A stretch of 34,789 bases of DNA from Gammaproteobacteria bacterium (lineage in GTDB: Bacteria; Pseudomonadota; Gammaproteobacteria; Pseudomonadales; M0112). Below the pieces are notes generated by a model that was not told where the DNA came from, made no database searches, and saw only the letters and a program-made list of their open reading frames with translations. How positions within the stretch are numbered: position 1 is the stretch's first letter; the number at the start of each line of letters is the position of its first letter. The position numbers were made by a program, and so were the translations under genes. The stretch is taken from the NCBI GenBank assembly GCA_006227085.1, contig SBFY01000188.1, positions 1 to 34,789 on the forward strand. The letters are read 5' to 3'. This document shows, piece by piece, positions 1 to 34,789 of this stretch.

Positions 1-693
1 GAGCGCGCACTGGCACAACTGAACAAGTACATCGTGTTTTCCAAGGCCAAGGCACGGCTGGATGACACCCTGCACGGTTTTGCACTGTTGGGCAGTGATG
101 CAGCAGGATGGCTGCGCGATCACAACGAAGCCGGCATACCCGAAGACACCGGTCTCGCCTGGGCTGATGCCGATGGCGCGGTTATCCGCTTGCAGGATGA
201 TGCCCTTGAATGCTGGGTAACTACCGGGCTTGCTGAAAAATACCAACAACTGGCCGAACAGGAACAACGCCTGGTTGGGACAGCAGCATGGCAGGCATGG
301 CTGGTTGCCCATGGCATCGGCGAAGTGCGCGCTGAAACCATCGAGGTGTTTATCCCTCAATTGATCAACTTGCACCTGACCGGCGGCATCAGCTTTACCA
401 AGGGCTGTTACACCGGCCAGGAAATCGTCGCCCGCATGAAGTACCGCGGCAAACTGAAACGGCATATGTATCGCGCAGCCATCAAAACCGATGCAGCCAT
501 TGCACCCAATACACCGGTGTTTGCCGGTGGGCACGCGCAAAGCGTGGGCGAAGTGGTGCTGGCCGCCAATGGCGAGTTACTGGTTTCGATGACGAAAGAC
601 GCAAAAGATGCCGGCGATGTGCACGTGGGCGCGGCCGATGGGCCAGCGCTGGAGTTTCTCGGGCTGCCGTATGACCCGGAGGCGGAAGGGTAA
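1..693 (+). CDS. ygfZ: Folate-binding tRNA-modification/Fe-S repair protein YgfZ, 5'-truncated by the window edge
   Basis: Frame is open from base 1. It contains the YgfZ signature SFTKGCYTGQEIVAR. Confidence 0.93.
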   Translation, partial: ERALAQLNKYIVFSKAKARLDDTLHGFALLGSDAAGWLRDHNEAGIPEDTGLAWADADGAVIRLQDDALECWVTTGLAEKYQQLAEQEQRLVGTAAWQAWLVAHGIGEVRAETIEVFIPQLINLHLTGGISFTKGCYTGQEIVARMKYRGKLKRHMYRAAIKTDAAIAPNTPVFAGGHAQSVGEVVLAANGELLVSMTKDAKDAGDVHVGAADGPALEFLGLPYDPEAEG

Positions 694-744
694 TTTCCTT
701 GATACATCTGTTTTTGTGTCCATCTCCCCGCAATACATTCCTTC

Positions 745-940
745 TTTAATTTTCTCGCGGGGCCTCGCCGGCCCCGGACCCCGCATCGCGGCCCGGCGTT
801 GCTGATCACCGTTCACTGCATGAGCCTTCGAGCCGTCGGCCCAACAAACATCCGTGTTTGTGGGCCTCAATTAGACATCCCTGTCTAATTGTCGGCTGGG
901 CTCGACTCGTGACCGGCGGCAACACCTTAAAGGCCGGATA
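745..940 (-). repeat. Left arm of a diverged inverted repeat, a structured element with GGA-loop hairpins
   Basis: The minus strand reads CAATTAGAC-AGGGAT-GTCTAATTG, ACAAAC-ACGGAT-GTTTGT and CGGGGCC-GGCGA-GGCCCCG. It is homologous to 1035-1230 on the plus strand, sharing the exact 12-mer CCGACGGCTCGA. Confidence 0.75.
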
Positions 941-973
941 GGTAAAGCCGCGGGTTGCAGCTCGTCCAGATGT

Positions 974-1001
974 CGTCATTCCCGCGAAAGCGGGAATGAC
1001 G
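974..1001. repeat. REP/dRS3-like perfect hairpin (ATTCCC-N8-GGGAAT class)
   Basis: CGTCATTCCCGC-GAAA-GCGGGAATGACG, a 12-bp perfect stem with a GNRA loop. Related copies lie at 1284-1312 and 27926-27953. Confidence 0.85.
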
Positions 1002-1034
1002 GGATTTTTATTAACGGTATGGGACTGCATGTTT

Positions 1035-1230
1035 TTATCCGGCATTCAGCAGGCTGCCGAGTGAACGAATGGCTTCAGCCGTCAACCGGCCATGGACGGC
1101 CGGTTGAGGCGCGCAAGGCAGGATGCCCATCGCGCCGACGGCTCGATAAGCCATCGAGGGAAGGAGGATAAACAGCCGCTGCGCCGGATAGCCAGGGTGC
1201 GGGAGCGGCGAGCTCCCGCAGTAAAAATAA
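1035..1230 (+). repeat. Right arm of the diverged inverted repeat, a structured element with GGA-loop hairpins
   Basis: CAACCGGCC-ATGGAC-GGCCGGTTG (1083-1106), GGC-AGGAT-GCC, an outer stem AGCCGTC/GACGGCT, and GCGGGAGC-GGCGA-GCTCCCGC (1199-1219). Confidence 0.75.
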
Positions 1231-1283
1231 TCGGGTCGTTTAAAATAAAGGTGTCAGAGGTTTCCCGCCGACCCCTTTATTTG

Positions 1284-1312
1284 CTGGATCCCCGCCTTCA
1301 CGGAGATGACGG
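1284..1312. repeat. Degenerate REP-like unit just downstream of ung
   Basis: CTGGATCCCCGCCTTCACGGAGATGACGG closely resembles TGGATTCCCGCCTTCGCGGGAATGACGG at 27926. Confidence 0.7.
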
Positions 1313-1317
1313 CATCA

Positions 1318-2010
1318 CTACTCCGGCAACCCCCAATCAATGACCGGCAAACCGCGCGCCTGTAAATACGCGTTAGCCTTCGAGAAATGCTTGCAGCCTA
1401 AAAACCCGCGATGCGCTGACAACGGCGATGGGTGCGGCGCCGTCAACACACAATGCTTGTTACGGTCGATGAACTGGCCTTTCTTTTGCGCGTAACTGCC
1501 CCATAGCAAAAACACGATGCCCTCGCGCTCACGGTTGAGCACATCAATCACGCGGTCGGTGAAAGTTTCCCAGCCCTTGCCCTGGTGTGAACCGGCAAGG
1601 CCCTGTTCCACCGTCAGCACGCTGTTCAATAACAGCACGCCTTGTTCCGCCCAGTGTTGCAAGTGACCGTGCGACGGGATGGGCAAACCGAGGTCGTTAT
1701 GGATTTCCTTGAACATGTTTTGCAGTGACGGTGGCGGCTGTACGCCAGGCAGCACCGAGAAACACAGCCCATGGGCCTGCCCCGGGCCGTGATAAGGATC
1801 TTGCCCGAGGATCACCACGCGCACACGGTCGAACGGGGTTTGCCGGAAGGCGTTGAACCAGTTTTCCGTGGCCGGGTAAATCACCTTGCCAGCGCGTTTC
1901 TGTTCGCGCAGGAACTCCCGCAGCGCCTGCATGTAGGGCTTCCCGAACTCATCGGACAGGTGCGCCAGCCAGCTCGGTTCCAGGTCAATGGCGCGGGATT
2001 CAGTCGTCAT
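1318..2010 (-). CDS. ung: Uracil-DNA glycosylase, family 1
   Basis: Motifs [21 protein letters not shown] and HPSPLS. Start placed at MTTESR because GGAGG precedes that ATG. Confidence 0.97.
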
Positions 2011-2118
2011 GGGGCCTCCGGTTGCGGCATCACTATACCAGCCGTTGATATTGGTCATCAGGCCGGCTGGTTTTTATGGAACAATAGGCCACTCTCATCG
2101 CTTGGCACAGAGGCGCAC

Positions 2119-2502
2119 ATGACCAACCAGACCCCTTACCAGATGCTCGGTGGCGATGAAGGCATCCGCAAACTGGCCGATGCCTTTTACGACGCCATGG
2201 ATGAACTGCCGGAAGCCGCGACCATTCGCGCAATGCATGCCGAGAGCCTCACCGATATCAAGGAAAAGCTGTACGAGTATTTGTCCGGCTGGCTGGGTGG
2301 CCCGCACCTGTACAAGGAAAAGCATGGCACCGTGTGCCTGACTGACCCACACAAGCCGTTTGCGATTGGCCCGGCCGAGCGCGACCAATGGCTGCTGTGC
2401 ATGGACAAGGCGCTGGAAAAAATCAGTGCCAGTGATGAGTTGAAAGCGATGCTGAAAGGGCCGTTCTACAATATCGCGGATTTCTTGCGCACCCGGGAGT
2501 GA
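2119..2502 (+). CDS. Group II truncated hemoglobin (trHbO/GlbO-like)
   Basis: YQMLGG..GIRKLADAFY, WLGGP.LY, H.PFAIG..ERDQWLLCM. GAGG precedes the ATG at 2119; the longer 1771 start overlaps ung. Confidence 0.9.
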   Translation: MTNQTPYQMLGGDEGIRKLADAFYDAMDELPEAATIRAMHAESLTDIKEKLYEYLSGWLGGPHLYKEKHGTVCLTDPHKPFAIGPAERDQWLLCMDKALEKISASDELKAMLKGPFYNIADFLRTRE

Positions 2503-2507
2503 GCGGC

Positions 2508-2804
2508 ATGAACAAAAGCGAATGGATCTGGACAGCTATCCGCATCAGCGGGATATTCCTGGTGGTAATGGCTATCGTGGCCATCCCCGAGCTCATTTCA
2601 AGCACCTATAACGCTGTGGCATTTGGTAATCAGGCCGAAACCAGCAGTGGCGACCCACTGATGATGCAATTTAATGCCTTGGCAAAGGCACACAGCACCA
2701 TGGCGGTAAATGCCTGCGCACGCATCGTGCTGTTTTCAGGGTTCGGGTTCTATTTCCTGAAGCACGGCAAATTGCTGCACCGCTTGGCAACGCACGAATC
2801 CTGA
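2508..2804 (+). CDS. Small hypothetical membrane protein with two hydrophobic segments
   Basis: Directly follows the globin and fills the gap to rsuA. The start could instead be the GTG at 2499, which overlaps the globin stop. Confidence 0.65.
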   Translation: MNKSEWIWTAIRISGIFLVVMAIVAIPELISSTYNAVAFGNQAETSSGDPLMMQFNALAKAHSTMAVNACARIVLFSGFGFYFLKHGKLLHRLATHES

Positions 2805-2807
2805 GCG

Positions 2808-3497
2808 TTACTTGATCGACGCAATCTCTTCCGCCGTCAATTCCCGCCACTGCCCTTCTGGCAAGTCGCCCAGTACCAGCTGGCCCACCGATTCGCGGTG
2901 CAAGCCAACCACCTTGTTACCCAGGGCGGCCATCATGCGCTTGACCTGGTGGTAGCGGCCTTCATGCAGGGTCAGCAGCACTTCCGTATCACTGATGCGC
3001 GTGAGTTCCGCCGGCCGTGTCGGTTTGTTTTCACCCTGCAGCAGGATGCCATCACGGCAGCGTGATTCGGCATCGGCGACCAAGGGTTCGGCCAAGGTGA
3101 CACGGTAGCGCTTGCCGATGGTACTGCCGGGACGCGTCAACCGGTGTGTCCACTGGCCGTCATCACCCAGGATCACCATGCCGGTGGTGTCCTGATCCAG
3201 GCGACCAGCGATAATCAGGCCCTCGCGCAGCCCGGCGGGCAACAAGTCAGTCACCGGCGGCCAGGTGTCTTCGGTGTTGGAACAGACATACCCGGCCGGT
3301 TTATGCAGCATCAGGTAGCGGGCCTTGGGTGGGCTCACGGGCCTGCCTTGCCAGCAGACCGTCACGGATGGATCGACATGACTGGCGGCATTGGTTTGCA
3401 CCTCACCGCCGATCGTGACGTCACCCGCCATAATCGCCTTGCGGGCCTGCGAACGCGTCAGGGTGGTGCTGTCAGCCAGGTATTTATCCAATCGCAT
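2808..3497 (-). CDS. rsuA: 16S rRNA pseudouridine(516) synthase, RsuA family
   Basis: N-terminal S4 domain MRLDKYL, catalytic GRLDQDTTG, and EGRYHQVKRM. Confidence 0.9.
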   Translation of the reverse strand: MRLDKYLADSTTLTRSQARKAIMAGDVTIGGEVQTNAASHVDPSVTVCWQGRPVSPPKARYLMLHKPAGYVCSNTEDTWPPVTDLLPAGLREGLIIAGRLDQDTTGMVILGDDGQWTHRLTRPGSTIGKRYRVTLAEPLVADAESRCRDGILLQGENKPTRPAELTRISDTEVLLTLHEGRYHQVKRMMAALGNKVVGLHRESVGQLVLGDLPEGQWRELTAEEIASIK

Positions 3498-3583
3498 CCG
3501 CAATCTTCCGGTTTTGTCATTACCGCCGGACACCCGGCACTGGTACCATACAGCCTGCCATAACAATCACAAGGGAAACACCC

Positions 3584-5557
3584 ATGCTGTATCGCCTGTT
3601 GCTGGCCTGCCTGATCGCAGGCACCACCCTGAATGCCGCCGCCGATGCCCCCATAGAGACCCCGTTAGCCGCCCCGGCCACACAGGATGCGGCAGCAGAG
3701 CGCCAGTACAGCGAAATCCGCACGCCTTGCCGCCAATACAACCCTTTGCGTAACGCCTATTTCGGCGACACCCATGTGCACACCTACCTGTCACTGGATG
3801 CCGGCCTGCAAGGCACCCGCACCACTCCGGATGAGGCCTACCGTTTTGCCCAAGGCGAGCCGATCGGCCTGCAACCCTGGACCGATGAAGGCAAACCCTT
3901 GCGCAGCTTGCAGCTGGCACGGCCACTGGATTTCGTGGCGCTGTCGGATCATTCCGAATTCCTCGGTGAACAACATATTTGCATGACACCCGGCAGCGAG
4001 GGTTATGACAGCTGGCAATGCGGCTTTTACCGTCGCTGGCCGTCAGTGGCGTTCATTTTCATGAACATGCGCACAGCCTGGTCAGCTGACCGCAACGCCG
4101 ACGGTGAGGCCCTGCCGATCCCGCGCTTCGGTTATTGCGGCAAGGATGGTGAAGTGTGCCGTGAAGCTGCCTCGCACGGTTGGCAGGAAATCCAGCAAGC
4201 TGCTGAACAGCATTACGATCGTTCCAGCGATTGCCAATTCACCACCTTTGTCGGCTACGAATGGTCAGGCGGCCCGAAAACCGAAAACCTGCACCGCAAT
4301 GTGATTTTCCGCAACAGCACCGTCACCGCACTGCCGGTCAGCTATCTCGACACCCCGGATCCGGAACAACTCTGGGCACGCCTGAAGCGCGAATGCCTCA
4401 CACCGGGCAAGGGCTGCGATGTGCTCGCCATCCCGCACAATTCCAATGTCAGCAATGGCCGCATGTTTGCGCTGACCGAAAGCAATGGCAAACCGTTCTC
4501 TGCCGAATACGTGCGCCTGCGACACGAGATGGAACCGCTGGTGGAGATCTTCCAGCACAAGGGTGATTCCGAGTGCGGCCTGATGAGCAGCGATGAGCAA
4601 TGCGGCTTTGAGAAAATGCCGTACAACAACCTGATTGCGGGACGTTATAACGGCTGGTTGACCGACAAGCCGAGTGAATCCGATTTCGTGCGCGATGCAC
4701 TGAAGCAAGGATTAAAGGTTGAGCAACAACTCGGCACCAACCCGTTCCAGTACGGCATCATCGCCAGCACGGACACTCACCTCGGCGCACCCGGCGCAGT
4801 CAGCGAAAGCAATTTCCCGGGTCACGGTGGTGCGGGTTACTCTGCCCGTGAAGGCATTCGCCCTGGCTTCCCAGACCCAGTCCTGTATAACCCCGGCGGC
4901 CTCGCGGTTGTCTATGCAGAAGAAAATTCACGCGACGCGCTGTTCAATGGCATGAAACGCCGCGAAACCTATGGCACCAGTGGTCCACGTATCGGCCTGC
5001 GTTTCTTCGCCGGCGAGAACTACCCGGAAGACCTGTGCAATAACGCAGACTTTGTCGCTACGGGTTATGCACAAGGCGTTCCCATGGGCAGCACATTACC
5101 TGCTCCCGCCAACAGCCCTGCGTTTGCCGTGGCCGCACAAGCCGATCCGGGCGCCAGCAACGAGCCGGGCATGCCCCTGCAACGCATCCAGATCATCAAG
5201 GGCTGGATCGACAACGGCATCGCCCATGAGAAAGTGTTCGAGGTGGCGGGCAATCCCGACAATGGCGCCACGGTTGACACCAACACCTGTGAACCGCAAG
5301 GAACCGGTGCCGCACAACTGTGTGCCGTATGGCGCGACCCGGATTTCAACCCGGCACAACCCGCGTTCTACTATGCCCGCGTACTGGAAAACCCGAGCTG
5401 CCGTTGGTCCGCACGCCAATGCGTGGCTGCCGGCGTGGATTGCAGCCAGCCGGATACTGTCTCCAAAGGTTATGAAGCCTGTTGCACAGCCGAGGCCCCG
5501 AAAATCATTCAGGAACGCGCCTGGAGCTCGCCGGTATGGGTCAGCCCAGCCCGCTGA
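3584..5557 (+). CDS. Secreted DUF3604-like protein (PHP-like metal-binding fold)
   Basis: Signal peptide plus YFGDTHVHT..SLDA, LDFVALSDHSE, NLHRNVIF, IPHNSN.S.G, EIFQHKGDSE, STDTH and a C-terminal QERAWSSPVW. Confidence 0.85.
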   Translation: MLYRLLLACLIAGTTLNAAADAPIETPLAAPATQDAAAERQYSEIRTPCRQYNPLRNAYFGDTHVHTYLSLDAGLQGTRTTPDEAYRFAQGEPIGLQPWTDEGKPLRSLQLARPLDFVALSDHSEFLGEQHICMTPGSEGYDSWQCGFYRRWPSVAFIFMNMRTAWSADRNADGEALPIPRFGYCGKDGEVCREAASHGWQEIQQAAEQHYDRSSDCQFTTFVGYEWSGGPKTENLHRNVIFRNSTVTALPVSYLDTPDPEQLWARLKRECLTPGKGCDVLAIPHNSNVSNGRMFALTESNGKPFSAEYVRLRHEMEPLVEIFQHKGDSECGLMSSDEQCGFEKMPYNNLIAGRYNGWLTDKPSESDFVRDALKQGLKVEQQLGTNPFQYGIIASTDTHLGAPGAVSESNFPGHGGAGYSAREGIRPGFPDPVLYNPGGLAVVYAEENSRDALFNGMKRRETYGTSGPRIGLRFFAGENYPEDLCNNADFVATGYAQGVPMGSTLPAPANSPAFAVAAQADPGASNEPGMPLQRIQIIKGWIDNGIAHEKVFEVAGNPDNGATVDTNTCEPQGTGAAQLCAVWRDPDFNPAQPAFYYARVLENPSCRWSARQCVAAGVDCSQPDTVSKGYEACCTAEAPKIIQERAWSSPVWVSPAR

Positions 5558-7188
5558 TGCGCGTGACGCTAGCAGCAGCGTATGCGCTGCTGGGCTGGTT
5601 GCTGTTCACCAGCCTCTGGGGCCTTTACCTTGGCCACTTTCCTGGCGTGTATGTCGACATGTGGGACGAAATGCCCTTCCTGCAGCGACTGGATGAAGGC
5701 CGTTCCACACTGCATGACTGGGCCAATGCTTACGCGGGCTCGCACCGCTTGTTGTTATCGCGGTTCGTGTTTGCAATTGAACACAGCGTTTTCCAACACG
5801 CGAATGTGTTCACGATCATGGTGTCGGTCATATTCCACCTGCTGGCAATCGTGACCGCTTGTCGCTTTATCCACAACACACCAGTCCTTGCTGAACGGCG
5901 TGGCTTGTACCTGGTGGTGCTGGCGGCGGGATTTTCTGCACTGCATTTGTACAACCTCCACTACACCTTCCTGGTGCAATGGTTCCAGGTGGTGGCGTTT
6001 TCATTCCTCGCTTTTGCCTGCCTGATTCGCAGCACACAAGCGGCACATGGAAGCGGGCAGGAAACCGCAGCCACCGTGCTGGCATTTGCGTTAGCCCTGG
6101 CGGCCAGCTTCTGCAATTTCCCCGGTGTGGTGGCACTGTTGAACCTGGGTTTACTCGGCATCGCCCTGAATCATCGCTGGCGCTGGTTACTGGCGATCGC
6201 TTGTTTGCTGGCTGTGCTGGCCCATGTTGGCAGCATGCCAGGCCCAGGCATGGATCGTGGCGCGCTGCTCGATGCCATTGCCGCCAACCCGCTGGCACTG
6301 CTGGCTTACCCGATGTATACCTTACGATTCCTGGGAACCCCGCTGACGCCCATTCATGAAGCGGCCGGTATGTTGCTGGGCACCCTGATTGCCGGCTACA
6401 CCGGCTGGCATGGCATTCGCTGGATGATCGGCAAGAACCCGCAAACCCCTGCTGGCGCATTCGCCCTCGCTGGCCTGATGTGGTTGTGTGGCACAGCCGC
6501 CGCCACCGCCTTGGGACGAGCATGGATACCAGTCACCGCCATTGCTGAACGCTTCCATACCATTCATCTCTGGTTAGTGCCCTTGCTGCTGCTGCACTGG
6601 CTGCTCTCCTGCAACAGTGTGCAGACCAGGAAGTGGCTGGTACTGGGTGGCATGGGTTGGCTGGCCTTGCTCACCTATTGGCAACCACTGGCCCTGCAAC
6701 AAGCGCTGGAAACCGCGCAAAAGGTTCGCATGTCCCACATTGCCTACACCATCGGCATGAATAGCTGGCGTACCCATGCGTTGTTATCCGTGCCGCACAA
6801 GGCCACCAAATACAACCCTGCGCTGGAATGGCGCGATTACCTGCAAGCAACGGGTAATGGCATTTATGCCACGGAGGCTGCGCACTGGATGGGGCAATTA
6901 TTTACCCAACCCTTGCAGGAACTGCCCAGCTGCATTCGCAATGTGGCCCTGGATCCAGTCGAGGATGGTTACCTGGAAATCCGCATTGCCGGCAACGGTG
7001 ATGATCCGATCACCAGCGCATGGCTGATTGACCCGCAAGGGCAAGTGCAGGGTTATGCGTTACCGGTACTGCCAACGGGTTTGTTCCAGGCGGGTCATGG
7101 ATTGCGGGGTTATATGCTCGGTACCGATGACTGGACCGTGATCGGTAATCCCACCCATCGGCCTTGCCTGATCGGTAGCAGCCTGTAA
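5557..7188 (+). CDS. Multi-pass membrane protein, possibly GT-C glycosyltransferase-like
   Basis: TGATG overlap with the upstream stop. About 11-12 hydrophobic segments, an acidic DMWDE motif in the first loop, and a soluble C-terminal tail. Function is inferred only. Confidence 0.7.
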   Translation: MRVTLAAAYALLGWLLFTSLWGLYLGHFPGVYVDMWDEMPFLQRLDEGRSTLHDWANAYAGSHRLLLSRFVFAIEHSVFQHANVFTIMVSVIFHLLAIVTACRFIHNTPVLAERRGLYLVVLAAGFSALHLYNLHYTFLVQWFQVVAFSFLAFACLIRSTQAAHGSGQETAATVLAFALALAASFCNFPGVVALLNLGLLGIALNHRWRWLLAIACLLAVLAHVGSMPGPGMDRGALLDAIAANPLALLAYPMYTLRFLGTPLTPIHEAAGMLLGTLIAGYTGWHGIRWMIGKNPQTPAGAFALAGLMWLCGTAAATALGRAWIPVTAIAERFHTIHLWLVPLLLLHWLLSCNSVQTRKWLVLGGMGWLALLTYWQPLALQQALETAQKVRMSHIAYTIGMNSWRTHALLSVPHKATKYNPALEWRDYLQATGNGIYATEAAHWMGQLFTQPLQELPSCIRNVALDPVEDGYLEIRIAGNGDDPITSAWLIDPQGQVQGYALPVLPTGLFQAGHGLRGYMLGTDDWTVIGNPTHRPCLIGSSL

Positions 7189-7197
7189 GCCAAGGCG

Positions 7198-9636
7198 TCA
7201 GGCAGAGTGGATCAGGCGCAACCCCGGGGCGGGTTGGCCGACTTCATCAATCGGCTGTACCGGTGCGGCACCGTAACTGCGGGCCATGCGTGAAGCTTCC
7301 GGCGTGCCATACAAGGTGGTGCGCTGGCGATGTGAACGCCCGGCTGCATCCATCAGGCCTTCCAGGTATTCCGGTGAAAACTCCTGGCCATGCGCAGCAC
7401 CGGCCGCGCGGGTAATGCTTTCGTTCATCAAGGTGCCGCCCAGGTCATTCACACCGGCTGACAGGCACGCCGAAACACCTTCCGCCCCCAGCTTGACCCA
7501 CGAGGCCTGGATGTTTTTCACCAGCGGATGCAACACCAACCGGCCAATCGCATGCATCAGCAGTACTTCACGGAAGGTCGGGCCTTTGCGCGAGATTTTC
7601 CGCAAACCCTGTGGTGATTCCATGTGCACAAATGGCAACGGAACGAATTCGGTAAAGCCACCGGTTTCTGCCTGCAAATCGCGCACACGCAGCAAATGAC
7701 GCGCCCAGTGCAGCGGGCTTTCAACATGACCAAACATGATCGTGATGGTTGAGCGGATGCCCTGCTGGTGTGCCGCACGCATCACATCAAACCATTCATC
7801 GGTGCTGATCTTGTCGGGACAGATCACCGCACGCACTTCATCATCAAGGATTTCCGCAGCGGTGCCCGGCAAGGTGTTCAAGCCGGCCGCTTTCAATTGC
7901 GCGAGGAATTCCGGCAATGACAGGCCAAGGGTTGTCGCCCCTTGTGTGATTTCCAGTGGCGAAAACGCATGGATATGCATGGAAGGACACACGGCCCTGA
8001 TGGCTTCACAGACATCCAGGTAATGCTGGCCGGTGTAATCCGGATGGATGCCACCCTGCAGGCACACTTCAGTCGCACCACGCTCCCAGGCCTCCAGCGT
8101 ACGACGCTGGATTTCTTCCATGGAGATGTCATAGGGCTTTTCGCGCAGGTTCTCGCTCACCTTGCCTTTCGAGAAGGCACAGAAGCGGCATTTGAAATAA
8201 CAGATATTGGTGTAATTGATGTTGCGATTGACGACATAACTGACACAGTCACCATTCACGGATTGGCGCAGGCGATCGGCCGCCTGGCACACCGCCGCGA
8301 TTTCGTCACCACGCGCCGCAAACAATCGCACGACTTCCTGTTCATCCAGTCGTTCACCGGCTTCGGCTTTCTGCAGGATGGCTGGCAAGTCAGCGCCAAC
8401 ATGGACAGGGGATTTCTGCAACACATCCAGCAATTTTTTCGGCGGTGGCAACACGGCACCGGCATGCCACTGGTCATCACGTGCCAATCCTTCGGCATCG
8501 CTCAAGGCCTGCAAGGCCGGGATCACGCCAGCATCCACCCACTGTTTACGATCTCGCCCATAGGCGGGATACACGGTCAAACGTTCCACCAGCACTTTGC
8601 CGGCTTGCGCGGTTTCTGCTGCCAACTTGTCGAGATGCGGCCAGGGCGCTTCCGGATTCACAAAGTCCGGTGTCACCGGGGACACACCGCCCCAATCGTT
8701 AATACCGGCGGACACCAGTTTCGGCAACACTCCGGGGCTCAGGTTAGGCGGTGCCTGGATCGACATGGCCGGGCCAAACACCAATCGCGCGATCGCCAGC
8801 GTCCACAACATCTCGTCGAGATCCGGTTCCGGGCTTTCGCGCATCAGGGTATCGGCCTTGGCGCGGAAATTCTGGACGATGATTTCCTGCACATGGCCAT
8901 GACGCTGATGCACATCGCGCAAGGCCAGCAGGGATTCGATGCGTTCTTGCCGGGTTTCACCAATACCGATCAGGATGCCACTGGTGAAAGGCACCTTGGC
9001 CTGGCCGGCACGCTCCAGTGTTTGCAAGCGCACAGCCGGGATCTTGTCGGGTGAACCGTAATGCGGCATGCCGGGTTCACACAGGCGATCCGATGCCGAT
9101 TCCAGCATGATGCCCATCGACGCCGACACCGGCCGCAAGAAAGCGATTTCCTCGTCGGTCATGCAACCGGCATTGATGTGCGGCAGCAAACCGGTTTCCG
9201 CCAGCACACGGCCAGCCACATGGGCAACATATTCCAGCGTGGTTGCAAAACCCATCTCGGCCAAGGCGTCACGCGCCACCCGGTAACGCAATTCCGGTTT
9301 CTCACCCAAAGTGAACAAGGCTTCCTTGCAACCTTGCGCAGCACCTTGCCTCGCCAGTGCCACGACATCGTCCGGGGACAGGTAAGGTTTTTCGAGGTGG
9401 CGCGGGGTCTTGGCAAAGGTGCAGTAATGGCAAACATCGCGACACAGGTGGGTCAGCGGGATGAACACCTTGCGGGAATAGGTCACGGCATGCGGGAAGC
9501 CGGTATCACGCAACACACTGGCGGCTTCCAGCAAGGGCGGTGACAAAGGCACACTCGCCAGGGCCAGCGCATGATCACGGGAAAGCGCCTGCCCTTGTTG
9601 CCATTGCCGGGTGATCTGTTCGGGAGTCAGGGTCAT
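7198..9636 (-). CDS. fbiC: Bifunctional FO synthase (fused CofG-CofH radical SAM)
   Basis: Two CxxxCxxC motifs (CRDVCHYC, CYFKCRFC), plus TYSRKVFIPLT, NRNINYTN, PGTAAEILDD and DLGGTLMNESITRAAG. Confidence 0.95.
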   Translation of the reverse strand: MTLTPEQITRQWQQGQALSRDHALALASVPLSPPLLEAASVLRDTGFPHAVTYSRKVFIPLTHLCRDVCHYCTFAKTPRHLEKPYLSPDDVVALARQGAAQGCKEALFTLGEKPELRYRVARDALAEMGFATTLEYVAHVAGRVLAETGLLPHINAGCMTDEEIAFLRPVSASMGIMLESASDRLCEPGMPHYGSPDKIPAVRLQTLERAGQAKVPFTSGILIGIGETRQERIESLLALRDVHQRHGHVQEIIVQNFRAKADTLMRESPEPDLDEMLWTLAIARLVFGPAMSIQAPPNLSPGVLPKLVSAGINDWGGVSPVTPDFVNPEAPWPHLDKLAAETAQAGKVLVERLTVYPAYGRDRKQWVDAGVIPALQALSDAEGLARDDQWHAGAVLPPPKKLLDVLQKSPVHVGADLPAILQKAEAGERLDEQEVVRLFAARGDEIAAVCQAADRLRQSVNGDCVSYVVNRNINYTNICYFKCRFCAFSKGKVSENLREKPYDISMEEIQRRTLEAWERGATEVCLQGGIHPDYTGQHYLDVCEAIRAVCPSMHIHAFSPLEITQGATTLGLSLPEFLAQLKAAGLNTLPGTAAEILDDEVRAVICPDKISTDEWFDVMRAAHQQGIRSTITIMFGHVESPLHWARHLLRVRDLQAETGGFTEFVPLPFVHMESPQGLRKISRKGPTFREVLLMHAIGRLVLHPLVKNIQASWVKLGAEGVSACLSAGVNDLGGTLMNESITRAAGAAHGQEFSPEYLEGLMDAAGRSHRQRTTLYGTPEASRMARSYGAAPVQPIDEVGQPAPGLRLIHSA

Positions 9637-9664
9637 ACTGCAAGAAGGTCCACCAGAGGGCTAC

Positions 9665-9693
9665 AGTATGGGTTTGCAACCGGTGGACTGCAA
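9665..9693 (-). promoter_or_regulatory. Putative sigma70 promoter in front of fbiC
   Basis: Minus strand TTGCAG-17 nt-CATACT in the 92-bp cofC-fbiC gap. Confidence 0.45.
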
Positions 9694-9728
9694 GATAAAC
9701 GGCATGTCCGATTTGTCATGCAAACCGG

Positions 9729-10376
9729 TCAGGAAGCAGCTAACAACCCCAGGGCCTTACCTGCTTTGGCCACACGTTTCCCACGGATACAGGCCAGGTC
9801 ATCCGGCGTATCCAGGTCGCAAGCAAGGTCGGCTTGTGGCAGCACGCAACACCGCAACCCTTGCCGGACGCCACCCATCAGGTGTTTATCCAGACTGCCT
9901 TCACCGAAGGCAAACGGCATGGCGCAAGGTGGGCTCAACAACAGCGCATTGGTGCCTTGGCCATGACGGTCCGGCACCAGTGTGCAATGCCGGCCGGCGA
10001 TGCACTGGTGATAGTCAATCACCTCATCAATCGCAGCAGTGCTCACCAATGGCAAATCAGCATGCATCACCAGCACGGTATCGGCACCCTGCTCCTTGAC
10101 CCACAGCGCACCTTGCATGACAGCGGCATTCAAGCCCCTGGAGTGTTCAAGGAGCGTCATCACACCGGCGGATGTCGCTGCGGCAAGCACGGCCTCATCG
10201 GCACTGACGACCACCACGCCCGCCAATCGCTGGCTGCCGCGCAATGCAGTCAGGGCATCATCGAGCAAGGCCCGGCACAAGGCTTCACGCTGTGCCGCAT
10301 CCAACCCGTTCGCCAAGCGTTGCTTGCCTTCATTGAATGAACGCACTGGCAACACGGCCCAGACCACACCATTCAT
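9729..10376 (-). CDS. cofC: 2-phospho-L-lactate/PEP guanylyltransferase
   Basis: PVRSF..GKQRL, ADLP, PDRHGQGTNALLL, FGEGS, DLDTPDDL. Overlaps cofD by 4 bp. Confidence 0.92.
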   Translation of the reverse strand: MNGVVWAVLPVRSFNEGKQRLANGLDAAQREALCRALLDDALTALRGSQRLAGVVVVSADEAVLAAATSAGVMTLLEHSRGLNAAVMQGALWVKEQGADTVLVMHADLPLVSTAAIDEVIDYHQCIAGRHCTLVPDRHGQGTNALLLSPPCAMPFAFGEGSLDKHLMGGVRQGLRCCVLPQADLACDLDTPDDLACIRGKRVAKAGKALGLLAAS

Positions 10377-11311
10377 GCCAATGTCCCCGCGAAGGCCAGC
10401 ACATCTCGCGCCAGTTGCTCACGATCGGCCAGCGATTTCATGACGGTTTGGGTAACACAGACAGGCACCGCAGTGATGGCTCCTGCCTGGCTGGCATCAC
10501 AGGCATCCATCACAAAGCCATCCAGCACATCACCGTAATATTCCGCAACGGCAGCCGCGGTCACCGGCAGCTGCAATTCCGCCATCATTTTTGCTGCTGG
10601 CCCTTTCAGTGCTTGCCCGCCGACAATCGGGCTCACCGCAATCACCGGTGCAGTGGTTGCCTGCAAGGCTTCACGCAATGCCGGTATTGCCAACATCGGG
10701 CCAATACTGACAAAGGGATTCGATGGGCAGATGATCACTGCTTCCAACGCATCACTGCGCAAGCATTCCAGCAATGCTGGCAGAGGCTTAGCCGTCGTCG
10801 CACCAGCAAATGAAAAACCACTGACCACCGGACGGCATTGCTCACGCACAAAATAATGCTGGAACGGCAAATCGCCCTGCGCGGTATGCACGGTGGTGCG
10901 TACCGGATCATCACTCATCGGCAATACAGCCTGTGCAATGCCCAATCGTTGCGCCACATGCAGCGTCACCTGCGACAGGGAGTGCCCTTGCTGTAACAAG
11001 CGTGTGCGTTCGATGTGCAAGGCCAGGTCACGATCACCCAACTGGAACCAGCTTTCGCCACCCAGTTGCTTGAGTTGATCCATGAACGACCAGGTTTCAT
11101 TGGCCACACCCCAGCCACGCACGCTGTCATTCAACCCGGACAAGGTGTACAACACGGTATCGATATCAGGGCAGATCGACAGGCCAAGGTGTTCGAAATC
11201 ATCGCCGGTATTGGCAACAATCATCAATTCACCTACAGACAGGACACGCGACAGGCCCAGCGCCAGCTTGGCACCACCGACACCACCACTGAGCGCCAGC
11301 ACCTTACTCAA
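10373..11311 (-). CDS. cofD: 2-phospho-L-lactate transferase (LPPG:FO transferase)
   Basis: LSGGVGGAKL, NTGDD, ICPDIDT, WFQLGDRDLA, PSNPFVSIGP, GPAAKMM. Confidence 0.95.
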   Translation of the reverse strand: MSKVLALSGGVGGAKLALGLSRVLSVGELMIVANTGDDFEHLGLSICPDIDTVLYTLSGLNDSVRGWGVANETWSFMDQLKQLGGESWFQLGDRDLALHIERTRLLQQGHSLSQVTLHVAQRLGIAQAVLPMSDDPVRTTVHTAQGDLPFQHYFVREQCRPVVSGFSFAGATTAKPLPALLECLRSDALEAVIICPSNPFVSIGPMLAIPALREALQATTAPVIAVSPIVGGQALKGPAAKMMAELQLPVTAAAVAEYYGDVLDGFVMDACDASQAGAITAVPVCVTQTVMKSLADREQLARDVLAFAGTLA

Positions 11312-12075
11312 CGGAACAAGTCCTCATGCGCCGGACGCACCAGCTCACGGCCACTGGCCTGCTCATCAACCGGCAACGACACACCACGCACCAACACCAC
11401 GGGGATCGACTCATTGGCCTGCCCCATCACCGTCGATGCTGCACAGGCCAGTTCATCGGCGACTGCCACTTGCGTGACTTCCAGGGCACGGCCAAACAAA
11501 TCCTTGCGGCCGATACAATCCTGTACCGGCTTGAAGCCGCTGACGCCAATCGCAAACGAGGTAATGCCATTGCGCCACGGTCGTCCCGTGCTGTCATTGA
11601 TGATCACGCCCGGCGCCACCCCGCAGCGTTCACGCAAGGCCGATCGCAACTGTGCGGCGCTGGCATCCGGGTTTTCCGGCAACAGCAAGGCCTGTGCCTT
11701 GCCATTCACTGTTTCCACATTGGATTGGTCAATACCGGCGTTGGCCTGCACAAAACCCAGGGTGTGCTCCACAATCACCACACCCTTGCGCTTGCGCACC
11801 ACGCGCACCGATTCATCCAGGATCAACTGGATCAAACGCGGGTCCTTGCCGACTTCCTCCGCCAATGTGCGCGCAGCATCACTGATGACCACGTCATCCA
11901 GCACGCGGAAACGGTTTTCGGATTTGGAAATGATTTTCTGTGCCACCACCAGGATATCGCCTGCTTGCAAGCGAAGGTTGTTCGCTTGCAAGGCATCGGC
12001 AATCAGGGCAGCCACATCATCACCGGCCTTCACCATCGGCAAGCCGGTGATGCCAATCAACTGCATCGCAGGCAA
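11308..12075 (-). CDS. cofE: Coenzyme F420-0:L-glutamate ligase (single domain)
   Basis: VVAQKIISKSE, ANAGIDQSN, DSTGRPWR.G, ADELACAA..VMGQ, DLFR. Confidence 0.95.
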   Translation of the reverse strand: MPAMQLIGITGLPMVKAGDDVAALIADALQANNLRLQAGDILVVAQKIISKSENRFRVLDDVVISDAARTLAEEVGKDPRLIQLILDESVRVVRKRKGVVIVEHTLGFVQANAGIDQSNVETVNGKAQALLLPENPDASAAQLRSALRERCGVAPGVIINDSTGRPWRNGITSFAIGVSGFKPVQDCIGRKDLFGRALEVTQVAVADELACAASTVMGQANESIPVVLVRGVSLPVDEQASGRELVRPAHEDLFR

Positions 12076-12078
12076 GAC

Positions 12079-12762
12079 TCAGTGACCGCCTTCCGTGCCC
12101 GTAATGCGGATACCGGCATGGCATTTGAACTGGCGATTGATGTTGATCAGGATGGACGTCAGTGCTTCAGCCGCCGCGGCATTGGCAATCGGGCCGATAC
12201 TGAAACCCCGCATACCGCAGGCTTCCACCAAACCCACCACCGTTTCACGGGCTTCCTTGTCATTACCAGCCACCAGCACATCACAGGCGATCGGGCCACC
12301 TTCCTGCAGGTGATGTGCCGCCACGTTCTGGAACGCCGAAACCACTTTGACGCCATCACCCAGCAGTGCCTGCGCTTCCTGCCCGGCGCTACCGGCAGCT
12401 GGCAATTGCACCGTGCCCACCTTGGGCGGGCGCAGGGGCACGGTCACATCAATCAGGATCTTGCCTTGCAAGCTCTCACGCACCGTTTCCAGCGTGCCAC
12501 GCTGGTGGTCATACGGCACCGTCAAGGCAGCAATGTCCGCAGCCGCAGCGGCGGCTGCATTTTCCATGGCCTCCACCTTGGCACCACGGATGCCCTGGTC
12601 TTCCAACCAGGCATGCAGGGCCTTGGCGCCTTCAGCCGCCTTTTCCGCCGTCCGCGACCCGATAATCACGGGATAACCGGCGCGCGCCCAGCGACGGGCC
12701 AGTCCGGTGCCCAGATCCCCGGTACCACCGAGGACTGCAATAACGGGTTTTGCGTCAGACAT
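12079..12762 (-). CDS. npdG: NADPH-dependent F420 reductase (Fno/NpdG)
   Basis: GGTGDLG.GLA.RW, IGSR, VVSAFQNVAA, LININR. First gene of the cof cluster. Confidence 0.92.
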   Translation of the reverse strand: MSDAKPVIAVLGGTGDLGTGLARRWARAGYPVIIGSRTAEKAAEGAKALHAWLEDQGIRGAKVEAMENAAAAAAADIAALTVPYDHQRGTLETVRESLQGKILIDVTVPLRPPKVGTVQLPAAGSAGQEAQALLGDGVKVVSAFQNVAAHHLQEGGPIACDVLVAGNDKEARETVVGLVEACGMRGFSIGPIANAAAAEALTSILININRQFKCHAGIRITGTEGGH

Positions 12763-12800
12763 GGGAAAACTCCTGTTCGGTCAATGGGAAAACGGGGGCG

Positions 12801-12809
12801 ATTCTACCA
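12801..12809 (-). promoter_or_regulatory. Putative extended -10 promoter for the F420 operon
   Basis: Minus strand TGgTAGAAT about 40 bp upstream of the npdG start. Confidence 0.4.
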
Positions 12810-12902
12810 GCCACGAGGCCTGCACAGCCAATCGCACCCAAGGGATGGCTTCCGTATAATACGCGCCTTGTCACAAAAGGATCATTCAAGGGAGCCCAAC
12901 GG

Positions 12903-13679
12903 ATGAATAACCCACTGGACATGAGCCAACGCGTCGTCATCGTCACGGGCGGCAGCCGCGGTGTCGGTAAAGGCATTACCGAATGTTTTCTCGCCGCCGG
13001 TGCCACCGTGGTCATTTGTGGCCGCAATGCTCCCGAGGCCATGCCTGCCGCCGCTGGCCGCAGCGCTATCTTCCACGCCCTTGATGTGCGTGATGTGGAG
13101 CAGGTCAATGCCTTTGTCGAACAGGTCAAGGCAGACCACGGGCGCATTGACTGCCTGGTCAACAATGCCGGTGGTGCCCCGCACGCGGAGGCCGCCACAG
13201 CCTCACCGCGTTTCCATGAGTCGATTGTGCGCCTGAACCTGCTGGCCCCGCTGAACATGGCACAGGCCGTCAACCGGGTGATGCAGGAACAGGCTGATGG
13301 CGGCAGCATCGTCAACATCGCCAGCGTCAGCGCCGTGCGCCCTTCACCCGGCACGGCGGCGTATGGCGCCGCCAAGGCAGGCCTGGTCAACCTGACCACC
13401 TCACTGGCCATTGAATGGGCCCCCAAGGTGCGCATGAATGCCATCATTGCCGGCCTGATCGAAACCGAGCAATCGCACCTGCACTACGGGGATGAATCGG
13501 GGATTGCCGCCGTTGCCAGCACGATCCCGCTGGGGCGTATGGCCAGACCGCAAGATATCGGCGAGGCCTGCCTGTACCTGGCCTCACCGCTGTCGGCGTA
13601 TGTCACGGGTTCTACCCTGACTGTTCATGGTGGTGGCGAGAAACCCGCCTTCCTGGGGGCATCGACCGCCGGGCATTGA
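12903..13679 (+). CDS. Short-chain dehydrogenase/reductase
   Basis: TGGSRGVG, NNAG and YGAAK. GGAG precedes the ATG at 12903, and TATAAT lies at 12855-12860. Confidence 0.92.
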   Translation: MNNPLDMSQRVVIVTGGSRGVGKGITECFLAAGATVVICGRNAPEAMPAAAGRSAIFHALDVRDVEQVNAFVEQVKADHGRIDCLVNNAGGAPHAEAATASPRFHESIVRLNLLAPLNMAQAVNRVMQEQADGGSIVNIASVSAVRPSPGTAAYGAAKAGLVNLTTSLAIEWAPKVRMNAIIAGLIETEQSHLHYGDESGIAAVASTIPLGRMARPQDIGEACLYLASPLSAYVTGSTLTVHGGGEKPAFLGASTAGH

Positions 13680-13691
13680 TGTGGCCGGAGC

Positions 13692-14633
13692 CTAGTCCTT
13701 CCGCTGCCAGCGCGCTGGTGGATCAAGCACGCCTTCCATACCCTTGGGTGCCTTGCCCCAGCAACTGATCCGCTGCTGGTGCAAGGCACAGAAATGCTTG
13801 CCACCGACAGCGACTGCCATGATCTCACCCTTGGCCTGTTTGCCTGTCGCCAGCTTGCCATCGGCATCCCAGCAATCCAGTCCCGATGGGGAAATCAGGC
13901 AATGGCGCGCACCCCGGCTGGACAACAGCACCGGCTCAAAACGCTGCGGCACTTCCACGTTCTCGCCCGTTTCCAGGCTGCGGCAAAACATGCCTCGGCT
14001 ATGGATGGCACATAACTGGTTAGCCCCCATCGACAAGGACACCGGATTACGGATGCCGGTAATGCGCAGGGGTTCACTGGATGGCAAATTTCCCCAGCAG
14101 GTGATTTCACGGCTGGAGGCGACGCATGTCCTCGCTTTACCTGCAGCCACCAACTCGACGGTTGGCAGCCCGGCTGGCACATCCAATTGACCGGACTGGT
14201 TGCTGCCCCAGCAATTGACCTTGCCATCTGCCAGCGCACAACTGTGCGCGCTGCCAGCGGCGACCATGATGGCATTGCTGATCACCGGTGCGGATGCCTG
14301 TCCGGAAGCATTGTTGCCCCAACACACCACCTTGCCGCCATCAACGGCACAGGCATGTGCATCCCCTGCCGCCAGATCCATGACCCGGGACAAGCCTTCC
14401 GGCACGTCCAGCTGGCCTTGGGCGTTATCACCCCAACACTCCACCACACCAGCAGAAGCCACGCAGGTAAAGGTTTCGCCGGCCACCAGGCGAGTCGCAT
14501 CCACCCACGGATCCTCTGCCAGCACCACCCGTGATTGCGCATCCTTGACGGCCAGCTCCGGGGCTTGCAGGCGATCACAACCCACGCAAGCGCAGACACA
14601 CAACAACCATAAGCAAGAAATGCCGTGCTTCAT
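13692..14633 (-). CDS. RCC1/BLIP-II-like beta-propeller repeat protein, probable lipoprotein
   Basis: About seven repeats of AAG..H.CA...G.V.CWG.N..GQ. The N-terminal hydrophobic stretch ends in VGC, and an AGGAG RBS is present. Confidence 0.85.
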   Translation of the reverse strand: MKHGISCLWLLCVCACVGCDRLQAPELAVKDAQSRVVLAEDPWVDATRLVAGETFTCVASAGVVECWGDNAQGQLDVPEGLSRVMDLAAGDAHACAVDGGKVVCWGNNASGQASAPVISNAIMVAAGSAHSCALADGKVNCWGSNQSGQLDVPAGLPTVELVAAGKARTCVASSREITCWGNLPSSEPLRITGIRNPVSLSMGANQLCAIHSRGMFCRSLETGENVEVPQRFEPVLLSSRGARHCLISPSGLDCWDADGKLATGKQAKGEIMAVAVGGKHFCALHQQRISCWGKAPKGMEGVLDPPARWQRKD

Positions 14634-14746
14634 GCCGAAACCAACTCCTGGCGTATTTATAGATAGTCTAGGTGATCAGCCAACTTGAAGAAACTGCCCC
14701 CAAGCCTGATGATAAGGGGACAACCCACAGGGAAAGGAGAAGGAAG

Positions 14747-15337
14747 ATGGGAGGCTGGATTTTCTGGATCGTGGTGATCGCGCTGGTACTGTTCGTGGTC
14801 ACCATTTACAACCGCCTGGTGCAGCTGCGCAATCGTTACCAGAACGCATTCTCACAGATCGAGGTGCAGCTCAAGCGCCGCTATGACCTGATCCCCAACC
14901 TGGTGGAAACGGCCAAGGCTTACCTGACCCATGAACGCGAAACCCTCGAAGCGGTCACTGCAGCACGCAACCAGGCTTTGGCTGGCTTGCAGGCTGCTGC
15001 CCGCGACCCCGGCAATGCTGACGCCATTCGCCAGCTGGCCAGCGCTGAAGGCGCCCTGGGCGGCGCGCTGGGCAGGCTCAATGTCGCTGTTGAAGCCTAT
15101 CCTGACCTCAAGGCCAACCAGAACATCCTGCAAGTGCAGGAAGAACTGACCACCACTGAAAACAAGGTGGCCTTCTCACGCCAGGCGTTCAACGATTCGG
15201 TGATGGAATACAACACCTATCGACAGAGCTTCCCACCCGTGGTGTTTGCTGGCTGGTTTGGCCATAGCAAGGATGCCAGCCTGCTGGAATTTGAAGACAG
15301 CAAACAGATCCAGCAAGCGCCCAAGGTGCAGTTCTAA
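14747..15337 (+). CDS. lemA: LemA family protein
   Basis: N-terminal TM segment, IEVQLKRRYDLIPNLVET, EAYPDLKAN, TENKVAFSRQAFND. Confidence 0.95.
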   Translation: MGGWIFWIVVIALVLFVVTIYNRLVQLRNRYQNAFSQIEVQLKRRYDLIPNLVETAKAYLTHERETLEAVTAARNQALAGLQAAARDPGNADAIRQLASAEGALGGALGRLNVAVEAYPDLKANQNILQVQEELTTTENKVAFSRQAFNDSVMEYNTYRQSFPPVVFAGWFGHSKDASLLEFEDSKQIQQAPKVQF

Positions 15338-15361
15338 CACGCGCCTGCCCGGAAACGGCAC

Positions 15362-17338
15362 GTGAATTTCTTCAAGGCCCAGGACCAGGCCCGTCAACGC
15401 ACCACCGTACTGGTGGTGCTGTTCATGCTGGCTGTGCTGGTGCTGATCGCACTCACCTGCGTGCTGTTTCATGTGTTCTGGTTCGGCATGGAAGGTGGCT
15501 CCACCACCATGACCGACCCGGAAAACCGCCACCAGGCGTTTTCCATGATCCAGTGGAAGGCCAATGCCTGGATTGCAACCGGTGTCATCCTGGTGGTCGG
15601 GCTTGCGTCACTGTTCAAATTGCTCGAATTGCGTGCGGGTGGCAAAGCCGTCGCCGAATTGATGGGGGCACGCCGGGTCAGCCGCGATTCCGGCGATCCT
15701 GACGAACGCAAACTGCTCAACATCGTTGAAGAAATGGCCATCGCCAGTGGCACACCGGTACCGCCCGTATACGTGATGGACAAGGAGCTGGCCATCAATG
15801 CCTTCGCTGCCGGCTACGCGCCAGCCGATGCCATTGTCTGTGTTACCCGCGGCACCATGACCTTGCTTGATCGCGACCAGTTACAAGGTGTCATCGCGCA
15901 TGAGTTCAGCCACATTTTCAATGGCGACATGCGCCTCAACATCCGTTTGATGGCCATCCTTGCCGGCATCCTGTTTCTCGGCGAAACCGGCCGCTTCCTG
16001 CTGCGTTCGTTCAGTAATAACCGCTCACGGCGCTCCCGTAATGATGGTGCCGGCGGCATTGCCTTGCTGGGACTGGGCCTGATGCTCATCGGTTACGCCG
16101 GCATTTTCTTTGGCAACCTGATCAAGGCCGCTGTGAGCCGCCAGCGCGAGTTCCTCGCCGATGCCTCTGCCGTGCAATTTACCCGCAACCCGGAAGGCAT
16201 CGGTGGTGCATTGAAACTGATTGGTGGATTCAGCCTGGGCTCGCATATCAACCGAGCCAATGCGGGTGAAATCAGCCATTTCTTTTTCAGTGATGCCCTG
16301 CACAACCACTTCAACAGCTGGTTCGCCACACACCCGCGCATTGATGATCGCATCCGCGCGATTGAGCCACGCTGGGATGGCAACTTCCTGTTACCGCCCA
16401 AAGAAGTGGTCACCGCCATGGCCAAAGGGATGGCGGAAGAAACCCGCACATCCGCCCCGGCTGCCACCGGTGCAGCACTGGCAGCCGTGGCCGCTACTGC
16501 CGATGTGGTTGCCGGCGAACACATGGAAGAAGCCATCAACAATACCGGCGAACCAGCTGCCAGCCATCTTGGGCTGGCCCAGCAACTGATTGCCAGCATC
16601 CCGGATGCCATCAAGGATGCGGCGCACAATGCCTGGAGCGCACGCGCAGTGATCTATGCGCTGCTGATGGACACCCGGCCCGACATCCGTGCCGCCCAAG
16701 TGCGCGACATGGAAAGCAGTGAAGCAGCGCTCGCTGATCTCGCACAACGCCTGCAAGAACCGGTGCAATCACTCGACATCCGCGCGCGCCTGCCATTAAT
16801 TGAAATGACCATGCCTGCCCTCAAGGACATGTCGGCCGAACAATTCGCTGCGTTCCGCAAACAACTGGTGTTGCTGGCCAAAGCCGACCAACGCATCACG
16901 CCGTTTGAATGGGCACTGGCACGCGTGCTCATTCACGACCTTGGCCCCGCCTTCAACCACGCGCGCCCCAAGGCACCACGCCATAAGAACATTCGCAGCG
17001 TGCAGGACGCCTGCCAGGTCGCACTGTCTTTCCTGGCATGCCGTGATGCCAAAGCCGATTCACCCGAAGCAGAGCATGCCTATGCCAATGGTGCACGCAC
17101 ACTCGGCATCATCGTGCCTTTCCTGCCGGAAGCAGCACATGACCTGAAAAAACTGGGCACTGCCATGGATGAACTGGCGTTGTGCTACCCCTTGGTCAAA
17201 CCGGTATTACTGAAAGCGTTTGCGGCAACGCTAACGGCCGATGGCAAACTCTGCGCAGAAGAAGCGGAATGCCTGCGCGCCATGGCTGCAATCCTCGATT
17301 GCCCTATCCCGCCAATCGACCTGGACGTTAGCGCATAA
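15362..17338 (+). CDS. M48 family (HtpX-like) membrane zinc metallopeptidase with a long C-terminal extension
   Basis: INAFAAG, HEFSH, SRQREFLADA and THP. The position directly after lemA is a known pairing. GTG start. Confidence 0.92.
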   Translation: MNFFKAQDQARQRTTVLVVLFMLAVLVLIALTCVLFHVFWFGMEGGSTTMTDPENRHQAFSMIQWKANAWIATGVILVVGLASLFKLLELRAGGKAVAELMGARRVSRDSGDPDERKLLNIVEEMAIASGTPVPPVYVMDKELAINAFAAGYAPADAIVCVTRGTMTLLDRDQLQGVIAHEFSHIFNGDMRLNIRLMAILAGILFLGETGRFLLRSFSNNRSRRSRNDGAGGIALLGLGLMLIGYAGIFFGNLIKAAVSRQREFLADASAVQFTRNPEGIGGALKLIGGFSLGSHINRANAGEISHFFFSDALHNHFNSWFATHPRIDDRIRAIEPRWDGNFLLPPKEVVTAMAKGMAEETRTSAPAATGAALAAVAATADVVAGEHMEEAINNTGEPAASHLGLAQQLIASIPDAIKDAAHNAWSARAVIYALLMDTRPDIRAAQVRDMESSEAALADLAQRLQEPVQSLDIRARLPLIEMTMPALKDMSAEQFAAFRKQLVLLAKADQRITPFEWALARVLIHDLGPAFNHARPKAPRHKNIRSVQDACQVALSFLACRDAKADSPEAEHAYANGARTLGIIVPFLPEAAHDLKKLGTAMDELALCYPLVKPVLLKAFAATLTADGKLCAEEAECLRAMAAILDCPIPPIDLDVSA

Positions 17339-17358
17339 CCCGGGCGAGGACGCCACGC

Positions 17359-18549
17359 ATGGGAACACACGACCTACTCTGGCAACTGGCCTTACTGATC
17401 ATCAGCGCCCGCGTCCTTGGGGAATGCGCTTCCCGGCTGGGTTATCCCGCCGTATTGGGCGAAATCCTCACCGGCCTGCTGTTAGGCCCCAGCTTGCTGG
17501 GCGTTATCCAGGTCACGGAAACACTGCACACACTGGGACAGATTGGCGTGGTGTTGCTGTTATTCCGGATCGGCCAGAGCAGTGATATCCAGCACTTGCG
17601 CCGTCATGGCAAAGCCGGCCTGGCACTGGCGACCACCGGCGTCATCCTGCCGTTAGCGCTCGGCTTCTGGGCATGTCGCCTGCTGGGCCTGAATGAAACC
17701 ATCGCCCTGATGGTCGCCTGCACATTAACCGCCACCAGTATCGGCATTACCCTGAGAACACTGTCTGACCTGAAACAAACCGACACACCGATCAGCAACA
17801 CCGTACTGACCGCCGCCATCCTTGATGACATCATGGGTGTCATCCTGCTGAGCCTGACCTACCAGTTCGCGGTCACCAACAGCATTGACCTGGTCCAGAC
17901 TTTGGCGGTCGGTAGTTCGGTACTGGTATTTTTCCTGCTGTCACCGATTGCCGCCCGTATCATCGCCACGCTGATCCGCCATGTCGCTGACACTTCGCAT
18001 ATTCCTGGCCTCACCTCCACCGCCAGCCTTGCGCTGGTACTGGTGTTTGCCGCGATTGCTGAAGTCATCGGGGCACCGGCATTGTTGGGCGGGTTCGCCG
18101 CAGGATTGGCGCTTTCACACCATTTCATGATCCCGATTGACCTGGAAACAGAAGCCGAAGACCGCTTTGTCGAAAAAGTCCGCCAGGCCATGCACCCGAT
18201 CGAGCAATTGTTCACGCCAATTTTCTTTGTGGTGGTCGGTGCCTCCATTGACCTGTCGCAGATCGAATGGCAATCCCCCACGCTGTTGGCACTGGTCACC
18301 CTGCTGACCTTGACCGGCATTGCCGGCAAAGTGGTGGCCGGCCTGCCCTTGTTGCGCTGGCCATGGCGCGATCGCTGGACGCTGGGCATCGCCATGATGG
18401 CACGCGGCGAAGTGTTTCTCGTGTTTGCCGAACTCGGGCGCTCCTCCGGCTTATTCGACAACACCTTGTACACTGCCTTGATCCTGGTCATGGTGATCAT
18501 CACCCTGATCGCGCCGATATGTTTAAAATGGATGCTGAAACCCGCATAG
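17359..18549 (+). CDS. Cation:proton antiporter, CPA2 (NapA/KefB-like)
   Basis: GEILTGLLLGPS, TATSIGIT, AAILDDIMG, PIFFVVVG, ARGEV and about 12 TM segments. Confidence 0.9.
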   Translation: MGTHDLLWQLALLIISARVLGECASRLGYPAVLGEILTGLLLGPSLLGVIQVTETLHTLGQIGVVLLLFRIGQSSDIQHLRRHGKAGLALATTGVILPLALGFWACRLLGLNETIALMVACTLTATSIGITLRTLSDLKQTDTPISNTVLTAAILDDIMGVILLSLTYQFAVTNSIDLVQTLAVGSSVLVFFLLSPIAARIIATLIRHVADTSHIPGLTSTASLALVLVFAAIAEVIGAPALLGGFAAGLALSHHFMIPIDLETEAEDRFVEKVRQAMHPIEQLFTPIFFVVVGASIDLSQIEWQSPTLLALVTLLTLTGIAGKVVAGLPLLRWPWRDRWTLGIAMMARGEVFLVFAELGRSSGLFDNTLYTALILVMVIITLIAPICLKWMLKPA

Positions 18550-18559
18550 GACCTCACCC

Positions 18560-19399
18560 ATGAGCCTGTACAAAAAACTGTTTGTCGTCATCGACCCGAC
18601 CAACAAAAAGCAGCCCGCACTCGAGCGCGCCATTACCCTTGCACAAGAAAGCAAAGGCAAGCTGCACTTGTTCCTGGCGATTCACAAACCGGTCGAAGCG
18701 CTGGCCGATCACAGCTCGCGCAAACAAGGCAAGCAAGCCACCCTTGCCGAATGGAAGCGCACCTTGCAAACCTATGCCGAGCACAGTCGTGCACAGGGCA
18801 TCAGCGCCAAGGTGGATGTCTGCTGGAATGACCATTGGTACCAATCCGTGTCACGGGCAGCCATGCGTGCCGATGCCGACCTTGTGGTGAAATCCACATT
18901 CCGTCACGGCAAGGCGCAGCGCCTGATGCACGGCACCTCCGACTGGACCATCATGCGTCACAGCCCTGCCCCGGTATGGCTGGTGCGCGAACGCAAGAAA
19001 GCCGAGGGCAAGAGCATCGTCGCAGCGCTGGATCTCGAAGCCACCGACGAAGGCCATATCCGTCTCAATAACAGCATCCTCAAGCATGCCCGCAACATGG
19101 CCAGCCTGTTCGGCCTGCCATTGCATGTGGTGGCCGCCATCTCACGCAAACCGGACTTCAGCCACATCACCCACGGCAGCGATGACACACTGGAAGACAT
19201 CCTTGGCGTTGAGCCCGGCCGCCTGCACCTGGTGAAAGGCGCCCCACGCACGGTCATCCCGAAACATGCCGAACTGCTCAAGGCGGGTATTGTCGTCATT
19301 GGTACCGCTGGCCGCAGTGGCGCGAAAGGTGTGCTGGTGGGTAATACCGTTGAGAAAGTACTCGACCAACTGGCCTGTGACGTACTGGCGATCAATTAA
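18560..19399 (+). CDS. Universal stress protein with tandem USP domains (UspE-like)
   Basis: VVIDP...QPALERA, TSDWTIMRHSPAPVWLV, GTAGRSG..GVLVGNTVEKVLD.L.CDVL. Confidence 0.9.
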   Translation: MSLYKKLFVVIDPTNKKQPALERAITLAQESKGKLHLFLAIHKPVEALADHSSRKQGKQATLAEWKRTLQTYAEHSRAQGISAKVDVCWNDHWYQSVSRAAMRADADLVVKSTFRHGKAQRLMHGTSDWTIMRHSPAPVWLVRERKKAEGKSIVAALDLEATDEGHIRLNNSILKHARNMASLFGLPLHVVAAISRKPDFSHITHGSDDTLEDILGVEPGRLHLVKGAPRTVIPKHAELLKAGIVVIGTAGRSGAKGVLVGNTVEKVLDQLACDVLAIN

Positions 19400-20037
19400 T
19401 GTGGCTGGATAACCTCCAACATTACCTGTACATCCTGTTCACCTTGCTGGTGATTGTGGATCCGCTCGCAGCGATTCCCTTGTTTATCCATTACACGGAC
19501 GGGCAAACCCGGCAAGAACAGCGACAGATCGCCAAGGTGTGCGCAGCAGCAGTTGGCACTGTACTGATCACCAGCATTTTCCTGGGCGATCCCTTGCTGC
19601 GCTTTTTCGGCATCAGCTTGTCGTCGTTCCGGGTTGGCGCAGGCATTTGCATCCTGTTGATGGCCATTGCCATGCTCAATGCACGTTTGGGCGGTGCACG
19701 CGCAACCCCGGAAGAAAAACTCGAAGCCGAAGACAAGGACAGCGTCGCGGTGGTACCACTGGCCATCCCGATATTGGCCGGGCCAGGTGCCATCAGTAGC
19801 ATGATTGTGTATTCACACTCATTGCATCACTGGTGGGAACTCGCTGTACTGACTGGCATTGCATTACTGATTGCAGGCAGCGTGGCAATCACCCTGTTCC
19901 TGGCGGAACCGATCGCCCGTCGCGTTGGCAAGACCGGCATCAACATCGCGACGCGCATCCTGGGCTTGATACTGATGGCTGTTGCCGTGGAATTCATGGC
20001 CACTGGCCTGCGGGATTTGTTCCCCGTCTTGCAATAA
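19399..20037 (+). CDS. MarC family inner membrane protein
   Basis: IVDPLAAIPLF, VVPLAIPILAGPGAIS, TRILGLIL. TAATG overlap with the USP gene. Confidence 0.92.
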   Translation: MWLDNLQHYLYILFTLLVIVDPLAAIPLFIHYTDGQTRQEQRQIAKVCAAAVGTVLITSIFLGDPLLRFFGISLSSFRVGAGICILLMAIAMLNARLGGARATPEEKLEAEDKDSVAVVPLAIPILAGPGAISSMIVYSHSLHHWWELAVLTGIALLIAGSVAITLFLAEPIARRVGKTGINIATRILGLILMAVAVEFMATGLRDLFPVLQ

Positions 20038-20040
20038 CGT

Positions 20041-21249
20041 TCAGCGCAAGACCAGCATCACACATTCCACCAACAGGAATCCGCCCGCACCCAACGCGCC
20101 CGCAACAGGCACCCATAGCGGTATTTCCAACCCCGGTGATGGCCCATCGCGGCGCTTGATCACCACCAGGGCTGCATTGGCCAGTACAAACACCGCCAGC
20201 GTGATAAAACTGGTCAGCCAGGCCAAATGCACCAACTCCAGCAACAGTGACAGCAGTAACACCGCGCCACCTACCCACAAGGTTGCCCGAACCGGTGTTT
20301 GCGTACGCGTTGCCACCTCGGCCAGTGCGCGGGGCGCCAACGCACGCACGGCCATCCCGTACAAAATCCGCGATGACTTGATGACCTGTACCAAGGCGCC
20401 ATTGATTACCGCCATGGCACTGATCGCAATAATCCACACCGACCATTGCGGAAACACAGCGCTCACGACTGTTGCCACCGGCGCATCGCTATCGGCCAAG
20501 ACCTGCGGCGATGCCACACACAACGCCGCGATGGAAACCGTCAAATACAGCACCATGGAAAGCAACAATGCCAGCAAGATGCCACGCGGCATCGTGCGCA
20601 CCGGATCCTTGACCTCTTCGGCCACATTGATCATGTCCTCAAACCCGAGAAAGGCATAAAAAGCGAGAAAAGCCCCAGCGAACACCCCTTGCCAACGGAT
20701 GGCATCCGGCCACTCCGGCAACGCCAGTGGCTGCAGGCTATGGGACGCATCACCCACACCGGCAGCGGCAATCACCGCCAGCAAACCCAGCACTTCCACC
20801 ACGGTGAGGAACGCCGCAGCAGAGACCGACTCCTGGATGCCCCAAGCGGCCAATAACACCAGGCCAGCCAGCAACACACATTTGAGCAATGTCGCCGACA
20901 CGGGCCAGAGCTGCTGCACATAGCCGACCACGCCATTGATGACGGTGGCCGACGAAATAATCCCCACCGCAACGATCAACCAGCCAGTCAGTTGCGACAA
21001 CCACGGCCGCTGGAAGGCCGCTTGCACAAAGGCCGCCTCACCGGCACTCACCGGCAAGCGACTACCCAACTCGGCATAAGAGAACGCGGCTAAGCCGGCA
21101 ATCACTCCCGCCAACAGGAATGCCAACGGTGCGCCGGTTCCAGCCAGACCGGCCACCTCACCGATCAGCACATAAATGCCAGCGCCAAGGATCGTACCCA
21201 GCCCGTAAAAGACCAGGAATGGCAAGGTTAGACTACGGCGTAATCCCAT
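20041..21249 (-). CDS. APC-superfamily amino acid permease
   Basis: GTILGAGIY, YAELGSRLP..AGE, FYAFLGFED..NVAEEVKDP.RTMP. Confidence 0.9.
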   Translation of the reverse strand: MGLRRSLTLPFLVFYGLGTILGAGIYVLIGEVAGLAGTGAPLAFLLAGVIAGLAAFSYAELGSRLPVSAGEAAFVQAAFQRPWLSQLTGWLIVAVGIISSATVINGVVGYVQQLWPVSATLLKCVLLAGLVLLAAWGIQESVSAAAFLTVVEVLGLLAVIAAAGVGDASHSLQPLALPEWPDAIRWQGVFAGAFLAFYAFLGFEDMINVAEEVKDPVRTMPRGILLALLLSMVLYLTVSIAALCVASPQVLADSDAPVATVVSAVFPQWSVWIIAISAMAVINGALVQVIKSSRILYGMAVRALAPRALAEVATRTQTPVRATLWVGGAVLLLSLLLELVHLAWLTSFITLAVFVLANAALVVIKRRDGPSPGLEIPLWVPVAGALGAGGFLLVECVMLVLR

Positions 21250-21285
21250 CGCATCATCCCGTACACAAACGCCCCGCGCATGAAG

Positions 21286-21320
21286 AAAGCAAAACGGGGC
21301 GGCTTGCGCCTACCCCGTTT
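21286..21320 (-). terminator. Intrinsic terminator after hsp20
   Basis: Minus strand AAACGGGG-TAGGCGCAAGCCG-CCCCGTTTT-GCTTT. Confidence 0.65.
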
Positions 21321-21350
21321 CATCTTACCCCAAGCGGTACCCCAAGGCTG

Positions 21351-21803
21351 TCAGCGGATGCTGATGCGTTTGCTCTCGGGTTTTTCCGGCACATGCTTCG
21401 GGATGGTGATGGTCAACACCCCATCCTTGAACTCGGCATCCACCTCGGATTGCTTCACATCCGAGCCCAGGCTCAGGCGGCGCAGGTAGCTGCCGTAGTG
21501 GCGCTCACGGCGAATCACCTTGCCATCCTGTTTCTCGTCGGATTCTTTCTTCGTTTCCGCCTGGATGGTCAGCACCCCGTCTTCCACCGACAGGTGGATA
21601 TCGTCCTTGCTGATGCCCGGCAAATCGGTCGTCACCACGTAGGCATCATCCTTTTCATGGATGTCCAGGCGCGGAGCAACCAGTGTCTGGGCATTCTCGG
21701 CACCGGCCTTGCGAACCGGCCAGAAGAAATCGTTAAAGAAACTGTCGGTGTCGAACAACGGGTCCAGGCCACCGAACGGGTTATCACGCTTGATCAGGCT
21801 CAT
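21351..21803 (-). CDS. Hsp20/alpha-crystallin small heat shock protein
   Basis: PRLDIHE, DLPGISKDDI, RERHYGSY.R, AEFKDGVLTITIPK. Strong GGAGGAG RBS. Confidence 0.95.
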   Translation of the reverse strand: MSLIKRDNPFGGLDPLFDTDSFFNDFFWPVRKAGAENAQTLVAPRLDIHEKDDAYVVTTDLPGISKDDIHLSVEDGVLTIQAETKKESDEKQDGKVIRRERHYGSYLRRLSLGSDVKQSEVDAEFKDGVLTITIPKHVPEKPESKRISIR

Positions 21804-21853
21804 GGTCTCCTCCTCTCAGGGGTTCTGGCAGGGCAACCCTGCACTTACCCCCT

Positions 21854-21881
21854 AGATAGGGGTGCCTTGGTGAGTTTCAAG
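21854..21881 (-). promoter_or_regulatory. sigma32 (RpoH)-type promoter of hsp20
   Basis: Minus strand CTTGAA-13 nt-CCCCTATCT, close to the RpoH consensus CTTGAA-N13-15-CCCCATNT. Confidence 0.7.
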
Positions 21882-21901
21882 GGCAGCGAAATTGATACGG
21901 A

Positions 21902-24900
21902 TCAACCACCAAACCCCAACCAGCCGCCATATGCCACACCTTGGTAAGGTGAAGGACTGCTACTGATTAACCCCTGACTACCCATACCAAAGGAGCTACT
22001 GGCCCAAGAAAAAGGCTGCGCGACATCCAATGAAGTAAACGATAAGCCAACGGCCCCGAACCCGGATTGCACACGGTCTCGCAGACCTCCAAAGACAGCC
22101 TCACCCGGATTACCCTGTGCCCAATAATTGCCGCCGGAAAAAGGCTTCCAATCATCCAGAACCGTGGTTAGCAAACCCGCTACCTCGGGCACACCCCATG
22201 CTTGCCACAAGTTTTCCAGCCATTGATTACTTGTCGGCAGGGCAGCTTCCCCTGCCGGCTCTTCCACTACGACTTCTACCGGATCAACACTGCCTTGTGG
22301 CCCCACACGGATATCGACCACACCCGAAGCATATTCCAGCCCATCACTGACCCGGTAAAAGAGCTGGTGCTGCCCCTCGCTGGCATGGATATTGAGCACT
22401 GCGGAGCGCGTTAACTGGACATCCAGTTCACGCGATATATCCCAGACATCCGTGACGACAAGGTAGTCACCGTCGATATCGGATGACGCCTCCAGTAACT
22501 CCAGCAATGGCAAGGAAAACTCTTGTTGCTCGCTGGTGACTGAAAAGCCGTTGGTAACAGGTGCATGATTGCTTTCCATCACAGCAGACACTGATGCTTC
22601 AATCGGGTTGGCATCTGACCATCGGCTGATGTTGTCACTGATTTGTTCAATACGGAATGCGTCATCAACAAACCAGTCGCGAATGCGCCATTGGGAATAC
22701 ATCGGGTCCGGCAATACCTCATTGACTGGCAGATTACGCATCCTGAGCAGCAGGTCATCGCCCGACCGGAGGACCTCATCAACACCCATCGCCTTAGGCT
22801 CATGGATAATCGAACTGATCAATACATCTTCACCGCCAGGATCCCGGAAATTCACCGTTGGCGGCAAACCATTCACCCATATCATGGAAAACGGTGACCA
22901 CCTGTCATCACCGTCCGTACCTACCATCTCTTGCACGGGAGACACCGGCAGCCAGTCCACCTGATCTGCACCCATTCGCATACTGATCGACTGGGCAGAT
23001 CGCATGGATCCATCGCTGTTAGCCATTAGCAACTGGTCATCGTCAGCGTAGCGCACCGACAACATCCCGTTGTGTATCCCAACAAATACCTGATCCGGCA
23101 AGACATCCCCTGAAAACAGCAATTCCACGGGGGCATCAGTGAACAACCGATCAACACCTGAGCCAGCGACCAGCTCCACTTCAACCTGGCCAGCCGTAAC
23201 TGCATAGTCCTGCTGGCCCGGAGTCATCACCAGGGTGGCAATATTCCCACCCGCATCAAGCTGTAACGATTCTGTGAATGCCGGCAAGATCCAACGACTA
23301 TCAGTCGCTGCATTCGCCACGACACGGTCATACCCCCCATCGGCGTCTTCAGTGATCACTGGTCGATAGGCACCAATGTCATACACATCATCGTCACTGC
23401 CACCCACCAACTGGTTCATGTCATCACCAGCCACCAGCCGGTCATTGCCGGAACCACCGGATAGCATCACCGGCGATGCACCACCCACCAAGGTGTCATC
23501 ACCCCAGTCACCAAAAAATTGGCCTTCACTGTTGCCGGTATACACCGTGTCATCACCGTAACCCCCATGCCAGTCATCGCCCGCATAGGCAACATCAACA
23601 AAACTGGCGAGGTCGTTGTAATCGCTGCCTTGCTGCTGCGTTTGGCTATCGCGCCGGCCTGCCAGCAAGTCTCCCAAGGCCATCGTTTCATAACCCTGGT
23701 TACCGCTATCCCAGTAATACAACTGCCAGGAAGCAGCCGCTGCCGATTCCAGCTGGATAATATCCCCGGAATAAACCGAATAAGTAATAAACACAGCCCC
23801 ATTGACCGCGTTCGCCTCGAGATCCGCCCGCTGGATACCACCTTCAAAGTACAACACGCTATCCGCATCTTCGTCGCGCAAGACATCAAAGCCATCGCCG
23901 GCAAAGAAACGGTAACGGTCTGCACCGGAACCACCTTCCAGCAAGTCACTCCCGATGCCCCCTTCCAGCCAGTCATCGCCATCACCCGCAATCAGGAAGT
24001 CATCACCCGCTCCACCAGCAAGCCAGTCATTACCGGCCTCACCATGTAGCCAGTCCCTGTCCGCATCACCATTGAGCCAATCGGCATCGGCACCGCCATA
24101 CAAAGTGTCCATGCCAGCACCACCATGGATCACATCCTGCCCGGCATCACCGTAAGCCGTATCGTTGCCAGCACCGGCTTCCAACTGGTCATTGCCAGCA
24201 CCGCCACGCAACACATCGTCATCGGCGCCACCGTCCAGCCAATCATCACCAGACCCACCGAGCAGGTGGTCTGTGCCCGCCTCACCAAACAGCCGGTCAC
24301 GGCCACCCTGCCCCGCCGACTCCAACACAGGATCATCGCCGTGCAAGTAATCATTGCCAGCGCCACCCTGCAGCAGGTCATCGCCGCCGTTGCCATACAA
24401 GGTATCCCGGCCCAGACCACCCAGCAGCACATCATTGCCATGCAAGGCCAATGGCAATTCGGCAAAAGCCACCGGATCAACGCCCTCCAGCGCACTGTTA
24501 ATGGCACTCGGGCCGAATGCGGTAAAACCATAGAGGAATGCCGATTCATCAAAAAACGGATCGCGATTGATGCGATCACCCATCAACACATCATCATCGG
24601 CACCACCGCTCAGTACGTCGTTACCAAGCTCGCCAAACAGCCAGTCATTGCCTGTGCCACCATCCAGCACATCGTTATAGGAAAGGAGCGCTGCATCACC
24701 CCAGGGTTGTAACACATCGCTGGTATCCAGCATCGCCATCAATGGCCGGAGATAGCGGAAGCGATCTTCGCCACCAACAGCCTCGTCACGCACCCATGCG
24801 TGATAGATCCCGAAACGGGAATCCCCCCACAAGTAGTCCACGCCGGCACCACCGGACAACCAGTCATCGCCGGGATTGCCATACAAGTGATCGTTATCAC

Positions 24901-27112
24901 CCTGCCCCAGCAGGATGTCTTCGCTATTGCCACCCAACAGCCAGTCATCGCCGGCACCACCATCCAGGAAATCCCTGTCCGCAGGTATGTCCTTGCCGAT
25001 GTAATCGAGGAACGACTGCGCAAAAAGAAAGTCACGGCCTTCACCGCCATACACAAAATCCGAACCGGGGCCGCCGAACAGCAAGTCCATGCCACCACCA
25101 CCTTGCAACCAATCGCGACCACTGTTGCCATGGATTTCATCATCAAGCTGGCCACCGGTAGCGAAGTCCGTCAAACGTGACCCGAAAAAATACGCTTCAT
25201 TGAGATCGCCCTCTTCCACGCGCCCCTTGGCCAGCGTTGTTTCACCATACGCTGGCGACCATTGCAGGCTGGGCTCGCCGGATAACAGGGCAATATCCTG
25301 TTCCGCTGGCTGCGCTGGATCGAAGAAAGCGTCCGCACCTTCTGCCATGGGTAGCCACAGGCTATTCGCAAAACCGTTATCCCGGTCGAGCAATAAATAT
25401 CCGCTGTCGGTCTTGAGCAGGAGTTGATGGTCGCCATCGGTCGCCGAAAGACCCGTGAACCCTGCTTTCGACGTGAGCGCGCCCAATGCATCACCAGCAA
25501 CGCGTAATTCATCACCTGTCCACAAGGTTTCGGCGTAACGATCATGACCCTCCTGATCATGATTCCAGCCCAGCTCAATCACATCCTTGCCGTGACCACC
25601 CACAAAGACATCGTGGCCATTACCGCCCGCCAGGGTGTCATTGCCATCACCGCCTTCCAGCCAGTCATTGCCATGCAGGCCATATAAGGCATCAACACCG
25701 GCTGCACCGTACAAGTGATCAGCGCCCTCGCTGCCCAATAACTTGCCACCAGCCGCAAGGTTATAGGCCACTTGCATGCCTGTGATCCCATCCACCGCTG
25801 ACGCACTGCTGAACACCCTGTTGCTGCGCAAATCCCGGAATTGGATGGCGCCCGGCAAACCGACATAGCCCGTCGCCGATGGGGTATCGCTGCGATTGGA
25901 CTGCATGAGGCCGGTATAAAAAGCACTGCGATCGCGCCAGAACATGTCACTGTATTGCTGGGGTGCATACTCCGTAGCAGATTGACGGGCGGCACCTGCC
26001 GACTCACCACCCAGCAGTGAAAATGCCTGCGCATTCATGGCGGCATACCGTGCTGCGCGACCTTCAGCCGTATCGGCATCCGCCATGGCTTGCAGCCAGG
26101 ATGCACCATGAGCCGCCATTGGCGTGATCGCGACAGCGTTGTCATAAGCCGCCAGGGCCTGGAACAGGATTTCGACATCCGTGGCAGCATCCGGCACTGA
26201 TTCCAGTCCTGCCCATGCCACCAACTGGGCATGAATGGTTTCCAGTGAGGTCGATGCCGTAGCGGAGGTCGCATCGAGGATGCGATAGATATCCTGCAAA
26301 CCTTCCGGCAGCAGCAAGGCATTATCCAGGTGCTGCAGTACGCGATAGATCGCAAGGCTTTGCACCATCTTTGCAATGGCATGGTTTTCTGACGCTGATT
26401 CCGATGCCTCGATAAACACCGGCGTCGAGCCACCCGGGCGAGCAAACCAGCCATTTTCAGCTGCCGTCAGCTCGATGCCCTTGTCCGCATAGAAGTTATG
26501 CACCTTGGCTGGATCCAGTGGCTTGTCCTGCACCAGCGGCAGGATATGGTTCAACCAAAGACGATCCAGGGGTGCAATGCCGGCACCGTTGAAGGTGTAC
26601 ACCTCCTTCACCAGTTCCGGGTATTTATAGGCCGCCAGCAAGGCAAGATGGCCACCAAGACTGTGCCCCGCAAACGTCACCTGCCCCTTGTAAGCGGCAA
26701 CCACTTGCCCGTCGTCGGTGATCAGGCCAGCGTTTTTCAGGAAACGGTCAACCGAGGAGGCCTGACCGATACGGAAGAAATCCGCGAGGAATTGCAGGCC
26801 AACGGCCAAAGAACCGTCATTGAGGATATCCATCAGCGAAGACAGTGCGTCACCACTACTGCCAAAATTGAATTCCGTGCCGCGAAAGGCAACGGTTGTG
26901 CCACCGGAAGGGGCGGTCAGGACGAAGGCGTCGAGGCCGGATAATGCATCGGCCTTATGAGTAGCCTTAAAGTTTTTGAGATAAAACTCAGCTTGTGCTT
27001 CTGAAAAATCTCTATTAATCAGCGAATTAACTATATCGCCGACTTGATCATTATATAAATCAACATACGCGGCATCAGCCAGCAAAGCAGAAAGATATAT
27101 TTTGCTATCCAT
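21902..27112 (-). CDS. RTX (hemolysin-type Ca2+-binding repeat) protein with an N-terminal alpha/beta-hydrolase (lipase) domain and a C-terminal cadherin-like domain
   Basis: VAFRGTE, GHSLGG, YTFNGAG and NHAI in the first ~260 aa. Dozens of GGxGxDxL nonapeptides follow, then IRDWF.....RIEQI and NHAP...DIDGD...YRVSDG. Confidence 0.9.
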   Translation of the reverse strand: MDSKIYLSALLADAAYVDLYNDQVGDIVNSLINRDFSEAQAEFYLKNFKATHKADALSGLDAFVLTAPSGGTTVAFRGTEFNFGSSGDALSSLMDILNDGSLAVGLQFLADFFRIGQASSVDRFLKNAGLITDDGQVVAAYKGQVTFAGHSLGGHLALLAAYKYPELVKEVYTFNGAGIAPLDRLWLNHILPLVQDKPLDPAKVHNFYADKGIELTAAENGWFARPGGSTPVFIEASESASENHAIAKMVQSLAIYRVLQHLDNALLLPEGLQDIYRILDATSATASTSLETIHAQLVAWAGLESVPDAATDVEILFQALAAYDNAVAITPMAAHGASWLQAMADADTAEGRAARYAAMNAQAFSLLGGESAGAARQSATEYAPQQYSDMFWRDRSAFYTGLMQSNRSDTPSATGYVGLPGAIQFRDLRSNRVFSSASAVDGITGMQVAYNLAAGGKLLGSEGADHLYGAAGVDALYGLHGNDWLEGGDGNDTLAGGNGHDVFVGGHGKDVIELGWNHDQEGHDRYAETLWTGDELRVAGDALGALTSKAGFTGLSATDGDHQLLLKTDSGYLLLDRDNGFANSLWLPMAEGADAFFDPAQPAEQDIALLSGEPSLQWSPAYGETTLAKGRVEEGDLNEAYFFGSRLTDFATGGQLDDEIHGNSGRDWLQGGGGMDLLFGGPGSDFVYGGEGRDFLFAQSFLDYIGKDIPADRDFLDGGAGDDWLLGGNSEDILLGQGDNDHLYGNPGDDWLSGGAGVDYLWGDSRFGIYHAWVRDEAVGGEDRFRYLRPLMAMLDTSDVLQPWGDAALLSYNDVLDGGTGNDWLFGELGNDVLSGGADDDVLMGDRINRDPFFDESAFLYGFTAFGPSAINSALEGVDPVAFAELPLALHGNDVLLGGLGRDTLYGNGGDDLLQGGAGNDYLHGDDPVLESAGQGGRDRLFGEAGTDHLLGGSGDDWLDGGADDDVLRGGAGNDQLEAGAGNDTAYGDAGQDVIHGGAGMDTLYGGADADWLNGDADRDWLHGEAGNDWLAGGAGDDFLIAGDGDDWLEGGIGSDLLEGGSGADRYRFFAGDGFDVLRDEDADSVLYFEGGIQRADLEANAVNGAVFITYSVYSGDIIQLESAAAASWQLYYWDSGNQGYETMALGDLLAGRRDSQTQQQGSDYNDLASFVDVAYAGDDWHGGYGDDTVYTGNSEGQFFGDWGDDTLVGGASPVMLSGGSGNDRLVAGDDMNQLVGGSDDDVYDIGAYRPVITEDADGGYDRVVANAATDSRWILPAFTESLQLDAGGNIATLVMTPGQQDYAVTAGQVEVELVAGSGVDRLFTDAPVELLFSGDVLPDQVFVGIHNGMLSVRYADDDQLLMANSDGSMRSAQSISMRMGADQVDWLPVSPVQEMVGTDGDDRWSPFSMIWVNGLPPTVNFRDPGGEDVLISSIIHEPKAMGVDEVLRSGDDLLLRMRNLPVNEVLPDPMYSQWRIRDWFVDDAFRIEQISDNISRWSDANPIEASVSAVMESNHAPVTNGFSVTSEQQEFSLPLLELLEASSDIDGDYLVVTDVWDISRELDVQLTRSAVLNIHASEGQHQLFYRVSDGLEYASGVVDIRVGPQGSVDPVEVVVEEPAGEAALPTSNQWLENLWQAWGVPEVAGLLTTVLDDWKPFSGGNYWAQGNPGEAVFGGLRDRVQSGFGAVGLSFTSLDVAQPFSWASSSFGMGSQGLISSSPSPYQGVAYGGWLGFGG

Positions 27113-27137
27113 GACAAATCCTTTTGTCTAAATGGTT

Positions 27138-27794
27138 TTAATGAAAGACTTTATCTAGCAGCGATGAATCCGTAAGGCCACCTTTCTCATAATAAGTGTT
27201 TACACATACCCTGCTTCCGTAATCTTTTCCAAGCCCATAATCTTTCGGGATAAAGCTAAAAAGATTTTTTCTCAGGAGAACTTCACTCGTATTTGAATCA
27301 ATAACTTCAAATTTACTCTTTTGTATCGCTGAGCTTATCTCCTTATCAATAACATCTACCCTGAAATCAGATCTCACCCGATACCTGAATTCTTCTTCCA
27401 TCGGCAGTAGCTTGACGCATTGTTTTTCGAAAAACGTCTTGTTCTTTCGCAACAAAACACGCCCCTCGATTTCGTTAAAACATGCCGGATCGCCTTTGAG
27501 CCCTTTTTCATAGACATAACAGCCAGGCGGCTTGCGATCCGGGAAATAACCAAAGTAGCTTTTATTACAGAACCCCAAGCGTTGGAGCGACTGACTATCA
27601 ATCAGGGTTATGGCGCAAGTTGTATTGCAGCTATCCCATTCATAAAAAACCTCATCTGCCTGCACGGTCTTGTAGACATGCAGGCCGGATTCGGCCTCAC
27701 AAAGTTCCAGGAACTGGCGGTAATCGTCCCGCACAAACAGACTGCAGCCCAAGGCCAGTGCGGCCACAGCCGATATCACCCATACCCGTTTCAT
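27138..27794 (-). CDS. Cys-rich exported protein, probably a lipoprotein; candidate accessory/immunity partner of the RTX lipase
   Basis: MKRVWVISAVAALALGC is a signal peptide with a near-lipobox, followed by several further Cys. It lies 25 bp upstream of the RTX gene and is AT-rich. Confidence 0.7.
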   Translation of the reverse strand: MKRVWVISAVAALALGCSLFVRDDYRQFLELCEAESGLHVYKTVQADEVFYEWDSCNTTCAITLIDSQSLQRLGFCNKSYFGYFPDRKPPGCYVYEKGLKGDPACFNEIEGRVLLRKNKTFFEKQCVKLLPMEEEFRYRVRSDFRVDVIDKEISSAIQKSKFEVIDSNTSEVLLRKNLFSFIPKDYGLGKDYGSRVCVNTYYEKGGLTDSSLLDKVFH

Positions 27795-27925
27795 TCCGGT
27801 CTCCAGCACAGGAAAACCGGTATCTTAGTCAGCGATACGCTGCTGTCTGTAGGAAATATCGCAAATTGATTGCGGCCAATAGCTGGGCGAATTGTTATTG
27901 TGGCGTGATGCGGACTGGGCATTTA

Positions 27926-27953
27926 TGGATTCCCGCCTTCGCGGGAATGACGG
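27926..27953. repeat. REP/dRS3-like unit
   Basis: TGGATTCCCGCCTTCGCGGGAATGACGG, same family as 974-1001 and 1284-1312. Confidence 0.85.
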
Positions 27954-28042
27954 AGGGAGCACGTCGGTTCACTTGTCCATTTTGACGGCCTGGAACACCC
28001 TATCCAGAAAAGCCCTATCAACAGGAATGCGGTTCGATAGCT

Positions 28043-29119
28043 TCAGCGGACAGGCACCTTCACCACTTCCGCCTCGATCGCGCCCGGCATAGCCGCCACT
28101 TGCAGCCAGCGGAAGTAGATAAAGCCGTGCTCATGGCCGGCGGTTTCCAGCCAGTTGGGCTTGCCGGGGTCGCTGTGGGCGATGATCAATTCCCAGCTGC
28201 CGTCGTCGTTCAATTCCACATCCTGGTCTGACAGGGCGCACTGGAAATAGCGGAAATCAAAGGTCTGCATGCAGCTGTTCCACAAATGGCAGCTCCAGTA
28301 CAGGCAATCGGGCGATGTGCCGCGCAGGATGAGCGCTTCATCGGGCTTCAGTTTGAAGAAGCCGAAGCTGTGGATGTTATCGGGCGTGGACCAATGCCCC
28401 GTTGAGGCGCTGGCCTGGAACGGCGGGCACGGCTGGTTGTAGGCGGCGATATCATCGGGCCACGGGATCGGGCTCATCGCAAACCACCCTTTCAGGAAGC
28501 TCACCAGCGACTGGATGCGCCGGGCCATGCTGGCAGCGCTTTCCGGCGCGGGCGGGCTCAGGCCGGCAACGGGTTCAATCAGCAGCAGCGCTTCGGTTTC
28601 ATATTCGATGGCGTGGAAATACTGGCGCACGATCAGGCTGTGCGTGTCTGGCTTCAATGCGATGACATTGCCGGTTTTGCCTTCGGGTTGTGTGGTCAGC
28701 AGCAATTCAAAATCGCCGTCTTCGTCAAACACCATCTGGCTGTGGTTGAGGTTGACGTGGATGTCGACTTTCTCGGCGCTGGCACCGCCATAGGTGGTGA
28801 ACGCGAGGTAGCAAGTGTCAGCCTTGTTGCCGGTAATACGGTAGTCGCGGTCACCACACAGCGGCGCGAAGTCATACAGGGCGTGGGCGTTGTCGCCACC
28901 CATTTTGCGCCAGGGATAGACAATGCGTGAAAACCGCGGGCGTTCGGGATCGTTATCGAGGTACAGGTCAATGCCGATCGCCGTCAAATCGAGGATGTGG
29001 CGATAACCTTCAGCAAGATCGATATCATCGCGCTGGTTACGCTCATTCAATAACTGCTGGCCAGCAGTTTGCAGCAGGGCTATCAGTTCGTTGAAGGCTT
29101 GTGTGTCGGCACGACTCAT
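28043..29119 (-). CDS. DUF1214-like protein (sulfotransferase-associated)
   Basis: KMGGDN...LY, YRITG, FKLKPDEALI, DPGKPNWLETAGH..GFIYFRW. It sits 3 bp after the sulfotransferase. Confidence 0.75.
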   Translation of the reverse strand: MSRADTQAFNELIALLQTAGQQLLNERNQRDDIDLAEGYRHILDLTAIGIDLYLDNDPERPRFSRIVYPWRKMGGDNAHALYDFAPLCGDRDYRITGNKADTCYLAFTTYGGASAEKVDIHVNLNHSQMVFDEDGDFELLLTTQPEGKTGNVIALKPDTHSLIVRQYFHAIEYETEALLLIEPVAGLSPPAPESAASMARRIQSLVSFLKGWFAMSPIPWPDDIAAYNQPCPPFQASASTGHWSTPDNIHSFGFFKLKPDEALILRGTSPDCLYWSCHLWNSCMQTFDFRYFQCALSDQDVELNDDGSWELIIAHSDPGKPNWLETAGHEHGFIYFRWLQVAAMPGAIEAEVVKVPVR

Positions 29120-29122
29120 ACG

Positions 29123-30406
29123 TTATCCTTTATTTTGTTCAAACGGGATGTGGTAGCGGGCGCGATAAGCACCGAGCTCGGCTTCGACCTGTTCCCCGCT
29201 CAAACCGAAATCGGCGAGTGAATAGTCGTGCTTGCCATGCTTGTGCTGGCGGTTTTTCTCGAGCCAGGCCTGCATGGCAGACCAGGTGGCATCGGTCAAC
29301 GGGCGGCCGATGAAGGCATAAATGCGCTCCATGCTGCCACGCAGGTCAGTGTTGATATCGTGATACTGGATGTCTATTTGCTGTTCAGCCGGAATGCGCT
29401 CACGAATACGCGCGGTTTTGTCGACCATCCAGCGGGTCTTATGCAGCCAGTCGCGGCCAATGAAGTGCGGGTCGATATGGTCAGTATCGCGCACCATCGC
29501 ATTCCAGACTGTGCTGCACACGCTGCCCACGGCAGCCTGCGGGTCACGGTGTGAGCAGATGATTTTGGCCTGCGGGAACACGGTCATCAGGCAATCGAGA
29601 TCGGCCATGTGTTGCGGGGTTTTCAGGATCCACGGTTGCTGCACGTAATTTGGGTCACGCTGTTCGCGGAACCACTCCAGCAGCTTGAGCATCTTCACCA
29701 GGTATTCGTACACGAAGGTCTGGTCGTGTTCCATGATGTATTGGCCGAATGAAGGTATGCGCTTCATCGCCTCGTGAATCTGGCTGCCGAAGGCGTGCTC
29801 CATCGGGCCCAGTTCCTCTTCCACTTCCAGCGCGCCCAAGGGGTGCACGGCGGCGATTTGCGGGCCCATCCACAACACGATCTTGAGGGCTTGCTCGATG
29901 TTGGTCTGGCGCGGATCGGGTTCACCGGCTGGCGTGGTGAAACTCTCCGGCCACGGCACCGGATACACCGACTCCCAGCTGTGCAGGCAACTGAACCCGC
30001 TATCGCAGGCCAGCAGGCGATGCAGGCGGGTGGTACCGGTACGGGCAAGACCCACGATCACGACCGGCGGCAACAATTCCCGCTGCAGGATTTCCGGGTG
30101 CTGCTTGAACAGCGCCTCAGCCCAGAGGCGATCCTTGAACACCCGGATAAACGATTGCCGGGTCAGGTAGCGGCCAATCGGGTTCAAATCCGCTTCAGTT
30201 TCGATGGCCTGCAGCAAGAAGCGTAATTGCGGCCAGAAGGGTTCAGTGCCGAGATCTTCCAGCCCCGTGGCTTTACGGGCAGCGGCGATGAGGCTTGCCT
30301 CAGAGAGGTCGGCCTTGCCGAGGCCGAGCGGCCACAACAGGCGCAGCAGGCCATTGATGAGGCGCATGGGCAGGCGGTGATAGGCAGTCGCCGGGGGTAA
30401 TGCCAT
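29123..30406 (-). CDS. Sulfotransferase family protein (mycobacterial Stf-like)
   Basis: PAPS-loop IVGLARTGTTRLHRLL, WILKTPQH, HRDP...VGSVCS, YSLADFGL. Start placed at MALPP; the longer ORF overlaps the next gene. Confidence 0.88.
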   Translation of the reverse strand: MALPPATAYHRLPMRLINGLLRLLWPLGLGKADLSEASLIAAARKATGLEDLGTEPFWPQLRFLLQAIETEADLNPIGRYLTRQSFIRVFKDRLWAEALFKQHPEILQRELLPPVVIVGLARTGTTRLHRLLACDSGFSCLHSWESVYPVPWPESFTTPAGEPDPRQTNIEQALKIVLWMGPQIAAVHPLGALEVEEELGPMEHAFGSQIHEAMKRIPSFGQYIMEHDQTFVYEYLVKMLKLLEWFREQRDPNYVQQPWILKTPQHMADLDCLMTVFPQAKIICSHRDPQAAVGSVCSTVWNAMVRDTDHIDPHFIGRDWLHKTRWMVDKTARIRERIPAEQQIDIQYHDINTDLRGSMERIYAFIGRPLTDATWSAMQAWLEKNRQHKHGKHDYSLADFGLSGEQVEAELGAYRARYHIPFEQNKG

Positions 30407-30475
30407 GAGGCATCCTGTTATTGTTTTTTCGCCAGCATATCGGCCACGGCCTGCGAATGGAATTACAATCTGGCT

Positions 30476-31390
30476 ATGAAACATGCCTCCCGCCAGAAAC
30501 TGTTCGACGCCCTGCAAAAGGTGGAAACCGCCGGCCTGCCGCCGGACAAGGCCATCGCCCTGCTGCCGGCCAGCGGCAGCTCGGAACAGGTACTGACGCT
30601 GACCGCCCTGCAAAAGCTGCTGAAGCAGGACATGACCCTGTCAGAAGCAGCCCTCAAGAGCGGCCTGTTCGAACCCCATGAAGTCGGCCTGATCCGCATC
30701 GGCGAGAAACGCGGCAAATTGCTGGAAACCTACAGCTGGCTGGCACGCCATTACGGCAACCTTAATGGCCGCTGGCAGGAACTGTATAGCGCCCTGCGAC
30801 TGCCATTGATCGTCTGGGTCGTTGGCACGGCATTCCTCAAGTTAATGGTATTAACCAAGGGCGGGATCGGTGCCGGTGGCTTCATCGGCCTGCTGCTGAT
30901 ACCCGTGGCCAGCCTGCTCGCTGCCCGGGGCTTTTACAGCCAGTACGCCAATCGCGCCCTGCCACCATGGGCGACGGAGCTGTTGCTGAAGATCCCCGGC
31001 TTGCGTGAACAGTTACGCCAATACCATGAAGCCGTGTTTTGCCATCACCTGGGCATCGCACTGGAGGCCGGCCTGCCACTGCCCGAAGCCGTGGGCATTG
31101 CCATTCATGGCATCGGCAACCCGCGCATCCGCGAATCCTTTGGCACCATCGAAAGCGCGGTGGAATCCGGCAGCACACTCAGTGACGCGGTGAGCTTCAG
31201 TGACGCCATCAGCCGCCCCGAAGGCACTACCGCTATCGGCACCGGTGAATCCACCGGAAAATTGCCGGAAGCACTCAGTAACTACGCACGCAAACTCGCC
31301 AATGCCAACGACAGCCAATGGGATGCCATTGCCAGTCGCGTGGCGCCACTTGCCTGGACGATCGTGATCCTGGTGTTACTGCTGGCGTAG
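30476..31390 (+). CDS. Type II secretion system F / PilC family platform protein (orphan)
   Basis: Two T2SSF-like repeats (AGLP...A, G.TLS.A, IGEKRGKL / TGESTGKLPEAL) separated by TM segments. Confidence 0.8.
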   Translation: MKHASRQKLFDALQKVETAGLPPDKAIALLPASGSSEQVLTLTALQKLLKQDMTLSEAALKSGLFEPHEVGLIRIGEKRGKLLETYSWLARHYGNLNGRWQELYSALRLPLIVWVVGTAFLKLMVLTKGGIGAGGFIGLLLIPVASLLAARGFYSQYANRALPPWATELLLKIPGLREQLRQYHEAVFCHHLGIALEAGLPLPEAVGIAIHGIGNPRIRESFGTIESAVESGSTLSDAVSFSDAISRPEGTTAIGTGESTGKLPEALSNYARKLANANDSQWDAIASRVAPLAWTIVILVLLLA

Positions 31391-31463
31391 GCGAGCCGGC
31401 ATTCCCAGCCATCTTCATTCGCAAACCAGCGGATGACTGTTCGCAACCCGATCGTGCTGGCAT

Positions 31464-31503
31464 AAAAAAACCGGGCTGGTAAGGAGACCTACCAACCCGG
31501 TTT
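31464..31503 (-). terminator. Intrinsic terminator (luxR and/or the candidate sRNA)
   Basis: CCGGGTTGGTA-GGTCTCCT-TACCAGCCCGG-TTTTTTT on the minus strand. Confidence 0.85.
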
Positions 31504-31535
31504 CAGGTTTGAGCGTACATGCCACTGTCACTCAT
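31464..31535 (-). ncRNA. Candidate quorum-sensing-induced small RNA (~72 nt) in the luxR 3' region
   Basis: Bounded by a lux-box/-10 promoter and a U7 terminator. The 5' hairpin UGAGUG-ACA/UGU-A-CGCUCA and the terminator stem each contain a G-U pair that only works on the minus strand. Confidence 0.55.
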
Positions 31536-31540
31536 GATTG

Positions 31541-31586
31541 ATTCTAGTCTCACATTGGCAACCTACAACTACCATGATTGGTAGCG
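31541..31586 (-). promoter_or_regulatory. lux-box-like site (31567-31586) plus -10 element TAGAAT (31541-31546)
   Basis: Minus strand CGCTACCAATCATGGTAGTT fits NNCT-N12-AGNN and is 16/20 identical to the box at 32511. Exactly 20 nt separate it from TAGAAT. Confidence 0.7.
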
Positions 31587-31626
31587 TCAGCCCGCATATG
31601 CAAGAAAAATTGCACTGGGTGTAAAA

Positions 31627-32475
31627 CTATTGGATCAATCGCAGTTCCTGCGCGATTTTTGCCAAGGCATGTCCGGATGCGCGCGGTTGTTTGAGAATGC
31701 GACGAACTTGCTTGAGATGGAAATGCACCGTTTCAGGTTCAACCCGCAAATCCCTGGCAACACTCTTGGCGGTTGCCGATGCACTGCGGGCAAAAATCCG
31801 CAACACATTAGCCTGCTTGTCTGTCAGCGTTAACCCATGCTCACCATCGACCGTGACGGATTTGATGCAGAAATCACAACCCAGCGTGTTATCGATGATG
31901 GCATCCATAATCACTGACAAGGCATACAAGCCCTTGTACACAGCATCCGTCACCTTGATTTCCGAGCGCCCCTCATTGGCACAGCTGATAAAAATGGCAT
32001 GGCTCTCGGAACCGAATGCGAAATAAACCCCATCATGCACACCATGCTGTTCAGCCAAGGCATACACCGAAAGGTACTTGTTTTTAAGGCTTTCATTAGT
32101 GGCCATGTCCAGGCTGGCCTGCAAGGCATCCCGCCAGGTGCCGTACCGCACCCGGCCATTCTCATGGCCCAACTGGCTCGCCAATAACACCGGGTCATGA
32201 TGGAAAAGTTTTTTCTCGCGGTAAGTTGCTTCCCAGTCTTTTGAGAAATTACTCATGGAATGACTGTAGGTGGCCAGTTTCAACTCGCCCAACAGATCCT
32301 CGCGCCAGAAAGTGAATCGCCCATAACGAAACCCCAACTGGTCAACCGCGCCGAAAAAGGCATCGCTGGCTCGCTGGATACAGCTCCGGCTCTGTTTCCC
32401 GCAATGACCCTGATGCAAGGGCAGCAAACTGACGATTCCCGCCAACGCGCCGTAATCAGGTCCCGGAGGATTCAT
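31627..32475 (-). CDS. LuxR-family regulator with an autoinducer-binding domain and a C-terminal HTH
   Basis: W...Y (DWEATY), DP (HDPV), W (GTW) and G (HDG) match AHL-pocket residues. LTDKQ..VL...TVHFHLKQV forms the HTH. Divergent from a luxI homolog; the exact start is uncertain. Confidence 0.85.
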   Translation of the reverse strand: MNPPGPDYGALAGIVSLLPLHQGHCGKQSRSCIQRASDAFFGAVDQLGFRYGRFTFWREDLLGELKLATYSHSMSNFSKDWEATYREKKLFHHDPVLLASQLGHENGRVRYGTWRDALQASLDMATNESLKNKYLSVYALAEQHGVHDGVYFAFGSESHAIFISCANEGRSEIKVTDAVYKGLYALSVIMDAIIDNTLGCDFCIKSVTVDGEHGLTLTDKQANVLRIFARSASATAKSVARDLRVEPETVHFHLKQVRRILKQPRASGHALAKIAQELRLIQ

Positions 32476-32510
32476 GGCATGTCTCGCTTATATAGTTATT
32501 TTGACTAACA

Positions 32511-32530
32511 AACTACCAAACATGATAGTT
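32511..32530 (+). promoter_or_regulatory. lux-box-like 20-bp imperfect palindrome between luxR and luxI
   Basis: AACTACCAAACATGATAGTT has 7 of 10 positions palindromic, fits CT-N12-AG, and ends 73 bp upstream of the luxI ATG. Confidence 0.75.
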
Positions 32531-32603
32531 ACTGCAATGTTGCCTTGGTGGTGTCATTCATTGGGTTTAACCACATGACTCACAACCAACAAGGAGACAC
32601 CAA

Positions 32604-33269
32604 ATGAGCGCTAAACATTATAGTGTGATTATCAATGCCGCCCCAAGCATTAATCCGGAACTCATGACCCGCTTCGGTCAGCTTCGCTACCAGTGCTTTG
32701 ATGCCAATGACCCCAATGTGAACATGGATCATTTCCGTCGCACTGAACTGGATCACTTTGACCGGATGGATGACACAACCTGCATCATGGTGATCGCAAC
32801 GGAAAATAGCCGCCAGGAACTGGTCAGCGCCATGCGCCTGCGTCCAACCACCAGTGACTACGAACTGGAAATGGATTCCTATCGCTACCTGACCGAAGGC
32901 GTTTCCCTGCCGAAAAGCAGCACTATCATGGAAGGCAGTCGCTGGGTAGGTCGCAGCAGCCGCACCCCTGAAGGCATGGTCAGCACCGGCATGCTGATGA
33001 ATGCGCTATACCGCTACTGTCTTACACTCGGTGTAAAAAATATCATTGGAACCATCTCGACCAAAAGCGAGCACTGGCTAGGGAAACGTGCAGCCTCTGC
33101 GCAGCGGGAGAGCAACCCGTATTACTCGCAACGCGATGACCTGACTATCATGATTTCAAACATCGCCCTTGACCAAACCTTCCTCCACGCGGCCAACCAT
33201 TTACTGAACCAGGGCCTCGGTCATTTCGACATCACCGAGCTTGAACTGGCCACGAAAAAAGCCGCATAA
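32604..33269 (+). CDS. LuxI-family acyl-homoserine-lactone synthase (atypical)
   Basis: LRYQCF, ELDHFD, SAMRLRPT and EGSRW match the LuxI R-F-E-D-D-R-E-S-R framework. AAGGAG RBS. Confidence 0.82.
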   Translation: MSAKHYSVIINAAPSINPELMTRFGQLRYQCFDANDPNVNMDHFRRTELDHFDRMDDTTCIMVIATENSRQELVSAMRLRPTTSDYELEMDSYRYLTEGVSLPKSSTIMEGSRWVGRSSRTPEGMVSTGMLMNALYRYCLTLGVKNIIGTISTKSEHWLGKRAASAQRESNPYYSQRDDLTIMISNIALDQTFLHAANHLLNQGLGHFDITELELATKKAA

Positions 33270-33275
33270 AAATAG

Positions 33276-33317
33276 CGGGAATAAAAAAACCGCCTGCGGG
33301 CGGTTTTTTTATTCCCG
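33276..33317. terminator. Bidirectional intrinsic terminator between luxI and the P450
   Basis: Perfect 19-bp inverted repeat CGGGAATAAAAAAACCGCC-TGCG-GGCGGTTTTTTTATTCCCG, giving a U7 tract on both strands. Confidence 0.92.
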
Positions 33318-33326
33318 GACCTTGGA

Positions 33327-34703
33327 TTAACGCAAGGCCAACTCGATCGGCATGTTGTCGGAAGGCTTCGGCAGCGGGAAGGTCTGCATGAACACATCCG
33401 GATCCTTGTGCTTCGCCACAAAGTCATACTTGAGCAGGAACTTGTGCAGGAAGCACTTGTACTCCATCTGCGAGAAATGCATGCCAATGCACTTGTGCGC
33501 ACCACCACCAAACGGGTGGAACTGGAAAGCATGCTTCTTGTGCTCGGAACGCTCGGGTGAGAAACGGTCCGGGTCGAACTTGAACGGCTCAGTCCAGTAT
33601 TCTTCCATCCAGTGGGTGAAGCGCGGCATGGTGAACACCATGGTATGCGCCGGCACTTTCACGCCCGCCATTTCCACTTCACGGATGGTACGGCGCGGCA
33701 CCGATGGCACCGACGGACGAATGCGCTGCACTTCATTGAACACTTGCTGCATGTACGGCACGCGGTCGAGGTCTTCGTAATCCAGCGTGTCCTTGCCGAG
33801 GGCCACGCATTCCTCATACAGCTTCTGCTTGATTTCGGGGTGACGCGCGAGGTAGTAAATCGTGTGCGTGATCGCTGCGGTGGTCGTGTCGTGTGCGGCA
33901 AACAACAGGAAGATCATCTGGTTGCGGATGTCTTCATCCGAGAAGTAATTGCCCTGCTCGTCTTTTTCACGACAGAAATGGCTCAGCATGTCCTTGCCAT
34001 CACCGGCGCGACGTTCCGGCACCAGCGCACCGATGCTGCTTTCGAGGAAATCACGCCCCTTCAAACCCTTGTGGTAGGCAAAACCCGGCAGGTTGATCGG
34101 CAGGATGTACATGATGCCATCCACGCAATCGATAAAGCCCTGGCTCAGCTTCTGCACCCGCTCGCCACGTTCCTGGATGCCGATGAACACCTCGGCTGCG
34201 ACTTCCAACAGCAGGTTCTTGATGTTCATGAAGAACTGGGTTTCCTGCCCGACGGAGGCCTGCCACTCATCCATGGCGCGGTCGTAAATACGGTTGATCT
34301 CTTTGGTGTAGTGCTTGAGCGATTCATTCTTGAAAGCGGTCTGGGCAATGCGGCGCTGGAACTTGTGGTGCTCGAAATCTTCCATGATCAGGCTGCCGCG
34401 GAAGAAGGTAGCGACCCGCTGGTGGAAGCCCATCTTGGAGGAAAAATCCTTGCCCGGATCCAGCATGATTTGCTGGGCCAGGTCCGGCCCAAGGCACAGC
34501 AGGCCCTTGGTGCCATAGGTGCTGACGCGGGAAATGGGGCCAAATTGCTTGTAGCGCTCCTGGGCGAAGGGCAGCGGGTCCTTCAGGTACTGGAAGCTGT
34601 GGCCAAAAAACGGCATACCCCAGTCACCCGGCAGGTGATCGAGCTTGGTGTTGTTCGGCTCGTGGATGTAATCGTCATAGTTGGTGACTTCAGGAGCGGC
34701 CAT
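33327..34703 (-). CDS. Cytochrome P450 (resembles CYP136-like enzymes; family not confirmed)
   Basis: I-helix FAAHDTT, EVQR (ExxR), FDPDRF and heme motif FGGGAHKCIG. Start placed at MAAPEV after GAAGG. Confidence 0.93.
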   Translation of the reverse strand: MAAPEVTNYDDYIHEPNNTKLDHLPGDWGMPFFGHSFQYLKDPLPFAQERYKQFGPISRVSTYGTKGLLCLGPDLAQQIMLDPGKDFSSKMGFHQRVATFFRGSLIMEDFEHHKFQRRIAQTAFKNESLKHYTKEINRIYDRAMDEWQASVGQETQFFMNIKNLLLEVAAEVFIGIQERGERVQKLSQGFIDCVDGIMYILPINLPGFAYHKGLKGRDFLESSIGALVPERRAGDGKDMLSHFCREKDEQGNYFSDEDIRNQMIFLLFAAHDTTTAAITHTIYYLARHPEIKQKLYEECVALGKDTLDYEDLDRVPYMQQVFNEVQRIRPSVPSVPRRTIREVEMAGVKVPAHTMVFTMPRFTHWMEEYWTEPFKFDPDRFSPERSEHKKHAFQFHPFGGGAHKCIGMHFSQMEYKCFLHKFLLKYDFVAKHKDPDVFMQTFPLPKPSDNMPIELALR

Positions 34704-34749
34704 GGCAAACCTTCTGCTTGTTATTGTGGAAACCTGCCACATTAAAGCA

Positions 34750-34775
34750 CAAAGCCGGGAATTTGCCCGGCTTTG
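34750..34775 (-). terminator. Hairpin, probable terminator of a gene beyond the window
   Basis: CAAAGCCGGG-AATTTG-CCCGGCTTTG, a perfect 10-bp stem. Confidence 0.5.
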
Positions 34776-34789
34776 GGGGTTAAAACTGG

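What the first reader, a model, noticed from the sequence alone, without database searches (positions are those of the whole stretch)
31464..31586. Hidden lux-box-driven small RNA gene downstream of luxR
Seen in sequence: the gap after luxR holds a second copy of the luxR-luxI operator (CGCTACCAATCATGGTAGTT vs AACTACCAAACATGATAGTT, 16/20 identical). On the minus strand it is followed by exactly 20 nt and then TAGAAT. About 72 nt follow, folding into a 5' hairpin, an AACCUGAA linker and a U7 terminator; both stems use G-U pairs that favour the minus strand. Established: LuxR activators bind 20-bp CT-N12-AG boxes centred near -42.5, which is this geometry. Inference: this is an AHL-induced, 3'UTR-type sRNA that shares the luxR terminator and would be missed by ORF-based annotation. 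No sizeable gene follows on that strand.
Basis: partly seen in the sequence, partly recalled or inferred. Interest (0 to 1): 0.88.

Follow-up and report, generated by a model that had tools for sequence, protein, structure and literature searches.

The report
Predicted LuxR-controlled small RNA after luxR
Just after a quorum-sensing regulator gene lies a second, perfect copy of that regulator's DNA docking site, placed to switch on a short, conserved, hairpin-forming RNA, so the signalling system probably has a small RNA as an output, though no expression data exist.

Summary
Box 2 (31567-31586) is a perfect CTACCA-N4-TGGTAG palindrome and the best match to that dyad in the 2.2-Mb assembly. 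The luxR-luxI operator is second best. On the minus strand exactly 20 nt separate box 2 from TAGAAT, and such hexamers are rare here. A 72-nt stretch follows that folds far better on the minus strand (-37.2 against -25.5 kcal/mol).

New evidence:
- A roughly 92%-identical metagenomic contig keeps TAGAAT. It has 2 changes in 31457-31534, both pair-preserving on the minus strand, against 21 in the 87 flanking bases.
- The sister species lacks the whole 1.9-kb luxR-luxI block, hairpin included.
- The regulator is a divergent AHL-receptor-type LuxR by Pfam and by predicted fold.

Not shown:
- No expression data exist.
- LuxR binding and signal dependence are untested.
- Whether box 2 is conserved in the relative is unknown, because the difference table was cut at 31555.

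The best reading is a LuxR-driven small RNA that ends at the luxR terminator (about 0.5). LuxR-type-activated sRNAs next to luxR genes are already known (YenS, EsaS), so this would be a new variant of a known kind, not a new kind.

The parts
31567..31586 (.). Box 2: a 20-bp lux-type operator with a CTACCA-ATCA-TGGTAG core that is a perfect 6+4+6 palindrome. It lies 40 nt after the luxR stop codon.
   Evidence: It is the only 12/12 site in the 2.2-Mb assembly. It is intergenic.
31547..31566 (-). The 20-nt spacer between box 2 and the -10 hexamer. It contains TTGCCA, a -35-like hexamer.
   Evidence: The X7 relative has 3 substitutions in the visible part (31547-31555) and no indels.
31541..31546 (-). 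Predicted -10 hexamer TAGAAT, a 5/6 match to TATAAT.
   Evidence: It is unchanged in the roughly 92%-identical X7 contig. Hexamers of this quality occur at 0.07% of positions genome-wide and 0.3% in AT-richer DNA.
31464..31535 (-). Predicted small RNA of about 70-72 nt. The start is inferred at 31533-31535 and the end lies in the U tract.
   Evidence: Fold of -37.2 kcal/mol, z = -6.55, with a minus-strand preference. The X7 relative has 2 substitutions in 31464-31534. No Rfam family matches.
31510..31534 (-). 5' hairpin of 9 pairs with one bulge and the loop GUGGCA.
   Evidence: -9.5 kcal/mol, with 3 of 200 shuffles as good. The X7 relative shows 0 changes.
31502..31509 (-). Linker AACCUGAA. 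Its first five bases are unpaired in the minimum-free-energy fold.
   Evidence: Unchanged in X7.
31464..31504 (-). Rho-independent terminator, a 17-pair hairpin with a U7 tail. It would serve both luxR and the predicted RNA.
   Evidence: -27.7 kcal/mol, z = -7.07. The two X7 changes at 31489 and 31501 keep pairing on the minus strand (G-U to A-U and A-U to G-U), and the second breaks pairing on the plus strand. No other terminator lies between the luxR stop codon and this hairpin.
31627..32475 (-). luxR, a divergent AHL-receptor-type regulator of 282 aa.
   Evidence: Pfam Autoind_bind at 38 bits against a cut-off of 23. The AlphaFold model (pLDDT 88.4) matches SdiA, QscR, TraR, RhlR, LasR and CviR. 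It is the only such gene in the assembly.
32511..32530 (.). Box 1, the operator between the divergent luxR and luxI genes (11/12 on the dyad score).
   Evidence: Nearby -10 candidates are TATAAG at gap 18 towards luxR and TGTCAT at gap 21 towards luxI.
32604..33269 (+). luxI, an AHL-synthase-type gene of 221 aa.
   Evidence: Pfam Autoind_synth at 26.8 bits against a cut-off of 24.
33283..33310 (.). Bidirectional terminator (A7, a GC stem, then T7) between luxI and the convergent P450 gene.
   Evidence: Read.
31391..33326 (.). A 1.9-kb block (spacer, terminator and RNA, box 2, luxR, box 1, luxI, terminator). It is present here and absent between the same two genes in the sister species G001.
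   Evidence: In G001 the T2SSF-like gene and the P450 gene are separated by 38 nt that hold an unrelated hairpin.

Best explanation
Box 2 is a second, high-affinity binding site for the locus's own LuxR-type regulator. It sits in class-II activator geometry: the box, then 20 nt, then TAGAAT, which puts the box centre near -42.5. From this position LuxR would recruit RNA polymerase to start a roughly 70-nt minus-strand RNA near 31533-31535. That RNA ends at the same U7 terminator that ends the luxR mRNA.

This makes the RNA a 3'UTR-type small RNA with its own promoter. It would be made in step with LuxR activity and would also be present at a basal level as the tail of the luxR mRNA. Its 5' hairpin loop and linker are the likely pairing surfaces. 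Hfq is encoded in the genome.

- Shown: the box, the spacing, the -10 hexamer, the fold, the strand preference, conservation of the -10 hexamer and the RNA body in one relative, and membership of the module in the luxR-luxI block.
- Inferred: LuxR binding, the transcription start, the dependence on signal and its direction, and any trans-acting function.
For: - Box quality: box 2 is the only 12/12 match to the operator dyad in 2.2 Mb, and box 1 is one of two 11/12 sites. Of the 42 sites scoring at least 10/12, 33 lie inside ORFs.
- Promoter geometry: TAGAAT lies exactly 20 nt from the box. Hexamers of that quality occur at 3125 of 4,417,248 positions genome-wide and at 679 of 213,974 positions in windows of 48% GC or less. 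That gives about 0.9% for gaps 19-21 on one strand and 1.9% on both strands.
- Published geometry: lux boxes are 20-bp palindromes centred at -42.5 (passage read in PMC4471428).
- Conservation in the X7 contig (depth 12.1, about 92% identical, spanning 31088-33300): 15 substitutions and 7 indel events in 31391-31456; 2 substitutions in 31457-31534; 3 in 31535-31540; 0 in TAGAAT; 3 in 31547-31555. No indel lies between 31429 and 32802. Two of 78 against 21 of 87 gives Fisher p = 6e-5. The conserved block coincides with the predicted transcript.
- Structure-preserving changes: both changes in the terminator keep pairing on the minus strand.
- Competing -10: the overlapping alternative AATCAT carries 2 changes in X7, while TAGAAT carries none.
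- Strand asymmetry of folding.
- Linkage to the cassette: the module is absent from G001 together with luxR and luxI.
- Supporting context: there is one LuxR-type gene in the assembly, and Hfq is present.
- Precedent: YenR and EsaR activate sRNA genes next to their own genes.
Against: - There are no expression data of any kind. The start site, LuxR binding and signal dependence are all inferred.
- Conservation of box 2 in the relative is unknown, because the rows stop at 31555.
- The comparative evidence rests on a single contig, so there is no real covariation test.
- The terminator would be conserved anyway, as the luxR terminator. Against the contig's mean divergence of 7.7%, 2 changes in 78 bases is only p = 0.055.
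- The 72 nt are also the luxR 3'UTR, so constraint could reflect mRNA stability or processing rather than an independent RNA.
- The plus side of the palindrome also has a -10-like AAAAAT at gap 18.
- No target stands out statistically.
- No homologous RNA was found in the 300 other genomes of the order that were searched, and none in Rfam.
Confidence: 0.5

Rival explanations
1. Box 2 is a real LuxR site, but its job is not to make a small RNA. Bound LuxR might hinder polymerase that is finishing the luxR mRNA. It might pair with box 1, 944 bp away, so that the two sites flank and autoregulate luxR. It might act as a high-affinity decoy that sets the response threshold. Or it might fire the plus-strand side and give an RNA antisense to the luxR 3' end.
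For: The two best operator-like sites in the genome flank luxR exactly. The box is a perfect palindrome, so it has no intrinsic direction. On the plus strand AAAAAT lies at gap 18, a 4/6 match with A2 and T6. All luxR transcripts must read through box 2, because no terminator precedes it.
Against: This reading does not explain why a 5/6 -10 hexamer sits at exactly the class-II distance on the minus strand (about 1-2% by chance) and is conserved while its neighbours vary. It also does not explain why the conserved block starts at the predicted start site. As far as I recall, LuxR-type activators are not known as strong roadblocks or loop formers. No call tested that.
Confidence: 0.22
2. The conserved 72 nt are simply the functional 3'UTR of luxR. 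They could be a stabilising terminator plus an upstream hairpin, or an sRNA cut from the luxR mRNA by RNase E. On this reading TAGAAT is not a promoter element.
For: The region is co-linear with luxR and shares its only terminator. The conservation data cannot separate a processed RNA from a primary one.
Against: A perfect operator copy lies upstream at the correct distance from a conserved -10 hexamer. Conservation drops at 31535-31540 and in the spacer (6 changes in the 15 visible non-hexamer positions), although these bases would also be 3'UTR.
Confidence: 0.13
3. The short transcript is a leaderless mRNA for a 10-residue peptide. An AUG lies at 31535-31533 and a stop codon follows ten codons later.
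For: An ATG lies exactly where the start site is predicted. The luxR gene itself seems almost leaderless if TATAAG at gap 18 from box 1 is its -10 hexamer.
Against: In the X7 relative the first base of that codon is changed (31535), which would turn AUG into GUG. By my recall, leaderless translation depends strongly on a 5' AUG. The ORF lies inside a stable hairpin. No evidence bears on the peptide. An ATG within one base of a given position is about a 5% chance event, by simple arithmetic.
Confidence: 0.05
4. Box 2 and TAGAAT are a functionless leftover or a coincidence, and only the luxR terminator is real.
For: There are no expression or binding data. The comparison uses only one relative.
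Against: A 12/12 dyad match in a 236-nt gap has an expectation of about 1e-5, by arithmetic on the result. It lies beside the gene of the regulator whose operator it copies. The -10 hexamer and the spacing are conserved in the relative.
Confidence: 0.08

Closest known systems
YenS of Yersinia enterocolitica (activated by YenR)
   Same: It is a small untranslated RNA encoded beside the luxR-type gene. The LuxR homologue activates its transcription, and it feeds back on the quorum-sensing genes by acting on yenI mRNA (section 'YenS' of PMC3493969 read).
   Different: YenS is 105 or 165 nt and is activated when signal is low. By my recall it is divergent from yenR and shares that gene's box. Here the RNA is about 72 nt, lies downstream of luxR on the same strand, has a dedicated second box, and shares the luxR terminator. 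I held no YenS sequence, so I made no sequence comparison. Complementarity to luxI here is only 8 nt.
EsaS of Pantoea stewartii (activated by EsaR)
   Same: It is an sRNA promoter controlled by the LuxR homologue through a 20-bp palindromic box next to the regulator gene (passages of bioRxiv 10.1101/2025.04.03.643276 read).
   Different: One shared esa box serves a bidirectional promoter. It lies about 60 bp upstream of the esaS start and overlaps the esaR -10 hexamer. EsaR binds without signal. Here a separate box lies at about -42.5, after the regulator gene.
3'UTR sRNAs with their own promoter that share the upstream gene's terminator (DapZ and MicL type)
   Same: The predicted architecture matches: a promoter at or after the end of a coding gene, and an RNA that is co-terminal with that gene's mRNA.
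   Different: These examples are recalled and come from no call. By my recall, none is driven by the product of the very gene whose terminator it shares. That auto-coupling would be the distinctive point here.
VqmA-VqmR of Vibrio cholerae
   Same: A quorum-sensing receptor and transcription factor whose main direct output is an adjacent sRNA gene.
   Different: This example is recalled and comes from no call. VqmA is not an AHL-type LuxR, and vqmR lies upstream of vqmA.

Membership tests
AHL-receptor-type LuxR regulator (the protein assumed to bind the boxes) | N-terminal autoinducer-binding domain | tested here: met
   Pfam PF03472 scores 38 bits against a cut-off of 23 and 39 bits in the genome scan. 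A W-x3-Y-x8-DP motif can be read at W81, Y85, D94 and P95 and is conserved in the 36-sequence family alignment. That these are the canonical signal-binding residues is my recall.
AHL-receptor-type LuxR regulator (the protein assumed to bind the boxes) | C-terminal GerE/LuxR-type helix-turn-helix and the overall two-domain fold | tested here: met
   Pfam GerE scores only 19.2 bits, below its cut-off of 23.5, and PDB sequence search found nothing significant. The full-length model (pLDDT 88.4, pTM 0.83) matches full-length SdiA, QscR, TraR-DNA, RhlR and CviR at Foldseek E-values from 3e-11 to 4e-7.
AHL-receptor-type LuxR regulator (the protein assumed to bind the boxes) | Paired with a LuxI-type synthase | tested here: met
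   The divergent neighbour scores 26.8 bits on PF00765 against a cut-off of 24.
lux-box class-II activated promoter | 20-bp dyad of CT-N12-AG type that resembles the system's own operator | tested here: met
   The box is 16/20 identical to box 1, has a perfect 6+4+6 dyad, and is the best such site in the genome.
lux-box class-II activated promoter | Box centred near -42.5 from a mapped transcription start | tested here: inconclusive
   The geometry fits if the start lies 6-8 nt after TAGAAT (-42.5 rule read in PMC4471428). No start site has been mapped.
lux-box class-II activated promoter | Binding by LuxR and dependence on the signal | not testable with these tools
   This needs EMSA or footprinting and reporter assays.
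3'UTR-type sRNA with its own promoter | A discrete transcript with a primary 5' end and a shared Rho-independent terminator | tested here: inconclusive
   The terminator is shared.
3'UTR-type sRNA with its own promoter | Sequence constraint on the RNA body beyond that of neighbouring non-coding DNA | tested here: met
   Two of 78 positions changed against 21 of 87 in the flanks of one roughly 92%-identical contig, Fisher p = 6e-5. This rests on one relative only.
YenS/EsaS-type sRNA | Divergent from the luxR gene and sharing its promoter box | tested here: not met
   Here the element lies downstream of luxR, on the same strand, and has its own box. The comparison is.
YenS/EsaS-type sRNA | Base-pairs with the luxI-type mRNA | tested here: inconclusive
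   An 8-nt complement to the luxI Shine-Dalgarno sequence lies in the terminator loop and 3' arm, and the cofold does not open the hairpin. Of 2010 crude translation-start regions, 124 have an exact complement of at least 8 nt.

The most novel reading that the evidence does not exclude
The 1.9-kb block is a self-contained, transferable quorum-sensing module whose only direct outputs are its own genes and one small RNA.

- LuxR appears to have just two good operators in the genome, one for luxI and luxR and one for the RNA. On this reading the whole quorum response of the host would be carried out post-transcriptionally by a 72-nt RNA that is physically the tail of the luxR gene.
- The RNA's 5' hairpin loop is complementary over 8 nt to the start-codon region of luxR.
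- Its terminator loop is complementary over 8 nt to the luxI Shine-Dalgarno sequence. This hints at built-in negative feedback.
- The same 5' seed matches 12 nt across the start codon of a lipoprotein amidohydrolase gene (C180:19670).
Probability: 0.15. Interest if true: 0.75.

Novelty: new variant of a known kind. Interest (0 to 1): 0.55.

Why it matters
LuxR-type regulators are usually thought of as switching on protein-coding operons. Cases where the direct output is a small RNA are few (YenS, EsaS) and come from enterobacteria.

If this prediction holds, it would show the same logic in an uncultured sediment bacterium with a very divergent LuxR. Only 53 representative proteins out of 1.84 billion match it at E-value 0.001 or better.

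The layout would also be new. The regulator's gene and its RNA output would share one terminator, so the RNA is made both with luxR and in response to LuxR. ORF-based annotation would miss the system's output entirely.

The module is compact at 1.9 kb and could be tested directly by cloning it into a laboratory host.

Tried and rejected
**Homologous loci**
- The LuxR protein, alone and as alignment A1 with P0002, found no locus in genome contigs or metagenome contigs. Those caps are now exhausted.
- It found no match in 0 of 60 relatives, 0 of 400 genomes of the class, or the plasmid collection.
- The only close relative is P0002 at 77% identity. Its DNA could not be fetched, because the look-up of encoding contigs is declared closed and I did not call it.

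**RNA families and RNA homologues**
- Rfam gave nothing at gathering level on the whole window. Around the locus it gave only sub-threshold chance hits.
- A DNA search with 31457-31600 against 300 other genomes of the order gave only 20-36-nt matches in 7 genomes, at E-values from 7e-4 to 6e-3 per genome. Most fell on the terminator tail. I treat these as chance.

**Expression**
- No RNA holder was listed among the 22 runs, so expression could not be examined.
- Parts of the stretch without contig cover in runs X2, X3 and X5 say nothing.

**Target prediction**
- The duplex scan used the first 36 nt of the RNA against 10,694 candidate start regions.
- The best hit was C180:19670 at -39.7 kcal/mol. 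Seven dinucleotide shuffles reached between -34.3 and -38.5, so 0 of 7 matched the observed value, and the margin is small. I keep this as a lead only.
- In the same scan the luxI start region ranked 9860 of 10,694 and the luxR start region ranked 679.
- The G001 counterpart of the amidohydrolase gene matched only 214 nt at 68% identity, so its start region could not be compared.

**Other sites and readings rejected**
- The other exact CTACC-N6-GRTAG sites, C157:2978 and C196:23003, score only 10/12 or less on the dyad.
- C76:4858 scores 11/12 but lies at the end of an ORF. I did not pursue it.
- My first box pattern, had the wrong spacing and found nothing. I corrected it.
- The 38-aa minus-strand ORF at 31415-31531 runs through the terminator into DNA that is full of indels in X7. 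I rejected it as a gene.
Full report
**Layout.**
- The window is one whole contig (C90) of a 2.2-Mb, 226-contig, 91%-complete assembly.
- At its right end lie, in order:
  - a T2SSF-like gene (30476-31390, +; PF00482);
  - a 236-nt gap;
  - luxR (31627-32475, -);
  - a 128-nt gap;
  - luxI (32604-33269, +);
  - a convergent cytochrome P450 gene (33327-34742, -).
- The luxR-luxI gap holds box 1 (32511-32530).
- The gap after luxR holds box 2 (31567-31586), TAGAAT (31546-31541 on the minus strand) and a strong hairpin with a U7 tail (31504-31464 on the minus strand).

- Box 2 has a perfect 6+4+6 dyad, CTACCA-ATCA-TGGTAG.
- I scored every position of the assembly against that dyad.
  - Box 2 is the only 12/12 site.
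  - Box 1 is one of two 11/12 sites. The other, C76:4858, sits at the end of an ORF.
  - 39 further sites score 10/12, and 33 of all 42 sites lie inside crude ORFs.
- So the two best intergenic operator-like sites in the genome flank luxR.
- The assembly has only one Autoind_bind gene.

**The regulator is a true, if distant, AHL-type LuxR.**
- Pfam Autoind_bind passes its cut-off, but GerE does not.
- PDB sequence search finds nothing significant.
- An exhaustive HMMER scan of 1.84 billion representatives finds only 53 relatives at E-value 0.001 or better. After P0002 at 77% identity, the next best is 34% identical.
- An AlphaFold model built on 36 of these sequences (pLDDT 88.4) matches full-length SdiA, QscR, TraR, RhlR, LasR, CviR and YenR structures and nothing else at the top of the list.
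- The premise that this is a LuxR-LuxI pair therefore stands.

**Promoter geometry.**
- On the minus strand exactly 20 nt separate box 2 from TAGAAT.
- With a start 6-8 nt after the hexamer, the box centre falls at -41.5 to -43.5. This matches the published lux-box position (passage read in PMC4471428).
- In this 58%-GC genome, hexamers that match TATAAT at 5/6 or better with A2 and T6 are rare. They occur at 3125 of 4,417,248 positions overall and at 679 of 213,974 positions in windows of 48% GC or less.
- One falling at gap 19-21 on either strand therefore has an expectation of about 0.4-1.9%.
- The simple scanner proposed a different, overlapping sigma-70 pair, TTGCCA-16-AATCAT.
- The plus side of the palindrome has AAAAAT at gap 18, so an antisense start into luxR cannot be dismissed.
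- Box 1 shows TATAAG at gap 18 towards luxR. Towards luxI it shows only TGTCAT at gap 21.

**The RNA.**
- The 72 nt from 31535 to 31464 fold at -37.2 kcal/mol (z = -6.55). The fold has a 9-pair 5' hairpin with the loop GUGGCA, a short open linker, and a 17-pair terminator hairpin with a U7 tail.
- The same DNA read as plus-strand RNA folds at -25.5 kcal/mol.
- The 5' hairpin is -9.5 kcal/mol on the minus strand (3 of 200 shuffles as good) against -5.1 on the plus strand (64 of 200).
- No terminator lies between the luxR stop codon and this hairpin. The 72 nt are therefore also the last part of a roughly 163-nt luxR 3'UTR.
- No Rfam family matches.

**Comparative evidence from a relative.**
- Close homologues could not be found in the genome or metagenome contig collections, in 60 relatives, or in 400 genomes of the class.
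- Twenty public DNA runs hold parts of the stretch. Laying four of them gave one informative record. It is an X7 contig of 2453 nt at depth 12.1. It covers 31088-33300 with 158 substitutions and 13 gap letters over 31362-33300, which is about 92% identity.
- Its differences are strikingly uneven:

| Region | Coordinates | Changes in X7 |
|---|---|---|
| Spacer beyond the terminator | 31391-31456 | 15 substitutions, 7 indel events |
| Terminator, linker and 5' hairpin | 31457-31534 | 2 substitutions |
| Predicted start-site bases | 31535-31540 | 3 substitutions |
| TAGAAT | 31541-31546 | 0 |
| Visible part of the spacer | 31547-31555 | 3 substitutions |

- There is no indel anywhere from 31429 to 32802.
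- Two of 78 against 21 of 87 gives Fisher p = 6e-5. Against the contig-wide mean of 7.7%, it is only p = 0.055.
- The two changes inside the block fall in the terminator stem.
  - The change at 31489 turns a G-U pair into A-U on the minus strand.
  - The change at 31501 turns A-U into G-U on the minus strand, and it would break the pair on the plus strand.
- The competing -10 candidate AATCAT carries two of the changes, while TAGAAT carries none.
- The conserved block thus coincides with the predicted transcript, and the conserved hexamer is the predicted -10.
- Two limits apply. This is one contig. The table was cut after 31555 (156 rows not shown), so I cannot say whether box 2 itself is conserved.

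**The module belongs to the quorum-sensing block.**
- In the sister species G001, the DUF1214 gene, the T2SSF-like gene and the P450 gene are contiguous.
- Both the sulfotransferase gene (29123-30406) and the whole stretch 31391-33326 are missing there.
- The 38-nt spacer that G001 has between T2SSF and P450 holds a different hairpin.
- So the U7 hairpin and the RNA-like region are not an old T2SSF terminator. They come and go with luxR and luxI.
- luxI has its own bidirectional terminator at 33283-33310.

**Mechanism proposed.**
- LuxR binds box 2 and activates a class-II promoter. This yields a roughly 70-nt RNA that ends at the luxR terminator.
- The same sequence is also made as the tail of luxR mRNA.
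- Hfq is encoded in the genome.
- The direction of signal control is open, because YenR and EsaR activate their sRNAs without signal.
- Only box 1 and box 2 look like good operators, so the RNA may be the main output of the system. That inference rests on a two-site consensus and an assembly that is 91% complete.

**Targets are leads only.**
- The best of 10,694 candidate start regions is a lipoprotein amidohydrolase gene (C180:19670; PF07969). It has 12 nt of perfect complementarity across its start codon and 7 nt just before its Shine-Dalgarno sequence, at -39.7 kcal/mol.
- Seven shuffled seeds reached between -34.3 and -38.5, so this is weak.
- The RNA also has 8-nt exact complements to the luxR start-codon region (from the 5' hairpin loop) and to the luxI Shine-Dalgarno sequence (from the terminator loop and 3' arm).
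- Exact complements of at least 8 nt occur in 124 of 2010 crude start regions. Both quorum-sensing genes having one is about a 0.4% event, but I noticed it post hoc. The cofold does not open the terminator hairpin.

**Comparison with what is known.**
- LuxR-type-activated sRNA genes beside the regulator gene are established for YenS and EsaS. For YenS I read the section of that name in PMC3493969. For EsaS I read passages of bioRxiv 10.1101/2025.04.03.643276.
- Both are reported as divergent from, or sharing the box of, the regulator's own promoter. The present case differs in three ways: a dedicated second box, a position downstream on the same strand, and a shared terminator.
- That layout resembles 3'UTR sRNAs with their own promoters, such as DapZ and MicL. 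Those examples are recalled and were not checked in any call.
- My two searches for AHL-type LuxR-driven sRNAs (listings only) showed no paper describing this layout. They are no proof that none exists.

**Verdict.**
- It remains unproven in its essentials: transcription, LuxR binding and signal dependence.
- I rate it a new variant of a known kind, with moderate interest.

Noticed in passing
window 31391-33326, compared with L009 (G001:C8): The whole luxR-luxI block is missing between the T2SSF-like gene and the P450 gene in the only other species of the genus. I saw no repeats at the junctions. This could be an insertion here or a deletion there.
   Followed up: partly
window 29123-30406 (-): A sulfotransferase gene (PF13469, E-value 1.3e-37) is also absent from the syntenic stretch of G001. 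It is a second small strain-specific insert within 2 kb of the first.
   Followed up: partly
window 31627-32475 (-), alignment A2: This LuxR clade is rare, with 53 representatives in 1.84 billion proteins. It carries a nearly invariant C-x2-C (C200 and C203) in the linker before the DNA-binding domain, and further N-terminal cysteines (C25 and C32) that are kept in the 77%-identical homologue P0002. A metal or redox role is conceivable.
   Followed up: no
window 32476-32510 (-): If TATAAG (gap 18 from box 1) is the luxR -10 hexamer, the luxR mRNA would start only about 5 nt before its ATG, with no Shine-Dalgarno sequence. That would make it nearly leaderless. A 3-codon out-of-frame ATG overlaps the start.
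   Followed up: no
window 31640-31660 (+): A short hairpin followed by TTTTT lies on the plus strand inside the luxR 3' end, about 30 nt after the plus-side -10-like AAAAAT of box 2. It could end a tiny antisense RNA, or it could be chance. The scan found 2 terminator-like sites against 1.8 expected.
   Followed up: no
window 21902-27112 (-): A 1736-aa ORF has 12 RTX calcium-binding repeat stretches (PF00353, E-value 8e-73) and weak esterase and cadherin-like hits. It is probably a large secreted repeat protein.
   Followed up: no
window 30476-31390 (+): A T2SSF-family gene of only 304 aa stands apparently alone, with no other secretion or pilus genes visible beside it in this stretch.
   Followed up: no
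window 7198-9636 (-): An 812-aa protein has two radical-SAM stretches and a CofH/MqnC C-terminal region. This looks like a fused FO synthase (CofG/CofH) of F420 biosynthesis. That naming is my recall.
   Followed up: no
L014 (G000:C180:19300-21100), gene at 371-1729: A lipoprotein-type amidohydrolase (PF07969) has a start region with 12 nt of perfect complementarity to the predicted RNA's 5' hairpin and 7 nt to its linker. It is the best hit of the genome-wide scan but is not clearly above the shuffles.
   Followed up: partly

What the first reader, a model, noticed from the sequence alone, without database searches (positions are those of the whole stretch)
31481..32606. The candidate sRNA is complementary to the luxI ribosome-binding site: a possible built-in feedback brake
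Seen in sequence: the sRNA terminator arm reads 5'-UUGGU-AG-GUCUCCUU-3' (31495-31481) and the luxI leader reads 5'-AAGGAGAC-ACCAA-AUG-3' (32590-32606). That gives 8 bp + 5 bp with a 2-nt bulge, covering the SD and spacer up to the start codon. The CUCC seed sits at the hairpin tip, and an A/C-rich tract (CACAACCAACAA) that could bind Hfq precedes the SD. Established: luxI/R pairs often carry a protein brake such as RsaL or RsaM, and none is visible here. Inference: an RNA fills that role (LuxR -> sRNA -| luxI). Caveat: anti-SD matches are partly generic (the hsp20 leader GAGGAGACC also matches), and the 5-bp extension requires opening the terminator stem.
Basis: inference. Interest (0 to 1): 0.8.

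Follow-up and report, generated by a model that had tools for sequence, protein, structure and literature searches.

The report
luxR terminator hairpin matching luxI's ribosome site
The terminator hairpin behind a quorum-sensing regulator gene really is complementary to the ribosome-binding site of the neighbouring signal-synthase gene, but most of that match is locked inside the hairpin stem, so an RNA brake on signal production is possible and not shown.

Summary
The sequence observation holds. AAGGAGAC-CT-ACCAA (31481-31495) and AAGGAGAC-ACCAA-ATG (32591-32606) both lie on the + strand, so a minus-strand RNA through the first would pair 8+5 bp with the luxI leader.

The hairpin (17-bp stem, UCUC loop, U7) is the only terminator behind luxR. 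It would also end a predicted ~73-nt RNA. That RNA would start from a second lux box, which is 15/18 identical to the luxI box and has no other close copy in the 2.2-Mb assembly. A TAGAAT -10 sits 21 nt behind the box.

Whether the match beats chance depends on the measure:
- By Watson-Crick pair count it is rare: 2/4000 random 73-mers, and 3/1840 leaders including luxI.
- By energy it is ordinary: 29/3000 random 73-mers, and luxI ranks about 125th to 368th of 1840.

With accessibility counted, the 13-bp duplex is net +3.5 kcal/mol. Only a 7-bp loop/SD contact survives (-5.6), and about 300 leaders do better, including hsp20.

Covariation could not be tested, because no close homologue was reachable and no RNA runs were listed. 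None of 6 distant luxRI loci has such an element.

LuxR-controlled sRNAs that repress luxI are already known (YenS). Functional brake: about 0.3.

The parts
31467..31504 (-). Intrinsic terminator hairpin. 17-bp stem (G+C core 31500..31471), loop UCUC 31487..31484, U7 tail 31470..31464.
   Evidence: -30.3 kcal/mol, z -4.66, 0 of 200 shuffles fold as well. My own terminator scan also picks it up. The consensus scan missed it, probably because the stem extension uses up part of the U run.
31481..31495 (-). Segment complementary to the luxI leader (5' arm, loop and first 3 nt of the 3' arm of the hairpin).
31463..31535 (-). Predicted ~73-nt transcript with a 5' hairpin, a short linker and the terminator. 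Its start is inferred from the -10 and is not mapped.
   Evidence: MFE -37.2 kcal/mol. No RNA run was available.
31541..31546 (-). -10-like hexamer TAGAAT, 21 nt downstream of box 2.
   Evidence: and the sequence. One search listed a different hexamer pair nearby (TTGCCA-16-AATCAT, 9/12).
31568..31585 (-). Second lux-box-like palindrome (box 2), between the luxR stop codon and the terminator.
   Evidence: 15/18 identical to box 1. The next best site in the genome has 4 mismatches.
31627..32475 (-). luxR-type regulator gene, 282 aa.
   Evidence: Autoind_bind E 1.5e-9. GerE scores 19.2 bits, below its 23.5 cut-off. No sequence match in the PDB.
32512..32529 (+). lux-box-like palindrome upstream of luxI (box 1).
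   Evidence: The same type of palindrome lies upstream of luxI in 7 of 7 related loci (L004-L010).
32581..32603 (+). luxI leader: A/C-rich tract 32581-32592, SD-containing AAGGAGAC 32591-32598, spacer ACCAA 32599-32603.
   Evidence: The SD strength of luxI ranks 279th of 1878 genes.
32604..33269 (+). luxI-type autoinducer synthase gene, 221 aa, from a rare and divergent family.
   Evidence: Autoind_synth 26.8 bits against a cut-off of 24; only 14 proteins found, the nearest 77% identical.
33276..33317 (.). Bidirectional terminator between luxI and the convergent P450 gene. It marks the right end of the inserted cassette.

Best explanation
The hairpin at 31467-31504 is the intrinsic terminator of the minus-strand unit of a 1.95-kb luxR-luxI cassette inserted between a T2SS-F-like gene and a P450 gene.

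The hairpin ends the luxR mRNA, since no other terminator lies behind luxR. Very probably it also ends a ~73-nt transcript that starts about 41 nt behind a second LuxR box. The RNA and its LuxR control are inferred, not shown.

The 8+5-bp complementarity to the luxI ribosome-binding site is real in the letters. In the folded RNA, however, 11 of its 15 nucleotides are paired in a 17-bp stem. What can actually meet the luxI leader is a 7-8-nt anti-Shine-Dalgarno loop contact. That contact is weak and is shared with hundreds of other leaders.

My reading is that this complementarity is not a specific brake on luxI. It is either fortuitous or at most a weak generic anti-SD contact. If the small RNA has a function, it lies elsewhere or is unknown.
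For: **Terminator**
- The fold is -30.3 kcal/mol with z -4.66, followed by U7.
- No T-run hairpin lies between the luxR stop (31627) and box 2.

**Cassette**
- In the same-genus genome G001 the T2SS-F-like and P450 genes are adjacent.
- They are separated there by about 50 bp holding a different hairpin.

**Promoter**
- Box 2 is 15/18 identical to box 1 and has no other close copy in the genome.
- TAGAAT lies 21 nt downstream of it.

**Energetics**
- The 13-bp duplex gives -15.6, against opening costs of 16.3 (RNA) and 2.8 (leader).
- The best accessible contact is 7 bp at -5.56.
- A two-strand partition function gives -3.0 kcal/mol, and its MFE dimer does not use the SD pairing.
- Only an RNA lacking the 3' arm pairs as proposed, at -13.4.

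**Ranking**
- 308 of 1840 or 292 of 1759 leaders score better with accessibility.
- 124 of 1840 score better for arm plus loop by hybrid energy alone, and 367 of 1840 for the whole RNA.

**Relatives**
- 0 of 6 related loci with a complete luxR have 11 or more pairs to their own luxI leader in the stretch behind luxR.
- Cognate pairs are no better than non-cognate ones.
Against: - By Watson-Crick pair count the match is rare: 2 of 4000 random 73-mers, and luxI is one of only 3 of 1840 leaders with 13 pairs.
- AAGGAGAC lies in the 20 nt before the start codon of only 6 of 1840 leaders. The word pair with a gap of up to 3 nt occurs only at these two sites in the genome.
- Only 2 of 492 terminator-like hairpins contain CUCCUU.
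- The match covers exactly the SD-to-start region of the one gene a LuxR-driven RNA would be expected to control, and such a circuit exists in Yersinia.
- Hfq is encoded in the genome and the RNA has a U7 tail, so protein-assisted opening cannot be excluded.
- My gene calls and interaction model are home-made approximations of prodigal and IntaRNA.
- The related loci are distant (42-63% LuxI identity), so their lack of the element says little.
Confidence: 0.45

Rival explanations
1. Functional RNA brake. LuxR bound at box 2 drives the ~73-nt RNA. The luxR mRNA 3' end carries the same hairpin. The anti-SD loop nucleates on the luxI SD, pairing then spreads into the 5' arm, possibly with Hfq, and translation of luxI is blocked. 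If this LuxR is active without signal, as YenR is, the logic would instead be repression at low cell density that is relieved by signal.
For: - Pair-count rarity: 2/4000 random 73-mers and top 3 of 1840 leaders.
- Only 6 of 491 other terminator-like hairpins match the leader as well by energy.
- Box 2 and the -10 are as expected for a LuxR-dependent promoter.
- Hfq is present and the RNA has a U7 tail.
- The nascent RNA without its 3' arm binds at -13.4 kcal/mol in the proposed register.
- Precedents: YenS (review passages) and RcsR1-sinI (abstract).
- No Pfam-recognisable extra ORF lies in the cassette (0 of 6).
Against: - Net energy is +3.5 kcal/mol for the full duplex and -5.6 for the loop contact, and about 300 leaders score better.
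- The hsp20 leader scores better than luxI.
- The seed lies in a 17-bp terminator stem with a 4-nt loop.
- The A/C tract holds only two consecutive A-R-N triplets (read), so the Hfq-site claim is weak.
- There is no conservation in distant loci.
Confidence: 0.3
2. There is no regulatory RNA at all. Box 2 is a LuxR site with a DNA-level role, such as a decoy, a roadblock at the end of luxR, or the leftover promoter of a gene lost when the cassette moved. The hairpin is simply luxR's terminator.
For: - Related loci carry extra boxes that precede ordinary genes. L008 has a box at 1079 before a second luxR-like gene, and L005 has a box at 5543 before an 854-aa ORF.
- The cassette is an insertion.
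- No Rfam family matches: the best hits here are 21.6 bits against a threshold of 40, and 20.5 against 50.
Against: - The -10 TAGAAT sits at the same distance from box 2 (21 nt) as the candidate -10 does from box 1 (21-22 nt).
- In one strain contig both differences fall in the 41-nt spacer (31592, 31612) and none in box 2, the -10 or the RNA body. This is one contig at depth 3, so it is weak evidence.
Confidence: 0.2
3. The short transcript is a leaderless mRNA for a 10-codon micro-ORF (31535..31503), not a base-pairing RNA.
For: The predicted start (6-8 nt behind TAGAAT) falls on an ATG that opens a 10-codon frame ending in TGA inside the hairpin's 5' flank.
Against: The start is not mapped. 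The frame is tiny and has no relatives to compare. An ATG within a 3-nt window is expected in roughly 5% of cases (my estimate).
Confidence: 0.05

Closest known systems
YenR / YenS / yenI of Yersinia enterocolitica (Tsai and Winans 2011). I read only passages of two reviews, PMC3493969 and PMC4773443. A similar RNA in Pantoea stewartii (Schu et al. 2009) is cited there.
   Same: A LuxR-type protein activates a small RNA gene that sits beside the luxR/luxI pair. That RNA inhibits translation of the synthase mRNA and promotes its decay.
   Different: - YenS is 105 and 165-169 nt; this RNA would be about 73 nt.
- Sequence homology was not tested, because I held no YenS sequence.
- YenR acts at low signal. 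Whether this LuxR acts with or without signal is unknown.
- Here the complementary part lies in the terminator hairpin, and the RNA would share its 3' end with the luxR mRNA.
- Nothing here is shown experimentally.
RcsR1 sRNA and sinI mRNA of Sinorhizobium meliloti (PMC4962803; abstract and outline read)
   Same: A trans-acting sRNA pairs with the 5'-UTR of an autoinducer-synthase mRNA through a stem-loop, impairs translation and lowers the signal.
   Different: RcsR1 is stress-controlled, not density-controlled, is encoded elsewhere, and is Hfq-independent (a section heading in the outline). A sub-threshold Rfam RcsR1 hit in the window (15.3 bits against 60, at 33283-33355) lies at the other terminator and is chance.
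Ordinary intrinsic terminator shared by a gene and a 3'-end-derived small RNA with its own promoter (a class recalled from the enterobacterial sRNA literature, not looked up here)
   Same: A promoter lies just behind or inside the 3' end of a gene, and both transcripts use the gene's terminator, a hairpin with a long U tail.
   Different: In the known cases the seed lies upstream of the terminator in single-stranded RNA. Here the only long complementarity found to luxI lies inside the terminator.
C-rich hairpin loops that pair with SD sequences, as in Staphylococcus aureus RNAIII (recalled, not looked up)
   Same: An anti-SD motif presented by a hairpin, including a terminator hairpin, contacts the ribosome-binding site of a target.
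   Different: Those loops are larger and often make loop-loop contacts. Here the predicted loop is 4 nt and the organism is a Gram-negative of the order Pseudomonadales. The order is taken from the record titles of the related loci, not from this genome.

Membership tests
LuxR-controlled sRNA repressing its cognate luxI (YenS type) | Small RNA gene located beside the luxR/luxI pair | tested here: met
   The candidate lies 92-164 nt behind the luxR stop codon, inside the same 1.95-kb cassette.
LuxR-controlled sRNA repressing its cognate luxI (YenS type) | LuxR-type binding site at its promoter | tested here: met
   Box 2 is 15/18 identical to the luxI box, has no other close copy in the 2.2-Mb assembly, and has TAGAAT 21 nt behind it. 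This is sequence evidence only; binding is not shown.
LuxR-controlled sRNA repressing its cognate luxI (YenS type) | A discrete transcript exists | not testable with these tools
   No RNA run was listed. The runs laid were DNA contigs.
LuxR-controlled sRNA repressing its cognate luxI (YenS type) | Specific pairing with the luxI mRNA that blocks translation | tested here: inconclusive
   Rare by pair count (2/4000; top 3 of 1840). Unfavourable or generic by energy (+3.5 and -5.6 kcal/mol; about 300 leaders better).
LuxR-controlled sRNA repressing its cognate luxI (YenS type) | Sequence or structure homology to a described RNA family | tested here: not met
   Rfam 15 at E <= 10 gave only sub-threshold hits over the hairpin: P31 at 21.6 bits against 40, and atoC at 20.5 against 50. 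I do not know whether YenS has an Rfam model.
Intrinsic (factor-independent) terminator | G+C-rich stem-loop directly followed by a U run, downstream of a gene on the same strand | tested here: met
   17-bp stem, U7, 124 nt behind the luxR stop codon.
Hfq-dependent base-pairing sRNA | Terminator hairpin with a long U tail, and Hfq encoded in the genome | tested here: met
   U7 tail. An Hfq match of 105.6 bits, over the cut-off, at C15:1265-1450.
Hfq-dependent base-pairing sRNA | Accessible single-stranded seed complementary to the target | tested here: not met
   Opening the 15-nt segment costs 16.3 kcal/mol. Only about 7 nt around the loop open cheaply, at 3.2 kcal/mol.
lux-box type LuxR operator | 18-20-bp dyad upstream of luxI, conserved in kind across related loci | tested here: met
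   A palindrome of the CTAC/CTAT-N8-GTAG/ATAG type lies upstream of luxI in the window and in 7 of 7 related loci.
lux-box type LuxR operator | Centre near -42.5 from the transcription start (position recalled from the Vibrio fischeri literature) | tested here: inconclusive
   The box 2 centre is 41.5-43.5 nt from the start predicted from TAGAAT. The start is not mapped.

The most novel reading that the evidence does not exclude
A self-contained 1.95-kb mobile quorum-sensing cassette carries its own RNA brake. LuxR drives a ~73-nt RNA whose terminator hairpin doubles as the antisense element against the luxI ribosome-binding site. Because the luxR mRNA ends in the same hairpin, the regulator's own mRNA would also pair with the synthase mRNA. 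This would be a YenS-like circuit that evolved independently, in its smallest possible form, in an uncultured freshwater-sediment bacterium.
Probability: 0.27. Interest if true: 0.6.

Novelty: new variant of a known kind. Interest (0 to 1): 0.35.

Why it matters
If the pairing works, two things would follow. RNA brakes on acyl-homoserine-lactone synthases would be shown to arise repeatedly beside luxR/luxI pairs, not only in Yersinia and Pantoea. And a terminator hairpin would be shown to serve as the antisense element, with the regulator's mRNA 3' end sharing it.

If it does not work, the case is a useful caution. A striking 13-bp anti-SD match can sit in a place where it cannot act, and pair counts and energy ranks can disagree by two orders of magnitude.

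The firmer result is separate from the pairing question. A second, near-identical LuxR box with a well-placed -10 lies behind luxR in a cassette that a sister species lacks.

Tried and rejected
**Closed, busy or failed calls**
- The look-up of sequencing runs was busy at first. The same request answered later and listed no RNA holder.
- My first ranking script timed out.
- The second ranking was flawed. Its suboptimal-duplex window excluded short duplexes and gave luxI a score of 0. I discarded it for the seed-and-extend version.

**Strain contigs**
- Contigs from four runs were laid on 31380-32720. Only 2 of the 4 (X2, X3) reach the hairpin or the leader, and they are identical there, so they offer no covariation.

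**Covariation across homologues**
- The LuxI family is tiny: 14 proteins.
- The only close relative (77%) is known as a protein alone. The tool that fetches its contig is closed, so I did not call it.
- Genome and metagenome scans gave 7 loci at 45-63% identity.
- A 400-genome sample of the order gave nothing closer than 49%.
- The same-genus genome lacks luxI with this query.

**Distant loci**
- Cognate luxR-downstream against luxI-leader pairing: 52, 190, 306, 67 and 135 of 500 shuffles do as well.
- The window's own RNA region pairs better with the L005 leader (-18.3) than with its own (-16.4).

**Other**
- A duplication of the luxI promoter-leader was rejected as the source of the repeat. 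The order of box and SD word is reversed, and the similarity stops at the 13 letters.
- A plus-strand promoter from box 2, which would be antisense to luxR, was rejected. I saw no acceptable -10 at 21 +/- 2 nt.
- The LuxR protein has no PDB sequence match.
Full report
**What is in the window**

Positions 32604-33269 (+) encode a divergent LuxI-type synthase (Pfam Autoind_synth, 26.8 bits against a cut-off of 24). Positions 31627-32475 (-) encode a LuxR-type regulator (Autoind_bind E 1.5e-9; GerE is below its cut-off). The flanking genes are a T2SS protein-F-like gene (30476-31390, +) and a cytochrome P450 gene (33327-34742, -).

The same-genus genome G001 has the T2SS-F-like and P450 genes side by side. 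About 50 bp and a different hairpin lie between them, and no luxI was found there with this query. So luxR, luxI and both flanking hairpins form a ~1.95-kb insertion. The hairpin in question therefore came with the cassette and is not the old terminator of the neighbouring gene.

**The observation**

The two words are present as described, with the leader coordinates shifted by one base:
- AAGGAGAC 31481-31488, CT, ACCAA 31491-31495
- AAGGAGAC 32591-32598, ACCAA 32599-32603, ATG 32604

Both lie on the + strand, so only a minus-strand RNA through the first site is complementary to the luxI mRNA.

On the minus strand the first site lies in a hairpin with a 17-bp stem, a UCUC loop and a U7 tail (-30.3 kcal/mol, z -4.66, 0 of 200 shuffles as good). 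I saw no other terminator between the luxR stop codon and this hairpin. So the luxR mRNA should end here as well.

**A second LuxR box**

Every related locus has a palindrome of one type upstream of luxI: 7 of 7 loci, L004-L010, plus the window. In the window it is at 32512-32529.

A second copy, 15/18 identical, lies at 31585..31568 behind luxR. No other site in the 2.2-Mb assembly comes within 3 mismatches of either box, and the next best has 4.

TAGAAT follows box 2 after exactly 21 nt (31546..31541). The best -10 candidate behind box 1 (TGTCAT, 32552-32557) follows after 22 nt, read. With a start near 31535 the box centre would be about 42 nt upstream. As I recall from the Vibrio fischeri literature, that is the usual place for a LuxR-activated promoter.

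This supports a LuxR-dependent RNA of about 73 nt (31535..31463). It is still an inference, for three reasons:
- No RNA run was listed.
- Rfam has no match at threshold.
- The start is not mapped.

One strain contig differs from the window only at 31592 and 31612. Both positions are in the spacer between the luxR stop codon and box 2 (depth 3, weak).

**Is the complementarity more than chance?**

The answer depends on the measure.

| Measure | Test | Result |
|---|---|---|
| Watson-Crick pairs (13; two exact blocks, bulge up to 2 nt) | random genomic 73-mers against the luxI leader | 2 of 4000 |
| Watson-Crick pairs | gene leaders against the RNA | 3 of 1840, luxI included |
| Exact word AAGGAGAC in the 20 nt before the start | gene leaders | 6 of 1840 |
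| Local hybrid energy (-16.4 or better) | random genomic 73-mers | 29 of 3000 |
| Local hybrid energy | dinucleotide shuffles of the RNA | 92 of 3000 |
| Local hybrid energy | dinucleotide shuffles of the leader | 106 of 3000 |
| Local hybrid energy | terminator-like hairpins of this genome | 7 of 492, this one included |

On hybrid energy alone, 124 of 1840 leaders beat luxI for the arm-plus-loop part of the RNA, and 367 of 1840 beat it for the whole RNA. G+C-rich leaders easily form stronger duplexes than this A/U-rich one.

Scanning whole related loci shows that 13-14-pair matches to a leader do turn up by chance within a few kilobases. One such match lies 3.4 kb away in L005.

**Can the pairing form?**

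The 15-nt segment covers 8 nt of the 5' arm, the 4-nt loop and 3 nt of the 3' arm.

| Contact | Duplex | Cost to open RNA | Cost to open leader | Net (kcal/mol) |
|---|---|---|---|---|
| Full 13-bp duplex | -15.6 | 16.3 | 2.8 | +3.5 |
| 8-bp SD duplex | -10.8 | 5.6 | 2.6 | -2.6 |
| Best accessible, 7 bp at the loop | -11.3 | 3.2 | 2.6 | -5.6 |

(All.)

A two-strand partition function gives only -3.0 kcal/mol, and its best dimer does not use the SD at all. An RNA cut before the 3' arm binds at -13.4 in the proposed register. So the extension into ACCAA would need the terminator to be held open.

**Genome-wide rank**

I made rough gene calls (1878 genes) and chose start codons in two ways. I then scored each leader with a seed-and-extend hybrid energy plus opening energies, an approximation of IntaRNA.

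- 308 of 1840 leaders score better than luxI, or 292 of 1759 with the other start rule.
- Among leaders whose best site is this loop, 37 of 349 (or 29 of 278) score better.
- These include the Hsp20 gene of the same window, at -8.8.

**Relatives**

The LuxI family is rare. Only 14 proteins were found, the closest 77% identical and known only as a protein. Loci that could be fetched are 42-63% identical. Some of the loci repeat earlier ones.

- In 0 of 6 loci with a complete luxR is there a match of 11 or more pairs to the cognate leader behind luxR.
- Cognate pairs are not better than non-cognate ones.
- Extra boxes in those loci precede ordinary genes.

At this distance, absence is weak evidence. 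The informative comparison, with the 77% relative, could not be made.

**What is known**

A LuxR-type protein that activates a neighbouring small RNA, which then inhibits translation and stability of the luxI-type mRNA, is described for YenR/YenS/yenI. A similar RNA is reported in Pantoea stewartii. For both I read only passages of two reviews, not the primary papers.

RcsR1 pairs with the sinI 5'-UTR in Sinorhizobium (abstract).

A search for papers combining small RNA, lux box, luxI, negative feedback and base-pairing listed 4 papers. None of their titles or abstract openings describes a terminator-borne anti-luxI element (listing only). Supplements were not available.

**Verdict**

The letters are right and the match is unusual by count. 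The idea that LuxR drives a small RNA here is reasonable.

The specific claim, that the terminator arm pairs with the luxI ribosome-binding site as a brake, is not supported by energetics or by ranking, and could not be tested by covariation or expression.

| Reading | Odds |
|---|---|
| Terminator, plus a likely LuxR-driven RNA, whose match to luxI has no specific role | about 0.45 |
| A working brake | about 0.3 |
| No RNA function at all | about 0.2 |
| A leaderless micro-ORF | about 0.05 |

If real, it would be a new variant of the YenS kind, not a new kind.

Noticed in passing
window 31391-33326; L011 (G001:C8, about 30600-30705): luxR, luxI, box 2 and both hairpins form a ~1.95-kb insertion. 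In the same-genus genome the T2SS-F-like and P450 genes are adjacent, with about 50 bp and a different hairpin between them.
   Followed up: yes
window 31535..31503 (-): The predicted start of the small RNA falls on an ATG that opens a 10-codon frame (MSDSGMYAQT, then stop). A leaderless micro-ORF is conceivable.
   Followed up: no
window 32501-32529 (+): A sigma-70-like pair (TTGACT, 17 nt, GATAGT; 9/12) has its -10 inside box 1. LuxR at box 1 could therefore repress a basal luxI promoter as well as, or instead of, activating a downstream one. Whether this LuxR works with or without signal is open.
   Followed up: no
L005 4988 and 5543; L008 1079; L010 1632: Related luxRI loci carry additional palindromes of the same box type next to the cassette. 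Some precede ordinary genes, such as a second luxR-like gene in L008 and an 854-aa ORF in L005.
   Followed up: partly
genome contig C180, start codon at 19670 (+); window 31529..31517 (-): The top predicted target of the small RNA is a gene whose start region is complementary over 13 contiguous pairs to the RNA's 5' hairpin (-25.3 hybrid, -15.4 net). Several other top hits share ATGCCACTG at the start codon. By my rough estimate a 12-mer match is expected about 0.3 times in this search, so it may be chance.
   Followed up: no
window 31592 and 31612: One strain contig from another metagenome differs from the window only at these two places in 31458-31788. Both are in the spacer between the luxR stop codon and box 2 (depth about 3).
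   Followed up: no
window 32604-33269: This LuxI belongs to a very small, divergent family. A search of 5.8 billion proteins found 14, barely above the Pfam threshold, and the FeeM N-acyl amino acid synthase model also scores (21.9 bits, below its cut-off). The product need not be a standard acyl-homoserine lactone.
   Followed up: no
window 31391-31510 (+): On the + strand the hairpin is followed only by TTTCAGGTTT, so it is a poor terminator for the T2SS-F-like gene. Read-through from that gene would run antisense to the small RNA and to luxR.
   Followed up: no
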